From the NCBI GenBank assembly GCA_017964755.1, contig JAGCRI010000176.1, forward strand, positions 1 through 57,342: a DNA stretch of 57,342 nucleotides, written 5' to 3'. A program made the position numbers and the translations under genes. The notes under the pieces were generated by a model. The model was given only the letters and a program-made list of their open reading frames with translations. It was not told where the DNA came from and did no database searches. Below are positions 1-57,342 of this stretch, piece by piece (position 1 is the stretch's first letter; every line of letters begins with the position of its first letter). The DNA comes from Bacteroidales bacterium (lineage in GTDB: Bacteria; Bacteroidota; Bacteroidia; Bacteroidales; WCHB1-69).

Positions 1-252
1 AGTATACAACACCTCGCGCACGACACCGCCAACAAGGTACGCACGGAACTCGCAACAGCTATCGAGAACTTCATCACTTCTGACAGTATACAACACCTCG
101 CGCACGACACCGCCAACAAGGTACGCACGGAACTCGCAACAGCTATCGAAAACTTCCTCTCATCTGATAGCATTCAGCACCTTGCTCACGACACTGCAAA
201 CGTTCTCCGCAAAGAATTCAAAACTGTGATAAAGGATTTCATTAAATCTGAC
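1..252 (+). repeat. In-frame 84-bp (28-codon) tandem repeat array inside the giant surface-protein gene
   Basis: Unit 1 (1-84) and unit 2 (85-168) are identical over their first 65 nt and match at 79/84 positions overall. Unit 3 (169-252) is a diverged copy, and a further degenerate SDSIQ-type unit follows. Confidence 0.9.
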
Positions 253-3200
253 AGCATTCAGCAGCTTGTTGAAGATTCCCTGAAGAACTATGCGAAGACA
301 ACAGATCTCCCGACTGTCAACGACAATACCATCACAATTCAGAAGAACGGCGTTGATGTAGATAATTTCACTCTTAATGCTTCATCTGACAAGGCTATTA
401 ATATTACCGTCCCGACGACAGTTGCTGAACTTTCTGACGCAAATACATACCTTAAATCAGATAGCATCCAACATCTTGTTAAAGATTCTCTCGCCAACTA
501 TGCTAAAACATCTTCTTTGGCTACGGTCGCGACAACTGGCAGCTATAACGATCTGACAGACCAACCGACAATTCCGAGCACAGTCGCTGAATTGTCAGAC
601 GCTTCAAATTACGCATTAGTAGCGGGGAACAATACTTTCAGTGGAACAAACACTTTCTCAAGCACAGTTACAGTTCCGCAAGCGGTGAACACTACCACCC
701 TCGCTTACACTAATAACGAAATGCAGGCCGTGTCTTACAAGGATCTTATGTTCCTATTTGACTCAATCCAGGCCAAATTCAACCAAATGCAGAAGGTTAT
801 CGACTCTTTGTCTGTTTTGGTCAATAACTCTCGAACAGCTCCTAATATTACGAACCTTCATATAACTCCACATACAAATTCAATGGACCTGGAGGCTTCG
901 ATCGCTATTGGAAGCTCTGCAATCACAGCACGTTATTTCTACTATAGTACTGTTAACAACATGGCTACGGCAACAAGCGTAAGTAGCGCATCAAATAACA
1001 CGACTATCACAGGTCTCACCGAAAATACCACATATTATATATGGGTAGTTGCTTCTAACTCAGTAGGTACAGACACATCAGCTGTCTTCTCAGCAACAAC
1101 AACACCGGGAATGCCTTCTATAAGTAACTTCCTCCTCGCATCAACTGACAACGGTCGTGGTATTATTGTTACAGCTGATGTGAATTTGCAAGGTGCGAGT
1201 TCGGCTACACTTAATATTAAATACGTTGAGACAGGAGAGACGGATACCCTTACATATTCTTCAACAATAAATTCTTCTATAAATGAGACAATTTCTTCCC
1301 TTAATATAGCTACGGACTACACTGTTATCATAACGGTGGACAATGGTGCCGATGTTCCCGCAACGCAATCCGGAACTGTAACAACATACGGGCTGCCTAC
1401 TGTCGCTTCCACAACAGCTGCGAGTAGCATAACATACACTACAGCTGTCAGCGGCGGTAATGTCACTGCAAGCGGCGGAGCTTCTGTAATAAGGCGCGGT
1501 GTATGTTGGGTTGCCAGCCCTGCAATTCCTACCATTGCAAATGACACGACAATTGACGGTTCGGGAACAGGTATCTTTACAAGTATTCTCAAAGACCTGA
1601 CTGCTTCAACAACATATAATGTGAGAGCATACGCTACAACACCTGTCGGCACGGCATACGGTCCTGTTCAAACTTGTACGACTATTGTGGGCACGCTTCC
1701 GTCAATCACATTGAATACTACATATACAGCCGCCTATTCTTATAATGCAATTGCTTGCGATGCTGAAGTAACCTCGGCCGGCTCTGAACCAATTATAGAG
1801 ACCGGTTTCTGCTATAGCTCCACTAATTCCACACCGAGAATCTCAGATAATGTTTGGGTTAACTCAAGCACATCATTAGGAAACATTTATGATACTATTA
1901 GAGGTCTAACGACTAACACAACCTATTATGTATGCGCATACGCTACCAGTGACATTGGTACGGCATACAGTGCTGCAAAATCCATTACATTGTCGTTTGC
2001 TTGCGGCACCAGCACAATTACGGATTATGACAATAACGCTTACAATACTGTAGCTATAGGGAAGCAATGCTGGTTTAAAGAAAATCTCCGCTCGACTCAT
2101 TATCCTAGCGGTGATCCAATAACAGCAGCATCCAGTTTCTCTGCGACTTCTCCTTCAATAGGTTATTATTACCATGTCGCTAACAATAGTGCTAATGACG
2201 CTACCCGCGGACTGATTTACAATTGGTCGGCTGTTATGCATGGCAGTGCCTCTTCTGACGCCATGCCAAGCGGTGTACAAGGCATCTGTCCTGAAGGTTG
2301 GCATGTTCCGAGTCACGCTGAACTCACCTCCCTCTTAGATTATGTTAACAGCATAGATGAATACAAATGTAACTTAACAGATGGGTATATAGCAAAGGCA
2401 TTGGCTTCAACCCAATATTTTGAATCAACATCTACAGTTGTTTGTACTGCAGGCAATGATCGTGAAAGTAACAATAGCACAGGTTTCTCAATGGTGCCAG
2501 TAGGTATGGAAGGCGGTAACTCCAGAAGTAATAAGGATGCCACAATATGGTCTTCTACATTAAAAAGCATTGATACTGCCTACTTCTTAAGAGTTGACTA
2601 CGCGCAACCTAAAGTTAATTGGGTTGACATAGGTTCAAAACCAGCAGACCATAAGAAGCATGCTTTTGCCGTCCGTTGTGTCCTTAACGACACTATTGCA
2701 CTTCCTACACCTGATGTCAGAACTGCAGCTGTAAGCAATATTACCACAACCACAGCCTTAGCTGGTGGCAGAATTGCCGCCAATGCCATTTATGTAACTG
2801 AGAGTGGTATTTGCTACAGTACCTCAAATACGACACCCACAATCTCCGATACAAAAGTAGTTATCCCTATTTCAGATCCGGACTCCAATACTTTCACGAG
2901 CACTATTACAAGCCTCGGAGCAGGACAAACCTATTATTTGCGTGCTTACGCAATCAGCATTACCGGGACATTTTATGGAGAGGCCGTGAGTTTCACCACC
3001 GTAGCACCTTTTGTATGTGAGACAAGTACAGTTTCAGATTATGACAATAATGTGTATAACACAGTACAAATTGACGGACAGTGCTGGTTGAAAGAAAACC
3101 TGAGAACCACACATTACTCTGACGGTACCGCAATCCCATTGGGAAGCGGATATTCTGAAACTGCCAATTATCTCCATGTGGCAGGAGATGGTTCGAATGA

Positions 3201-3675
3201 TGCAACGTATGGTCTGCTCTATAATCATAAGGCTGTAATGAATGGAGCAGCCAGCATAAATGCTGTGCCGAGCGGAGTTCAGGGAGTTTGTCCGACAGGA
3301 TGGCACGTTCCAAGCCGGGCTGAATATGAAAATCTTCTTACATATTTATATAGCGATGCTGAATACCAATGTGGCGGCAATAGTAGCGATGTAGCCAAAT
3401 CATTAGCTTCCACCACAACATGGAACTCGAGTACCACTTCTTGTGCTATTGGCTACGATACATCAACAAATAACGCGACAGGATTCAGTGCAGTGGCTGC
3501 AGGCGGTTGGTTCGGCAATTATTTTAATAAAGGTATTTATGCTGAATTACAAACTACTACCTCAGTTGACACTTCCGTTAGTTTATTCAGATTATACAAA
3601 GATTCTCCCAACTGTTATATGTTCGGCAGTCGCGACATAGGCGACTATTTCCCTGTCCGTTGCCTTCGCGATTAA
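1..3675 (+). CDS. 5'-truncated giant surface/adhesin-like protein with tail-fibre-like 28-aa repeats, Fn3/Ig-like repeats and two FISUMP (Fibrobacter succinogenes major paralogous, TIGR02145-type) lectin-like domains
   Basis: Frame 1 has no stop from nt 1 up to the GTG at 226 used by the ORF track, so the gene enters from upstream. SDSIQHL... repeats are followed by TVAELSD and ATVATTGSYNDLTDQP tail-fibre-like motifs. Several roughly 90-aa repeats end in TTYY(V/L)RAYA..G.(A/F)YG. There are two FISUMP signatures: ITDYDNNAYNTVAIGKQCWFKENL...GLIYNW...GICPEGWHVPSHAEL...VRC (about nt 1998-2690) and VSDYDNNVYNTVQIDGQCWLKENL...GLLYNH...GVCPTGWHVPSRAEY...VRCLRD (about nt 3013-3672). Confidence 0.8.
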   Translation, partial: SIQHLAHDTANKVRTELATAIENFITSDSIQHLAHDTANKVRTELATAIENFLSSDSIQHLAHDTANVLRKEFKTVIKDFIKSDSIQQLVEDSLKNYAKTTDLPTVNDNTITIQKNGVDVDNFTLNASSDKAINITVPTTVAELSDANTYLKSDSIQHLVKDSLANYAKTSSLATVATTGSYNDLTDQPTIPSTVAELSDASNYALVAGNNTFSGTNTFSSTVTVPQAVNTTTLAYTNNEMQAVSYKDLMFLFDSIQAKFNQMQKVIDSLSVLVNNSRTAPNITNLHITPHTNSMDLEASIAIGSSAITARYFYYSTVNNMATATSVSSASNNTTITGLTENTTYYIWVVASNSVGTDTSAVFSATTTPGMPSISNFLLASTDNGRGIIVTADVNLQGASSATLNIKYVETGETDTLTYSSTINSSINETISSLNIATDYTVIITVDNGADVPATQSGTVTTYGLPTVASTTAASSITYTTAVSGGNVTASGGASVIRRGVCWVASPAIPTIANDTTIDGSGTGIFTSILKDLTASTTYNVRAYATTPVGTAYGPVQTCTTIVGTLPSITLNTTYTAAYSYNAIACDAEVTSAGSEPIIETGFCYSSTNSTPRISDNVWVNSSTSLGNIYDTIRGLTTNTTYYVCAYATSDIGTAYSAAKSITLSFACGTSTITDYDNNAYNTVAIGKQCWFKENLRSTHYPSGDPITAASSFSATSPSIGYYYHVANNSANDATRGLIYNWSAVMHGSASSDAMPSGVQGICPEGWHVPSHAELTSLLDYVNSIDEYKCNLTDGYIAKALASTQYFESTSTVVCTAGNDRESNNSTGFSMVPVGMEGGNSRSNKDATIWSSTLKSIDTAYFLRVDYAQPKVNWVDIGSKPADHKKHAFAVRCVLNDTIALPTPDVRTAAVSNITTTTALAGGRIAANAIYVTESGICYSTSNTTPTISDTKVVIPISDPDSNTFTSTITSLGAGQTYYLRAYAISITGTFYGEAVSFTTVAPFVCETSTVSDYDNNVYNTVQIDGQCWLKENLRTTHYSDGTAIPLGSGYSETANYLHVAGDGSNDATYGLLYNHKAVMNGAASINAVPSGVQGVCPTGWHVPSRAEYENLLTYLYSDAEYQCGGNSSDVAKSLASTTTWNSSTTSCAIGYDTSTNNATGFSAVAAGGWFGNYFNKGIYAELQTTTSVDTSVSLFRLYKDSPNCYMFGSRDIGDYFPVRCLRD

Positions 3676-3688
3676 ATTGAATTTTTTT

Positions 3689-3696
3689 TATCTTTG
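3689..3696 (+). promoter_or_regulatory. Bacteroidetes sigma-ABfr-type -7 box (TAnnTTTG) for the glycan operon
   Basis: TATCTTTG lies 20 nt upstream of the ATG at 3716. The ORF-track TTG start at 3677 lies upstream of this box, so a transcript from this promoter would not include it. Confidence 0.45.
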
Positions 3697-3715
3697 CCGT
3701 TTAAAGATAAAAAAA

Positions 3716-5005
3716 ATGAAAGTTCCTTTTTCTCCGCCAAGGATTGATGAAAAAACGATAGAAGCGGTTACCGAAGTTCTGCGTTCAGGCTGGATTACCA
3801 CTGGCCCGAGGACCAAAGAATTTGAACGCCGTTTGGCTGAATATTGCAATGTTTCCAATGTCCTGTGTGTGAATTCCGCTTCCGCCGGACTTGAGCTTGT
3901 GCTGCACTGGTTCGGGGTCGGGCCGGGCGATGAGGTGATTCTCCCCGCATACACATACACAGCCACAGCCAACGTGGTACTTCACTGCGGCGCGAAACCC
4001 GTTATGGTTGACGTGAAAGACGATTTTAATATTGATGTCGCACTGATTGAGAAAGCCATAACCCCACGCACCAAAGTCATCATGCCAGTCGATATTGCCG
4101 GTTGGCCGTGCAACTATTACAAAATTAACGATTTGGTGCGGCGGAGCGACATTGTGCAAATGTTCTCGCCCACAACAGAAGAGCAGCGCAAACTCAGCAG
4201 AATACTCGTCCTTTCAGACGCCGCCCACTCATTAGGGGCAATGTACGCTAACGCACGCACCGGCAGTCTGACTGACATCACCGTCTTCTCTTTCCACGCC
4301 GTCAAAAACCTTACTACTGCTGAGGGTGGCGCAATCTGTTTCAACCTTCAAGAGCCTTTTGATAATGGTGAAATATATAAAACTTTGTGTGTTAAATCAT
4401 TACATGGACAAACAAAAGACGCTTTCTCCAAAATGAAGGTCGGGGCTTGGCGTTACGATGTGGTTGAAGCCGGATACAAATGCAATATGACTGACATTCT
4501 CGCAGCCATAGGTTTGGTGGAGTTGGAGCGGTATGACCGTTATTTTGATAGTATTACAGATAGTGATGATTGCAAAATTTCCAATACTGGCAACTCTTCC
4601 TCAATGCTCGAAACGCGTTATAAGATTTTCAGCATTTATTCGGAAGAGTTTTCAAAGCACGACTGCTTTATTATTCCGCCGTATGGTAGCTATAGTGATG
4701 GAATACATAGTTCATATCACGCTTATCTGCTCCGTATCAAAGGCGCCACGGAGGAGCAGCGCGATGAGATTATCCAAAAGATTTCTGAAAACGATGTCGC
4801 TGTAAATGTGCATTTCCAGCCGTTGCCACTGCTCACATGTTATAAGAATCTCGGTTACAAAATCGAAGATTATCCTGTCGCTTACAAAAACTATTCATGC
4901 GAAATCAGTCTGCCGGTTTTTTATGATATGACATACGGCCAGATCGAACTGGTTATAAAAAGTGTTATTGATGCAACTTATTCAGTATTAAGACATAATT
5001 CATAA
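3716..5005 (+). CDS. DegT/DnrJ/EryC1/StrS-family PLP-dependent sugar aminotransferase
   Basis: The N-terminus VPFSPPRIDEKTIEAVTEVLRSGWITTGPRTKEFERRLAEYC, together with SFHAVKNLTTAEGG (Schiff-base Lys context), is typical of the family. The start was moved to the ATG at 3716, downstream of the promoter box. Confidence 0.85.
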   Translation: MKVPFSPPRIDEKTIEAVTEVLRSGWITTGPRTKEFERRLAEYCNVSNVLCVNSASAGLELVLHWFGVGPGDEVILPAYTYTATANVVLHCGAKPVMVDVKDDFNIDVALIEKAITPRTKVIMPVDIAGWPCNYYKINDLVRRSDIVQMFSPTTEEQRKLSRILVLSDAAHSLGAMYANARTGSLTDITVFSFHAVKNLTTAEGGAICFNLQEPFDNGEIYKTLCVKSLHGQTKDAFSKMKVGAWRYDVVEAGYKCNMTDILAAIGLVELERYDRYFDSITDSDDCKISNTGNSSSMLETRYKIFSIYSEEFSKHDCFIIPPYGSYSDGIHSSYHAYLLRIKGATEEQRDEIIQKISENDVAVNVHFQPLPLLTCYKNLGYKIEDYPVAYKNYSCEISLPVFYDMTYGQIELVIKSVIDATYSVLRHNS

Positions 5006-5009
5006 AAAA

Positions 5010-5486
5010 ATGAAAAAGTTTTTTTACTTTGCTTTAATATGCTCCATAGCAATCATATCAGGATGCAAACAAAGCGGAGACGAGGTGGTAGGTGATTTCA
5101 CGCACGAATTTCCAGCGAAAAAGTGGCTGCGTTTCAATGAGGCCGCAGGAGACGTGGAGTCTAACTATATAATCCACGAAGTTGATATAGAGGACACCGC
5201 CGCCGCTTATACCATATCACTCGATTTCCGCTACACGCCGCGCATAAGCGAAACCAATATACCGTTGGTGTTTTCGGTAATATCACCTGACGGGGAGGAG
5301 TCGCACATCCGTCCTACCCTACTTATCACCGACAAGAATAAGGGTATTGTCTCAAAAGTCATTTATCCGATAAAATATTTCAAAGTTCCCGGAACATATA
5401 AAATAATATTCTTCCAAAAGACGACCAAAATGGCGATTGACGGCGCGGTTTCAACAAATGTGAAAGTTACAAAAACAGGAAAGTAG
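5010..5486 (+). CDS. Small lipoprotein, possibly GldH-like
   Basis: It has a signal peptide with a lipobox (IISGC). Its size (158 aa) and motif spacing (W...F...Y.I.LDFRY....N.PL....SPDG ... PGTYKI) are reminiscent of gliding-motility lipoprotein GldH. The family call is tentative. Confidence 0.5.
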   Translation: MKKFFYFALICSIAIISGCKQSGDEVVGDFTHEFPAKKWLRFNEAAGDVESNYIIHEVDIEDTAAAYTISLDFRYTPRISETNIPLVFSVISPDGEESHIRPTLLITDKNKGIVSKVIYPIKYFKVPGTYKIIFFQKTTKMAIDGAVSTNVKVTKTGK

Positions 5487-5516
5487 AACTATGCTAACAC
5501 CCGCTAAAAAATCATC

Positions 5517-6788
5517 ATGGAAAAATTAATCAAGAGGATTTTTGGCAACAGGATACTGAAACATGCCACGACATTGGTCACCGGCACTGTGGTCGCACAG
5601 CTCATCCTTATAGCGGTACAGTTGGTGATACGCCGCCTCTACTCGGCCGATGACTTCGGTGCGTTCTCGATATACATGAGCATTGTCAGTATTCTCGTCA
5701 TAGTGGTTACAATGCGTTACGAACTCGCAGTTGTGCTGCCAAAAGAGGAGAAAACTGCCACATCGCTCCTTTTAGGCGGAATTTTCATTTCTTTTGGCCT
5801 CAACATTATTTTCTTTCTGATTATTTTTTTCTTAAACGACCCTATCTCCAATTTTTTTAAAATACCACCCGGATACAAAAAATGGCTCTATTGGATTCCT
5901 ATATCCACATTTCTGTATTCTGTTTACCAGTTTTTCAACTATTGGCTCACACGGCATTCGGCTTACAAAGCCATCTCATTAAACAAAGTATGCCGCAGGA
6001 CATCTGAAGGGCTTGTGCAAATTGCAGGCGGGGTGGCAAAAGTTCAGCGCGGACTTGTTTTTGGCGACATCTTCGGGAATTTTATAAATATCATTTCAGC
6101 GTATGTCCAAGCCACCCGCAGAGGACTCACTTTTAACGGACAAACAGCACAAAGTGTTTCAAATGCCCTGCGTACATATTCAGAATTTCCTAAATATCAG
6201 GCAATTCCAGCTGTACTTAATACTACAAGCACTCTGCTTCCTGTTTTTTTTCTAAATGCTTTCTTCGGAGTGTCAGTAACAGGATACTTTGACCTCAGCC
6301 GGCAGATTCTTGCAGTACCCATCGCTTTTATCACAGCTTCGCTTATGCAGGTTTTACTTAAAGAACTTCGCGACAAAGTCGTTGGAAAACAGAAGATTAC
6401 GGAAACCATACTGAAAACAGCCGGCGTGCTGGCAGCGATAATTTGCCCATTCGCATTAATCATCATTCTTTGGGGGCCACAGCTATTCTCGTTTTTCTTT
6501 TCCCCCGCGTGGACCGAATCAGGTTACTATGCGCGGATTCTTTCATTCGCCTTTGCTGCCCAGTTTATAGTCTCCCCTCTTAGCATTAGTTTTACTGTTT
6601 TGGAAAAGCTTAAAACATTGGCTATCTGGCAAATCTGCTATTTCTTCCTTATTCTTTCACTTTACTTCTTCAAATTTTTGCCAATACAACAGTTCCTGAT
6701 TGTTTTTACTGTTTTTAATGTGATAGCATACATTGTCTATTTTGTTATGATTGTAGTACAATGCAAAAAATTCGACAAGTTACTATGA
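5517..6788 (+). CDS. Oligosaccharide/polysaccharide flippase (Wzx-like, MOP superfamily)
   Basis: The protein is 423 aa and polytopic with many hydrophobic helices. It sits in a glycan-locus context, and its N-terminal helix-1 pattern is typical of Wzx. Confidence 0.7.
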   Translation: MEKLIKRIFGNRILKHATTLVTGTVVAQLILIAVQLVIRRLYSADDFGAFSIYMSIVSILVIVVTMRYELAVVLPKEEKTATSLLLGGIFISFGLNIIFFLIIFFLNDPISNFFKIPPGYKKWLYWIPISTFLYSVYQFFNYWLTRHSAYKAISLNKVCRRTSEGLVQIAGGVAKVQRGLVFGDIFGNFINIISAYVQATRRGLTFNGQTAQSVSNALRTYSEFPKYQAIPAVLNTTSTLLPVFFLNAFFGVSVTGYFDLSRQILAVPIAFITASLMQVLLKELRDKVVGKQKITETILKTAGVLAAIICPFALIIILWGPQLFSFFFSPAWTESGYYARILSFAFAAQFIVSPLSISFTVLEKLKTLAIWQICYFFLILSLYFFKFLPIQQFLIVFTVFNVIAYIVYFVMIVVQCKKFDKLL

Positions 6789-8077
6789 GTAGGCTAAAAT
6801 CGTTCATTGTGCTGACTTTAGGCAATAAATGGGTTCATGTGGCAGCCTTAATCATATATTATGCCCTCATGGTTCGCGAATACTATAATTTTGTCTGCCC
6901 TCATTTTTCACATCTTCGCTTCAAGTGGCATTACTCCACTGCGTCAATACTTATCGGGACCGTGCTGATTGCGCTTTTATCCGTTTGCGTTTTCAAGTTA
7001 AGGCACTCCTCAGGCTTTGCACACGCCCTCGCTGTTTTTGTATCTGTCCTTTTTTGTGTTCCGTCAATAGTCTTGTACCAATTCGGCAGTTGCAGCATTT
7101 TTCCATGCCTATATTCACTGCTGTTCATATTTTTGATTTCAATCAGTCTGCCAAATATCCCGTCACACACCGTCCCCACTGTTCCACAACGGTACCGTGT
7201 CCCATTGCTTGCAGCTTTGGCAGGCATTATGATTATACCTTTCTTTTTTGTTTTCGGTTTCAATTTTGACTTCAGTGTTTTCTCAATGGGGCAGGAGATA
7301 TACACGGCGCGGGCTGCGGCGCGGGCTCGCTCAACAACACTCACATCCTATCTTTTCGGCCCGCTTACAAAAGTTCTGCTGCCAATACTGCTTGTGATAG
7401 GACTCGCGCGAAAAAACTGGATATTGGTATTCCTATCTATTGCTGCATTGCTATACATTTTTCTTGTGAATCCTCATAAGTTTGTATTTCTTTCGGTTTT
7501 TCTCATTATTCTTTTTTTCTTTTTTGATGATTATAACCTTAAATCCGGGATTGCGCTTTGTGGTGTTGTTCTAATGATAGGGGCAAGTGCTTTATTCACA
7601 TTTGTTTCCGGCAATATTCTTCCGGAAAGCATTCTCGTGAGAAGAATGTTTTTTGTGCCTGCCCAACTCAGCAGTGCCTACTTTTCTTTCTTCGACAATA
7701 ATCACATCTATCTATCTCACAGTATATTACATCATTTTATTGAATATCCTTACCATTTGGACCCGCCTCACGTAATTGGACTGTATATGTATGGGCGGAC
7801 AAACGTGAGCTGCAATACAGGCTTTATCGGTGACGGTTTTATGAATTTCGGCCACTTCGGAGCACTCCTGTTCACAATCGGGACAGCCGCGGTTTTCCGT
7901 TTTCTTGAAAGCCTTAGGCTCAAACCGGAATTTTTCGGAGTGATACTGCTCACACTGTTCACTTTTTTAAACAGCGCATTTTTAACAAGCCTTTTGACTC
8001 ATGGGGTGATTTTCCTTATGATTGTTGCTCTTTTTTTCTTAAAAACAGATAAAGATATTGGAGAAAATGAAAAATAA
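6785..8077 (+). CDS. Polytopic membrane protein, putative repeat-unit polymerase (Wzy-like)
   Basis: It is very hydrophobic with more than 10 predicted helices and sits between Wzx and the glycosyltransferases. The ATG at 6785 overlaps the upstream TGA stop (ATGA), suggesting translational coupling. No diagnostic motif was seen. Confidence 0.45.
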   Translation: MSRLKSFIVLTLGNKWVHVAALIIYYALMVREYYNFVCPHFSHLRFKWHYSTASILIGTVLIALLSVCVFKLRHSSGFAHALAVFVSVLFCVPSIVLYQFGSCSIFPCLYSLLFIFLISISLPNIPSHTVPTVPQRYRVPLLAALAGIMIIPFFFVFGFNFDFSVFSMGQEIYTARAAARARSTTLTSYLFGPLTKVLLPILLVIGLARKNWILVFLSIAALLYIFLVNPHKFVFLSVFLIILFFFFDDYNLKSGIALCGVVLMIGASALFTFVSGNILPESILVRRMFFVPAQLSSAYFSFFDNNHIYLSHSILHHFIEYPYHLDPPHVIGLYMYGRTNVSCNTGFIGDGFMNFGHFGALLFTIGTAAVFRFLESLRLKPEFFGVILLTLFTFLNSAFLTSLLTHGVIFLMIVALFFLKTDKDIGENEK

Positions 8078-9173
8078 AATTTGTCATCTCACTTCTGTCC
8101 ACCCGACATTTGACACCCGCATTTTTTGGAAAGAGTGCGTTTCGCTGCAACGTGCCGGCTTCGATGTCAGTTTGGTAGTGGCCGGCGCCACTGACCAAGT
8201 TGCCGATGGGGTTAAGATTTATGGCGTTAAAAAATTCCCTGACAGGTTTTCTCGCATCTTAAAATCGGGGAAGCCAATTCTGCAAAAGGCGCTTGAAATT
8301 GATGCCGACATTTATCATTTTCACGATCCTGAGCTGCTTTCTGTCGGAAAAAAGTTATCCGCAAAAGGTAAAAAAGTGATATACGACAGCCACGAAGACC
8401 TGCCGCGGCAGATTCTGACCAAACCGTGGATTCCGAAATTCATGCGCAGTTTGGTTTCAAAGTTAGTGGAATTTGTGGAAAACAGCCGCGTCAGGAAAAT
8501 GAGCGCCGTAGTCGCTGCGACACCACACATACAGGAACGTTTTCAGAAAGTTACCAAAGCGCAAGTTATATCTGTATGTAACTATCCTATAATCAGTGAA
8601 ATAACTTACAATAATAATTGGGAGAAGAAAGAAAAAGCGGTATGCTATGTAGGCGGGCTATTCCTTGAACGTGGTATTTTTGAGATGGTGCGCGCGGCGG
8701 GCGCGGCAAACGTCCGTCTCAAATTGGCAGGCTCATTCTCGCCCGCCGCGCTGAAGACGCAAGTGGAAAGCGAACCTGCATGGAAAAACACTGATTTCTA
8801 CGGTTTTATCGGGCGTGAAGAGATTAACAGACTATTGGGCGAATCAATGGCGGGACTGCTCCTTCTGCACCCGATGCCGAGCTATAAGGATTCGCTGCCT
8901 ATTAAACTTTTTGAGTATATGGCAGCCGGTATCCCTGTCATTTGTTCCGATTTTCCTCTCTGGAAATCAATAGTTTATGAATCAGGATGCGGCGTATGCG
9001 TCAATCCTCAGAATCTTGAAAAGATTTCAGAAGAGATTAGCAGCATTACAGAAAATCCGGAAAAAGCCCGCGAGATGGGTGAAAACGGTCGCAAGGCTGT
9101 TCTTGAAAAATATAATTGGGGAACACAGGAAAAAATTTTGTTAGAATTATATAACTCTCTGCTTAACAACTAA
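8067..9173 (+). CDS. Glycosyltransferase family 4 (GT-B)
   Basis: The N-terminal HLTSVHPTFDTRIFWKEC and the C-terminal EYMAAGIPVICSD (E-x7-E region) support the call. The ATG at 8067 overlaps the upstream gene by 11 nt. Confidence 0.8.
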   Translation: MKNKICHLTSVHPTFDTRIFWKECVSLQRAGFDVSLVVAGATDQVADGVKIYGVKKFPDRFSRILKSGKPILQKALEIDADIYHFHDPELLSVGKKLSAKGKKVIYDSHEDLPRQILTKPWIPKFMRSLVSKLVEFVENSRVRKMSAVVAATPHIQERFQKVTKAQVISVCNYPIISEITYNNNWEKKEKAVCYVGGLFLERGIFEMVRAAGAANVRLKLAGSFSPAALKTQVESEPAWKNTDFYGFIGREEINRLLGESMAGLLLLHPMPSYKDSLPIKLFEYMAAGIPVICSDFPLWKSIVYESGCGVCVNPQNLEKISEEISSITENPEKAREMGENGRKAVLEKYNWGTQEKILLELYNSLLNN

Positions 9174-9175
9174 TT

Positions 9176-10183
9176 ATGAAAACTGTATCTATTGTAATTC
9201 CGTGCAGGAACGAAGCTGGTTACATCACCGCCTGCCTTGATTCAATCATAGCTTCAGATTACCCCAAAAATTACCTGTCGGTTTATGTTTGCGACGGGCT
9301 CAGCACCGACGGCACAAAAGAAAAAATAGAGGAGTACGCTGCACAATTCCCGTTCATCCATCTGATTGTCAATGAAAAGCAGACAACCCCATACGCACTT
9401 AATTTGGGTATTCGCGCTGACAACAGCGACGTGGCGATTATCTTGGGCGCGCACAGCACCATTGAACCGGATTTTATCACAAATAATTGTAAGGCTCTCT
9501 TCTCAGATGAATCTGTCGGGTGCGCCGGCGGGACCTTAGTGAACAGTTATGACAATGACTTGTCACGCGCAATAGGCTACGCAATGTCACAGCCGTTTGG
9601 CGTCGGCAACGCCTATTTCCGCACAGGAACCAAAGCCGGATACGTGGATACTGTCGCTTTCGGAAGCTATAAGCGCGAAGTTTTTGATAAAATCGGATAC
9701 TTTGACGAGCAGCTCACACGCAATCAGGATGATGAATTTAATTTCAGGGTAAAAAAGTCAGGTTTTAAGATTTTACTTGACCCGTCAATCCGTTCCCATT
9801 ATGTGGTGCGCTCCTCTTTTGGCAGGCTTTTGCGACAATATTTCCAGTATGGCTATTGGAAAGTCTTTGTAAATCAAAAATATAAGATGATAACAACTAT
9901 ACGGCAATTAGTACCTTTCCTTTTTGTGGCATTCCTTGTTGCCGGTGCGGTCGCTTCAATTTTTTCTTCATTGTGCCGATGGCTTTATGGCATGATACTT
10001 TTGGCATATCTGCTTTTGGCATTCTATTTTGCCGCAACATCAAAACTATCCATAAAACATTGGGTTTCAATCATATTATCATTTCTGATTCTTCATATCG
10101 GGTATGGCTGCGGCTACTGGGTCGGCATTTGGGATTTTTTAATACTTAAAAAGAACCCCGCCTACGACAAACTTAGCCGCTGA
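9176..10183 (+). CDS. Glycosyltransferase family 2 with C-terminal membrane helices
   Basis: VSIVIPCRNEAGYI, a DGLSTDGT (DxD-type) motif and QDDEFNFR are followed by hydrophobic C-terminal segments. Confidence 0.85.
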   Translation: MKTVSIVIPCRNEAGYITACLDSIIASDYPKNYLSVYVCDGLSTDGTKEKIEEYAAQFPFIHLIVNEKQTTPYALNLGIRADNSDVAIILGAHSTIEPDFITNNCKALFSDESVGCAGGTLVNSYDNDLSRAIGYAMSQPFGVGNAYFRTGTKAGYVDTVAFGSYKREVFDKIGYFDEQLTRNQDDEFNFRVKKSGFKILLDPSIRSHYVVRSSFGRLLRQYFQYGYWKVFVNQKYKMITTIRQLVPFLFVAFLVAGAVASIFSSLCRWLYGMILLAYLLLAFYFAATSKLSIKHWVSIILSFLILHIGYGCGYWVGIWDFLILKKNPAYDKLSR

Positions 10184-10215
10184 TAAAAGGTCTGCGATAA
10201 TATTGGAAATTTGCT

Positions 10216-10223
10216 TATCTTTG
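10216..10223 (+). promoter_or_regulatory. TAnnTTTG -7 box upstream of the FISUMP paralog gene
   Basis: TATCTTTG lies in the 105-nt gap after the GT2 gene. Confidence 0.4.
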
Positions 10224-10288
10224 CAGGCTTTTAAGATAGCAACAATCTTTGTTTATGAATAAATTTGTTCAATATAAATATTTTTAAC

Positions 10289-12502
10289 ATGAAAAGGATT
10301 TTTGTATTCGCGTGTTTTATTTTCTTAGCAATTACAGGATATTCTCAAAACACTTTTTTCACCTATCAGGCAGTGGTGCGTGATAACAACAATCATCTTA
10401 TTATTAACCAGACTGTTAGCGTCAGAATATCGCTTATTCGTGATACCCCTAATGGAACAGCTGATTATGTTGAAACACATTCGGCACAAACCAACGCTAA
10501 CGGACTTCTGACACTTATGGTCGGCAAAGGAAGTGTAGTCTCAGGAAACATGACAAACGTTGACTGGGGGAACCATATATATTATTTGAAAAATGAGGTG
10601 GATTTGAATGGTGGAAACAACTACGTAGTCAACAGTGTTCAGATTGTCCCCGCTGTTCCGTTTGCCCAATTTGCAGCAAGCAGCGACTATACTGAAACAC
10701 AAGTACTTAGCATTAGCAATGATACCATCTTCCTTAAAGGCGGCACTAACAGTTTTGTGAAACTTCCCATAACGGATATTCACATTCCTGACAGTATTTC
10801 TTCATATATAAACGATGTGGGTTATATCACGTCAGATTCAATTCCAACGAATATTTCGTTTTTCAACAACGATGCCGGTTATATCACTTCATACACCGAC
10901 TCGCAACAGTTAAGCATTTCCGGCGACACATTGAAACTTGAGCGCGGCGGCAGTGTCGTGTTAGCATCATCGTGCTGCACTTTGGTTGACAGCCTCAACT
11001 GGAAACTCGACAGCTTAAACAATGGTATGGACAGTCTGGCCAACGTGATTGCAACTTTGGAATCAATAGTTTGCATGCCGCAGGTCATCACAGGCAATAT
11101 TACTTCAACTCACAATGACACAGCCGTTTGTGGAGGAAGTGTAACATCTTATTGTGGTGTTGAGGTTTCAGACAGAGGCGTTTGCTGGAACACAACAGGA
11201 ACCGCTGACATTTCGGGAAACCATACTTCTGACGGAAACGGAACAGGTGATTTCGTGAGCATAATATCAGGGCTTGTCCCGAATACAACATATTACATAA
11301 GGGCTTATCTAATCAGCGGGAATGACATAGTTTATGGTAACGAAATACAATTTTCAATAAAAATTGACGCCGCAGCTGCTGCTGTAACAACCGCAGCCGT
11401 GAGCAGCATCACAAACAATTCTGCCGTTTCAGGCGGAAACGCCACCGCTGACGGCGGGTCAAGCATAACAAAACGCGGTGTATGCTGGAGCACTTCGCAC
11501 AACCCGACTGTTGCTGATGACCGCACCGCCGACAGTCTCGGATTAGGAAGTTTCACAAGCAAACTTACGGGACTGGCTCCGCAGACAACATATTACGTAA
11601 GGGCATACGCTGTCAATAGCAACGGCATCGCCTACGGTGAGGAAAAATCCTTTACAACCAACGGCCCTTGCAACGGAGAATCTTCAGTAACTGATATTGA
11701 CAATAACGAATACGAAATTGTGGCTATCGGTTCACAATGCTGGATGAAAGAGAATTTGAGAACTATTACCCAACCGGATGGAGGTGGAATGACGGAAGGA
11801 TATTATGAGGAAGACTGCGGTTGGGAGGAGGCACCAGGTTATTATTATCGAATTGATGAATATGGTGAAGAGGTAACCTATGGGGAAGATTGGGAAGACT
11901 GGTGGAATGACGAAGGGTACGAGATGTTTTGGCAAGACCCTGTCTGGCACGATGAATGGTGCCCTACATATATGTATTTTGGGGTTGATATGTGGGGAAG
12001 TTATTATTGTAATGATGCATTTTATTGTTACCCTGATAACAATGACCAAGGCTCCGCTGACACGTACGGAGTATTATACAATTGGGTAGCAGCTATGAAT
12101 AGTGGCTCAAAAGAGGGGGCTCAGGGAATTTGTCCTAACGGATGGCATATTCCAACACAAGCCGAATACAACACGTTGATTTCATACGTAAGCAGCACAA
12201 GCAGTTGCAGCGGCACAGCCACATACACGGCAAAGGCTTTGGCCTCACAAGACGATTGGGATTCAAGTTCTAATGCTTGTGCAGTGGGCAATAATTTGGG
12301 CGATAACAATGCTTCAGGATTTTCAGCCGAACCTGCTGGCTGCGCGGGATGTACAATAGGGAATGCTGTATCATATTGGCTTTCAACGGAATCAAAATAT
12401 TACCAACCATATTATTTCAGCTTGTACTATGATAGAGCAACTATACAATATGGTACAACAAGTCGTGATCAGTATCATTCTGTCCGTTGTATAAAAGACT
12501 AA
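10289..12502 (+). CDS. Secreted surface protein with a conserved N-domain, tail-fibre-like NDxGYIT motifs, two Fn3-like repeats and a C-terminal FISUMP domain carrying a large acidic/aromatic insertion
   Basis: The signal peptide is MKRIFVFACFIFLAITGYSQ. RGVCW...TTYY(I/V)RAY repeats occur twice. The FISUMP signature is VTDIDNNEYEIVAIGSQCWMKENL ... YGVLYNW ... GICPNGWHIPTQAEY ... VRCIKD. Confidence 0.8.
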   Translation: MKRIFVFACFIFLAITGYSQNTFFTYQAVVRDNNNHLIINQTVSVRISLIRDTPNGTADYVETHSAQTNANGLLTLMVGKGSVVSGNMTNVDWGNHIYYLKNEVDLNGGNNYVVNSVQIVPAVPFAQFAASSDYTETQVLSISNDTIFLKGGTNSFVKLPITDIHIPDSISSYINDVGYITSDSIPTNISFFNNDAGYITSYTDSQQLSISGDTLKLERGGSVVLASSCCTLVDSLNWKLDSLNNGMDSLANVIATLESIVCMPQVITGNITSTHNDTAVCGGSVTSYCGVEVSDRGVCWNTTGTADISGNHTSDGNGTGDFVSIISGLVPNTTYYIRAYLISGNDIVYGNEIQFSIKIDAAAAAVTTAAVSSITNNSAVSGGNATADGGSSITKRGVCWSTSHNPTVADDRTADSLGLGSFTSKLTGLAPQTTYYVRAYAVNSNGIAYGEEKSFTTNGPCNGESSVTDIDNNEYEIVAIGSQCWMKENLRTITQPDGGGMTEGYYEEDCGWEEAPGYYYRIDEYGEEVTYGEDWEDWWNDEGYEMFWQDPVWHDEWCPTYMYFGVDMWGSYYCNDAFYCYPDNNDQGSADTYGVLYNWVAAMNSGSKEGAQGICPNGWHIPTQAEYNTLISYVSSTSSCSGTATYTAKALASQDDWDSSSNACAVGNNLGDNNASGFSAEPAGCAGCTIGNAVSYWLSTESKYYQPYYFSLYYDRATIQYGTTSRDQYHSVRCIKD

Positions 12503-12542
12503 CAGCAATGATAAATGGGTAATGATTAATGAATAATGGACG

Positions 12543-13625
12543 ATGAAAAGGATATTAATTATAGTTTGTATATTTGTTTCTGCGTTATCACTAATAGCGC
12601 AGAATAACAGCTTTTCGTATCAGGCTGTGGTGCGCGACAGCAACAATTATCTCGTCTTGAACCAAACTGTCGGTGTAAAAATCTCATTCCTGCGAGATTT
12701 TCCTAACGGTGTAGCGGAATACATTGAAACCCATACTGCCCAAACTAACGACAACGGCCTTATCACATTGTTGGTAGGAAAGGGAAATGTAATTTCGGGC
12801 AGCATGACAAATTTGGATTTGGCAAATCACGTTTATTACCTTAAAAGCGAGTTTGATATTTATGGAGGGACAAATTATGCTATTAAAGACATACAGATGA
12901 TATATGGTGTTCCCTTTGCACAACATTCCGCTAATACAAATTACACTGAAACACAGATAATTAGTATTAGCAATGACACCATTTTCCTCACAGGGGGCAC
13001 AAACAGTTTTGTAAAACTTCCTATTGCTGACATTCACATACCAGATTCTCTTTCTTCTTTTGTAAATGATGCCGGATATTTCACGTCAGATTCAATTCCT
13101 GCAAATGTTTCATTTTTCAATAATGATGCGGGATATATTGTTGCAGCGCCTGCTTCCCAGCAATTAAGCATTTCCGGTGACACGTTGAAACTTGAACGCA
13201 GTGGCAGCATTGTCATTCCTGCACCGTGCTGCTCATTGGCTGTCGCTATCAACAATCAGGCCGACAGTTTGCTGGGGGCTCTTGACAGTTTGAACGACAT
13301 AGCTTCCATGCTTTCGGCCATAGTTTGCCGTCCAAAAGCTGCCACCGCTACCGTAACCGCCATATCAACCGATTCAGCTGTTTGCGGAGGCTCTATAACT
13401 TCGCCGTGCGGATATACTATCACAGAAAGAGGCGTTTGTTGGAATACTTCAGGTAACGCTAATTTGACAGACAGTCACGCTTCTGACGGAAACGGAACAG
13501 GCAATTTCACGTATGCTCTCACAAATCTTACACCAAATACAACATATTATGTCAGGGCTTATGCAATTTGCGGTAATGATACTGTTTATGGAGAGGAAAG
13601 GGTATTTGTAACCAAAGCCCCATAA
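12543..13625 (+). CDS. Tandem paralog of the N-terminal 360 aa of the preceding gene, without a FISUMP domain
   Basis: It is collinear with 10289..12502 through the signal peptide, the YQAVVRD...TNxNGL domain, the IHIPDS..S..ND.GY.TSDSIP.N.SFFNNDAGYI block, QQLSISGDTLKLER and one Fn3-like repeat. It then stops. Confidence 0.8.
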   Translation: MKRILIIVCIFVSALSLIAQNNSFSYQAVVRDSNNYLVLNQTVGVKISFLRDFPNGVAEYIETHTAQTNDNGLITLLVGKGNVISGSMTNLDLANHVYYLKSEFDIYGGTNYAIKDIQMIYGVPFAQHSANTNYTETQIISISNDTIFLTGGTNSFVKLPIADIHIPDSLSSFVNDAGYFTSDSIPANVSFFNNDAGYIVAAPASQQLSISGDTLKLERSGSIVIPAPCCSLAVAINNQADSLLGALDSLNDIASMLSAIVCRPKAATATVTAISTDSAVCGGSITSPCGYTITERGVCWNTSGNANLTDSHASDGNGTGNFTYALTNLTPNTTYYVRAYAICGNDTVYGEERVFVTKAP

Positions 13626-13698
13626 TGAATAATCTTTAAGAATAGAAGAAATACGCTAACTCTGACAGTTCCTCGCGGCTGTATTTTGAGATTTTGTG

Positions 13699-13706
13699 TA
13701 CTTTTG
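13699..13706 (+). promoter_or_regulatory. TAnnTTTG -7 box
   Basis: TACTTTTG lies 19 nt upstream of the ATG at 13725. Confidence 0.45.
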
Positions 13707-13724
13707 CATTTTTCAATCTAAAAA

Positions 13725-15194
13725 ATGGAAGACTCTTCTAACATAAAGCAGAAGACACAGCGCGGTCTGTTATGGAACATGCTCGAAAGAATCGGGGTGT
13801 ACGCCATTCAGTTTTCCGTTACTATCTACATCGCCCGTATCCTCGACCCGCACGATTTCGGGCTTATTGCTATGCTCGCCCTCTTCACCCAACTCTCCAC
13901 AATATTCATCGACAGCGGCTTCTCACGCGCTCTTATCCAGAAAAAGGACCGGACTGAAACAGATTTTTCAACCATTTTCTTCTTTAATCTTGCCATAAGC
14001 ATACTTATCTACCTTATTCTTTTCTTTTCCGCTCCCATAATAGCCGGTTATTATGAGGAGCCGCAACTTATCCCGATTTCGAGAATATTGTTTATCAATT
14101 TCATTATCAGCGCGTTCAATATCGTGCCAATGGCGAAATTGTCGATTGCTGTCGATTTCAAGACACGCGCCATAATAACAACAATAGCCACCTTGTTCAG
14201 CTATGCGGCTGGCTTCGTCATGGCAATTTCGGGCTGCGGCGTCTGGACACTTGTCTTCCTCAACATCTCGAATACGGCAATGACAACACTGCTTCTTATA
14301 ATAAAATTGAGATGGAAACCTGCCCTGACATTTTCAAAGGAGTCGTTCAAACAAATGTTCAATTATGGCTGGAAATTGTTGATGGCAAGCATTATATCTG
14401 CTGTAAGCACAAAGATATATTTTATGGTGATTGGCAAGAAATTCACCACTGATGATGTCGGATATTACGACAAGGGCGAGCGCATGCCAACTTTTGTTTC
14501 AGGCTCGCTGATGACTGTCCTGCAGAATGTGAGTTTCCCGATAATGTCTGAAATGCAGAATGATGACCAGCGATTGAACAGTTATTACCGCAAGCTGATA
14601 AGATTATGTGTTTTTTGCGTTTTCCCTTGTATGATAGGGTTTGCATTGTTGGCTGAGCCGCTGACACGTTACCTGCTTACCGAAAAATGGCTGCCTGCAG
14701 TGCCTTTAGTACAATGGTTCTGCATCTCATACCTTTTCATGCCGCTCTGCTCGCTCAACACAAACTATCTCAACGCAAAAGGCGACTCCGATATGACATT
14801 ACTCATAGAATGTATAAAACTGCCTATAGGATTAGCTATACTGTTTGCCTCACTGCAATGGGGAGTACTCGGTATTGTGGTCGGGCGCGCTATAAACTCC
14901 TTTATAGGCTTTTTCGTGAACGCCTATTTTCCCGGACGGATGTCAGGCTACACACCATGGAAGCAGCTTAAAGAGATGGTGCCCACTATGCTGGCAACAG
15001 CATGTATGGCGGCAGCTGTTTGGCCTATAGTCCATTTTCTGCCAAACTCTTACGACATTGTCAAAATATTGTCCGCACCCGTTGTGGGCGGCGGCGTCTA
15101 TTACGGTGTGTCTCTCCTGCTCCGTATTGATGAAGTGAAGGATATGAACGGAATTGTCTCCACATACTTGAAGAAAGCATTCCATAAAAACTGA
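13725..15194 (+). CDS. Polysaccharide biosynthesis protein / flippase (MOP superfamily, second Wzx-like gene)
   Basis: The protein is 489 aa and polytopic. The N-terminal GLLWNMLERIGVYAIQFSVTIYIARIL and the FGLI pattern are typical of Polysacc_synt family exporters. Confidence 0.75.
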   Translation: MEDSSNIKQKTQRGLLWNMLERIGVYAIQFSVTIYIARILDPHDFGLIAMLALFTQLSTIFIDSGFSRALIQKKDRTETDFSTIFFFNLAISILIYLILFFSAPIIAGYYEEPQLIPISRILFINFIISAFNIVPMAKLSIAVDFKTRAIITTIATLFSYAAGFVMAISGCGVWTLVFLNISNTAMTTLLLIIKLRWKPALTFSKESFKQMFNYGWKLLMASIISAVSTKIYFMVIGKKFTTDDVGYYDKGERMPTFVSGSLMTVLQNVSFPIMSEMQNDDQRLNSYYRKLIRLCVFCVFPCMIGFALLAEPLTRYLLTEKWLPAVPLVQWFCISYLFMPLCSLNTNYLNAKGDSDMTLLIECIKLPIGLAILFASLQWGVLGIVVGRAINSFIGFFVNAYFPGRMSGYTPWKQLKEMVPTMLATACMAAAVWPIVHFLPNSYDIVKILSAPVVGGGVYYGVSLLLRIDEVKDMNGIVSTYLKKAFHKN

Positions 15195-15199
15195 AAAAA

Positions 15200-15832
15200 C
15201 TACAATTTCAGATAATAGCCAAGTCCTGCGGTATGTTGCGCATTCGGCTTCGAGGCAAAGGAGTTGTACATATAGAAAATGTCAATTGAACTGTATTTTG
15301 CGAATGAAATCTCCGTACCAACGAAATATTGTGTCATATTCCATTTGCTCCACGAAAATATTTCAAGCGAAAGATACGGTGTGAAACGGCCGGCTTTGTA
15401 TTGTGCCCGCAGGAAAGAACGAATCACATTGGAAAATTTTCTTGTATTCTGATTATATGCAAGCATATATCTTTCCCTCACCGAAACAGAGAGGTTTTCA
15501 CGGGTCAGGGTGCCTGTGACGGAAACGAGAAAATCGTGGCGGAGTGCCATATCCGACAACAGCATAATGTCGTAGGCGACGTCTATTTTAAGCCACTTAA
15601 GAGGCTGGTACCCAAAAGTGGGGCGCAAATACGAAATATCCATCCGCCGGCAGAACTCTTTTGTACGGAATTCGCCGCGAAAACCAATGTAGAGACCGTT
15701 TTCCCATTTCTTGTTCAACTGGAACACTGTCCATGTCCCAAAATCGTCCTTGTCGCTTTCCTGAGAAAATATTTGGTTTTGAAAACTGATATAAAATGTT
15801 ATAACTAAGCAGATTATTAATTTCTTTACCAT
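15200..15832 (-). CDS. DUF2490-like outer-membrane beta-barrel protein
   Basis: It has a signal peptide and alternating amphipathic strands with an aromatic-rich C-terminus (GLGYYLKL). Its size and the FGTW motif resemble DUF2490. A minus-strand -7 box TATTTTTG lies at 15875-15882. Confidence 0.5.
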   Translation of the reverse strand: MVKKLIICLVITFYISFQNQIFSQESDKDDFGTWTVFQLNKKWENGLYIGFRGEFRTKEFCRRMDISYLRPTFGYQPLKWLKIDVAYDIMLLSDMALRHDFLVSVTGTLTRENLSVSVRERYMLAYNQNTRKFSNVIRSFLRAQYKAGRFTPYLSLEIFSWSKWNMTQYFVGTEISFAKYSSIDIFYMYNSFASKPNAQHTAGLGYYLKL

Positions 15833-15972
15833 AAAATTGCAGCAGATGAAGAGTTATCCTTAAATTATGCTTGCAAAAATAATCAAATAAAAAACAACTC
15901 ATATTCTGCCAAATCAGTTTGACAAAAAAAGTTAAAAATACATTGTACCGCTGCTTGTAAGGAAAATTTTAC

Positions 15973-15980
15973 TATTTTTG
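15973..15980 (+). promoter_or_regulatory. TAnnTTTG -7 box for the T9SS cargo gene
   Basis: TATTTTTG lies 50 nt upstream of the ATG at 16030. Confidence 0.4.
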
Positions 15981-16029
15981 TAACTTGAAATAAAAAGAAA
16001 ACAATTATAAACCTTAAATCAATTTTATT

Positions 16030-18510
16030 ATGAAAAAAACATTATTACTTAGCATGCTGATGGCATTGGGATTCTTCTTTGCCAACGCACAGACTCTGCC
16101 AATCTATGATGATTGCTCGAGTTACCCGCTCTACACAATTAACCCTGCAGGGTACTGGAAATTCGTTGATGTTGATGCTGATTCAACCTATGGATTCCAA
16201 GGAATAACTTTCCCGAACAATTTCTGTCCGATGGCATTCATCTCTTTCGATTTTGAGGATGCAGGGACTTCCTACACTGTAGAATCTCCTTCCGGAAATC
16301 CTGTTTTGGCTTGTTTTGCCTCTACCCTTAAACACAGTACCGGGAATAATGACTGGCTCATAAGCCCACAACTTCCAAACAACGGCAACAAATACATCTT
16401 CTCTTTCTGGGCAGCAACCTATACTGACCAATATGGAGAAGAGAGATTTAATGTGTTCTATTCTACAACAGGTGATAATCCTTCTGATTTTACTATGGCA
16501 AACTGTCTGAATCTTCCATATACTGATGTTCCTGAAGATTGGACAAAATACACATACGAAGTCCCCGCTAACGCGAAATATGTTGCAATAAACTGTGTGT
16601 CAAAGGACAGGTTCATCTTTTTGGTAGATGACATCACCCTCAAAGAACTTTTCCACAAAAACCTGGAAGCATACGCACTCGGTGTTCCGGATTATTCATG
16701 CGAGTTGACCGACCAAGAGAAAATCCAAATTGGAATTGTAAACGAAGGTGTTGACACTGTTTATGAGTTTGACGTAGCTTATCAGATAAGCAATCATGCT
16801 CCAGTTGTTGAGCACGTGACAACAACTCTTCTCCCTGATTCATCTTACATCCACACATTCGCAACTTTGGCTGACCTCACATTCGCAATGGATGCTGATT
16901 CAATCCGCGGCTGGGTTGTTTTGCCAAATGATGAGTTCCTCGGAAACGACACAACAGCATGGTATGGCACTGGTGTTCCCGCGCCCGCAACTGTTACCTA
17001 CACCAACGACTTTGAAACTGAAGACCAATTGAAAGGCTGGTCAATTGTTGACGTTGACGAAGACGTTTACGGCTGGCACTACACAACAGAAGATAATGGC
17101 AACAAACTTTTCTTCTGCCAAACATTCAACTCTACTCCTGTCAATGACTGGCTCTTCTCCTCATGCTTCGATCTTCAGGCAGGCGATTACACAATCGAAT
17201 TCCTTTACAAAGCTTATTCATCTATCTACACTGAAAAATTGAATGTTTATTATGGCACAACTCCTGATCCGGCTTCAATGCAGCTTATCGGCAGTGTTTC
17301 ATTCTCAAACGAGAACTTCAAGACCTTCTCACAGATATTCAATATTCCTGCTGACGGAATCTATTACATTGGCTTCAAAGGCGCAAGCGCTGCTTCACAA
17401 GGCGACATCTACCTTGACAATGTCCTTCTTAAACTTGCTGAGAAAAACGACATCGCTGTTGTTGCACACGGCGTTCCCGCTCTCAGCTGCGAACTGACAG
17501 GCGCTGAAACAATCAAAATGACCGTCAAAAACACTGGCGTAAGCGAAATCACAGCTTTCAATGCTTACTATCAGGTTGGCAACGGAACTCCTGTTGTTGA
17601 GTCTGTTACTGAAACTATCGCTTCAGGTGCAGAATATGAATACACATTCACCACATCGGCTGACCTCACTGTTCCCGCAATCGCAACTGTAACCCTCTGG
17701 GCTGAACTCGCAAACGACAACAATGCTGACAACGATACTATTACAGCTGAAACCGGCTTGGTCGCTTCTGTCACATCATACCCATACGAAAACAAATTCA
17801 CTACAGAAGCTGACATCCTCAACTGGAGCACACTCAATGGTCTGAACAATGAATGCTATTGGAAAATAAACACTAGCGGATATTGGTATCACATTGGCAA
17901 TCTTTATTATGCATCAATGCCAGAATACTCATACTATACAGGTGGTGAAGACTTCCTCGTATCTTCATGCTTGGATTTCCAAGCTGCGAAACAATACGAG
18001 TTATCATTCGATTATGCTGTTTATGACCCTGATCTCACCTCAAGCATGAAAATCTACATCGGCAAGAAAGTCAGTGACAACCCCAATGACTATACTCTCC
18101 TTGACGAATTGACAATGTTCAATAACCAAGAATGGGCAACATACGATAATATATTCACAGTTCCCGAAGATGGCACATACTACATTGCTTTCTACGCTTA
18201 CAACAATCAGAGATCAATGTTCCTTGATAACTTCAAAATCAGCGACAATGTCGGTATTAACGACAATGAAAACGCTTCATCATTTGTCTCCCTCTATCCT
18301 AACCCCACAAAAGACATGGTTAATCTGAGAAGCAACGACAACATGTCAATGGTTAGCATTTATGACGTATTCGGCAAAAACATCGCCAATTATGAAGTTT
18401 CAGGCAACGAAGCGCAAATCAATGTTGCAAACCTCGCTTCTGGCTTGTACGTTGCTAAAATAGCTACAGAAAACGGTGTTGTTGTCAAGAAATTCAACGT
18501 TCAGAAATAA
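16030..18510 (+). CDS. T9SS-secreted modular surface protein with three cleaved-adhesin/choice-of-anchor-J-like domains, two Ig-like domains and a C-terminal sorting domain
   Basis: It has a signal peptide. The module GNNDWLISP...F(S/L)FW/Y...E(R/K)(F/L)NV(F/Y)Y(S/G)TT...(DD/DN)(I/V)(T/L)L occurs three times. The block LSCELTxxEKI/TIK..V.N.G occurs twice. The C-terminus LYPNPTKDMVNL...GLYVAKIATENGVVVKKFNVQK matches the Por/T9SS CTD (TIGR04183 type). Confidence 0.8.
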   Translation: MKKTLLLSMLMALGFFFANAQTLPIYDDCSSYPLYTINPAGYWKFVDVDADSTYGFQGITFPNNFCPMAFISFDFEDAGTSYTVESPSGNPVLACFASTLKHSTGNNDWLISPQLPNNGNKYIFSFWAATYTDQYGEERFNVFYSTTGDNPSDFTMANCLNLPYTDVPEDWTKYTYEVPANAKYVAINCVSKDRFIFLVDDITLKELFHKNLEAYALGVPDYSCELTDQEKIQIGIVNEGVDTVYEFDVAYQISNHAPVVEHVTTTLLPDSSYIHTFATLADLTFAMDADSIRGWVVLPNDEFLGNDTTAWYGTGVPAPATVTYTNDFETEDQLKGWSIVDVDEDVYGWHYTTEDNGNKLFFCQTFNSTPVNDWLFSSCFDLQAGDYTIEFLYKAYSSIYTEKLNVYYGTTPDPASMQLIGSVSFSNENFKTFSQIFNIPADGIYYIGFKGASAASQGDIYLDNVLLKLAEKNDIAVVAHGVPALSCELTGAETIKMTVKNTGVSEITAFNAYYQVGNGTPVVESVTETIASGAEYEYTFTTSADLTVPAIATVTLWAELANDNNADNDTITAETGLVASVTSYPYENKFTTEADILNWSTLNGLNNECYWKINTSGYWYHIGNLYYASMPEYSYYTGGEDFLVSSCLDFQAAKQYELSFDYAVYDPDLTSSMKIYIGKKVSDNPNDYTLLDELTMFNNQEWATYDNIFTVPEDGTYYIAFYAYNNQRSMFLDNFKISDNVGINDNENASSFVSLYPNPTKDMVNLRSNDNMSMVSIYDVFGKNIANYEVSGNEAQINVANLASGLYVAKIATENGVVVKKFNVQK

Positions 18511-18533
18511 TGACATTCATTTTCCCAATAATG

Positions 18534-18561
18534 GAAAAGGCCTCCTTGGTGAGGCCTTTTT
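18534..18561 (+). terminator. Rho-independent terminator of the T9SS cargo gene
   Basis: The perfect 10-bp stem AAAAGGCCTC/GAGGCCTTTT has a 6-nt loop (CTTGGT) and a T-run. It lies 24 nt after the stop codon. Confidence 0.8.
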
Positions 18562-18696
18562 TATTTGAAAACCAGACATTTAATAAATGTATATAGTATT
18601 TTGCGTAAATAATCACAAATATTAGTTATAGGAAAATGAAAAATACCGATAATTAGCTATTTGCCCGATACAAGCAACTCTCTATCTTTGCAACGT

Positions 18697-18797
18697 AAAA
18701 ACAAATAATGCCACTGCCATAATCCATATACAGGCTTTTATTGTTTTAAGGATAGTAATAATTGCGAAAAAGCGGCTTGCACAAGGCCGTTTTTTTG
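18697..18797 (+). ncRNA. Candidate roughly 100-nt small RNA (promoter box plus intrinsic terminator, no ORF)
   Basis: A TATCTTTG -7 box lies at 18683-18690. The hairpin CGGCTT-GCACA-AGGCCG at 18773-18789 is followed by T7 (18790-18796). Only a 4-codon ORF lies in between. The 5' end is inferred. Confidence 0.3.
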
Positions 18798-18855
18798 TAT
18801 TAAGAAAAATTTATAATTTTAAACCCAGAAATTGAAGAGGTGTTTTAATTTTGTA

Positions 18856-18863
18856 TATATTTG
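18856..18863 (+). promoter_or_regulatory. TAnnTTTG -7 box for the two-gene Panacea operon
   Basis: TATATTTG lies 48 nt upstream of the ATG at 18912 and downstream of the 18773-18797 terminator. Confidence 0.45.
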
Positions 18864-18911
18864 CAAGCAATACTTTTAAAAGAAAAACCTCATACAAAGT
18901 GATGTTTATTT

Positions 18912-19448
18912 ATGGAAGGTGTTTTTAATTTCAGTAAGGCTATAAATGCGGTGCTATATATTATAAAGCACATTAAAAGAGCTGATTTTCATAAGATTTT
19001 CAAAATACTATACTTCTCTGACAGAGACATGTTAGCACAAACAGGCATGATGATAACGGGTGATACATATATAGCAATGAATGATGGTCCTGTCCCATCG
19101 AACATTTACGACATATTCAAATCAGTAAGAGGAGATGGATTTTTTAAGAATATGAGCGATCTGTCATCATTTATCGGTGTTGAGAACTGGGATATTGTTG
19201 TGGCTAAAAAGGATCCTGATATGGGGCAATTTTCAAAAATGGACATAAAAATAATTGACAATGCCATACAGAAATATGGAAACTTGTCGTGGGATGAAAT
19301 CCGAGAGAAATCGCACGATTACGCGTGGCGCAGCACAACACTTAACCGCCCAATGTCCGTAAAAGATATGCTTATTGAAAGTGGGAGCGATGACGGTTTT
19401 ATTCAATATGTTAAAGAAGAAATGGAGTTGGAAAGGCTTGTAAGATAA
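18912..19448 (+). CDS. Panacea (DUF4065) domain protein, SocA/PanA-type antitoxin
   Basis: KIFKILYFSDRDMLAQTGMMITGDTYIAMNDGPVPSNIYDIFK and the later IIDNAIQKYGNLSWDEIREKSHDYAW match the DUF4065 pattern (KLxKLLYF(A/S)D ... G.P(I/L)TG..Y.A...GPVP..(I/L)Y ... LS..EL...SH....W). Confidence 0.8.
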   Translation: MEGVFNFSKAINAVLYIIKHIKRADFHKIFKILYFSDRDMLAQTGMMITGDTYIAMNDGPVPSNIYDIFKSVRGDGFFKNMSDLSSFIGVENWDIVVAKKDPDMGQFSKMDIKIIDNAIQKYGNLSWDEIREKSHDYAWRSTTLNRPMSVKDMLIESGSDDGFIQYVKEEMELERLVR

Positions 19449-19454
19449 CCGAAA

Positions 19455-19904
19455 ATGAGTGTTGATATTCCACAAAATACGCTTTCTTTAACATTTAAAT
19501 CCACCATTAGGATAGGTGATGTTTTTCTTAAATGCTTTGATGGCATCAGTCATCCGAAATTTTTTATTATAACAGGCATTTCACAAGATAGGGTAACTGT
19601 ATGCAGCGTATTCATCAATTCTAAGATTCATCCATCTTTGTTTAATAAACCAATTCTTCTCAACGCTCAGATTCTTCTAAAAAAAGATTCAAACAGTTTT
19701 CTTTCTCATGATTCCTATGCCAACTGTTCCCATACTTTCATATTGGATTTAACACTACTTGCTGAAGACATTGCTAATAAAAAATGTAAAGTTATTGGGA
19801 CTTTGAACTATGATGATATTACATCTGTAAGGCGTGCCATTATTGATACAGGATTGTTAAGTCATGATACTGAAAAAACATTTTTCAATGATTTACTTCA
19901 TTGA
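19455..19904 (+). CDS. Uncharacterised 149-aa protein, putative cognate toxin of the Panacea antitoxin
   Basis: It starts 6 nt after the antitoxin stop on the same strand, with no separate promoter box. It has no signal peptide or TM helix and no motif I can assign confidently. The GDVF...KFFIITG...SVFINSK...SHDSYANCSHTFILDLTLL...KVIGTL..DDITSVRRAI spacing is loosely MazF/PemK-like. Confidence 0.55.
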   Translation: MSVDIPQNTLSLTFKSTIRIGDVFLKCFDGISHPKFFIITGISQDRVTVCSVFINSKIHPSLFNKPILLNAQILLKKDSNSFLSHDSYANCSHTFILDLTLLAEDIANKKCKVIGTLNYDDITSVRRAIIDTGLLSHDTEKTFFNDLLH

Positions 19905-19932
19905 CAGAAGTAACCTTTAATTTCAAAAACCG

Positions 19933-20598
19933 ATGAAACTATACATAGTCCCCACTCCGATTGGCAATCTTGAAGACATCACGCTGCGCGCTCTCCGCGT
20001 GCTGAAAGAAGCTGATTTTGTGCTTTGCGAAGATACAAGGACCACAAAAAACTTACTGAGGCACTACGAAATGGACAAGCGCTGCTACGCATACCATATT
20101 TTCAACGAACACCAGCAGGTGGCTAATTTGGTGAATATGATAAAAATTGCGGGCAGCGTTGCGCTCACAAGCGATGCCGGCACACCTGGCATTTCCGACC
20201 CCGGATTCCTCCTGATACGTGAATGCCTTGCTGCTGACATTAAGGTGGAATGTCTCCCCGGAGCCACCGCCCTCATCCCTGCATTAGTCAATTCAGGACT
20301 GCCAGCCGACAAGTTCTATTTTCACGGATTCCTGCCTCATAAAAAAGGGAAGGAGACTACCTTGAAAATGCTTGCCGAACGCGATGAGACCGTCATTTTC
20401 TACGAGTCACCGTTCCGTCTTGTGAAGACCCTCGAAATGATGCTGCACATTTTCGGCGAAGGGCGGCAAATCTCTGTGGCACGCGAACTCACAAAGATAC
20501 ACGAAGAGAATTTCCGCGGCACCGTTGCCGAAGCCGTCTCGCATTTTTCTGAAAAAGAGGTTAAAGGGGAAATCGTGGTTGTGGTGAAAGGGAAATAA
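19933..20598 (+). CDS. rsmI: 16S rRNA (cytidine1402-2'-O)-methyltransferase
   Basis: MKLYIVPTPIGNLEDITLRALRVLKEADFVLCEDTRTTKNLL and SDAGTPGISDPG are canonical RsmI motifs. Confidence 0.9.
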   Translation: MKLYIVPTPIGNLEDITLRALRVLKEADFVLCEDTRTTKNLLRHYEMDKRCYAYHIFNEHQQVANLVNMIKIAGSVALTSDAGTPGISDPGFLLIRECLAADIKVECLPGATALIPALVNSGLPADKFYFHGFLPHKKGKETTLKMLAERDETVIFYESPFRLVKTLEMMLHIFGEGRQISVARELTKIHEENFRGTVAEAVSHFSEKEVKGEIVVVVKGK

Positions 20599-20605
20599 AT
20601 TGCTA

Positions 20606-21400
20606 TTACACCAGAATCCGTTTTATTATCCTCAAAATATGTGTGTATTTTCCCGCTGCTTTGTTGAAAATCCCCGTTTGGTCAAGAGTGTCAATCCTCA
20701 CTTTGCCTGAAGCGTGCAGAATTTTTTTGTTATCGCACACAATGCCGACATGGATAATATCGCCATCGCTGTTTTGGAAAAAGGCAAGGTCTCCGGCGCG
20801 CGCCTCATCCACAAAATCCACCAATTCGCCGATTCCAGCCTGCTGGGAGGCATCGCGCGGAAGTGAAATACCTATGCTCTTGTATGCAAGCTGCGTAAGG
20901 CCAGAGCAATCTATACCAATAGGGGTGCGGCCGCCCCAAAGATACGGAGCATTAAGGAACATCGCAGCAAAGCGCAGCAAAGAGTGTTGGGCGGCCGTCA
21001 GTTGCGGCGGCACCGGCTGCTCCTCTTTGTCAAGCAAAGATATCGAAAATATGCTGTTCCCCAAAATCAGTGTGCCATCTTTCGGATATGGGAACGCCGC
21101 CCCTGCAAAAACAGGAAAACTGATGCGGCTGATGAAGTCCTGTATGAAGAACATATATTCCGTGACAACATATTTCTCTGCAGAAATATAATCCTCAACA
21201 TCTTTCTCATGCAGCGGATTGTGCATCTTTTTATCAATCCACCCTTCGTAACCGCAATCGAAAGTATTAATTTTCAACCATTTATCTTTAGTTTCAATAA
21301 CTTTATAGGCGTCTCCGAAAATAAGCTGGGATACCATTTCGGCTCTTTCAGAAGCCTCAGCCCGCATTGGCAGGGCAGCAATGTCACAAACTCCGTACAT
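20606..21400 (-). CDS. NlpC/P60 (C40) family peptidase with an N-terminal SH3b-like domain
   Basis: GGRTPIGIDCSGLTQLAYKSIGISLPRDASQQ contains the catalytic Cys context, and HVGIV contains the His. Confidence 0.85.
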   Translation of the reverse strand: MYGVCDIAALPMRAEASERAEMVSQLIFGDAYKVIETKDKWLKINTFDCGYEGWIDKKMHNPLHEKDVEDYISAEKYVVTEYMFFIQDFISRISFPVFAGAAFPYPKDGTLILGNSIFSISLLDKEEQPVPPQLTAAQHSLLRFAAMFLNAPYLWGGRTPIGIDCSGLTQLAYKSIGISLPRDASQQAGIGELVDFVDEARAGDLAFFQNSDGDIIHVGIVCDNKKILHASGKVRIDTLDQTGIFNKAAGKYTHILRIIKRILV

Positions 21401-21406
21401 AGGCTG

Positions 21407-21805
21407 TTAAAATGGAAGATCATCCACGCCTTCGTCAGAGGCGGTGTCAGTAAAAGTTGTAACTTCGGGTGCGCTGTCTGGCAAAGAAGATGCCACCGGT
21501 TGTGCCTGAGCCGCGGCCGCGCCTTGCGACTGCCCGGCTAAAGCGATTTTCCACGCCCGCACATCTGTGTACCATTTCCCGTTATATTCACGCGAGCTGA
21601 TGTCGAAAGAAACCACAACCGTGTCACCAATATTGAACGAGTTGAGCATATCTGTTTTGTCACCCCACAACGAAGCACAAATCTTCTGCGGGTACTGCGA
21701 ATCGGTGGTCTCAATGACAAACTCCTGTTTCTGCCAATTGCTGCCAGACTTTCCTACACCCGACTGCATCGTAAGTTTTTGAATCAGTCTTCCTGTAACT
21801 TCCAT
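21407..21805 (-). CDS. DUF3127-family protein with a disordered linker and an SSB-like acidic C-terminal tip
   Basis: The N-terminal roughly 87 aa (MEVTGRLIQKL...WQKQEFVIET...YPQKICASLWGDK...GDTVVVSFDISSREYNGKWYTDVRAWKI) match DUF3127 as I recall it. The tail is an Ala/Gln/Pro-rich linker ending in EGVDDLPF. Confidence 0.7.
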   Translation of the reverse strand: MEVTGRLIQKLTMQSGVGKSGSNWQKQEFVIETTDSQYPQKICASLWGDKTDMLNSFNIGDTVVVSFDISSREYNGKWYTDVRAWKIALAGQSQGAAAAQAQPVASSLPDSAPEVTTFTDTASDEGVDDLPF

Positions 21806-21899
21806 AATTATTTTTCCGTTTTATTTTTTGCAAAAATACAACTTTCCGAGGTAAGATAATAACATAAATGGATATATTCCTGTTTTCCGTTTAATTTTG

Positions 21900-21907
21900 T
21901 AACTTTG
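21900..21907 (+). promoter_or_regulatory. TAnnTTTG -7 box for rarA (a second overlapping candidate lies at 21892-21899)
   Basis: TAACTTTG lies 38 nt upstream of the ATG at 21945. Confidence 0.4.
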
Positions 21908-21944
21908 CAATTCTGACATAAAACCCAAAATAGTTAACAAAACG

Positions 21945-24227
21945 ATGTCTGATAAGCCGTTAGCAGAAAAACTACGTCCAAAGAAGGTGAGTGATTACAT
22001 CGGGCAGCAGCACCTTATGGGTGAAGGCGCAATACTGCGCACGGCTATAGAGAGCGACAGGCTCCATTCGATGATTCTCTGGGGGCCGCCTGGCGTTGGG
22101 AAGACCACCCTCGCACTGCTCATCGCAGAGACTACAGGCGCAAATTTCTATATGTTGAGTGCGATAAGTTCGGGTGTGAAAGAAATCCGCGAGGTGATAG
22201 ATAGTGCGCGCAACTCTCTCGGTAAGTCAATTCTCTTCATTGACGAAATCCACCGTTTCAGCAAGGCGCAGCAGGATTCTCTGCTTGGTGCGGTTGAGCA
22301 GGGTGTTGTGACGCTAATCGGTGCCACCACAGAAAATCCATCATTTGAGGTCATTTCGCCGCTGTTATCGCGTTGTCAGGTGTATATTCTTAAATCATTG
22401 GAAGAGAATGATTTGCAGATAATAATTAAGAATTGTGTCTCCTATCTGGAACAAGATCTTAACTGTAAAATCAAGATAGATGAAGATTCGGCACTGCTCC
22501 GTATCTCCGGCGGTGATGCAAGAAAACTTATAAACGCTGTTGAACTTGTGGTTACAACGCTCCGCAATAATTCTGATAAAATTCTCATTAACAATGAGAT
22601 AGTATTGAAGATAATTCAGAAGAACTTGGCGGTTTACGATAAAAAAGGTGAGAACCACTACGATATTATTTCGGCGTTTATCAAGTCTGTGCGCGGCAGT
22701 GACCCGAATGCGGCGGTCTATTGGCTTGCGCGTATGCTTGAAGCAGGGGAGGATCCGCTTTTCATCGCGCGCCGCCTCATTATTCTTGCCTCGGAAGACG
22801 TAGGCAACGCCAACCCCAACGCGCTTCTTTTGGCTAACAGCTGTTTTCAGGCGGTGCACCAAATCGGGATGCCGGAAGCGAGAATCGTTCTCTCGCAAAC
22901 CACCACATATCTCGCCTCTTCACCTAAAAGCAATGCCGCATATATGGCCGTGGAAAACGCTTTCGGCATGATAAAATCCACAGGCGACCTGCCCGTGCCG
23001 TTACATCTCCGCAACGCCCCCACGCGGCTGATGAAAGACATCGGCTACGCGAAAGACTACAAATATTCCCACGATTTTGAAAACCATTTTGTTGACGAAG
23101 AGTTTCTGCCGGAAAGCATTTCGGGTGCCAAATTCTACGAGCCGCAGGACAATCCGAGAGAGAACGAGTTGCGCAAATATTTGAAAAAATGCTGGAAAGA
23201 CAAATACAGATATGTCATTCTTCTGGTTTCCATTCTGACTTTTTTCACCAATATTTTTGCTCAAGACATACACTACTCCCAATTTTCAACCTCAGCGCAA
23301 AACCTGAACCCCGCATTGACGGGTGTTGTCAACGGTGTTTTCCGTGCTGGATTGAACCAGCGCACGCAATGGCTTTCTGTCACGAAGCCTTTTCTCACAT
23401 TTTCGGCGGCGATAGATGCGCCCGTCTATAAGAACAACCGCCGGCGCGAACTTGTCGGCTTGGGATTTCTGCTCAACGTTGACCGCGCCGGCGATTCACA
23501 CTATACCTCATGCCAACCGCTTCTTTCAGCCTCTTACGTCAAAAGTCTCGACCATAAAAATAATCATAAAATCGGCTTCGGAGCATACGCCGCACTCATA
23601 AACCGCTCCATCAATTTCTCAAGGCTTTCGTTTGACGAGCAATGGGTGAACGGATATTATAGTCAAGACAATCCTATTACAGAAAATCTTGAAAAACAGA
23701 AAATTACATTTTTCGATTGGGGCATTGGAGTAAACTATAGTTTCGTTCCGTCCGATAAATTCTCGCTAATAACCGGTGTTGGCATTTCGCACTTGAACAC
23801 ACCAAAACAGACTTACTATAAGGACGAAAACTCAGTGCTTCCGATAAAAAGTACAGCATACATAATGACGCAAGTGCTTGTGCATAAAGATGTTTACTTG
23901 TGTCCGATGGTCTATGCTGCTTTTCAGGGGAATTTCACGGAAATAAATTTCGGCTGTATTGCCGAATACCAGTATCATAAGAACGCCTACACCAACAACT
24001 GGGCATTTGGTGGCGGCATTTTCTGTCGTTGGGCAGATGCGGTGATTGCGACCGCCACATTGCGCTGGCAAAATGTGAAATTGGGGATAAGCTATGACTT
24101 TAACTACTCATCGTTAGTGCGGGCTTCGCGGGTGCGTGGCGGGTTGGAAATCTCTCTGCTTTACGTATTGAAACGCGCCACCGTCAAATCTGTCGGCAAC
24201 GAACCGTGTCCGTTTCTGCTTATGTAA
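21945..24227 (+). CDS. rarA: Continuous 760-codon ORF with an N-terminal replication-associated recombination protein A (RarA/MgsA, roughly the first 420 codons) in frame with a PorP/SprF-family protein
   Basis: RarA features are the Walker A motif [24 protein letters not shown], the [10 protein letters not shown] sensor region, [13 protein letters not shown] and [13 protein letters not shown]. No stop codon follows before the PorP/SprF-like part. Confidence 0.75.
23181..24227 (+). CDS. PorP/SprF-family type IX secretion system membrane protein, with a possible independent TTG start nested in frame in the rarA ORF
   Basis: From the TTG at 23181 the product begins [29 protein letters not shown], which has a basic n-region, a hydrophobic core and an AQ/D cleavage context. 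It continues [19 protein letters not shown]...[10 protein letters not shown], the PorP/SprF signature. No in-frame ATG is available. Confidence 0.6.
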   Translation: MKKCWKDKYRYVILLVSILTFFTNIFAQDIHYSQFSTSAQNLNPALTGVVNGVFRAGLNQRTQWLSVTKPFLTFSAAIDAPVYKNNRRRELVGLGFLLNVDRAGDSHYTSCQPLLSASYVKSLDHKNNHKIGFGAYAALINRSINFSRLSFDEQWVNGYYSQDNPITENLEKQKITFFDWGIGVNYSFVPSDKFSLITGVGISHLNTPKQTYYKDENSVLPIKSTAYIMTQVLVHKDVYLCPMVYAAFQGNFTEINFGCIAEYQYHKNAYTNNWAFGGGIFCRWADAVIATATLRWQNVKLGISYDFNYSSLVRASRVRGGLEISLLYVLKRATVKSVGNEPCPFLLM

Positions 24228-24290
24228 TTAGCCGGAATACTTAACGGAAAGTCTTCTCTATCGGCAACAAATGCAGCAATATGCGACAAA

Positions 24291-25196
24291 TCAAGGTTCC
24301 ATCACCGCAATTTGTCCTTCTGTCAATCCTGTGGCTTGGGCAATATCTGCAACTGAAATGCCAAGCTTCAGCAAATTGCGGGCGGTTTTTAGCAGCGCTT
24401 CTTCTCTTCCTTCTTCTCTTCCTTCCTCTTTCCCTTTTTTCACGCCGGCCTTGTAGGAGGCTTTGGCGGCGAGTTCCTTGGCATATTCTATCGCGGTTTG
24501 CACCTCCTCATACTCCAAGACGCTTTTCTCGTAATTTTCCTTTTCCATCTTGCTAAGTTTTGATATCCTGCATTCGTCAAGCAGCGTCTGGAAGACACCG
24601 GTGTAGGAGGAGTAGTCGCTCTCGTCCATGTGCGGCATATTCTTCAGTAGGTTCAGCCATGTGCGCATCTCCTCGGTCACTTCGCTCTGCTGCGCAGCAA
24701 AGTTACACAAATTCATGTAAAAAAACGCTACTTTCTTCGATAAGATTTTATTTTTCTGGTCTTTGATGAAGAACGCGCTAAAACACTCGCCAGAATCGAA
24801 GATCTCAGGCAGTGAGAAATCAAGCAGGTTGACGGAGTAGGTTGGTGTGATGCGGTACGACCGCACACCCTTTTTCTGGCTTGAGCTGATAGAACGCGAG
24901 AGGTAGAAGATAGAGCGGTCTGCATAGTCTGGCTGGCGAGCGCACTGCATCTCCACGATGAACTGTTTGTCCTTGTCGGTCTTGCAGAGGATGTCAAAGA
25001 CAAGTTTGCGCTCGTGTTCGGCAAGGCCGTACTGCTCAGTGTTCAGGTAGGTGATATCCTTGACATTGCCAGTGTACTTTGCAACGAAGCAGTTGAGGAA
25101 ATGAATAAGGAAATGTTTGTTTGCTTCAGTTCCGAAAATCCTTTTGAACGAAAAATCGGTAGTTGGGATTTGAAAAATTTGTCTGTTATCTTCCAT
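24291..25196 (-). CDS. Rpn-family recombination-promoting nuclease / putative transposase (PD-(D/E)XK, TIGR01784-like)
   Basis: FKRIFGTEANKHFLIHFLN, DILC...FIVEMQ and the C-terminal KEEGREEGREE...LKLGISVADIAQATGL support the call. The start is set at the ATG at 25196, 31 nt downstream of a minus-strand TATCTTTG box (25227-25234). The ORF-track TTG start is part of that box. Confidence 0.75.
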   Translation of the reverse strand: MEDNRQIFQIPTTDFSFKRIFGTEANKHFLIHFLNCFVAKYTGNVKDITYLNTEQYGLAEHERKLVFDILCKTDKDKQFIVEMQCARQPDYADRSIFYLSRSISSSQKKGVRSYRITPTYSVNLLDFSLPEIFDSGECFSAFFIKDQKNKILSKKVAFFYMNLCNFAAQQSEVTEEMRTWLNLLKNMPHMDESDYSSYTGVFQTLLDECRISKLSKMEKENYEKSVLEYEEVQTAIEYAKELAAKASYKAGVKKGKEEGREEGREEALLKTARNLLKLGISVADIAQATGLTEGQIAVMEP

Positions 25197-25374
25197 ACGA
25201 GTAAAATTTAGTAATTGAACACGCTGCAAAGATATACAAAATATTAATATAAAATTAACATAAAAATTAATACTTTGAAAAATTTTTTAGAATAACTTAC
25301 TCATAAACAAAAACACATTCAAAAATGAATTCTGAACAGTTTCAGTTAATGATTCAATTCTTGTTACACAAATC

Positions 25375-26991
25375 TTAGAACCCCAACCCAAACATCTGCC
25401 AATATTTTGCCTCCAAATCCTTCCATGCGGCAGATGTCCTTTTGTAAATGTCGGCTGTGTATTCGTTGAGCAATACAGAATTATTGCTTGCAGTAATATT
25501 GCCGGTGGCAGCTTTTCTGTTGTTTTCACCGATTTTGCTTTCCAAACCGCCAAGTCCGTCAAAAGCCTCCTTTTCAAGACGCAGAATCTCTTCCGTCATC
25601 TGTGGCTTAACACGTTGCCATGCCACAGTCGCCAATTTGTTGGCTTTGCGGTATTTCCATAGTACAGCATTCTCATTATACTTTTTCTGTCCACATGTGT
25701 CGTAAGCCGCGGGCAGCTTTGTCGTTCCGCTGAAAATAGGGACACGCGGGCTCTGTCCCGGATTGTCAACCGACATCCAGCAGACGCCACCCACCTCGTC
25801 TGGGAGCCAGTCGCGAAGCTGAGCGACAAACGAATATGAACACCACGCCACACTGACAGTGCGTCTGTATGTTACCGTACCCGGCGCAATGAAATTTAAC
25901 GTATTCATCATGTTGCCGCCAAGCCACGGGTTGGCTATCGGACTGACTACCGTGTCTTTATATGCTGTTCCATCATCATTCTTTTTATTAACAACACATT
26001 TGACATTCTGACACATATCAAGTTCTGAGCCCTCAAAAGTGGAGCGCAAAAGTCGGGTTATGTCTTTTACATCAATCTTATGATCCGGCATAATGGAAAA
26101 AGGAAGTTCATCCATATCCATAGTGAAACCTAAAGATGGTGCAAGGGTGCTGAATATGTAAAACTCGCGTTCACGGAAGTTTTTGCCGTTGGCGTAAGCG
26201 GCATTGAACGCTTTCCAGAAAATGAAATCGCCTTGGCCGTCCCAAAGGTTATACTTCTTGGCAACCTTTTCAATGTTATCAGAGCAGATGAAATATTCAG
26301 GGTTTTCGCGCATTAGGCGACCTATTCTTGGAATATTCGCACTGACGGCAACGTGGTGGTCAGGGACACGCTGCGCCGCCCATACACCGCCGATTTTATC
26401 AGGTCCTTCGCCAAGGATTTCCATCTGCCAAACCTCTTTTTTGTCGGCTATGGTTATACATTCACCGCCGTCACCATAACCGTACTTTTTAATGAGGTCG
26501 CCTATGAGATGAATGGCATCGCGAGCAGTGGAGCAGCGCATCAGCACAACACGCTCCAGCTCCTCGATATTGAACATTCCGTTCTTGTTGACAAGCGTAT
26601 CCGGCCCGCTGAAAGTGGTTTCCCCTATTGCAAGCTGTTTCTCGTTCAAGCATGGGTACGCGGTGTTCAGATACGCGAATGTATGCGCCGCCTGCGGGAT
26701 TGTCCCAGCCACTTTCACGCCTGTAGTGTCGTCCCTGAACGAAGTGTGCATTGTACCTTTGTTTACAGTGTGGAGCGCGCCTTTCGCATAATCGCCGGCC
26801 GGCTCAACTGTCATCCAAGTACGGTAGCGTCCGTCACAAGTGTGCGAGGTAATTACTGAGCCGTCTGTGGTGGCAAGCCTTCCCACCATTATTGAGGTGC
26901 ACGACTGCCCTTCGTAATCAGCCGGCAGTTCCTGCGCCGCCGACACAAGGAGCGAGAATGCCAGAACAAGTGAAAAAACAACCCTTTTCAT
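25375..26991 (-). CDS. C69-family dipeptidase (secreted)
   Basis: The signal peptide MKRVVFSLVLAFSLLVSAAQ is followed by SCTSIMVGRLATTDGSVITSHTCDG, the N-terminal nucleophile Cys context of peptidase C69. The start was trimmed from 27114 to 26991 because the longer ORF overlaps the upstream gene. Confidence 0.8.
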   Translation of the reverse strand: MKRVVFSLVLAFSLLVSAAQELPADYEGQSCTSIMVGRLATTDGSVITSHTCDGRYRTWMTVEPAGDYAKGALHTVNKGTMHTSFRDDTTGVKVAGTIPQAAHTFAYLNTAYPCLNEKQLAIGETTFSGPDTLVNKNGMFNIEELERVVLMRCSTARDAIHLIGDLIKKYGYGDGGECITIADKKEVWQMEILGEGPDKIGGVWAAQRVPDHHVAVSANIPRIGRLMRENPEYFICSDNIEKVAKKYNLWDGQGDFIFWKAFNAAYANGKNFREREFYIFSTLAPSLGFTMDMDELPFSIMPDHKIDVKDITRLLRSTFEGSELDMCQNVKCVVNKKNDDGTAYKDTVVSPIANPWLGGNMMNTLNFIAPGTVTYRRTVSVAWCSYSFVAQLRDWLPDEVGGVCWMSVDNPGQSPRVPIFSGTTKLPAAYDTCGQKKYNENAVLWKYRKANKLATVAWQRVKPQMTEEILRLEKEAFDGLGGLESKIGENNRKAATGNITASNNSVLLNEYTADIYKRTSAAWKDLEAKYWQMFGLGF

Positions 26992-26995
26992 TATA

Positions 26996-27415
26996 TTATT
27001 CCGCTGCCTTTTCGTATGTGTATGTTGCCATAGTCTCATTGCCGTCTTCACCTTCAAAAACGACCGATACTGTATAAGTTCCTTTTGTCGGGTGGAAATT
27101 TGCAAGTTCGTCATTTGCCTTCAAAGCATATTTTTTTGAATCAGTCTTTATCTTTTCTATCTTATTATTGGTAACTTCCGTGATGTCTATCTTGTGACCG
27201 ACTTTGTCAACTGTTCCGAAATTGGCTTTTGAAAAATGGTCGTCATATACCTTGTAAATTTGGTTTTTCTCCATCTCTATGGCAGATTCCACGCCCGAAA
27301 CGTTTGATGCCACTACTGTCCAACGCACTACGCAGTCATGGGTGTCTTTTTTGCAAGAACCGAATATGCATACTGCAAAAATTGTGATTGCTGACAAAAC
27401 TAATAACTTTTTCAT
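26996..27415 (-). CDS. Small lipoprotein of unknown function
   Basis: It has a signal peptide with the lipobox FGSC. It ends 4 nt before the dipeptidase start. Confidence 0.6.
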   Translation of the reverse strand: MKKLLVLSAITIFAVCIFGSCKKDTHDCVVRWTVVASNVSGVESAIEMEKNQIYKVYDDHFSKANFGTVDKVGHKIDITEVTNNKIEKIKTDSKKYALKANDELANFHPTKGTYTVSVVFEGEDGNETMATYTYEKAAE

Positions 27416-27450
27416 GATTTTTTTGTTTTTAGATTATAATAAAATGATGA

Positions 27451-29187
27451 TTAAATTGACTTTGGGATGGCAGAGATAAGTTTCTTGGTATATTCTGTCT
27501 GCGGATGGGCATAAATCTCATCCGCATTGTCAAGTTCAATTATCCTGCCCTGGTACATCACAGCCATTCTGTCAGACATAAATTTGACGACAGAAAGATC
27601 GTGGGAAATAAAAATATATGTAAAATGGAACTCCTGTTTCAACTTGTTGAGAAGATTAAGCACTTGCGCCTGCACCGACACATCGAGAGCTGAAACCGAC
27701 TCATCGCAGATTATGAATTTGGGTTCCACGGCGAGGGCACGCGCTATGGATATGCGCTGCCGCTGCCCGCCTGAGAACTCATGCGGATAACGGTAAAAAT
27801 GGCTTTCATTGAGGTTCACCCGCTCCAGCAGCTCTATAGCCCGCTTCTTACGCTCGTTGTCGTTGTGCCCAATACCATGTACACGCATCGGCTCAATGAG
27901 TGCCGAACCAACTGTAATTCTCTGGTTTAAAGATGAATATGGATCTTGCAATATTATCTGAAGCTCTTTGCGGAGATTTCTCAATTCATGCTGGGAAAGT
28001 GCTGTTATCTCTTTGTCTTTGTAGAACACTTTCCCTGAGGTGGGTTCAATAAGCCGCAGAATTGTGCGCCCCAAAGTGGTTTTGCCGCAGCCCGACTCAC
28101 CCACGAGCCCAAGTGTTTCTCCTTCATATATGTCAATGTTGATATCCTGCAAGGCATGGAGATATTGTCTTTTTTCAAAAAGATGTTCTTTTCTGAGGGG
28201 ATATGTTTTTGACAGATGTTCGACACGCAGTAGCGGGGCGGCACTGTACAACTTTTCGTGCGCGGTGCGGCGTTCCTCCGCCGAAACAGTCAGTTCCGAC
28301 ACCACATCAGTTATACCTCGGCAGTCGCCGTTATTGTACCTCTCCATGAAGTCTGAAACGGTAGGCAATGTTTTAAGCCGCCTGTCCAATGGTGGGCGGC
28401 ATGCAAGAAGTCCCTGAGTATATGGATGTTGCGGATTGGCAAAGATCTGTTTCACATTCCCTGTCTCCACAATTTGTCCCTTAAAGAGCACAACAATGTC
28501 ATCGGCAATTTCAGCCACAACACCCAAATCGTGTGTTATGAACAGCACGCTCATCCCGTACTTCGCCTGCAATGTGCGTATCAGTTCCAAAATGCCTTTC
28601 TGCACAGTGACATCCAAAGCAGTGGTAGGCTCGTCAGCAATTAGTATGTCAGGGTGGCAGCTCATCGCCATCGCTATCATCACGCGCTGCTTCTGCCCGC
28701 CAGACAGTTCAAACGGATATGAGTTGAATATCTTTTCGGGGCGCGGCAACATAACCTCCTTGAAAAGCTCTATGCAGCGTTCCTTTGCCGCCCTCTTCCC
28801 TATTTTTTCATGCACAAGTATCGCTTCAGTGATCTGTTCGCCGCACTTTATCGCAGGATTCAGCGAGGTCATAGGCTCCTGAAATATCATTGCTATTTTT
28901 TTGCCCCTTATTTTCTGAAGTTCTTTTTCCTTTAATGATGTTAGAGACAATTCTTTATCGGTCTCATTGTCATGAAAAATAATATCACCGGAAGTTATCC
29001 TCGAACCTGCAGGGTCAATCAGGCGCATAACTGACAAAGCGGTTACCGACTTGCCTGAACCGGATTCGCCGACAATACCAATGGTCTTGCCTTTCGGCAG
29101 TGTCAAAGAGATATTGTGCAGAATCGGCTTCCACGATTTGTCCTCTTTAAAATCGAATGAGAAATTGTCGATTTTGAGTATGTCCAC
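27451..29187 (-). CDS. ABC transporter ATP-binding protein with two fused NBDs of the Dpp/Opp (YejF/GsiA-like) type
   Basis: There are two Walker A motifs (GESGSGKS, GESGCGKT), two signatures (LSGGQKQR, FSGGQRQR) and two oligopeptide-type C-terminal motifs (HPYTQGLL, HPQTEYTKKL). Confidence 0.85.
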   Translation of the reverse strand: MDILKIDNFSFDFKEDKSWKPILHNISLTLPKGKTIGIVGESGSGKSVTALSVMRLIDPAGSRITSGDIIFHDNETDKELSLTSLKEKELQKIRGKKIAMIFQEPMTSLNPAIKCGEQITEAILVHEKIGKRAAKERCIELFKEVMLPRPEKIFNSYPFELSGGQKQRVMIAMAMSCHPDILIADEPTTALDVTVQKGILELIRTLQAKYGMSVLFITHDLGVVAEIADDIVVLFKGQIVETGNVKQIFANPQHPYTQGLLACRPPLDRRLKTLPTVSDFMERYNNGDCRGITDVVSELTVSAEERRTAHEKLYSAAPLLRVEHLSKTYPLRKEHLFEKRQYLHALQDINIDIYEGETLGLVGESGCGKTTLGRTILRLIEPTSGKVFYKDKEITALSQHELRNLRKELQIILQDPYSSLNQRITVGSALIEPMRVHGIGHNDNERKKRAIELLERVNLNESHFYRYPHEFSGGQRQRISIARALAVEPKFIICDESVSALDVSVQAQVLNLLNKLKQEFHFTYIFISHDLSVVKFMSDRMAVMYQGRIIELDNADEIYAHPQTEYTKKLISAIPKSI

Positions 29188-29198
29188 TTGCCTCAGAA

Positions 29199-30509
29199 TT
29201 AGAATGGTTTATTGTTCTTGTCTGTGTCTTTGTATGTCTTCACTATCTTACCGTTCTGGAATTCAACGCTGTAGATAAGTTTTCCCGACTTGTCCCAATA
29301 GCTCCACGTTCCGTTTTTGCTACGGTTCGAGTAGCTGCCCACCATCTGTTTTTTACCATTGGCGTAGTATTCCTTGAATGCGCCATCTGCCACATCGTCC
29401 TTGAAATTCTGCTCCCTGATTTTTGAGCCTCTTTCGTTATAGAATGCCCACATTCCGTTTTTCTTTCCCTTCACATATTTCCCGTTTTGGAGGAGCTGCC
29501 CGTTTTGCGCATAATCATTCCATTTGCCATGTTGGAGCCCGTTTTGGTAAAACCCTTCAGCCTGTTTTGTTCCGTTTGGATTCCAATATTTGTAACTGCC
29601 GTGCTTTTGACCTTCATTGTATTGGATCTCGTATTTTTTCGTACCGTCAGGATACAAGCCAGACCAGTTGCCGCTCATTCTGCCTTCTTTGAAATAGCCT
29701 TCATTCTGCATTAATCCGTTAGGGTACCACTGCGTCCACTTGCCTGTCTCCTTGTCATTGGTGAACGCTCCTTCGCGCTGTTTCGCCCCAGTTTCGTACC
29801 ACGCTGTCCAGACGCCAGTACGTTTGCCGTCCGTATAACCGCCTTTCTTCCAAAGTTTTCCGTTCTCATAATAGTATGACCAAATGCCCTGCTGCAATCC
29901 ACCTTTAAAATTCCCTTTGCTGCCGACACTACCATCCTTATTATAGAAAATCCAAGTGCTGTCCTGCAAATCGTTGATGGAGCTACCTTCCATTTCCAGA
30001 GTGCCGTCTTTTCTCCACCAATGGGCATATCCGTTGAGTTTCCCGTTTATGTAACTGCCTTCAAAGGCTTTTTGTCCATTGTCATGATACTCTGTAACAT
30101 CACCGTTAATGCTGTCATTTATGAACTCGCATTTTTTAAACAGTTTCCCGTTCGGGTGCTGGAATGTCCAAAGGCCTGAGCGCTTCCCGTCCTTGAATTG
30201 TCCTACGGCCTCCACCGCCCCTGTCTTATAATAACTTTTGAACGTTCCGTTATCAGCGTAATAGTCCTGGCTCACCTGACCGTCTTCATACCACATCATC
30301 CAGTGTCCGGTCTTTCTGCCGTATTGGAAGACACCTTCGCTCCATTTCTTGCCGTTCTTGTGATAGTAAGTCCATTGTCCGTGTTCAATGCCGCCGACCT
30401 TCACTCCGACCGACATCAGCTGGTTATTGCTCCAATACTCTTTTACAGTATCCTGTCCGAATAATTTTATTGTTGCAAAGAGCAATGTGATAATGATTAT
30501 TTTTTTCAT
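29199..30509 (-). CDS. Secreted MORN-repeat-variant protein (YwqK-like repeats)
   Basis: It has a signal peptide and more than 12 tandem copies of the roughly 23-aa unit G.W..(Y/W)Y.NG.....G.(F/Y).(N/D)GK.. Confidence 0.75.
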   Translation of the reverse strand: MKKIIIITLLFATIKLFGQDTVKEYWSNNQLMSVGVKVGGIEHGQWTYYHKNGKKWSEGVFQYGRKTGHWMMWYEDGQVSQDYYADNGTFKSYYKTGAVEAVGQFKDGKRSGLWTFQHPNGKLFKKCEFINDSINGDVTEYHDNGQKAFEGSYINGKLNGYAHWWRKDGTLEMEGSSINDLQDSTWIFYNKDGSVGSKGNFKGGLQQGIWSYYYENGKLWKKGGYTDGKRTGVWTAWYETGAKQREGAFTNDKETGKWTQWYPNGLMQNEGYFKEGRMSGNWSGLYPDGTKKYEIQYNEGQKHGSYKYWNPNGTKQAEGFYQNGLQHGKWNDYAQNGQLLQNGKYVKGKKNGMWAFYNERGSKIREQNFKDDVADGAFKEYYANGKKQMVGSYSNRSKNGTWSYWDKSGKLIYSVEFQNGKIVKTYKDTDKNNKPF

Positions 30510-30524
30510 ATTTTGAAAATGTTT

Positions 30525-31268
30525 TTAGAAAACAAATGTATTTCGGCAGCCGAACATTACCATTTCCTCAAAAAGCGGCTGCGAGTTGAGCTGGATTCTG
30601 CGGGCGAACTGTTCGTTAGCGTCAGCAGCGGAAGTGTATGCGGGAAACGCCCCACGGCTTTTCGCCATATTCACACTCTCCTCTGTTATTTTCAGTATAA
30701 ATATTCTCTTTATTTCCGAAATGAAAGCGGTGTCGTATGGATGAGATAAGGCAATGGATGAAAGCAGCTGTTTCTCGTACAGGAACTTGAAAGCCAACTG
30801 TCTTGTAGCTGCCAGCTGTTCTCTGAGGTTTTCTATGAAAACAGACTCCCGCTGGTGCTTAACGGAACTTTTCCGCAACTGTGAAACGGCTTGCGCCATA
30901 CCAGCCATTTTCAAATCAAGAAGGTCATCGGCAATATGGGCTGTTGCACGTGCCTGCGCCATGAAACGTTCCATGTCGAAAGCAGTGTCACCGCAACTGT
31001 CAGTGCAAATGAACTTGCTGAGGTTTACCTTTATGGTCAAAATCCTTGAAAAATCGGGGATGTCATCAATGGTGGGGGCAGAAATATCCTTTTCGGGCAA
31101 AGATATGGTCTCGCCTTTGATAGGCCCGCAAAATTCATCATACGAAAGTTTGTCGTTGTATGTAACTTCTTGATTGTACAATAGTTCCGCCCAAAATTGC
31201 ATAGTCGTGCCACCGCCAACCGCGCCTTCTTTTCCAATCCTGTCAAACAATGTGGGTGTTTCGTGCAT
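30525..31268 (-). CDS. Hypothetical protein with a degenerate ribonucleotide-reductase-like core
   Basis: The ATG at 31268 lies downstream of a minus-strand TATTTTTG box at 31293-31300. By-eye similarity to class II RNR spans VNLSKF....FDMERF......HIADDLLD, TRQLAFKF and ESVNMAKSRGAFPAY. The ORF ends at GCRN. Details are given in the findings. Confidence 0.5.
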   Translation of the reverse strand: MHETPTLFDRIGKEGAVGGGTTMQFWAELLYNQEVTYNDKLSYDEFCGPIKGETISLPEKDISAPTIDDIPDFSRILTIKVNLSKFICTDSCGDTAFDMERFMAQARATAHIADDLLDLKMAGMAQAVSQLRKSSVKHQRESVFIENLREQLAATRQLAFKFLYEKQLLSSIALSHPYDTAFISEIKRIFILKITEESVNMAKSRGAFPAYTSAADANEQFARRIQLNSQPLFEEMVMFGCRNTFVF

Positions 31269-31311
31269 CTTACTATTTTCGCATTTAATTTGCAAAAATA
31301 ATCTTTTTTAT

Positions 31312-31319
31312 TAATTTTG
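31312..31319 (+). promoter_or_regulatory. TAnnTTTG -7 box for der, divergent from the 31293-31300 minus-strand box
   Basis: TAATTTTG lies 92 nt upstream of the ATG at 31411. Confidence 0.35.
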
Positions 31320-31410
31320 CAGCCATATTTTGTAACAGAACCGCGATTGGGCAGGATTTTGAGTACATTGACGTCAGTGTTCGGCCTGCGGAATAAATTT
31401 GTTTGATATT

Positions 31411-32718
31411 ATGGGAAATATTTTGTCTTTGGTGGGGCGTCCTAATGTTGGCAAATCCACTCTATTCAACAGACTTACACAGACACGCGAAGCCATTGTG
31501 GATTCAACAGCCGGTGTAACACGCGACAGGAATTACGGCAAGTCGGAATGGAACGGTTTTGATTTTTCCGTCATCGACACGGGCGGCTATGTTGTCGGCT
31601 CCGATGACATTTTCGAGACAGAAATACGCAAACAGGCTGCTTTAGCCATTGAAGAGTCAGACGTCATCGTCTTCATGGTTGACGGGCGAGAGGGGCTCAC
31701 ACCGCTTGACACGGAGATAGCCAACCTGCTGCGTCGCTCAAAAAAGCCTTTCTATCTCGCTGTAAACAAAATAGACAGTCCAAGTAATTTTTTCGATTAC
31801 ACTGAATTTTACGAATTGGGCATTAACGAGGTGTACCCGTTATCAGCGGCGACCGGAAGCGGCACCGGCGAACTTTTGGACGCTGTAGCCAAGCATTTCA
31901 AAAAAGATGAGGAGGTCTTTCTTGAAGAGTTGCCTAAAATAACTATCGTTGGGAAACCTAATGTCGGCAAATCCTCAATTATCAACACTTTTCTCGGCTA
32001 TGAGCGCCATATTGTGACACCGATTGCCGGCACCACACGCGATGCAATCTACACAAGATACAAAGGGTTCGGCTTCGACTTCTATTTGGTGGATACTGCA
32101 GGGCTGAGACGCAAAAGCAAAGTTCAGGAAGACCTTGAGTTCTACTCTGTGATGCGCTCAGTGTGGGCTATAGAAAAAGCCGATGTATGCATTGTGATGG
32201 TTGACATCTCCACAGGCCTCGATGCCCAAGACCTTAATATTTTCAGTTTGGCTGCACGTAACAGAAAAGGCATCGTTTTAGTTCTCAACAAATGGGACTT
32301 GGTAGAGAAAGACAATAAGACGATGGACATGTATCTGGAAAAAGTGAAGGAGAAAATCGCACCGTTTACCGACATACCTATTATTTTCACTTCTGTCACC
32401 AACAAACAGAGAATATACAAGGTGATGGAGGAGGCTGCCCGGGTTTACAGGAATCGCACGCGCCGTGTCCCCACCTCAGAACTCAACAACGTAATGCTGC
32501 CCATCATCCAGCAGACACCGCCGCCTATCAATAAGGACAAGATGATAAAAATCAAGTATGTAACACAACTGCCAACACAGTTTCCGGCTTTCGCTTTCTT
32601 CTGCAATCTTCCGCAATATGTGCGCGACAGTTATAAGCGGTTCCTTGAAAACAAAATACGCGAGAACTGGGATTTCCAAGGTGTACCAATGGAGATTTAT
32701 TTCAGACGGAAATCATAA
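31411..32718 (+). CDS. der: Ribosome biogenesis GTPase Der (EngA)
   Basis: Two GTPase domains (GRPNVGKSTLFNRL, DTGG; GKPNVGKSSIINTF, DTAG, NKWD) are followed by a KH-like C-terminus. The ATG at 31411 is preferred over the TTG at 31399. Confidence 0.9.
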   Translation: MGNILSLVGRPNVGKSTLFNRLTQTREAIVDSTAGVTRDRNYGKSEWNGFDFSVIDTGGYVVGSDDIFETEIRKQAALAIEESDVIVFMVDGREGLTPLDTEIANLLRRSKKPFYLAVNKIDSPSNFFDYTEFYELGINEVYPLSAATGSGTGELLDAVAKHFKKDEEVFLEELPKITIVGKPNVGKSSIINTFLGYERHIVTPIAGTTRDAIYTRYKGFGFDFYLVDTAGLRRKSKVQEDLEFYSVMRSVWAIEKADVCIVMVDISTGLDAQDLNIFSLAARNRKGIVLVLNKWDLVEKDNKTMDMYLEKVKEKIAPFTDIPIIFTSVTNKQRIYKVMEEAARVYRNRTRRVPTSELNNVMLPIIQQTPPPINKDKMIKIKYVTQLPTQFPAFAFFCNLPQYVRDSYKRFLENKIRENWDFQGVPMEIYFRRKS

Positions 32719-32748
32719 TTGACTGAAATCATTATTGAAACATAACAA

Positions 32749-32785
32749 CAAGCCCCCGCCGGATTCCGACAGGGGCTTGATTTTT
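32749..32785 (+). terminator. Rho-independent terminator after der
   Basis: The 8-bp stem CAAGCCCC/GGGGCTTG encloses an inner CGG/CCG helix and is followed by GATTTTT. Confidence 0.55.
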
Positions 32786-32806
32786 ACGACAAACTATATC
32801 TTAATA

Positions 32807-34288
32807 TTATGGTCTGTGTCTGAGTATTGCCGGCAGGTCATTAAGAACCTGTTCTTCAGTATATTCAACGCCACCATACTCACCAGGACTGTAGATAAGG
32901 ACATTGCCGCTTGCGCAATTAGTGAAAGTATTTCCGCTATGAGTCACATTACCCCATTGAGATACATCTTCGATTGCCACACCATAATGGCCACTCGGTC
33001 CGAATGTGTTGTTTGTCAACGTAAAATGGGCATAATAGCCTATCCACATGCATTGTCTGTTATCCCATTCGTTGCCGTTGCCTGCATTTTCGAATTTGCA
33101 ATAGCTGATAGTGCTTGCAGATTGTTCGGTATATACACCAATACCATACCATGACGGACTGTTTCCGAGTCCACGGAATATGATAGGCTCGCTGGCTGTG
33201 CCTATTGCCTTAAAGACCACCTCGCTTGCAACAGACGCTCCAGTATTGTTAGCCATAACTATCTCTGTGCCAGGGGCAATAGTAATGGTACGTGAGCCGC
33301 CAAATGTCATACCTTCATTGAAAAAGTAAGGTACTGAAAGTTTAGGTATAGTTATATCACCCATGTCATCGTCAATATAACTTCTTTCAACGCACAGATA
33401 GTTTTTGCCGTTTGCTGTGAATGTGTTACTATATGTGAAATTCTTGTAGCTTTCAAGTTCATAGCTGCGTACAGGGTTTTTCGCGCAATTCTTGATTGTA
33501 TTATCGTCAAAAGCCGTGATTGTGGCTTCATCATTCACATAGATGCCATTAGCGTTGCCGCCATCAATTGTGCAGTGTTTCATGCTGAGTTTGCCATAAA
33601 GGTCAATAACTCCTTCATAATCCTGTGTAGCGCTGCCGCCACGGAGGAATTTCACGTATTCAAACTGATTGTCATTACGGTTGCTGCCGACAACAATGCC
33701 ACCCCATGAACCGTTATTCGGATTATTTGTAGGTCCTTGGAAAACAATCGGTTTTTCAGCTGTGCCAACCATACGGATACCGGCGTTTGAGCCTATAGAG
33801 ATACTACCGTCAATTCCTGTGAACATAACAGTTACACCCGGGTCAATAGTCAACAGGGCATTGCCATCAACATAAAGCACGCCTTCAATGATATAGTCAA
33901 CGGCAAGACCGCGGTCAGGCCATGTAACGTTCTCGCTGATTGTCCCGCTCATCACTTGAGCGTCACCGCCGTTACCGCCGCCGCCGCCGGGGTTGTTGCC
34001 GCCGCCGTTCGGGTCATCGCTGAAAGTGGCAATGTAAACTGCATTTGTGCTAACTGTAATGGTACGCGGGTTGCTCTTGTCACCATCCTGCCAGCTGATG
34101 AAATAGTAGCCCGCCGCCGGAATTGCACTGAGGGTGGCCTGATCACCGTCATAGTATGTGCCACCGCCTGTTACGGTACCCCATGCGTTGTTGTTTGACT
34201 GAACAGTAATTGTGTACTGTTTCTTGCACCCTGTCAGAGTCATGACCACCAACAAGGCGAGACCTAAAAATTTGATTGTTGTTTTCAT
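32807..34288 (-). CDS. Lipoprotein with a Listeria-Bacteroides (InlB B-type) repeat, a Gly-rich linker and a right-handed parallel beta-helix domain
   Basis: The lipobox is LTGC. YTITVQSNNNAWGTVTGGGTYYDGDQATLSAIPAAGYYFISW matches the Flg_new/Listeria-Bacteroides repeat. The linker is NGGGNNPGGGGGNGG. Periodic G/N/I/V-rich turns follow (GGNANGIYV, GNVLIY). Confidence 0.65.
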   Translation of the reverse strand: MKTTIKFLGLALLVVMTLTGCKKQYTITVQSNNNAWGTVTGGGTYYDGDQATLSAIPAAGYYFISWQDGDKSNPRTITVSTNAVYIATFSDDPNGGGNNPGGGGGNGGDAQVMSGTISENVTWPDRGLAVDYIIEGVLYVDGNALLTIDPGVTVMFTGIDGSISIGSNAGIRMVGTAEKPIVFQGPTNNPNNGSWGGIVVGSNRNDNQFEYVKFLRGGSATQDYEGVIDLYGKLSMKHCTIDGGNANGIYVNDEATITAFDDNTIKNCAKNPVRSYELESYKNFTYSNTFTANGKNYLCVERSYIDDDMGDITIPKLSVPYFFNEGMTFGGSRTITIAPGTEIVMANNTGASVASEVVFKAIGTASEPIIFRGLGNSPSWYGIGVYTEQSASTISYCKFENAGNGNEWDNRQCMWIGYYAHFTLTNNTFGPSGHYGVAIEDVSQWGNVTHSGNTFTNCASGNVLIYSPGEYGGVEYTEEQVLNDLPAILRHRP

Positions 34289-34584
34289 TTTTTATTATTT
34301 TGGTTTTTAATAATTTTAGGTTCAATTTATTTATCTTAACTGCAAATTATTCCATTTAAACGTGCAAAAGTAGAAAAAAATTTTTTACACATTGCTAAGA
34401 AATGATATTTTTTTTACCGCCATTCTGTTGATATCCATAATGTAATCTATCTTTTTTTATAAAACTCATCTTCAATATTTTAAATTCGTAAAATCAGGCA
34501 GATTCATTGTAGAAAAGAGTATTTTTATTATTTTTGTCCAAATATAATTTGACTTTCACAATCATCACCCTACTAAAAAAGCAG

Positions 34585-36171
34585 ATGAAAAATATATTAA
34601 GCAGAGTAAAATCCCACTTGTTTCCGCTATGCGTCATCATGGCTGTGGCGATGATAATCAGCGTTAAACATCTTAACGAACCGCCGGCATACATTCACGC
34701 GTGGGCGCAAGCAGACAACTATTCTCTTGCTCTCGGATTCACGCACAACGGAGGCGACCTGTTCCACCCTCATACACTCATTTACAACAAACAACAGAAA
34801 GACTTCTCAGCGCCGTTATCTTTGGTCACAGGCTGCGACCTTCCTCTGCACCACTGGATAGCCGCCGGACTGATGACAATTACAGGCAGCCACGAGCCAT
34901 GGGTTTTCCGCAGCCTTACCCTTGCCGTTGCCATAGCAGGCCTGTTGATGCTATATTTGTTGGTCTATGTCATAACCTGCTCAAGAGCAAAATCACTGAT
35001 AGTTGCGACGCTCACGGCCACCGCGCCATCATTCGCCTACTACAGTTCATCATTCCTTCCTACAATTCCAGCCATATCAATGGCTGTCGCCGGATTGCTG
35101 TTTTACGCCCTACACCTGCGCGACGACAAACTCTGGATGCTGTATGCCGGCCTCCTGTTCCTCACCTTATCAATGATGACACGCACCTCATTCGCAGTGT
35201 TATGGGTGGCGGTTGCCTGCTTCCAATTCCTGCGCATTATGTGCCGCGAAACAAGTTTGCGCACATCGTGGCTGCCGTTTGTACTCGGTGCGGTGCTCTT
35301 CGTATCCTGGTGGCTGTGGAACTGGCACCTACGGAACGAATACGGTTCACTCTTCCTGTCAAGTCTGCTCCCTGTGCGCAGCGTTGAACAAGCGCGGTAT
35401 GTCATGCAGAACGTGCACGACAGATGGATGTTCCACTATTTCCAGCGTATGCAGCACTGGCTATACGTGGCAGTGGCAATAGTTGCTGTTATCTCATTGA
35501 TAATCAAATGGAAAGAGGCACATCATGAAAATAAACAGTTGTCGCTATGGTGGTTTATAGCTATCTGGTTTTTCGGTGAAATGCTGTTTGCCGCAGCCAT
35601 GTCGCGCCAATATTGCGACCACGACTACTATTTTCTTGACAGTTTCTTTTTGCCCATAGTGCTATTGTTGGCAATGCTTCTGAAGCAGATTCCGAACCCC
35701 ACAAAACTCTGGAGCCGTATAGGCGCACTTATTATTGTGCTGACACTCACTTGGTTTATGACAGACGAAGCGTGCCAAATGCAGAAATTGCGCCGGCAGG
35801 AAGGTGTTGACGCCTTTGAAACGGCAGTACGCTACAAATACGCCAACAAGATGTTGGAGGAGACAGGGTTCGGCTCCCGCGACTTGCGCTTTCTGACACT
35901 TTTCGCCTATCCGCAAAACACGCCCTTTGTGATGATGGACAGGGAAGGCTATGCTGTGATGAGCAACAAACCGGCTGCAGTAGCCCACGCCCTGACTTTC
36001 GATTTCGACTATATCCTTATTGAAGATGAAGTATATCGGCAGGAATTTGACGACGCCCTATACATTCTTCCGCGCCTGCAACGGTTAGCAGGCAACGGCG
36101 AGATTTCTGTCTGCACGCTCTCCGACAGCACACTTCATACCACTGCAGACCATTTTTTTGAACGGAACTGA
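34585..36171 (+). CDS. Polytopic membrane glycosyltransferase, ArnT/PMT (GT39/GT83)-like
   Basis: It has about 11 N-terminal helices, an early periplasmic-loop motif (AQADNYSLALGF) and a soluble C-terminal domain of about 150 aa. The ATG at 34585 follows a TATTTTTG box at 34529-34536, and the ORF-track TTG start is part of that box. Confidence 0.5.
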   Translation: MKNILSRVKSHLFPLCVIMAVAMIISVKHLNEPPAYIHAWAQADNYSLALGFTHNGGDLFHPHTLIYNKQQKDFSAPLSLVTGCDLPLHHWIAAGLMTITGSHEPWVFRSLTLAVAIAGLLMLYLLVYVITCSRAKSLIVATLTATAPSFAYYSSSFLPTIPAISMAVAGLLFYALHLRDDKLWMLYAGLLFLTLSMMTRTSFAVLWVAVACFQFLRIMCRETSLRTSWLPFVLGAVLFVSWWLWNWHLRNEYGSLFLSSLLPVRSVEQARYVMQNVHDRWMFHYFQRMQHWLYVAVAIVAVISLIIKWKEAHHENKQLSLWWFIAIWFFGEMLFAAAMSRQYCDHDYYFLDSFFLPIVLLLAMLLKQIPNPTKLWSRIGALIIVLTLTWFMTDEACQMQKLRRQEGVDAFETAVRYKYANKMLEETGFGSRDLRFLTLFAYPQNTPFVMMDREGYAVMSNKPAAVAHALTFDFDYILIEDEVYRQEFDDALYILPRLQRLAGNGEISVCTLSDSTLHTTADHFFERN

Positions 36172-36193
36172 ACCATTTTGGTCTTATTGGCAA

Positions 36194-38437
36194 CTACGCG
36201 TAACTGTGCAACCCGCCAAGCAGGAAATTGACACCAAAATAGGTGAACAACACCGACAGAAAAGCCACAGCCATATAAACATGGAAAAAGACAGGATTAT
36301 TAAATTTTGCAAGAACACGGCTATGAAGCGGCATCGCGTAAACAAGCAGGGTAATCAGCGCCCACACCTCCTTCGGGTCCCACGACCAATAAGTGCCCCA
36401 TGAGACATTAGCCCACACCGCACCGACAAAGATCCCCGTTGCGAGCAGGAAAACGGCAGGATAGAGCATCACCGTGCTTACAAGTTGGAGCCGCTGCAAG
36501 TGTTCGGAGTCTGTGGGGCGTTTCAGCAGTTTTGCTCCGCCGACAAGACCTAATGCAGCAAAACCGTTAAGGGCGATGAAAGCCAGCAGCGCGTAAGAAG
36601 TCATGATGACAGCAACGTGAATGGAGAGCAGCGGCGAGTCCAAGACGGGCATAAGATGCGTGATTGACGGGTTTGCTCCGCCCATCATTGCTACCAAAAG
36701 TGCGAAACCGGTCAGCAGCAGCCCGCAGGAGACCGCCAGCGGGTGACGGCGGCTGAGTGCGAGTCCGAGTATTGCAGCGCAAAGGGCAAGAAAGGTCATC
36801 GTCTCATATCCGTTGCCCATAGGAATATGCCCCGAAACATACCAACGCAGGGCAAAAACCGCTGTCAGATAGAGAGATAGCAACGACAGGGCAGCCGTTC
36901 CAGCAATTTTTGCATATCGCGAATATGGTTTGGAAAGTCCCAAACAGAACAAGGAATAGGCGAAGAAAACAAGTCCTATGAGAATGGTGATAATGGCAGC
37001 CAAACGCCCGACTGACAACGAGTTGTAGAGCCGCTCCGCCGCTGCCCTACCCTTTGACGGAAGATAATCGCCCGCATTTTTCTTCTGATAAACCAGCGTC
37101 TTTTCCCAAAGTGTGTCAAGTGCGGCAAAGTCCTGTGTAAGAGCAAGTTCCTGACTATAACCGATATAGTATCTGATAAATGCGAACTCTTTTTCGTCAA
37201 TTGAAAGCGGCAGGTAGTCGGACTGCGAAACCCAAACCGGCGCGCCCACCGAATCCCGAACTGGAAAGATCTTCAAAAGTTCGCCGCCATAGAGCATCAT
37301 GATTATGTTGAATTTCTCGTCAGCCGCCAATAACTTTGAACGCTGCGGGTTGCTGAACCCCATGGTGTCGAGCGCGGTTTTCAACTTATAATTTCCGTAT
37401 TCGTCAGAGAAATCAGAAAGCGAAGCATATTTCCCGTCAATTCCGAGCAGAGTTTTCGCAAAATCACCCTTGATTTTGAACATCGGTTCCTTACTCCAAT
37501 CGCTAAAGTAGAACATCCAGCCGCTGAAAACCTGTTCCGAAGTGAATCCCCGGTAGGTCGGCGCCCCGTAAAGTTTTGTCGTAAAATCCTTTGCCAGAGT
37601 CTGTAACGGGCAAATTCTTCCGTTGTAGGATACAAACATCCCGCCCATCTTCTCCGCCGACTCTTTCGGAAGCGTACGGGGCATTTTCAGCGCAGCGACA
37701 GAATCCAACGGCATGAAAGTCATTAAAATAAGGACAATCACCGCAGAAGAAGCCGTTTTCGCAGAAATCTCTTTCAAAATCTTCCTGAAATTGCTCTTTT
37801 TATCAAAGAGTAACATGATAAAAGAACAGAAAAGAAGAATATATCCCGCATAATTCAGCCCGATGCCCCAAGGATCGTGCGCCACAGTAAGCCGCACGTT
37901 GCCCGCAAGGTCATATCCCGACTGATAAAAACGATAACCATTATACTTTGCGATATGGTTCATCGAAATGCGTGCTTCTTTTGTGGAATTATCCGAATTT
38001 CTGAATATTACATCACTCACAAAATCCTGTGGGGTATTTGTTCCCGGATAATTGACAACCTCAAAATTTTGCAATTCAACAGAAAACGGAAGCCGGTAAA
38101 CCACATCATTTTTTGTTTGTGAAACAAACTCTGACGAAGCTTTCTGCACACTCACCATCATCTTGCCCGACTGCGCCGTGAACGCTGTAACAATCATTCC
38201 TGCAATTATCAAAACTAAAGAGAAATGCAAAACAACCGTTTGCCAGCGGAGATATAACTTATTCTTTATCAATAAAACAGATGAAAAGACAACCAAAATC
38301 GCCCAAAGAGCGTGAAACCAATACGCATGATAGATATGGTTCAAAGCAAAAGCCGACCCATAAATTTTTTCAACAAATGTGCCGACAACCAAAACAATGA
38401 TTGTCAGCACCATAAGCAAAGTGAATAGTCTTTTCAT
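36194..38437 (-). CDS. ccsBA: Fused System II cytochrome c synthase CcsBA (ResB-like N-terminus plus CcsA C-terminus)
   Basis: The protein is 747 aa. The ResB-like part has TM helices and a large periplasmic domain. The C-terminal part carries the WWD motif WGTYWSWDPKEVWAL and conserved His-containing helices. Confidence 0.8.
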   Translation of the reverse strand: MKRLFTLLMVLTIIVLVVGTFVEKIYGSAFALNHIYHAYWFHALWAILVVFSSVLLIKNKLYLRWQTVVLHFSLVLIIAGMIVTAFTAQSGKMMVSVQKASSEFVSQTKNDVVYRLPFSVELQNFEVVNYPGTNTPQDFVSDVIFRNSDNSTKEARISMNHIAKYNGYRFYQSGYDLAGNVRLTVAHDPWGIGLNYAGYILLFCSFIMLLFDKKSNFRKILKEISAKTASSAVIVLILMTFMPLDSVAALKMPRTLPKESAEKMGGMFVSYNGRICPLQTLAKDFTTKLYGAPTYRGFTSEQVFSGWMFYFSDWSKEPMFKIKGDFAKTLLGIDGKYASLSDFSDEYGNYKLKTALDTMGFSNPQRSKLLAADEKFNIIMMLYGGELLKIFPVRDSVGAPVWVSQSDYLPLSIDEKEFAFIRYYIGYSQELALTQDFAALDTLWEKTLVYQKKNAGDYLPSKGRAAAERLYNSLSVGRLAAIITILIGLVFFAYSLFCLGLSKPYSRYAKIAGTAALSLLSLYLTAVFALRWYVSGHIPMGNGYETMTFLALCAAILGLALSRRHPLAVSCGLLLTGFALLVAMMGGANPSITHLMPVLDSPLLSIHVAVIMTSYALLAFIALNGFAALGLVGGAKLLKRPTDSEHLQRLQLVSTVMLYPAVFLLATGIFVGAVWANVSWGTYWSWDPKEVWALITLLVYAMPLHSRVLAKFNNPVFFHVYMAVAFLSVLFTYFGVNFLLGGLHSYA

Positions 38438-38448
38438 AATAAATAAAG

Positions 38449-40035
38449 TTAGATAGCATTGATAAATTGTACTATAGCATCCCTGTCAGATTTGCTGAGC
38501 GAGCGGAATTTTTCCACAGTCCAGCGGGCATCACTCTCGGAACTTCCGTGCCACATAATCGCCTCGATGACGTTACGGGCGCGGCAATCGTGCATACGGT
38601 CGGCGGCTCCTGTGCAAATGGAGGAGAGTCCCCTACCCCACAAAGGCGTGGTTCTGCACCAGCCTGTGCGGATGTCGTTCTTCATGTGCAGTTTGTGCTG
38701 TATCATGTCAGAATAAGGCCAAATCTTCTGGTGAGGGTAACGCGGCAAACGTTGGTCGCCTGTGGTAAAGAAGCCGTTTGGATCGGTAAAACGGTCGTTG
38801 CCGGTGGTCCAACTCGGACGGTGACAAGTGGCGCAACCGATTTCGCGGAAGAGTTGGCGTCCGCGCTGTACTTTGATATCCTCAAGGTCTCTGGCTGCAG
38901 GCACCGCCAGACCACGATGCCAAATCATAAGATTAGCATAGTCGTCACCACTCATCTCAACAGGTAATTCCTTTGACATCAAGTAGTTATAAATATCTGT
39001 CTCTACATTGCCTGTAATATTATATTCAGGATAATAGTTGTAGAACTCAGCCTGAACATCGGGGTCTTTTGAAGCGACTGAAGCGTATGTTGCCGTCATA
39101 TAATGGTAGCGGCGGTCTTTTCGGGTAACATTTGTGATATTCCAAATTGCATTGGCGCCAGGCCCGTCTTGAAGCGGTCCGCGCGTGAGGGCGTAGGTGA
39201 AGCGCAACGGATGACCTGAGTTTTGGTACGTCTTCGCCCAGTCGGAACCTGTCCAGATTGCAGGATTCAGCTTTGCACCTGCATCGTACTCGCGCTGATA
39301 TTGCGCCTTGAGAGAATCATCTGGAATGGCATCTAAAAGCCCTGTCCCGTAAATGCCGATAGTTGACTCCAGACGAACAATCTCACTGCCGTACGGCACA
39401 GGCGTTTCGCCCACGTGCAACGGCACATAATACGCGGATGCAGGAATATGCACATCAGGATAAATGAGGCTGTAAGTTTCTCCGTCAGGGAATTTGTTAC
39501 CCCATTCATCTGTGTATGGCAGCCAGCTGATTTGAATCTGACTCTCGTCAATAGGAGCCTTGAATGGATACACAGCCTTGGTCTGCGGCATACCTGTGAG
39601 TGAAGCCACATAATTGTCGTTCTGGTCTGTAACCACAAGCAGATACCCGTTACCCCAGTCATCTGCGGCATATCTGTCCATCCGCCTGCCGTGTCCGTAC
39701 CCCGGGTGGCACGCGACACAGGAACTTCTAATGTAGAGAGGTCCCAACCCTTTGAAAGGCTCTGTATTCTGGGTAAAATTACGCTCAAAAAGATACTCGC
39801 CATACTTAAATGCGGCAATGTCGCTGACAGCGGGAGCCGGGTCTTCATACGCCGATGACGAACGGTTGAAGGTTGTTCCCAACTTACCGCCAGCGTATGT
39901 TTCCTCTTCGAGCCATGAAAGTTGTTCTTCTGTGATTTCCTCTTTTTTCCTGCAGCCTCCAAAAATAATGACGGCTGCGAGGAGAGAGATTGAGATTGTA
40001 ATTAGTGGTCTGTTTTTCATAATCATAATTTTCAA
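38449..40035 (-). CDS. DUF1111-family di-haem c-type protein (putative peroxidase / thiol oxidoreductase), lipoprotein
   Basis: The lipobox is FGGC. There are two CXXCH motifs (SCVACHPG and GCATCHRP). The length and motif spacing are typical of DUF1111. The exact start among three nearby Met codons is uncertain. Confidence 0.75.
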   Translation of the reverse strand: MKIMIMKNRPLITISISLLAAVIIFGGCRKKEEITEEQLSWLEEETYAGGKLGTTFNRSSSAYEDPAPAVSDIAAFKYGEYLFERNFTQNTEPFKGLGPLYIRSSCVACHPGYGHGRRMDRYAADDWGNGYLLVVTDQNDNYVASLTGMPQTKAVYPFKAPIDESQIQISWLPYTDEWGNKFPDGETYSLIYPDVHIPASAYYVPLHVGETPVPYGSEIVRLESTIGIYGTGLLDAIPDDSLKAQYQREYDAGAKLNPAIWTGSDWAKTYQNSGHPLRFTYALTRGPLQDGPGANAIWNITNVTRKDRRYHYMTATYASVASKDPDVQAEFYNYYPEYNITGNVETDIYNYLMSKELPVEMSGDDYANLMIWHRGLAVPAARDLEDIKVQRGRQLFREIGCATCHRPSWTTGNDRFTDPNGFFTTGDQRLPRYPHQKIWPYSDMIQHKLHMKNDIRTGWCRTTPLWGRGLSSICTGAADRMHDCRARNVIEAIMWHGSSESDARWTVEKFRSLSKSDRDAIVQFINAI

Positions 40036-40051
40036 TATGCAATAATACTAT

Positions 40052-41206
40052 TTAATTTTCACTTAAGGCCCTATTCACTTCTGAAAACACATCGTCAAGG
40101 TGCTGGCAGGCAGCAGCGGCAGTTCCGTTGGCAGCATCCTGATAGTTTTGTACGAACGGCACCGACATCGCCTTAATCTTGCTTTTCGCATTGTTGATTG
40201 CCGCAACAACCTTGGCATCAATATCGGCATTCAAAGTTTTCACATAATTGTGAAGCGAATATGTCTCATTGCGCTGCCCCTCAATTCCTCCATAATAAGC
40301 ATTTTCTATACTTATTATATTATTGTAAAAATCTTCTATCGACTTGTGGCTGTACGGAGATTCAATGTAATTAGGGTTTTCACCGTTATATGGTTTGCCA
40401 ATTTTTGACGTGCCCACCTCATCAGCGATTGTCTTGCAGCCGTCAATAATTTCCATAAGACCGCTCACGCTGCTTGTATAGGTGCTTCCTATTGTACCCG
40501 CTTTCATCAGATTCTGCCCATAGCTGAAATTTCCGCCGTTGACAGTCGAGTTGAGTTCCAATTCCTCCACTTTGTCGCGGTGCGCTTTCGCAGCAGACTT
40601 GCCAATCAAGCTGACTGCGAGTTGGAAGCAGCGGTTACGGAGGTCGCCCGCCACGGCAATGGCATAAATCAGGTCAAGGTCGCTGATGGCATTCGCGCTT
40701 TTAGGACTTCCGTTTTCAAAAAGTATGTACTCAATGCCGTGGAAGCCGAGAAGCGAATTGCCAAGTTTCTCACCCGCATACACATCACCATCCTCGCCGT
40801 CCATAGCCTGAATCTGTGTTTCGTTAAGCATCATAGTGTTGAAAGCGTCAACGTCAAGCGGCCACGAGTCGATGTGCGGGTCAATCCCAAAATCGGAGGC
40901 GGCACCGAAAAGGAAAGCCTCACTTTTCTCCCACCACTCGCGGGCAGTAAGGAATGTGTTACATACTTTCGACACGTTTGCGTCTGTCTTGTCCGCTCGG
41001 AGTGCAACCATCTCCTCTACCAATTTTTCGGTATAGTTTGCCAAATTTGTATATGTCGGCGCAACCGTATGATTCACAAACTGCTCAATGATAGCAACTT
41101 GAGTAGCATCTGTAAGTTCCAATCCCTCTTCTTTCTTTTTACATGAAGGAAGAACAATTGCAAGTGCAATAACTGCAACAATGATTTTCGTAATACATTT
41201 TTTCAT
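40052..41206 (-). CDS. Imelysin-family (peptidase M75-like, IrpA-like) lipoprotein
   Basis: The lipobox is LPSC. DSWPLD and GFHGIEYILF (HxxE) motifs are present. The start was trimmed to the ATG at 41206 (MKKCITKII), which removes the overlap with the upstream gene. Confidence 0.7.
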   Translation of the reverse strand: MKKCITKIIVAVIALAIVLPSCKKKEEGLELTDATQVAIIEQFVNHTVAPTYTNLANYTEKLVEEMVALRADKTDANVSKVCNTFLTAREWWEKSEAFLFGAASDFGIDPHIDSWPLDVDAFNTMMLNETQIQAMDGEDGDVYAGEKLGNSLLGFHGIEYILFENGSPKSANAISDLDLIYAIAVAGDLRNRCFQLAVSLIGKSAAKAHRDKVEELELNSTVNGGNFSYGQNLMKAGTIGSTYTSSVSGLMEIIDGCKTIADEVGTSKIGKPYNGENPNYIESPYSHKSIEDFYNNIISIENAYYGGIEGQRNETYSLHNYVKTLNADIDAKVVAAINNAKSKIKAMSVPFVQNYQDAANGTAAAACQHLDDVFSEVNRALSEN

Positions 41207-41228
41207 GTGACAAAATTTTAATGATGAA

Positions 41229-42569
41229 TTATTTTTTATTATGTTTTTTCTCAAAATCTTTTTTAAAGAATCCTGCCCACGTTGCGCCAAGTGCAAACCA
41301 CGGCTCATGATTGTATTGTGAGCGGAGAAGTCTTATCCCTCCTTCAGCCTTGATAGTTATCTCCTTGATTGGGCGATAGTTAACACCACCGCTTATGCAA
41401 TGGCGTTCAGTCCACGGATAAGGTGTGGCATCGGCGACAGGAATGTACGAGTCGTAATATTCATAACGGGCGAAAAGGTATAATTTCTGGCTTGCGACAC
41501 GATCTTTTTTAGAGAGCGAGAAGAAATCGAAGCCAGCCTCAATTCCAGCCGACCACGCTGCCTTGCCGACCAAAGTGTGAGGATATGGCGACTGTGAACT
41601 GTTGACTTGCGAAGCGTTGTAAGTGGAAATCAGCCCTGCATCGGAGAGCCAGCCGTAGAGTCCGCTGCCGCGCATGAGGAAACCTTTTGCCTGATATTTG
41701 AAATCCAATGAAGCGATTGCCACCGTTCCCTTAACTTTTGCATAATTTGTTGATTTGCCGTCAGTTACAAGATCATTACGGAAACAGTTTCCTACGAAGC
41801 CGCTGATTCCGATGCGGAAGCCTTTAAGGCTGCTGTTATCAACACGCGCCGCGACTGCCAACTTGTTCGCGACTCTGAACTCGTATGGTGAGGCGGAGCC
41901 GTCGTGCACCCAACCGGAAGCGTTAAACATATTGGAGTTCAGCGAAGGAATCACCATCAGGTCATAACGCCAGCCTTTGACCTTGCCCCACAGCTCAATT
42001 CCCGTCTCATGCCATGTGCATGGAATTATAGTATTCTCACCCTCAGGACGATAGACGCCGAAAAACTCACTCGGCAGGTGAGCGTTATTTGTCGCCCCGA
42101 CTGGCACCACAAGGTGACCGAGCCTTATGTTGATTTTTGAATCCAAAAAAGACTTCTGAATCCAGAACTGCTCAAGCGCAACCTCGCCGCCACGCTCAAT
42201 TTCCTTTTCAAACTCACCGGTCTCCTCCGCCTCAATCTCCACCGCCGCCTCAGCACCGCCGTGTTCAAACTCAATTTCAGAATTGAACGACCACCCCTTG
42301 CCGAAATCATAACCGAGCATAAAGACTGCATGCGGCAAATCCACCCGCCCGTGCCCCTTCGAGTTTGCATAGTTTTCGGCATGAGAATAGCGGAACATAT
42401 TGTCGCTGTAGAAATTATACTTATAGACAGCCTCGCCATATCCGCCCACCGTGAGCCGCGAAGCACGCACTCTCACGCTATCTTTCGCAAGAGTATCTTT
42501 AGTTGACTGTGAATCAACATATTGAATAAAAAGAAAAGTGCAAATTATCAGCAAAAATATCCTTTTCAT
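41229..42569 (-). CDS. Outer-membrane beta-barrel (porin-like) protein
   Basis: It has the signal peptide MKRIFLLIICTFLFIQYVDSQ, alternating-strand composition and a C-terminal aromatic region (GATWAGFF). The start was trimmed to 42569. Confidence 0.6.
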   Translation of the reverse strand: MKRIFLLIICTFLFIQYVDSQSTKDTLAKDSVRVRASRLTVGGYGEAVYKYNFYSDNMFRYSHAENYANSKGHGRVDLPHAVFMLGYDFGKGWSFNSEIEFEHGGAEAAVEIEAEETGEFEKEIERGGEVALEQFWIQKSFLDSKINIRLGHLVVPVGATNNAHLPSEFFGVYRPEGENTIIPCTWHETGIELWGKVKGWRYDLMVIPSLNSNMFNASGWVHDGSASPYEFRVANKLAVAARVDNSSLKGFRIGISGFVGNCFRNDLVTDGKSTNYAKVKGTVAIASLDFKYQAKGFLMRGSGLYGWLSDAGLISTYNASQVNSSQSPYPHTLVGKAAWSAGIEAGFDFFSLSKKDRVASQKLYLFARYEYYDSYIPVADATPYPWTERHCISGGVNYRPIKEITIKAEGGIRLLRSQYNHEPWFALGATWAGFFKKDFEKKHNKK

Positions 42570-42589
42570 CTCACCTGATTTTGAATTTG

Positions 42590-42597
42590 CAAATGTA
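42590..42597 (-). promoter_or_regulatory. TAnnTTTG -7 box for the barrel-imelysin-DUF1111-ccsBA operon
   Basis: The reverse complement reads TACATTTG, 21 nt upstream of the ATG at 42569. Confidence 0.45.
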
Positions 42598-42966
42598 AGC
42601 CTGCACAAACACGCCGGACATACCTATTTTTAATGAATATTTGCAGATTAAGTAATCAAAAGTAGTGATGAGAATATCGTCTTATACTGAAAAAAGTTTG
42701 CACTTTATGGAGCTCTAACCAGAAGTGAAGTAAGAGAAAAAAATAATTACAGAAAAATACAAGCGGGAAATGTAAAATAATTTTCATCTTTGTATAACTG
42801 CAATGATAAAAATATTATATTTGGCAATGCAAAAAATTCACGCCATGCACCACACCATGAACCGGTTCTCAAAAATGTTATTATTTTTCTACGCATTTTA
42901 TGATTCTCAATACGGCATTAAAGGCAATAATGATTGCTTATTATTCTGAAACCCTTCACATTGCGT

Positions 42967-44523
42967 ATGACTAAAACGAAATCCCTTATTGCAGCGATAT
43001 TGTTCTTATCATTTTTGCGGCTTGATGCGCAAAGGTTTGTAACCGTTACAGATACAATATCGTTAAACACTTACGGCTATTTCAATCGGTTTTCCCGGAT
43101 ATGGCTTAAAAACAACATCGCCAAATATCGAAATTACTATTTTTGTGCTTTTTATGAGACACATTTATACGACTACAATTTTGAAAAATATCACATATTA
43201 GCTTTTTCCGAAGACGGAACTGATGTGCGAAAAGTGGAATTACCCGAACGTGCCTGTAGTCATTTTGATCATTCTGCTATTTTTACGCGTAACGACACTC
43301 TTTTTCTAAAAGGTTATTATTCTTTGTGCCCGCATTACTTTTTTGATTTTGACAATTGGAAATGGATTCCTTTGGATTTCTTTTCTAACGTTATATATGA
43401 AGATGAAATATATAGTGTTATCCCTTACGAACGGGAATGGGGACCATACACTTGTTTCATTAATAAAGAACCGACATGGAGGCATGAAATACGGGATGGC
43501 ATTCAACACACTGAACTGACAAATCGGCTGTATCTATATTGTAACACAATCAAAAGACTCATAAGAAAAGGAAATTCCTATTTTATAGTGCATCATTATG
43601 GAGCAGATAGTTTGAATCTGTCAAAAAGCCCTGGTAATCTCATTTATGTTAAATCAGACCTCTCAGATTTAAGTGGAAGATTGGATTGTTCAAATAATTA
43701 CAAGAAGAATTTCATACCTATTATTCGTTTTTCCACGAAAAAAAATGCAAAAGGATGGAAAAAACATGAATATGACACTACTTTCAACAACGCCTTTCTT
43801 TTTGACAACCAAATATTTTATGTAACCTCCACCCCACTATCGTCATTAATAACAAAGATTGAAGACGGCAAATTGAAAACTGTCGTTGACTTCGGCGGAC
43901 AATTCAATTTTTACATATTAAAAAACACCGGAGTCAATTTCGCAAACAATAAATGCATCACTGCATTTGAACAAAATGCCAATACATACGGTTTTATGGA
44001 TATTGCTGACAGCCTGATTCATATCCGCTATTTTATTCACGATCAGGATTCTATCAAATTTATACATTCCGACAGCATTCAGCTGCTTCTGCAATTTCTT
44101 TTTGCAAACCTGCCTGACATAAATTTTCATACACTTGACAGTTTTGCAAACCATATTGGAGCAATGTGCAATAATGAGATTTTACTGCTACGCAACAAAT
44201 ATTTTCCAGATAAATACCAAGATGACGCAAAATACGGCAAAATCAGTTATTATGCAAAAATCAATGACGAGCAAATTTTGTCGTGCGAATACTGCATTAA
44301 CAAGTCGGATTCAACTGTCAAGGCATTGTTTTGGAAATGGCTGGAACCCAACATGACCAATATATACGATAATAAGTTCAGCACGACTAAAAAACATAAA
44401 ATCATCAGCATAATAAACAAAATCACAGGCACGCCCCCAAAACGTGAAAAAGACTGTAACGTATGGGTTTATAATAACCTGACTTGTGAATTGTACGATA
44501 ACGGAAGAATGGTGATATATTAG
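42967..44523 (+). CDS. Secreted hypothetical protein (518 aa), visibly AT-rich orphan gene
   Basis: The signal peptide is MTKTKSLIAAILFLSFLRLDAQ. The protein is rich in Asn, Lys, Tyr, Phe and Ile, and no family motif was recognised. Confidence 0.6.
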   Translation: MTKTKSLIAAILFLSFLRLDAQRFVTVTDTISLNTYGYFNRFSRIWLKNNIAKYRNYYFCAFYETHLYDYNFEKYHILAFSEDGTDVRKVELPERACSHFDHSAIFTRNDTLFLKGYYSLCPHYFFDFDNWKWIPLDFFSNVIYEDEIYSVIPYEREWGPYTCFINKEPTWRHEIRDGIQHTELTNRLYLYCNTIKRLIRKGNSYFIVHHYGADSLNLSKSPGNLIYVKSDLSDLSGRLDCSNNYKKNFIPIIRFSTKKNAKGWKKHEYDTTFNNAFLFDNQIFYVTSTPLSSLITKIEDGKLKTVVDFGGQFNFYILKNTGVNFANNKCITAFEQNANTYGFMDIADSLIHIRYFIHDQDSIKFIHSDSIQLLLQFLFANLPDINFHTLDSFANHIGAMCNNEILLLRNKYFPDKYQDDAKYGKISYYAKINDEQILSCEYCINKSDSTVKALFWKWLEPNMTNIYDNKFSTTKKHKIISIINKITGTPPKREKDCNVWVYNNLTCELYDNGRMVIY

Positions 44524-44541
44524 AAAGCCGTCAAGAAAGAA

Positions 44542-44549
44542 TAATTTTG
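44542..44549 (+). promoter_or_regulatory. TAnnTTTG -7 box for the rnf operon
   Basis: TAATTTTG lies 88 nt upstream of the GTG at 44637. Confidence 0.35.
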
Positions 44550-44636
44550 CATAAAAAACAAAAAGTTTCAAAAAATAATTGAAAAAAAAGTGGTAATTTT
44601 ACGGCATAATTTTCATAACCTAACAAAGGAGGCAAA

Positions 44637-45452
44637 GTGGCTGGAAACACTATTATTTTGGCTGTAGTTATTTTGGGTGTCATAGGCTTGGTGGCTGCGA
44701 TACTCTTGTTTTTTATTTCAAAGGCATTCAAAGTCGAGGAGAACCCGCTGATAGATGATGTGGCTGCCCAACTGCCCGGTGCGAACTGCGGCGGCTGCGG
44801 CTTCGCAGGATGCCGCGGGCTTGCGGAGGCGATTGTGAAAGCCGGCAACCTCGAAGGTCTGCGCTGCCCCGCAGGCGGCAACAGCACTATGGAGAATATC
44901 GCCAAAATCATGGGCTTGGAAGCTGTCGCTGCCGAACCTATGGTCGCGGTGGTGCGCTGTAACGGCAGCTGCGAGAACGCACCGGCAAAAGTCAACTACG
45001 ACTCAATGCCAAGCTGCTTTTTCGCCAATTCGCTCTACGCCGGAGAAAGCGCATGCCCGTACGGCTGCCTCGGCTGCGGCGACTGTGTTGGCTCGTGCCA
45101 GTTCAACGCCCTCCACATCGACCCCGTCACAAAACTGCCGGTCGTTGATGTGAACGCGTGCGTGGGATGCGGCGCCTGCGTCAAAAACTGCCCGCGCCAT
45201 ATAATCGAATTGAGGTTTAAAGGCACGGAAGGACGCGTGTATGTGACCTGCATGAACAAGGAGAAAGGCCCCGTGGCTAAGAAGAACTGCTCCGCCGCCT
45301 GTATCGGCTGCGGCAAATGCGCTAAAAACTGTCCCGCCGAAGCAATCACAGTGCAAGACAGCCTCGCATATATCGACTTCCGCAAATGCACACTGTGCCA
45401 AACCTGCGTTTCGGGCTGTCCGACAGGCGCAATCAAATTCAGCAATTTATAA
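44637..45452 (+). CDS. rnfB: Rnf electron transport complex subunit B
   Basis: It has an N-terminal TM helix, the CGGCGFAGC cluster motif and several CxxCxxCxxxCP ferredoxin motifs. Confidence 0.85.
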   Translation: MAGNTIILAVVILGVIGLVAAILLFFISKAFKVEENPLIDDVAAQLPGANCGGCGFAGCRGLAEAIVKAGNLEGLRCPAGGNSTMENIAKIMGLEAVAAEPMVAVVRCNGSCENAPAKVNYDSMPSCFFANSLYAGESACPYGCLGCGDCVGSCQFNALHIDPVTKLPVVDVNACVGCGACVKNCPRHIIELRFKGTEGRVYVTCMNKEKGPVAKKNCSAACIGCGKCAKNCPAEAITVQDSLAYIDFRKCTLCQTCVSGCPTGAIKFSNL

Positions 45453-45482
45453 ATCATTGATAGATAATCTTTTATATACAAT

Positions 45483-46817
45483 ATGAAAACTTTTAAAATA
45501 GGCGGTGTTCACCCTGAAGCGCAAAAGTTGTCAAATGAAATTTCTGTTGAGACATTTCCGCTGCCGAAACAAGCCACAATATTTGTAACGCAGAGCCTCG
45601 GTGCTCCGGCTGTTCCGGTCGTGGCAAAAGGCGACAAAGTGAAGGTCGGGCAGCTGCTGGCGAAGGCGGAAGCCTTTATCTGCGCGAACGTGCATTCACC
45701 ATTTTCCGGCACTGTCAATAAAATTGAACCTGTCGCTGATTTCACTGGCTACAAGAAACCGGCAATCATCATTGATGTGGAAGGAGACGAATGGGACGAA
45801 AGCATTGACACTTCAGAGGAGATTGTGAGTGAGATAAAACTTTCGCGCAAAGAGATAATTGACAGAATGAAAGCGTGCGGCATTGTAGGATTGGGCGGTG
45901 CCTGCTTCCCGACACACGTCAAATATATGCTGCCTGAAGGGAAATCTGCTGACTACATTTTAGTGAATGCTGCAGAATGCGAACCGTATATCACTACGGA
46001 TTACCGCATGATGTTAGAGCAAACCGAGCAGTGCCTTGTCGGAATAGAAGCGTTATTGATTGCCTCTGGTGCGCCGAAGGCTCTGATAGGCATTGAAAAC
46101 AACAAGCCCGAAGCTATAAGGCATTTGCAGGAAGCAACTAAGACCCACCCTAAAATTGAGGTCGTGCCGTTGAAGACAAAATATCCGCAAGGTGCTGAAA
46201 AACAATTGATTCAGGCATTGACAGGACGCACCGTCCCCAACGGGAGACTCCCGATTGATGCTGGATGCATTGTCAACAACATAGCCACAACACACGCTGT
46301 GTATGAGGCCGTTCAGAAGAACAAGCCGCTTATAGAGACCTACACGACTGTTACAGGGAAACACCTTGCAAACCGCAAGAATTACAAAATCCGTCTCGGC
46401 ACTCCTCTCAAAGAGGTTTTGGACGCTGTCGGGATTCCTGAAAACACAGGCAAAATCATCAGCGGAGGTCCCATGATGGGCAAGGCAATGGCAAACACAA
46501 ACACCTTTTTCGTAAAAGGGATGTCAAGCATACTTTTCCTTGACGCGTCAGAGAGCAAGCGCATTCCAGAGTCAAATTGCCTGCGCTGCGGCAAGTGCAT
46601 TCAGGCGTGTCCTATGGGCTTGGAGCCGTATCTTTTCCGTATGCTCGCCGTTCATAACAGATTAGATGATTTGGAGGCGCATGGCATTATGAACTGCATA
46701 GAGTGCGGCTGCTGCCAGTCGGGCTGCCCAGCCCATATTCCGCTTCTCGACACTGTGAAGACAGGAAAATCGAAAACAGGGGCAATGATTAAATCAAGAC
46801 AAGTAAAAAAATCTTAA
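45483..46817 (+). CDS. rnfC: Rnf complex subunit C
   Basis: The GGVHP N-terminus, the GLGGACFPTHVK nucleotide-binding region and two 4Fe-4S motifs (CLRCGKCIQACP, CIECGCCQSGCP) support the call. Confidence 0.9.
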   Translation: MKTFKIGGVHPEAQKLSNEISVETFPLPKQATIFVTQSLGAPAVPVVAKGDKVKVGQLLAKAEAFICANVHSPFSGTVNKIEPVADFTGYKKPAIIIDVEGDEWDESIDTSEEIVSEIKLSRKEIIDRMKACGIVGLGGACFPTHVKYMLPEGKSADYILVNAAECEPYITTDYRMMLEQTEQCLVGIEALLIASGAPKALIGIENNKPEAIRHLQEATKTHPKIEVVPLKTKYPQGAEKQLIQALTGRTVPNGRLPIDAGCIVNNIATTHAVYEAVQKNKPLIETYTTVTGKHLANRKNYKIRLGTPLKEVLDAVGIPENTGKIISGGPMMGKAMANTNTFFVKGMSSILFLDASESKRIPESNCLRCGKCIQACPMGLEPYLFRMLAVHNRLDDLEAHGIMNCIECGCCQSGCPAHIPLLDTVKTGKSKTGAMIKSRQVKKS

Positions 46818-46818
46818 T

Positions 46819-47820
46819 ATGAGCGAGAATTTATTACAGGTTTCTGGTGCGCCGCATGTGCACAACGGAGAATCCACAAAACGCATAATGTGGTCGGTGG
46901 TGATTGCGCTGCTGCCCGCATTTATGGTCTCAGTCTTCTATTTCGGGCTACCGGTAATACTCATTACAGCGGTTTCTGTGGCAAGTTGTATTCTTTTTGA
47001 ATACCTGATACAGAAATTCATTTTGAAGACAAAACCCACCATTGACGACGGCTCGGCGGTCATTACAGGTCTCCTGCTGGCTTTTAACGTCCCTTCCAAC
47101 CTGAATCTTCTGTTGGTTGTGTTGGGAGCGTTTGTCGCAATCGGAATTGCAAAGATGGCTTTCGGCGGACTCGGCAACAACCTCTTCAACCCCGCACTGG
47201 TGGCGCGTGTCTTCCTGCTGATATCATTCCCCGTGCAGATGACAACATGGCCAAAAGCGACACCTATTTGGAATTTCGGTTTTGCAGATATTGTTACCGG
47301 CCCTACCCCACTCGGCATTTTGAAAGAGGGCGTTAAGAACGGCGATGCAGTCAGCCAGTTGATGGGCAGCGAAGCCATGCCTGATTATCTGCAGATGTTA
47401 GTCGGTCAGATGGGCGGCAGTTTCGGTGAAATCTCAGCGGTGGCAATACTCATTGGAGCAATATTCCTCCTTTTCCGCAAGGTCATCACTTGGCATATTC
47501 CTGTCGCGTTCCTGCTTTCAGCATTTGTCTTCTCAGGCATATTCTGGCTTGTTGACCCGACACACTATGCCACCCCGTGGTTCCATCTTCTCACCGGCGG
47601 AATGATGCTCGGCGCGTGCTTCATGGCAACTGATATGGTAACTTCGCCTATGTCAGCGCGCGGAATGCTCGTTTTCGGCTGCGGCTGCGGCATTCTCACC
47701 ATCATCATCCGTCTTTTCGGAGCCTACCCTGAAGGTGTTTCGTTTTCTATTCTCATCATGAACGCCTTTGTCCCGCTTATCAATAAAGGATTCAAACCAC
47801 AACCTTATTCAAAAATTTAA
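46819..47820 (+). CDS. rnfD: Rnf complex subunit D
   Basis: It is polytopic, with GAPHVH near the N-terminus and FMATDMVTSP. Confidence 0.9.
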   Translation: MSENLLQVSGAPHVHNGESTKRIMWSVVIALLPAFMVSVFYFGLPVILITAVSVASCILFEYLIQKFILKTKPTIDDGSAVITGLLLAFNVPSNLNLLLVVLGAFVAIGIAKMAFGGLGNNLFNPALVARVFLLISFPVQMTTWPKATPIWNFGFADIVTGPTPLGILKEGVKNGDAVSQLMGSEAMPDYLQMLVGQMGGSFGEISAVAILIGAIFLLFRKVITWHIPVAFLLSAFVFSGIFWLVDPTHYATPWFHLLTGGMMLGACFMATDMVTSPMSARGMLVFGCGCGILTIIIRLFGAYPEGVSFSILIMNAFVPLINKGFKPQPYSKI

Positions 47821-47843
47821 CAGAATCATACAATATTATATAT

Positions 47844-48434
47844 ATGTCAGGAAAAGAATCATCATTATGGAAAATGTGCCTTGTGCTGACCGTCATTTCA
47901 GTGGCGGCGGCGGCAGGTCTGGCAGCAGTATATTCATTAACCAAAGATCCTATTGAGGCATCTCAAAACAAGAAGCGTACCGAAGCTATCAACCAAGTGC
48001 TTCCAGGATTCAGCGGGACAACTGAAACTGTAAAAGTTTGTCTCCCCGAAGACAAAGATTCAGTCACATTAAATATGGCTTACGTTGATGGCGAATTGTT
48101 CGGAGCGGCGGTGGAGACTTACACCCTCAAAGGCTTCGGCGGAGCGTTCTCAATAATGGTCGGTTTCGACAAAGATGGCAACATACTCGGCACCGCTGTC
48201 CTCAATGCTTCTGAAACTCCCGGCCTCGGCGACAAAATCAACGCCGACAAGAGCGATTTTTCAAAACAGTTTGAAGGCAAGAATCCGTTGGATTTCATGT
48301 TAAAAGTCAACAAAGACGGAGGTGACGTTACACCTATCACAGCCGCAACAATCTCATCAAGAGCATATTGCGATGCAGTTCAAAGAGCATACGATTCTTT
48401 CGTGTTAGCAAAAAAGGAGGACAGCAATGAGTAA
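47844..48434 (+). CDS. rnfG: Rnf complex subunit G (FMN-binding)
   Basis: It has a single N-terminal TM helix, and ITAATISSRA is the covalent FMN attachment motif. Confidence 0.85.
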   Translation: MSGKESSLWKMCLVLTVISVAAAAGLAAVYSLTKDPIEASQNKKRTEAINQVLPGFSGTTETVKVCLPEDKDSVTLNMAYVDGELFGAAVETYTLKGFGGAFSIMVGFDKDGNILGTAVLNASETPGLGDKINADKSDFSKQFEGKNPLDFMLKVNKDGGDVTPITAATISSRAYCDAVQRAYDSFVLAKKEDSNE

Positions 48435-49035
48435 ACTTCAGATTTTAACAAAAGGGATTATAAAAGAGAATCCGAGCCTTATCCTTGTGCTTGGAATGTG
48501 CCCCACGTTGGGGGTCACCACATCTGCAGAAAACGGAATCGGCATGGGCATTGCCACGACTTTCGTGCTGCTTCTCTCAAACATAATGATTTCATTGGTC
48601 AAAGGCGTGATCCCTGATAAGGTACGCATTCCATCGTTCATCGTCATCATCGCGACCTTTGTCTCGATAGTCGATTTGCTTGTTCAGGGTTTTGTCCCTG
48701 CTCTCGCCGAAAGTCTCGGTCTGTTCATTCCGCTCATCGTTGTAAACTGCATCGTTTTGGGGCGCGCTGAGGCATTTGCCAGCAAAAACGGCATTTTCGA
48801 TTCAATGTTAGACGGACTTGGCATGGGACTCGGCTTTACGCTGTCGCTCTTCATCATCGGGGCGTGCCGCGAAATTCTGGGGAGCGGTGCCATTTTCGGA
48901 CACAAATTCATCACCGGTGACGGCATCCTCATCTTCGTGCTGGCTCCGGGCGCATTCTTCGTGTTAGGTTTTGTCATGGCTTTGGTAAGACATATACAGA
49001 ACAGAAAAAAAAGTTCACAACTTGAAAAAAGATAA
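48427..49035 (+). CDS. rnfE: Rnf complex subunit E
   Basis: ENPSLILVLGMCPTLGVTT and NCIVLGRAEAFA are present. It overlaps rnfG by 8 nt. Confidence 0.9.
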   Translation: MSKLQILTKGIIKENPSLILVLGMCPTLGVTTSAENGIGMGIATTFVLLLSNIMISLVKGVIPDKVRIPSFIVIIATFVSIVDLLVQGFVPALAESLGLFIPLIVVNCIVLGRAEAFASKNGIFDSMLDGLGMGLGFTLSLFIIGACREILGSGAIFGHKFITGDGILIFVLAPGAFFVLGFVMALVRHIQNRKKSSQLEKR

Positions 49036-49038
49036 GCT

Positions 49039-49614
49039 ATGGAATATATTTTGATGATTATAGGTTGCATATTGGTAAACAATATCGTTTTCTCGCAATT
49101 CTTAGGCATTTGCCCGTTTTTGGGTGTGTCGGGCAAAACCGGCACGGCGGCTGGCATGGGCGCGGCGGTAACCTTCGTGATGGCACTCGCCACATTAGTT
49201 ACCTCAACGGTAAACAAATATGTGCTGCTTCCACTCGGACTGAAGTTCATGCAAACCATTGTCTTCATTCTGATTATCGCAGCGTTAGTGCAGATGGTTG
49301 AGATAATATTGAAGAAAATAAGCCCCGCACTCTATCAGGCTCTCGGCATTTATCTGCCGCTCATCACCACAAACTGCGCTGTTTTGGGTGTCGCCATTCA
49401 GGTTACACAAAAGGCTGATTTTTCGATACTTGACAGCACAATTTTCGCCACTGCGACTGCAATAGGCTTTTTGCTCGCAATTGTCATTTTCGCCGGTTTG
49501 CGTGAACAACTTGAACTCAACAAAGTTCCAAATGCAATGAAAGGTGTGCCGATTGCACTTGTTACCGCAGGCATTCTCGCCATGGCTTTCATGGGTTTTG
49601 CAAATTTAGTCTAA
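49039..49614 (+). CDS. rnfA: Rnf complex subunit A
   Basis: FLGICPFLGVS and TNCAVLGVA are present. Confidence 0.9.
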   Translation: MEYILMIIGCILVNNIVFSQFLGICPFLGVSGKTGTAAGMGAAVTFVMALATLVTSTVNKYVLLPLGLKFMQTIVFILIIAALVQMVEIILKKISPALYQALGIYLPLITTNCAVLGVAIQVTQKADFSILDSTIFATATAIGFLLAIVIFAGLREQLELNKVPNAMKGVPIALVTAGILAMAFMGFANLV

Positions 49615-49683
49615 ATCATTATCTGTCATTATTTTATATTGATAAAAGAGAAGTTATAATATCGCTAATTTAATCTCAAAAAG

Positions 49684-50712
49684 ATGAACGACAATTTGGA
49701 TCCCTCGCGTAAACGTCTTTCTGCGGCTGAAAAGGAATTCGAGCAGAGCATACGCCCATACGATTTCGCAAATTTCTACGGCCAGCAGCAGCTTCTTGAA
49801 AACATAATCGTTTTTGTCAAGGCAGCTAAACAGCGCGGCGAGGCTTTGGATCACGTGCTCTTCCACGGACCTCCAGGACTTGGCAAAACCACTCTGTCGC
49901 ACATCATCGCCCATGAAATGGGGGTCAATATAAAAGTAACTTCAGGACCTGTCATCGACAAGCCCGGCGAACTTGCGGGGCTGCTCACAAACCTCGAGCC
50001 TAACGATGTGCTTTTCATTGATGAAATCCATCGTCTGTCGCCTGTTGTGGAAGAATACCTTTACTCTGCAATGGAAGACTATAAGATTGATATAGTGATA
50101 GATACAGGGCCAAATGCGAGAAGCGTGCAAATAGGAATCAATCCGTTTACGCTTGTCGGGGCGACCACACGTTCCGGACTTCTCACCGCACCGTTGCGTT
50201 CACGTTTCGGGATAAACCTGCGCCTGCAATACTACGATGCAGATGTTTTGGCCAAAATTCTAAAACGCTCGGCAGGGATTCTGAAGATTGAAATTGACGA
50301 TGACGCCGCATACGAAATCGCACGCCGCAGCCGTGGCACACCACGTATCGCGAACTTGCTCCTGCGCCGTGTCCGCGACTTCGCGCAAATCAAAGGTGAC
50401 GGCCGAATCAACCGTGAAATAGCCCAAATTGCACTTGCCGCTCTGAACGTTGACAAGCACGGGCTTTACGAGATGGACAACCGCATATTAAGCACAATCA
50501 TAGAAATATTCAAAGGCGGACCGGTCGGGCTAACGACCATAGCCACCGCTGTCGGCGAAGACACCGGCACCATTGAGGAGGTTTACGAGCCGTTCCTCAT
50601 ACAGGAGGGCTATCTCATGCGCACCCCACGCGGCCGCGAAGCCACACCGGCAGCGTACAAGCACCTCGGCAAAGTTCCGTTCACGGAAACGCCGGATTTG
50701 TTTAATTATTAG
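49684..50712 (+). CDS. ruvB: Holliday junction branch migration DNA helicase RuvB
   Basis: [45 protein letters not shown] and [11 protein letters not shown]-type motifs are present. Confidence 0.95.
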
Positions 50713-50743
50713 AAGTTAAAGTTACTTCAACAACTTCCGATAT

Positions 50744-52669
50744 TCACTTCTTCGTAACCAAACACAAAAGCGTAAGGTCATCATTAGGAACGGCGCCCTC
50801 ACGATGGCTGGCAACAGCTTCCTGCAGCATAACGATAACTTCTTCAGAAGAGAGGTCTTTGGCCCCAGCCATAAGTTCTTGAAGCTTGTCATCACCAAAC
50901 AGCTGGTGCTGCATATTCTCGGCTTCTGTAAGGCCGTCAGTGTAAATCAGCAACTGCCGTTCTCTTATATCGTCCAAGCTCTCACCGTTGAATGCGCCTT
51001 CTTCCCATATTCCTAACGGGCGGTTTGTATATTTCAGTTTCATGAACTCACCATCAAGCAGTGGCGCATTGTGACCGCAGTTACAATAATCGAGGTGTCC
51101 TGTTTTAAGGTCTGCGCAGCCAATAAACATGGTGACAAACATATTCTGCTCATTGTCGTGCGAAAGGATGAGGTTGATTTGTGTGGCAATCTCTTCCGGC
51201 GTATGCCCCTGCTGAGCGACAATACGGAAAAGATTGCGTGTTACTGCCATAAATAATGAAGCCGGGATTCCCTTACCGGAAACATCTCCTACACAGAAAT
51301 AGAGGTGTTCGTCCTGAATGAAGAAGTCGTAAAGGTCTCCACCAACCTCTTTGGCCGGTGTCATAGAAGCAAACAGGTCTATGCCGTTCCTGTTAGGGAA
51401 AGGCGGGAAAATGCGCGGCACCATTGACATCTGTATATCGCTGGCGACTTTCAACTCGCTTTCTATTGACGCTTTCTGCGCTGTGGTCTGCCTGAGCTCG
51501 TCAATGTATTTCACCAACGACTGCTGCATACCTGTAAACGATTGGCTTAACTGACCTATTTCATCGTCACGTCCGTCTTCAGGCAGTGTTTCATCAAAGT
51601 TCCCTTGCGCTATGCTCTCCGCCTGCGTTGCAAGAGTTTTCAATGGTCGTAACTCTTTGTTAATGATACGGAAACAGACAATTAACATCAACAACAAACC
51701 AGCAATTACCGCCATTGTAACAGCACTCCTGAGGCGATAGAATGAGCCGAAAATGTCGTTTTCAGGGCAAACAATAGCCACGCTCCACCCCGTATTACTA
51801 AGAGGTTTGTAGAACACAAAACAATCCACCCCGTCAATTTTGAGTTGTCGCATACCTTCCTCCCCACGTTGCATTGCATGACCAAGCGCAGTGACTGCAG
51901 TATCAGGCTTTTCGATAGTCTCAGTGAAAATAGTCTGATAAAAGAGTTTTGTAGTATCCGGATGGACAAAATATGTACCACCCTGCCCTATCATTATGCT
52001 GTAAGAGTTCGGATATGGCTTGACTGCCGAAATTGTCTGAGAGAGCCAAGAGAGAGAAATATCTACAGAAATTGTGCCGATATATACGTTATTCTTATCT
52101 TTAAGAGGCTTACAATATGAAGCTATCATATCGTGCGAATAAATATTATTATCGGGATTGTAGTCCATAAACGGCTCTGTCCACACAGGGCGATCAAGCA
52201 ACTTGCAAAGCTGGTACCAGTCCATATAGAAATACTCATAGTGCTCATTGCCTTCCTGTGTGGTAAGAACATTACCATTGTCATTATAAGAATATGCCGA
52301 AAAATAACGTCCGCGATCCTTGAAATAGTTCGGTTCAAAAGCAATTGAGCAGCCGTTCAGGTCGGGATTGTTTATGAGAATACGGCGTGAGTAAACATAC
52401 ATTGAGTCGGGCGTGTCGAGATGGCGATTTATAAGCCATTCGGTATTGTTTGCAGCTATAACGACTTTATCGAGAATTCCGTTTACACGCAAAGCGGTAT
52501 TCTCCAGAATCTCTGTGGCATGGTTAATTGCTTCCTGCCGGATAGCCTGCCGCGACACCCAAAACATAAAGCCCAATGAAGCCACAAGGATCATAGCAGC
52601 AAAAAGCACAATTCCGAGGCTGAGCCTTCTGGAAAGCGAATGACGGATATATTTTTTTTTCATTTTCAT
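50744..52669 (-). CDS. Membrane sensor phosphatase with a Cache-like periplasmic domain, HAMP and a PP2C/SpoIIE domain
   Basis: Two TM segments flank a periplasmic domain of about 280 aa. A HAMP-like linker (IINKELRPLKTLATQAESIAQGNFDE) follows. The SpoIIE motifs are GGDLYDF, GDVSGKGIPASLFMA and YTDGLTEA. Confidence 0.8.
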   Translation of the reverse strand: MKMKKKYIRHSLSRRLSLGIVLFAAMILVASLGFMFWVSRQAIRQEAINHATEILENTALRVNGILDKVVIAANNTEWLINRHLDTPDSMYVYSRRILINNPDLNGCSIAFEPNYFKDRGRYFSAYSYNDNGNVLTTQEGNEHYEYFYMDWYQLCKLLDRPVWTEPFMDYNPDNNIYSHDMIASYCKPLKDKNNVYIGTISVDISLSWLSQTISAVKPYPNSYSIMIGQGGTYFVHPDTTKLFYQTIFTETIEKPDTAVTALGHAMQRGEEGMRQLKIDGVDCFVFYKPLSNTGWSVAIVCPENDIFGSFYRLRSAVTMAVIAGLLLMLIVCFRIINKELRPLKTLATQAESIAQGNFDETLPEDGRDDEIGQLSQSFTGMQQSLVKYIDELRQTTAQKASIESELKVASDIQMSMVPRIFPPFPNRNGIDLFASMTPAKEVGGDLYDFFIQDEHLYFCVGDVSGKGIPASLFMAVTRNLFRIVAQQGHTPEEIATQINLILSHDNEQNMFVTMFIGCADLKTGHLDYCNCGHNAPLLDGEFMKLKYTNRPLGIWEEGAFNGESLDDIRERQLLIYTDGLTEAENMQHQLFGDDKLQELMAGAKDLSSEEVIVMLQEAVASHREGAVPNDDLTLLCLVTKK

Positions 52670-52672
52670 ATT

Positions 52673-53626
52673 CTATTTCACTATTAGATCTTCGTATGTT
52701 ACTTCCTTTTTCAGCAATTTGCATTCCAACATTAGGTCGCTGGCAAGTTTCACCATATCAGGCCGCAGCTTGAACTCACGCTTGCCCGACTCGCGGTCTA
52801 TTTGGAGACGCAGCACCTCATGGAGCATCAATTTCTGAAGCACGCGGTTTGTGGCTATATGGTTTTCGCGCACATATTTCATCACAATCTCAAGTGTTTC
52901 ATCAGGGTGTGCGGCTGCCCATTCCCAACCACGGCGGCTTGCCTGTGCAAACTTTTCAGCCTGATCCTTGTGCTTGAGATAGTATTCGCGCGTCATATAT
53001 ACACCATCTTCCTGCACATTGTATCCGTGGTCGCAAAAACGGTACATGTTGCTTGCGTTCAGCTCCATACCTGTTTGCAGCAACTGATAATACTCATTGT
53101 AACTCATGGCAAGAGTGGCGTCAATGGCTCCGGCCACAAAAAGATTGACATTAGAGGCAAACTGGACCCATTCATAGTCAAGCTGTTCTTTTTGGCTCAT
53201 ACATATTGCCATTTGTCCGAAGCCGATACTCCAAATACCAACACGCGCTCCTTTTTGGGTCAAAGGATCCTTGTCGCGCCGCGACACTATAACCAACCCG
53301 TTATTCATTGAGGTTTGAAGGATGTTCACCAAAGGAATGCCATTATCCATAATTTCCATAGCCTGACAAAGCTGGAGGGTTGTGGCATGGCTCTCGTTAT
53401 TCCTGACGCGACTCATTGCAGACTGTGTGGCAGACGGGTGAACAATTGCAACATCGACGCCCGCTTCCTTATAAAAGCCTTTTTCGTATGCCACATAAAA
53501 GCCGGCAAACTGCGCCTGTGCGGTCCACTGCGGCGTGAACACAAAACGCTCTTGAGCTTCTGACCTCATAATGCTGAACATTATAGCTAAAATCACGGCC
53601 AGTTGTATAATTCTATTTTTTTTCAT
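52673..53626 (-). CDS. Periplasmic NMT1/THI5-like (nitrate/sulfonate/bicarbonate-type) substrate-binding protein
   Basis: It has a signal peptide, and TPQWTAQAQFAGFYVAYEKGFYKEAGVDV is typical of the family. It ends 3 nt before the SpoIIE gene start. Confidence 0.7.
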   Translation of the reverse strand: MKKNRIIQLAVILAIMFSIMRSEAQERFVFTPQWTAQAQFAGFYVAYEKGFYKEAGVDVAIVHPSATQSAMSRVRNNESHATTLQLCQAMEIMDNGIPLVNILQTSMNNGLVIVSRRDKDPLTQKGARVGIWSIGFGQMAICMSQKEQLDYEWVQFASNVNLFVAGAIDATLAMSYNEYYQLLQTGMELNASNMYRFCDHGYNVQEDGVYMTREYYLKHKDQAEKFAQASRRGWEWAAAHPDETLEIVMKYVRENHIATNRVLQKLMLHEVLRLQIDRESGKREFKLRPDMVKLASDLMLECKLLKKEVTYEDLIVK

Positions 53627-53828
53627 AAGATGTTTTATTATCCCGATCTATTGCATATAAATTTATTATCTGCTTCGTTGCACAAAGTTGCACAAAAAAA
53701 CAATAACATTTTCAAGAATCTGCATTTTTATTATGTTATTTATTATTTTTTCAAGAATGCAAAGATAATTATTTTCCACAAAAAACAAAAATATACCAAC
53801 CACTTTACCATAACATTATTTTTTTATG

Positions 53829-53836
53829 TAACTTTG
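53829..53836 (+). promoter_or_regulatory. TAnnTTTG -7 box for the bactofilin operon
   Basis: TAACTTTG lies 47 nt upstream of the ATG at 53883. Confidence 0.45.
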
Positions 53837-53882
53837 CAATTTAGTAAAAACAATATACAGAAACGTAAATAAACATAATATT

Positions 53883-54266
53883 ATGGCAACAAGACCAGAA
53901 GAAGAAAGCGGTGTGAATGTGATTGCTGAAGGCACAACACTGACCGGAAATATAGTAACCTCAGGCGACTGCCGTATAGACGGCACAATGAAAGGCAACA
54001 TACAATCCAATGCAAAGGTGATTGTCGGCATAAACGGCATAATTGAAGGCGAACTTGTGTGCAAGAACCTTGAGATAGAAGGCAAAGTGAAGGCAAACGT
54101 GAACGTAGGCGAGCTTTTGGCACTGAAATCAAATTCCACACTCGTAGGGAATATCACTGTAGGGAAAATTTCAATTGAGCCTGGTGCGAACTTCATAGGA
54201 AACTGCCGGATGCAGAACTCTAAAATTGAAGTGCCAGGGCAACTTCAGGAGCCACAGAACAAGTAA
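53883..54266 (+). CDS. Bactofilin-family polymer-forming cytoskeletal protein
   Basis: The repetitive beta-helix pattern I.EG...TG.I.....RIDG...G.I......V.....G.I.G supports the call. Confidence 0.8.
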   Translation: MATRPEEESGVNVIAEGTTLTGNIVTSGDCRIDGTMKGNIQSNAKVIVGINGIIEGELVCKNLEIEGKVKANVNVGELLALKSNSTLVGNITVGKISIEPGANFIGNCRMQNSKIEVPGQLQEPQNK

Positions 54267-54503
54267 ATGAAAGACGAAAAGTCGGACGCCCCGTTGCGCG
54301 GATACGCCCACTATTCCGGCCTCGCCGTCCAAATGGCTGTTATTATTGCTCTCTCAACAGTCGGCGGTCTGAAACTGGATGGGCTAACTGACCTCAAGCC
54401 CTTGTTCACAGTCGTATGCAGCCTCGCCGGTGTTGCACTTGCCATGTATGTCGTGATTAAAGATTTCACCCCTAAAAAAAACAAAAACGACAAAAAGAAT
54501 TAG
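54267..54503 (+). CDS. AtpZ/AtpI-like small membrane protein
   Basis: The protein is 78 aa with two hydrophobic helices. The GYAHYSGLAVQMAVIIAL pattern is typical of the family. Its start directly abuts the bactofilin stop. Confidence 0.55.
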   Translation: MKDEKSDAPLRGYAHYSGLAVQMAVIIALSTVGGLKLDGLTDLKPLFTVVCSLAGVALAMYVVIKDFTPKKNKNDKKN

Positions 54504-54506
54504 CTT

Positions 54507-54887
54507 ATGCTGAAAAATTCACTCAAAATATACATTTTCCGGCTGCTTGTATTTTCGATAATACTCACAAGCGGCACTTTCTGCATGCAATTTCTCTGCC
54601 CCCAATACGTCTCCCCCGCCCTACCGTTCATCGTGCTTTTTTTCTTCATCATAATGCTCATTTCACACTATATAATACTACGCGGTATTTACAAGGAAAA
54701 TAAAAATTTCGTGGCCAACTACATGCTCGCGACAATCATCAAATTTGTGTCTTACATCATTTTTCTCATCACTTATATAGTACTGAACCGCGAAGACGCC
54801 ATGCTTTTCGGCATATCTTTCATAATATTGTATTTTCTTTTCTCTATATTTGAAATTATCACAATAAAACTTGAAAAAAAAGCGTGA
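54507..54887 (+). CDS. Small polytopic membrane protein (126 aa, about 4 helices), unknown function
   Basis: The call rests on hydrophobicity alone. Confidence 0.5.
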   Translation: MLKNSLKIYIFRLLVFSIILTSGTFCMQFLCPQYVSPALPFIVLFFFIIMLISHYIILRGIYKENKNFVANYMLATIIKFVSYIIFLITYIVLNREDAMLFGISFIILYFLFSIFEIITIKLEKKA

Positions 54888-55840
54888 TGACGAAGAGAAT
54901 ACTGATTGTCAATTCTGTCCATCCGAGCCTTGCAGAAAGATTAAATGAGACCGGCTTCTTATGCGAGACAAACAAAAACCTGTCATACAATGATTTTTTG
55001 TCAATACAAGACCAATATTACGGATTAATTATCCGCAGCCGGTTTATAATTGACGAACATTTGTTGGAAAGCAAAAAGAATTTAAAATTCGTGGTGCGTA
55101 TAGGCTCCGGTGTTGAAAATATCGACACAGCCGCATGCGAAAGGCACAGCATAGCCTGTATAAGCACTCCTGAAGGGAACGCGCCGGCCGTTGCGGAACA
55201 TGCTCTCGCACTTCTGCTGGCAGCACTGAAAAACATTAACAAAACGGATAGAGAAGTAAGAAACGGCATTTGGGAGCGCACACTCAACAAAAACCGCGAA
55301 CTGTCGTCTCTCACCGCAGGTATAATCGGGTACGGCCACACAGGCCCCGCATTCGCGAAACTGCTACATTCACTCGGCTGCAATGTGCTCGCTTACGACA
55401 AATTCAAAACCGGCTTCAGCGACAACTTCGCTTCGGAAACATCTTTGCAACAACTGCTTGAAACAAGCGACATCATATCTATACACATTAATTATCTTCC
55501 TGAAAACCATTATTTTATAAATAAAGAAAAATTTTCATGCGTTAAAAGGAATCCGTTATTCATAAACACTTCGCGCGGACTTTCGGTCAACACAAACGAC
55601 CTTTTAGACGCATTGGACAGCGGCATCATACAACATGCTTGCCTTGATGTATTGGAATTTGAGACTTCGCGGCTACAAATTCCACCGCTGAAAGAGTGGA
55701 CAGAGACAATGCAACGTCTCGCGGCACATCCCAAAGTCACTTTGACACCACACATCGCAGGACAGACCTTTGACGCAGACAAAAGACATGCAGACATTGC
55801 TTTTGAAAAAATCATTAATCTGATTAACAATAAAATATAA
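54884..55840 (+). CDS. D-isomer-specific 2-hydroxyacid dehydrogenase family protein (NAD-binding)
   Basis: AGIIGYGHTGPAFAKLL is the GxGxxG Rossmann motif. NTSRG and the HIAG catalytic His context are present. The GTGATGA start/stop overlaps the upstream gene. Confidence 0.8.
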   Translation: MMTKRILIVNSVHPSLAERLNETGFLCETNKNLSYNDFLSIQDQYYGLIIRSRFIIDEHLLESKKNLKFVVRIGSGVENIDTAACERHSIACISTPEGNAPAVAEHALALLLAALKNINKTDREVRNGIWERTLNKNRELSSLTAGIIGYGHTGPAFAKLLHSLGCNVLAYDKFKTGFSDNFASETSLQQLLETSDIISIHINYLPENHYFINKEKFSCVKRNPLFINTSRGLSVNTNDLLDALDSGIIQHACLDVLEFETSRLQIPPLKEWTETMQRLAAHPKVTLTPHIAGQTFDADKRHADIAFEKIINLINNKI

Positions 55841-55844
55841 TGAT

Positions 55845-56720
55845 ATGAAAACCACATTACTAATATTGGCAGCCGGCATGGGAAGCCGTTACGGAGGCTT
55901 GAAACAATTGGACAAATTGGGGCCGCACGGCGAAACAATAATGGATTACTCGGTGCGTGACGCGATTGCCGCCGGATTCAGTGAAATTGTCTTTGTCATC
56001 AGACGGAACATGGAGGCTGATTTCAAGGAAGCTATTATGGCAAAGTATCAGAAACTTGTGAAGGTGAACTATGTGTTTCAGGAACTTGACACGCTGCCCG
56101 CACCGTTCAAGGCGAATCCGGAACGCACGAAGCCATACGGCACGGCACATGCAATACTTTCAGCGAAAAACGCCATCACAACCCCATTCGCGGTCATCAA
56201 CGCCGATGACTTTTACGGTGCGGATGCGTTTGCGACCCTTTCAAAATTCTTCGGGCAGCTATCACCCACCGATACCGACAAATTCGCAATGGTTGGATAC
56301 CAGCTGCCGAAAACGCTTTCTGAGAACGGCTCCGTATCACGCGGGGTCTGCTCGGTCGATAATGAGCACAACTTGGTGAGCATCACCGAAATGACCAAAA
56401 TCGAGCGTATCAATGGGGTGATATGCAACAAAAACGAAGACGGCTCATATACCAATCTTCCTGACAACACCATAGTCTCAATGAACTTCTGGGGCTTCAC
56501 GCCAAAATTCTTCGACCAACTCGAAAACCTGTTCTGCCAATTCTTGGAAAAGAACAACGACAATCCAAAATCCGAATTCCAGATTCCGACTGTTGTTAAC
56601 CATTTCCTTACCACCGGCAGCGCAAGCATAAAGGTTCTTGTCTCCTCCGCCGAATGGTTCGGCGTAACCTATAAGGAAGACCGCCCTATTGTTGTCGAGC
56701 GGCTGAAACACATCAAGTAA
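55845..56720 (+). CDS. Sugar-phosphate nucleotidyltransferase family protein
   Basis: LILAAGMGSRYGGLKQL is the GxGxR signature of NTP transferases, and INADDFYG is also present. Confidence 0.7.
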   Translation: MKTTLLILAAGMGSRYGGLKQLDKLGPHGETIMDYSVRDAIAAGFSEIVFVIRRNMEADFKEAIMAKYQKLVKVNYVFQELDTLPAPFKANPERTKPYGTAHAILSAKNAITTPFAVINADDFYGADAFATLSKFFGQLSPTDTDKFAMVGYQLPKTLSENGSVSRGVCSVDNEHNLVSITEMTKIERINGVICNKNEDGSYTNLPDNTIVSMNFWGFTPKFFDQLENLFCQFLEKNNDNPKSEFQIPTVVNHFLTTGSASIKVLVSSAEWFGVTYKEDRPIVVERLKHIK

Positions 56721-56794
56721 CACTTACGGAAATGCTGTGACAAAAGTATTGTCATAAAAATCAACTGCAGTAGCAAGTATTAAAAAAGATTTTG

Positions 56795-56802
56795 TACATT
56801 TG
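56795..56802 (+). promoter_or_regulatory. TAnnTTTG -7 box
   Basis: TACATTTG lies 47 nt upstream of the ATG at 56849. Confidence 0.4.
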
Positions 56803-56848
56803 CAACATTGGAAATAATTTTATCAATTATAATTAAACAACAAATACC

Positions 56849-57342
56849 ATGAAAAAATTCGATCCGGCAGTAGCCATTCAAGATCTCAACCAAATCGGTG
56901 AGTATCACGGAGTTAATCCTTCCATCACAGATTCTGCGACATACGCTTTCCCGAAAGCACAGACGATGACCGACACTTTCCACGGTGAAACCGAAGGGTA
57001 CTTTCTCTATTCGCGTCATTGGAATCCGAGCAACAAATTCTTAGCTGACGCATTAGCTGCAATGGAAGACACCGAAGCAGCGTGGGTGACAGGCTCAGGC
57101 ATGGCTGCAATAACTTGCGCTATTTTGCAGATATGCAGCGCAGGCGACCACATCGTGTCAAGTATGACAACTTACGGCGGCACTTTCGCATTCATCAACA
57201 ACTACCTCAAGAAATTCAACATTGACGCCACTTTTGTAAACATCACAGATTTGGATGCGGTAAAGAAAGCCATGAGACCGAACACCAAGATGATATATAC
57301 CGAGACAATGACCAACCCGCTGCTCCAAGTCTCAAACCTTCC
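56849..57342 (+). CDS. 3'-truncated Cys/Met-metabolism PLP-dependent enzyme (methionine gamma-lyase / O-acetylhomoserine sulfhydrylase family)
   Basis: It is absent from the ORF track because no stop is reached. My own translation is MKKFDPAVAIQDLNQIGEYHGVNPSITDSATYAF...YSRHWNPSNKFLADALAAMEDTEAAWVTGSGMAAI...IYTETMTNP, which is typical of the family N-terminus. Confidence 0.75.
   Translation, partial: MKKFDPAVAIQDLNQIGEYHGVNPSITDSATYAFPKAQTMTDTFHGETEGYFLYSRHWNPSNKFLADALAAMEDTEAAWVTGSGMAAITCAILQICSAGDHIVSSMTTYGGTFAFINNYLKKFNIDATFVNITDLDAVKKAMRPNTKMIYTETMTNPLLQVSNL

Follow-up and report, generated by a model that had tools for sequence, protein, structure and literature searches.

A chromosomal Panacea-toxin gene pair in Bacteroidales is a probable type II toxin-antitoxin module with a divergent MazF-fold toxin

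The closest described relatives of the gene pair reported here are the PanAT toxin-antitoxin modules, for which Kurata et al. (2022, PNAS 119:e2102212119; PMC8832971) scanned 20,209 genomes and obtained 88 clusters of PanA-associated toxins. In that survey, a PanAT pair is recognized by a Panacea domain in the antitoxin, by two genes that lie no more than 100 nt apart in at least two species and do not belong to a larger conserved operon, and by reciprocity. The PanAT pairs tested by these authors form stable complexes, which is typical of type II systems. The MazF-like PanTs of Pseudomonas moraviensis (cluster T6) and Bifidobacterium ruminantium (cluster T25) are neutralized by their PanA partners, are found in complex with them, and are specific inhibitors of translation, and the "MazF" PanT of F. 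xanthum (cluster T8) is non-toxic in E. coli (PMC8832971).

Cluster T5 of the same survey matters most for the locus described here. As far as the accessible part of the survey data goes, T5 is a large cluster with many Bacteroidetes members (Bacteroides, Prevotella, Parabacteroides, Geofilum, Chryseobacterium and others), and HHpred relates its toxins to EndoA/MazF at 99.4–99.5% and to CcdB at 98.3–98.6% (PMC8832971). The accessible entries of Dataset S1 place the Cellulophaga fucicola DSM 24786 pair, PanA WP_072304238.1 and toxin WP_072304239.1, in T5, with the antitoxin first (order A|T) and a gap of -4 (PMC8832971). The T5 pair of Chryseobacterium bovis (WP_076782182.1/WP_076782181.1) was assayed in E. 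coli, where the toxin was toxic; its PanA was toxic too, and rescue was not demonstrable (PMC8832971). Standalone Panacea domains have since been reported to neutralize toxins by direct contact, and a sensory role has been proposed for them (Ernits et al. 2023, PMC10440598).

We analyzed a 57,342-nt stretch of Bacteroidales DNA (contig JAGCRI010000176.1), which we call the window, in which a first-pass annotation made from the sequence letters had singled out two neighboring genes as a candidate toxin-antitoxin or defense pair. The features of the locus are the following.

18530..18567, + strand: intrinsic terminator of the T9SS cargo gene located upstream, a hairpin (-19.5 kcal/mol, z = -5.46) with a U-run after it
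18846..18863, + strand: two Bacteroidetes-type -7 boxes in overlapping register, the presumed panAT promoter
18912..19448, + strand: panA, gene for a 178-aa standalone Panacea (DUF4065) antitoxin (Pfam PF13274)
19455..19904, + strand: panT, gene for a 149-aa toxin with a predicted MazF/PemK fold, of a divergent branch related to T5 (AlphaFold2, Foldseek and BLASTP)
19933..20598, + strand: rsmI-type methyltransferase gene (Pfam TP_methylase), given as context only and outside the module

By their ORF coordinates in the window, panA and panT are separated by 6 nt on the same strand. A scan for the TAnnTTTG motif located the box that the first-pass annotation had assigned to the pair, TATATTTG, at 18856–18863, and a second one, TAATTTTG, at 18846–18853; the panA ATG follows the two boxes at a distance of 49–59 nt. 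The motif is enriched in the window, with 72 matches against 50.9 expected, a count that was reached in 0 of 100 shuffles. From 18864 to the rsmI start at 19933, the scan found no TAnnTTTG box on the + strand, which agrees with the earlier description of the 149-aa ORF as lacking a promoter box of its own. A TATTTTTG box is similarly placed 5′ of panA in two related loci (L009 and L010), in which the surrounding DNA is unrelated.

Both neighbors of the pair are as the first-pass annotation had named them. Upstream lies the gene for an 826-aa Por_Secre_tail (T9SS) protein, which ends in the strong terminator hairpin listed above, and the rsmI-type gene begins 28 nt downstream of panT. In the folding scan, the region 3′ of panT has no terminator-like hairpin; the stem seen there is weak (-6.7 kcal/mol) and lacks a U-run. 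With neither a terminator behind panT nor a TAnnTTTG box ahead of rsmI, the latter gene may be co-transcribed with the pair by read-through from the panAT promoter. An Rfam scan of 18400–20000 returned nothing at gathering score.

The product of panA is a Panacea protein, as had been claimed for the gene at 18912..19448. Residues 29–139 match Pfam SocA_Panacea (PF13274) with E = 2.1e-23 and 83.8 bits against a gathering threshold of 25.7, so that PanA belongs to the Panacea/DUF4065 domain family by which PanAT antitoxins are recognized, and PanA also matches PHROG 1281. It carries no N-terminal HTH, PAD1 or ZBD domain, and its C-terminal tail, of about 39 aa, is acidic. The NCBIfam model SocA_antitoxin (NF047745) matches it weakly, at 19.6 bits where the cut-off is 190. 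An identical PanA protein is encoded on 20 contigs. The PADLOC-DB v2 defense models gave no match at E ≤ 1 for either PanA or PanT.

The product of panT was harder to place by sequence. No Pfam, PADLOC or PHROG model matches PanT, and an NCBIfam match to an Mbov_0400 ICE protein was dismissed at 16.6 bits, below its cut-off of 55. A word-indexed search with PanT returned 33 cluster representatives of 126–152 aa (most of about 147 aa) at 39–95% identity; all of them lack a Pfam domain, and where a source name exists, in a few cases, it is "hypothetical protein". An exhaustive profile search widened this set to a superfamily of 1,075 members at E ≤ 1e-3, or 303 at E ≤ 1e-10, counted as 50%-identity representatives. 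When the Pfam model PemK_toxin (PF02452) was run on 138 family members, 6 matched at E ≤ 0.01; the more T5-like members scored 20–23 bits, and one reached 23.2 bits where the cut-off is 23.1. PemK_toxin signal is absent from the sub-branch to which the window PanT belongs, and PanT itself has no match to the model at E ≤ 1 and so falls outside PF02452 by score. Against the PDB, phmmer and an hmmsearch with the narrow PanT profile gave only noise (LDH, GIT1), and an hmmsearch with the broad family profile put MazF/EndoA on top at a non-significant E of 0.25.

The connection to T5 was more direct. PanT is 32% identical over 90 aa to the T5 member WP_072304239.1 (BLASTP, E = 9e-14), and the profile of the window's sub-branch scored 77.3 bits on the same C. 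fucicola toxin and 60.8 bits on the homologue of Prevotellaceae bacterium Marseille-P2826 (now Ihuprevotella massiliensis), which is a T5 entry by species name in the accessible part of the survey data. Exact-sequence look-up identified the toxin-family ORF of our C. fucicola locus as WP_072304239.1 and the ORF upstream of it as WP_072304238.1. UniRef names WP_072304239.1 a "PemK-like, MazF-like toxin", and the NCBI name for the representative of its 90% cluster is "PemK/MazF family toxin". PanT thus shows significant similarity, by BLASTP and by profile, to toxins that the accessible Dataset S1 entries list in T5. The 149-aa protein had been called unassignable and its pairing with the Panacea gene a new, undescribed one; neither description holds, since T5 homology and the MazF fold assign the protein, and a T5 pair was retrieved by accession (WP_072304238.1/WP_072304239.1) and a further entry by species (Marseille-P2826) among the T5 listings available to us. 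From these comparisons, we conclude that PanT belongs to a divergent Bacteroidales/Flavobacteriales branch of MazF-fold toxins related to T5.

The fold was predicted with an AlphaFold2 model of PanT built on the family alignment (pLDDT 87.4, pTM 0.81). The model has a β-barrel-like core with extra helices at the N terminus (residues 7–17) and the C terminus (residues 137–147). In a Foldseek search of the PDB, ranks 1–46 were all MazF, EndoA or PemK chains with probabilities of 0.99–1.00; the best match was S. aureus MazF (4mzp_A, E = 9.8e-6), and target-normalized TM scores ranged from 0.61 to 0.71 across the MazF matches. The type III toxin CptN follows after rank 46, and CcdB is absent among the best 50 PDB matches listed. 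On this model, the predicted fold of PanT is the MazF/CcdB SH3-like barrel, and the loose resemblance to MazF/PemK that the first-pass annotation had remarked on proves to be right at the level of fold.

The genomic context of PanT homologues was scanned with one genome per GTDB species, and 57 loci were obtained. Bacteroidota (Bacteroidales, Prevotella, Flavobacterium, Cellulophaga, Cytophagales and Sphingobacteriales) account for most of them, and a few come from other lineages, for example Beggiatoa-like bacteria, Anaerolineales, Idiomarina and Agathobacter. The PanT family HMM matches an ORF in every locus, and counting the window together with the 57 others, the same-strand ORF upstream of it carries PF13274 in 57 of 58, with gaps between PanA and PanT of -43 to +42 nt. 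The one locus that departs from this, L034, has a split, pseudogene-like toxin ORF with an Abi_2 gene upstream; apart from this locus and two weak matches, PanA is adjacent to every PanT homologue examined in its genomic context. Flavobacterium sp. LHD-85 and two metagenomic lineages, for example, have the PanT homologue directly 3′ of a SocA_Panacea gene, with entirely different flanks. The window's flanking genes occur at none of 64 loci, the flanks differing in every other species, and a third ORF, of 87–89 aa, is seen only in the Flavobacterium loci. Homologues of PanT thus do recur beside Panacea genes, in a two-gene architecture with reciprocity as in the PanAT survey, and the earlier reading of the pair as a toxin-antitoxin-like operon gains support.

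The two proteins also diverge together. Over 57 distinct pairs, the identities of PanA and PanT co-vary (Spearman 0.69), and within pairs, PanA is always more conserved than PanT. Because adjacency to a Panacea gene is kept while flanks are not shared, and because the identities co-vary, we conclude that panAT bears the marks of a mobile two-gene unit whose members co-evolve.

The base composition of the locus sets it apart from its surroundings, and the AT-rich accessory islet that had been noticed by eye is borne out by measurement. GC content is 0.326 over 18566–19932, whereas the window averages 0.443 (sd 0.035); this is the lowest-GC 1.37-kb stretch of the 57-kb window, only 0.04% of sliding windows being as low, and the terminator hairpin at 18530..18567 marks its left edge. 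The order cargo gene, PanA, PanT, RsmI is kept on all contigs of the same species, which come from several independent metagenomes and from one Bacteroidales MAG, and exact-protein look-ups of RsmI and of PanA returned only same-species contigs, with the insertion present in all of them. Eighty relatives of RsmI (47–86% identity) have neither PanA nor PanT within 4 kb; the other window neighbors are missing there too, and there was no clean empty site among the RsmI relatives examined. This pattern fits a lineage-specific acquisition of panAT. In the nearest relatives (L008–L010), PanA is 77–79% and PanT 57–62% identical, and similarity to the window starts at the panA ATG and stops at the panT stop codon. 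The alignment with these three loci shows no shared flanking sequence, repeats or att-like ends, and tblastn found no panAT match in phage and plasmid collections.

Taking the domain and fold assignments together with the gene adjacency, the co-divergence, the T5 homology and the GC anomaly, we consider it probable that this chromosomal locus encodes a type II toxin-antitoxin module of the PanAT kind, whose toxin has a MazF fold and is likely an endoribonuclease, and that the pair is a small self-contained unit that was horizontally acquired and became fixed in the source Bacteroidales species, with a T9SS cargo gene on one side and rsmI on the other. In such a module, one promoter formed by the TAnnTTTG boxes at 18846–18863 would drive panA and then panT. 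PanT, a MazF/PemK SH3-like barrel, would most likely stop translation as a sequence-specific endoribonuclease, and PanA, a Panacea domain with a short acidic C-terminal tail, would bind PanT directly and keep it inactive. Stabilization or phage defense would be the plausible biological roles. The failure of every Pfam and NCBIfam model to recognize PanT and the non-significant scores of its profiles against MazF sequences weaken this reading, as does the lack of a neutralization precedent in T5, where the C. bovis PanA is toxic, together with the non-toxic PanT of T8; further points against it are the catalytic residues of MazF that the PanT family does not share, the Leu74 and the dN/dS of the window PanT (see below), and the missing clean empty site.

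The putative active site bears on whether PanT cleaves RNA. In the sub-branch alignment, the conserved core consists of G21-D22-V23, H33, K35, I54-N55-S56, F82-L83, S87, C91, C111, G115 and D121; across 138 superfamily members, Lys35 is the sole invariant residue, and Asn55 is near-invariant. For MazF itself, we take the canonical catalytic elements to be an Arg (Bs R25/Ec R29), a Thr (Bs T48/Ec T52) and the GSEQxGxRP β1–β2 loop, and the Arg, Thr, Glu and Gln do not vary within a set of canonical MazF sequences. Judged by sequence and secondary-structure register, the PanT family alignment contains neither the Arg nor the Thr nor the GSEQxGxRP loop. In the same register, which was drawn from sequence and predicted secondary structure rather than from superposition, Lys35 at the start of β2 would occupy the place of the catalytic Arg, and Ile54-Asn55 at the end of β3 that of the Thr. 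Alignment by hhalign of the family profiles with these MazF sequences was non-significant (probability below 5%, at 4%) with a consistent C-terminal register, and we used it only as a lead for residue mapping; three independent alignments, all with non-significant scores, put FLxHDS of the PanT family in register with MazF ERDS, and the C-terminal G-x-[LI]-x3-[DE][LI] aligns with MazF IGxLxxE. It is conceivable, then, that PanT is a MazF-fold toxin of a PanAT pair that does not cleave RNA and has another target, for example as a gyrase poison like CcdB or as a binder of an essential protein. The missing catalytic elements, a short β1–β2 loop and the invariance of Lys35 alone speak for this, as do the listing of CcdB (98.3–98.6%) in the accessible T5 HHpred results and the fact that a mechanism is on record for no T5 toxin. 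We nevertheless regard a non-cleaving PanT as unlikely, because the 46 best structural matches are MazF-type RNases, because the FLxHDS register recurs, because Lys35 at the presumed Arg position would be a conservative replacement, and because the MazF-like PanTs that have been tested (T6 and T25) inhibit translation specifically. We give a similarly small chance to the idea that the whole sub-branch uses a non-canonical chemistry or target, its bare Panacea domain neutralizing through an interface unlike that of MazE and possibly serving as a phage-sensing switch (cf. Ernits et al.); the basis for it is the loss of the Arg, the Thr and the GSEQ gating loop together with the gain of two terminal helices and of conserved His and Cys residues.

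Returning to the reading of panAT as a type II module with a probable RNase toxin, the state of this particular copy also has to be considered. Within the species, all PanA changes are synonymous (dN = 0). PanT differs from the L070 allele by 5 nt and 4 aa (dN/dS about 1.1) and from the L071 allele by 15 nt and 7 aa (dN/dS 0.23), ratios that come from small counts; in the L071 comparison, RsmI and NlpC have dN/dS of 0.06–0.08. The window PanT has Leu74 at a position that is Pro in both sister alleles and in more than 90% of the family, and it keeps all other invariant family residues. Judging from these few substitutions, the window PanT may possibly be attenuated, and one could go further and suppose that the module is decaying or inactive, with an attenuated or dead toxin, and persists only through drift or through a present use of panA or its promoter in rsmI expression. 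The Leu74 change, the higher dN/dS of PanT than of PanA, RsmI or NlpC, the non-toxic T8 precedent, and the stretch without promoter box or terminator between panT and rsmI would all be in keeping with decay. We think it quite unlikely all the same, since every contig of the species, across several independent metagenomes, carries both ORFs intact, the remaining invariant residues are retained, the substitution counts are very small, and a PanA dN of 0 fits continued selection to neutralize an active toxin. A mode of action like that of the type VI system SocAB, in which the Panacea protein would be a ClpXP adaptor that has the toxin destroyed instead of sequestering it, is suggested by the first characterization of the Panacea domain in SocA and by the weak SocA_antitoxin match of PanA. 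That match lies far below the equivalog cut-off, the toxin fold is that of MazF and not of SocB, and Kurata et al. found stable complexes, typical of type II systems, for the PanAT pairs that they tested, so we hold such a mechanism to be highly improbable here.

The significance of panAT as a PanAT module is modest, and the locus opens no new class of system. It adds a well-supported, unannotated sub-branch (33 representatives, 39–95% identity) to the group in which PanA is paired with a MazF-like toxin (T5). The window PanT is missed by Pfam, NCBIfam, PADLOC and PHROG models, which means that annotation pipelines label such toxins "hypothetical". A pair from gut or rumen Bacteroidales with natural variation between P74 and L74 could also make a convenient T5 test case, PanA rescue and mechanism being on record for no T5 pair.

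Compared with the known systems, panAT stands furthest from SocAB of Caulobacter (type VI). The two have a Panacea-domain antitoxin in common; the window PanA, however, is not a SocA equivalog (19.6 versus 190 bits) and PanT is unrelated to SocB, which leaves the pair outside SocAB. The T6 and T25 pairs, likened here by their description, consist of a Panacea antitoxin that neutralizes an EndoA/PemK/MazF-like toxin, as is proposed for the window; they belong to other toxin clusters, and T25 is recognized as PemK/MazF by CDD and NCBI, whereas the window PanT is not. With canonical MazEF, PemIK and Kid-Kis toxins (PF02452), the modeled PanT shares the SH3-like β-barrel core and a C-terminal helix, and it has the β1 GDV(F/Y) motif of B. 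subtilis and S. aureus MazF as well as the (E/H)DS motif of the canonical central strand. In contrast to these toxins, PanT is about 35 aa longer, with one extra helix at each end, its β1–β2 loop has no GSEQ and spans about half the usual length, and by register Ile-Asn-Ser would replace the MazF P-x-Thr motif; the canonical antitoxin is an AbrB/RHH MazE, and that of the window is a Panacea protein.

The nearest match is T5, whose pairs are widespread on Bacteroidetes chromosomes and whose toxins are homologous to PanT. As in the window, the gene for a standalone Panacea protein (noNTD) comes first, and that for a toxin of about 150 aa starts within a few nt of its end. The window's sub-branch (Bacteroidales MAGs, Flavobacterium, Breznakibacter and Azobacteroides) is only 22–32% identical to the T5 anchors, the identity of PanT to the C. 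fucicola toxin being 26–32% depending on the alignment, and it differs from T5 in its own invariant residues H33, C91, C111 and D121 and in giving zero PemK_toxin signal. Because the PanT profile retrieves T5 members and T5 is annotated as EndoA/MazF, we conclude that the 2022 Panacea survey had already described this gene architecture, this toxin fold and this family of toxins, and that panAT is an ordinary added member of that group.

The T9SS cargo gene upstream of panAT is hypervariable within the species when the window is compared with the same-species loci of other strains, L070-L074, and the intergenic region between this gene and panAT carries two further elements.

16030-18510, + strand: T9SS cargo gene, 826 aa, with a Por_Secre_tail domain, upstream of panAT
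18683-18690, + strand: third TAnnTTTG box, TATCTTTG, found as a motif match
18763-18799, + strand: strong hairpin with A- and U-runs on its flanks (-20.8 kcal/mol, z = -5.2)

Over the 3′ kilobase of the cargo gene, identity between strains is 100%, 94% or only 76-79%, and the genes for RsmI and the NlpC/P60 protein, on the other side of panAT, are at least 98.9% identical across the same strains. In some strains, the initial 227 nt of the intergenic region is replaced. The third box lies about 75 nt upstream of the hairpin, and the two together (18683-18799) are placed between the cargo-gene terminator and the presumed panAT promoter. Box and hairpin in this layout resemble a separate short transcript, about 100 nt long, or else a bidirectional terminator. 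The stretch contains no ORF and has no above-threshold match in Rfam, and in strains L070, L072 and L073 it is conserved only from 18738 onward.

Within panT itself, codon 74 (19674-19676) encodes Leu in the window allele, while position 74 is Pro in more than 90% of family members and in both same-species sister alleles; the Leu may be an attenuating substitution.

Elsewhere in the window, the stretch 42300-44800 ranks second lowest in GC (about 0.33), and it may be another accessory insertion. Neither of its two ORFs listed here has a Pfam match.

21945-24227, + strand: 760-aa ORF, RarA/MgsA-type AAA ATPase (RuvB_N, AAA, MgsA_C) with a C-terminal PorP_SprF (T9SS) domain
41229-42608, - strand: 459-aa ORF, overlapped by the low-GC stretch
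42934-44523, + strand: 529-aa ORF, inside the low-GC stretch

For the 760-aa ORF, whose product is called at the same 760 aa in all same-species contigs, there are two readings: an unusual fusion, or two neighboring genes read as one.

Among the panT homologue loci of other species, three from Flavobacterium carry an ORF of 87-89 aa that adjoins or overlaps the panT 3′ end, with a gap of +2 or -4 nt.

L001, 6444-6713
L016, 4423-4686
L018, 4414-4683

This ORF, which has no Pfam match at any of the three loci and no counterpart in the window, may be an accessory third gene. At L034, from a Butyricimonas MAG (2814-4387), the toxin homologue is broken into two ORFs (3992-4165 and 4205-4387) and the gene upstream encodes an Abi_2 (Abi-like) protein rather than PanA. 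The locus has the appearance of a decayed copy, in a defense-type context.
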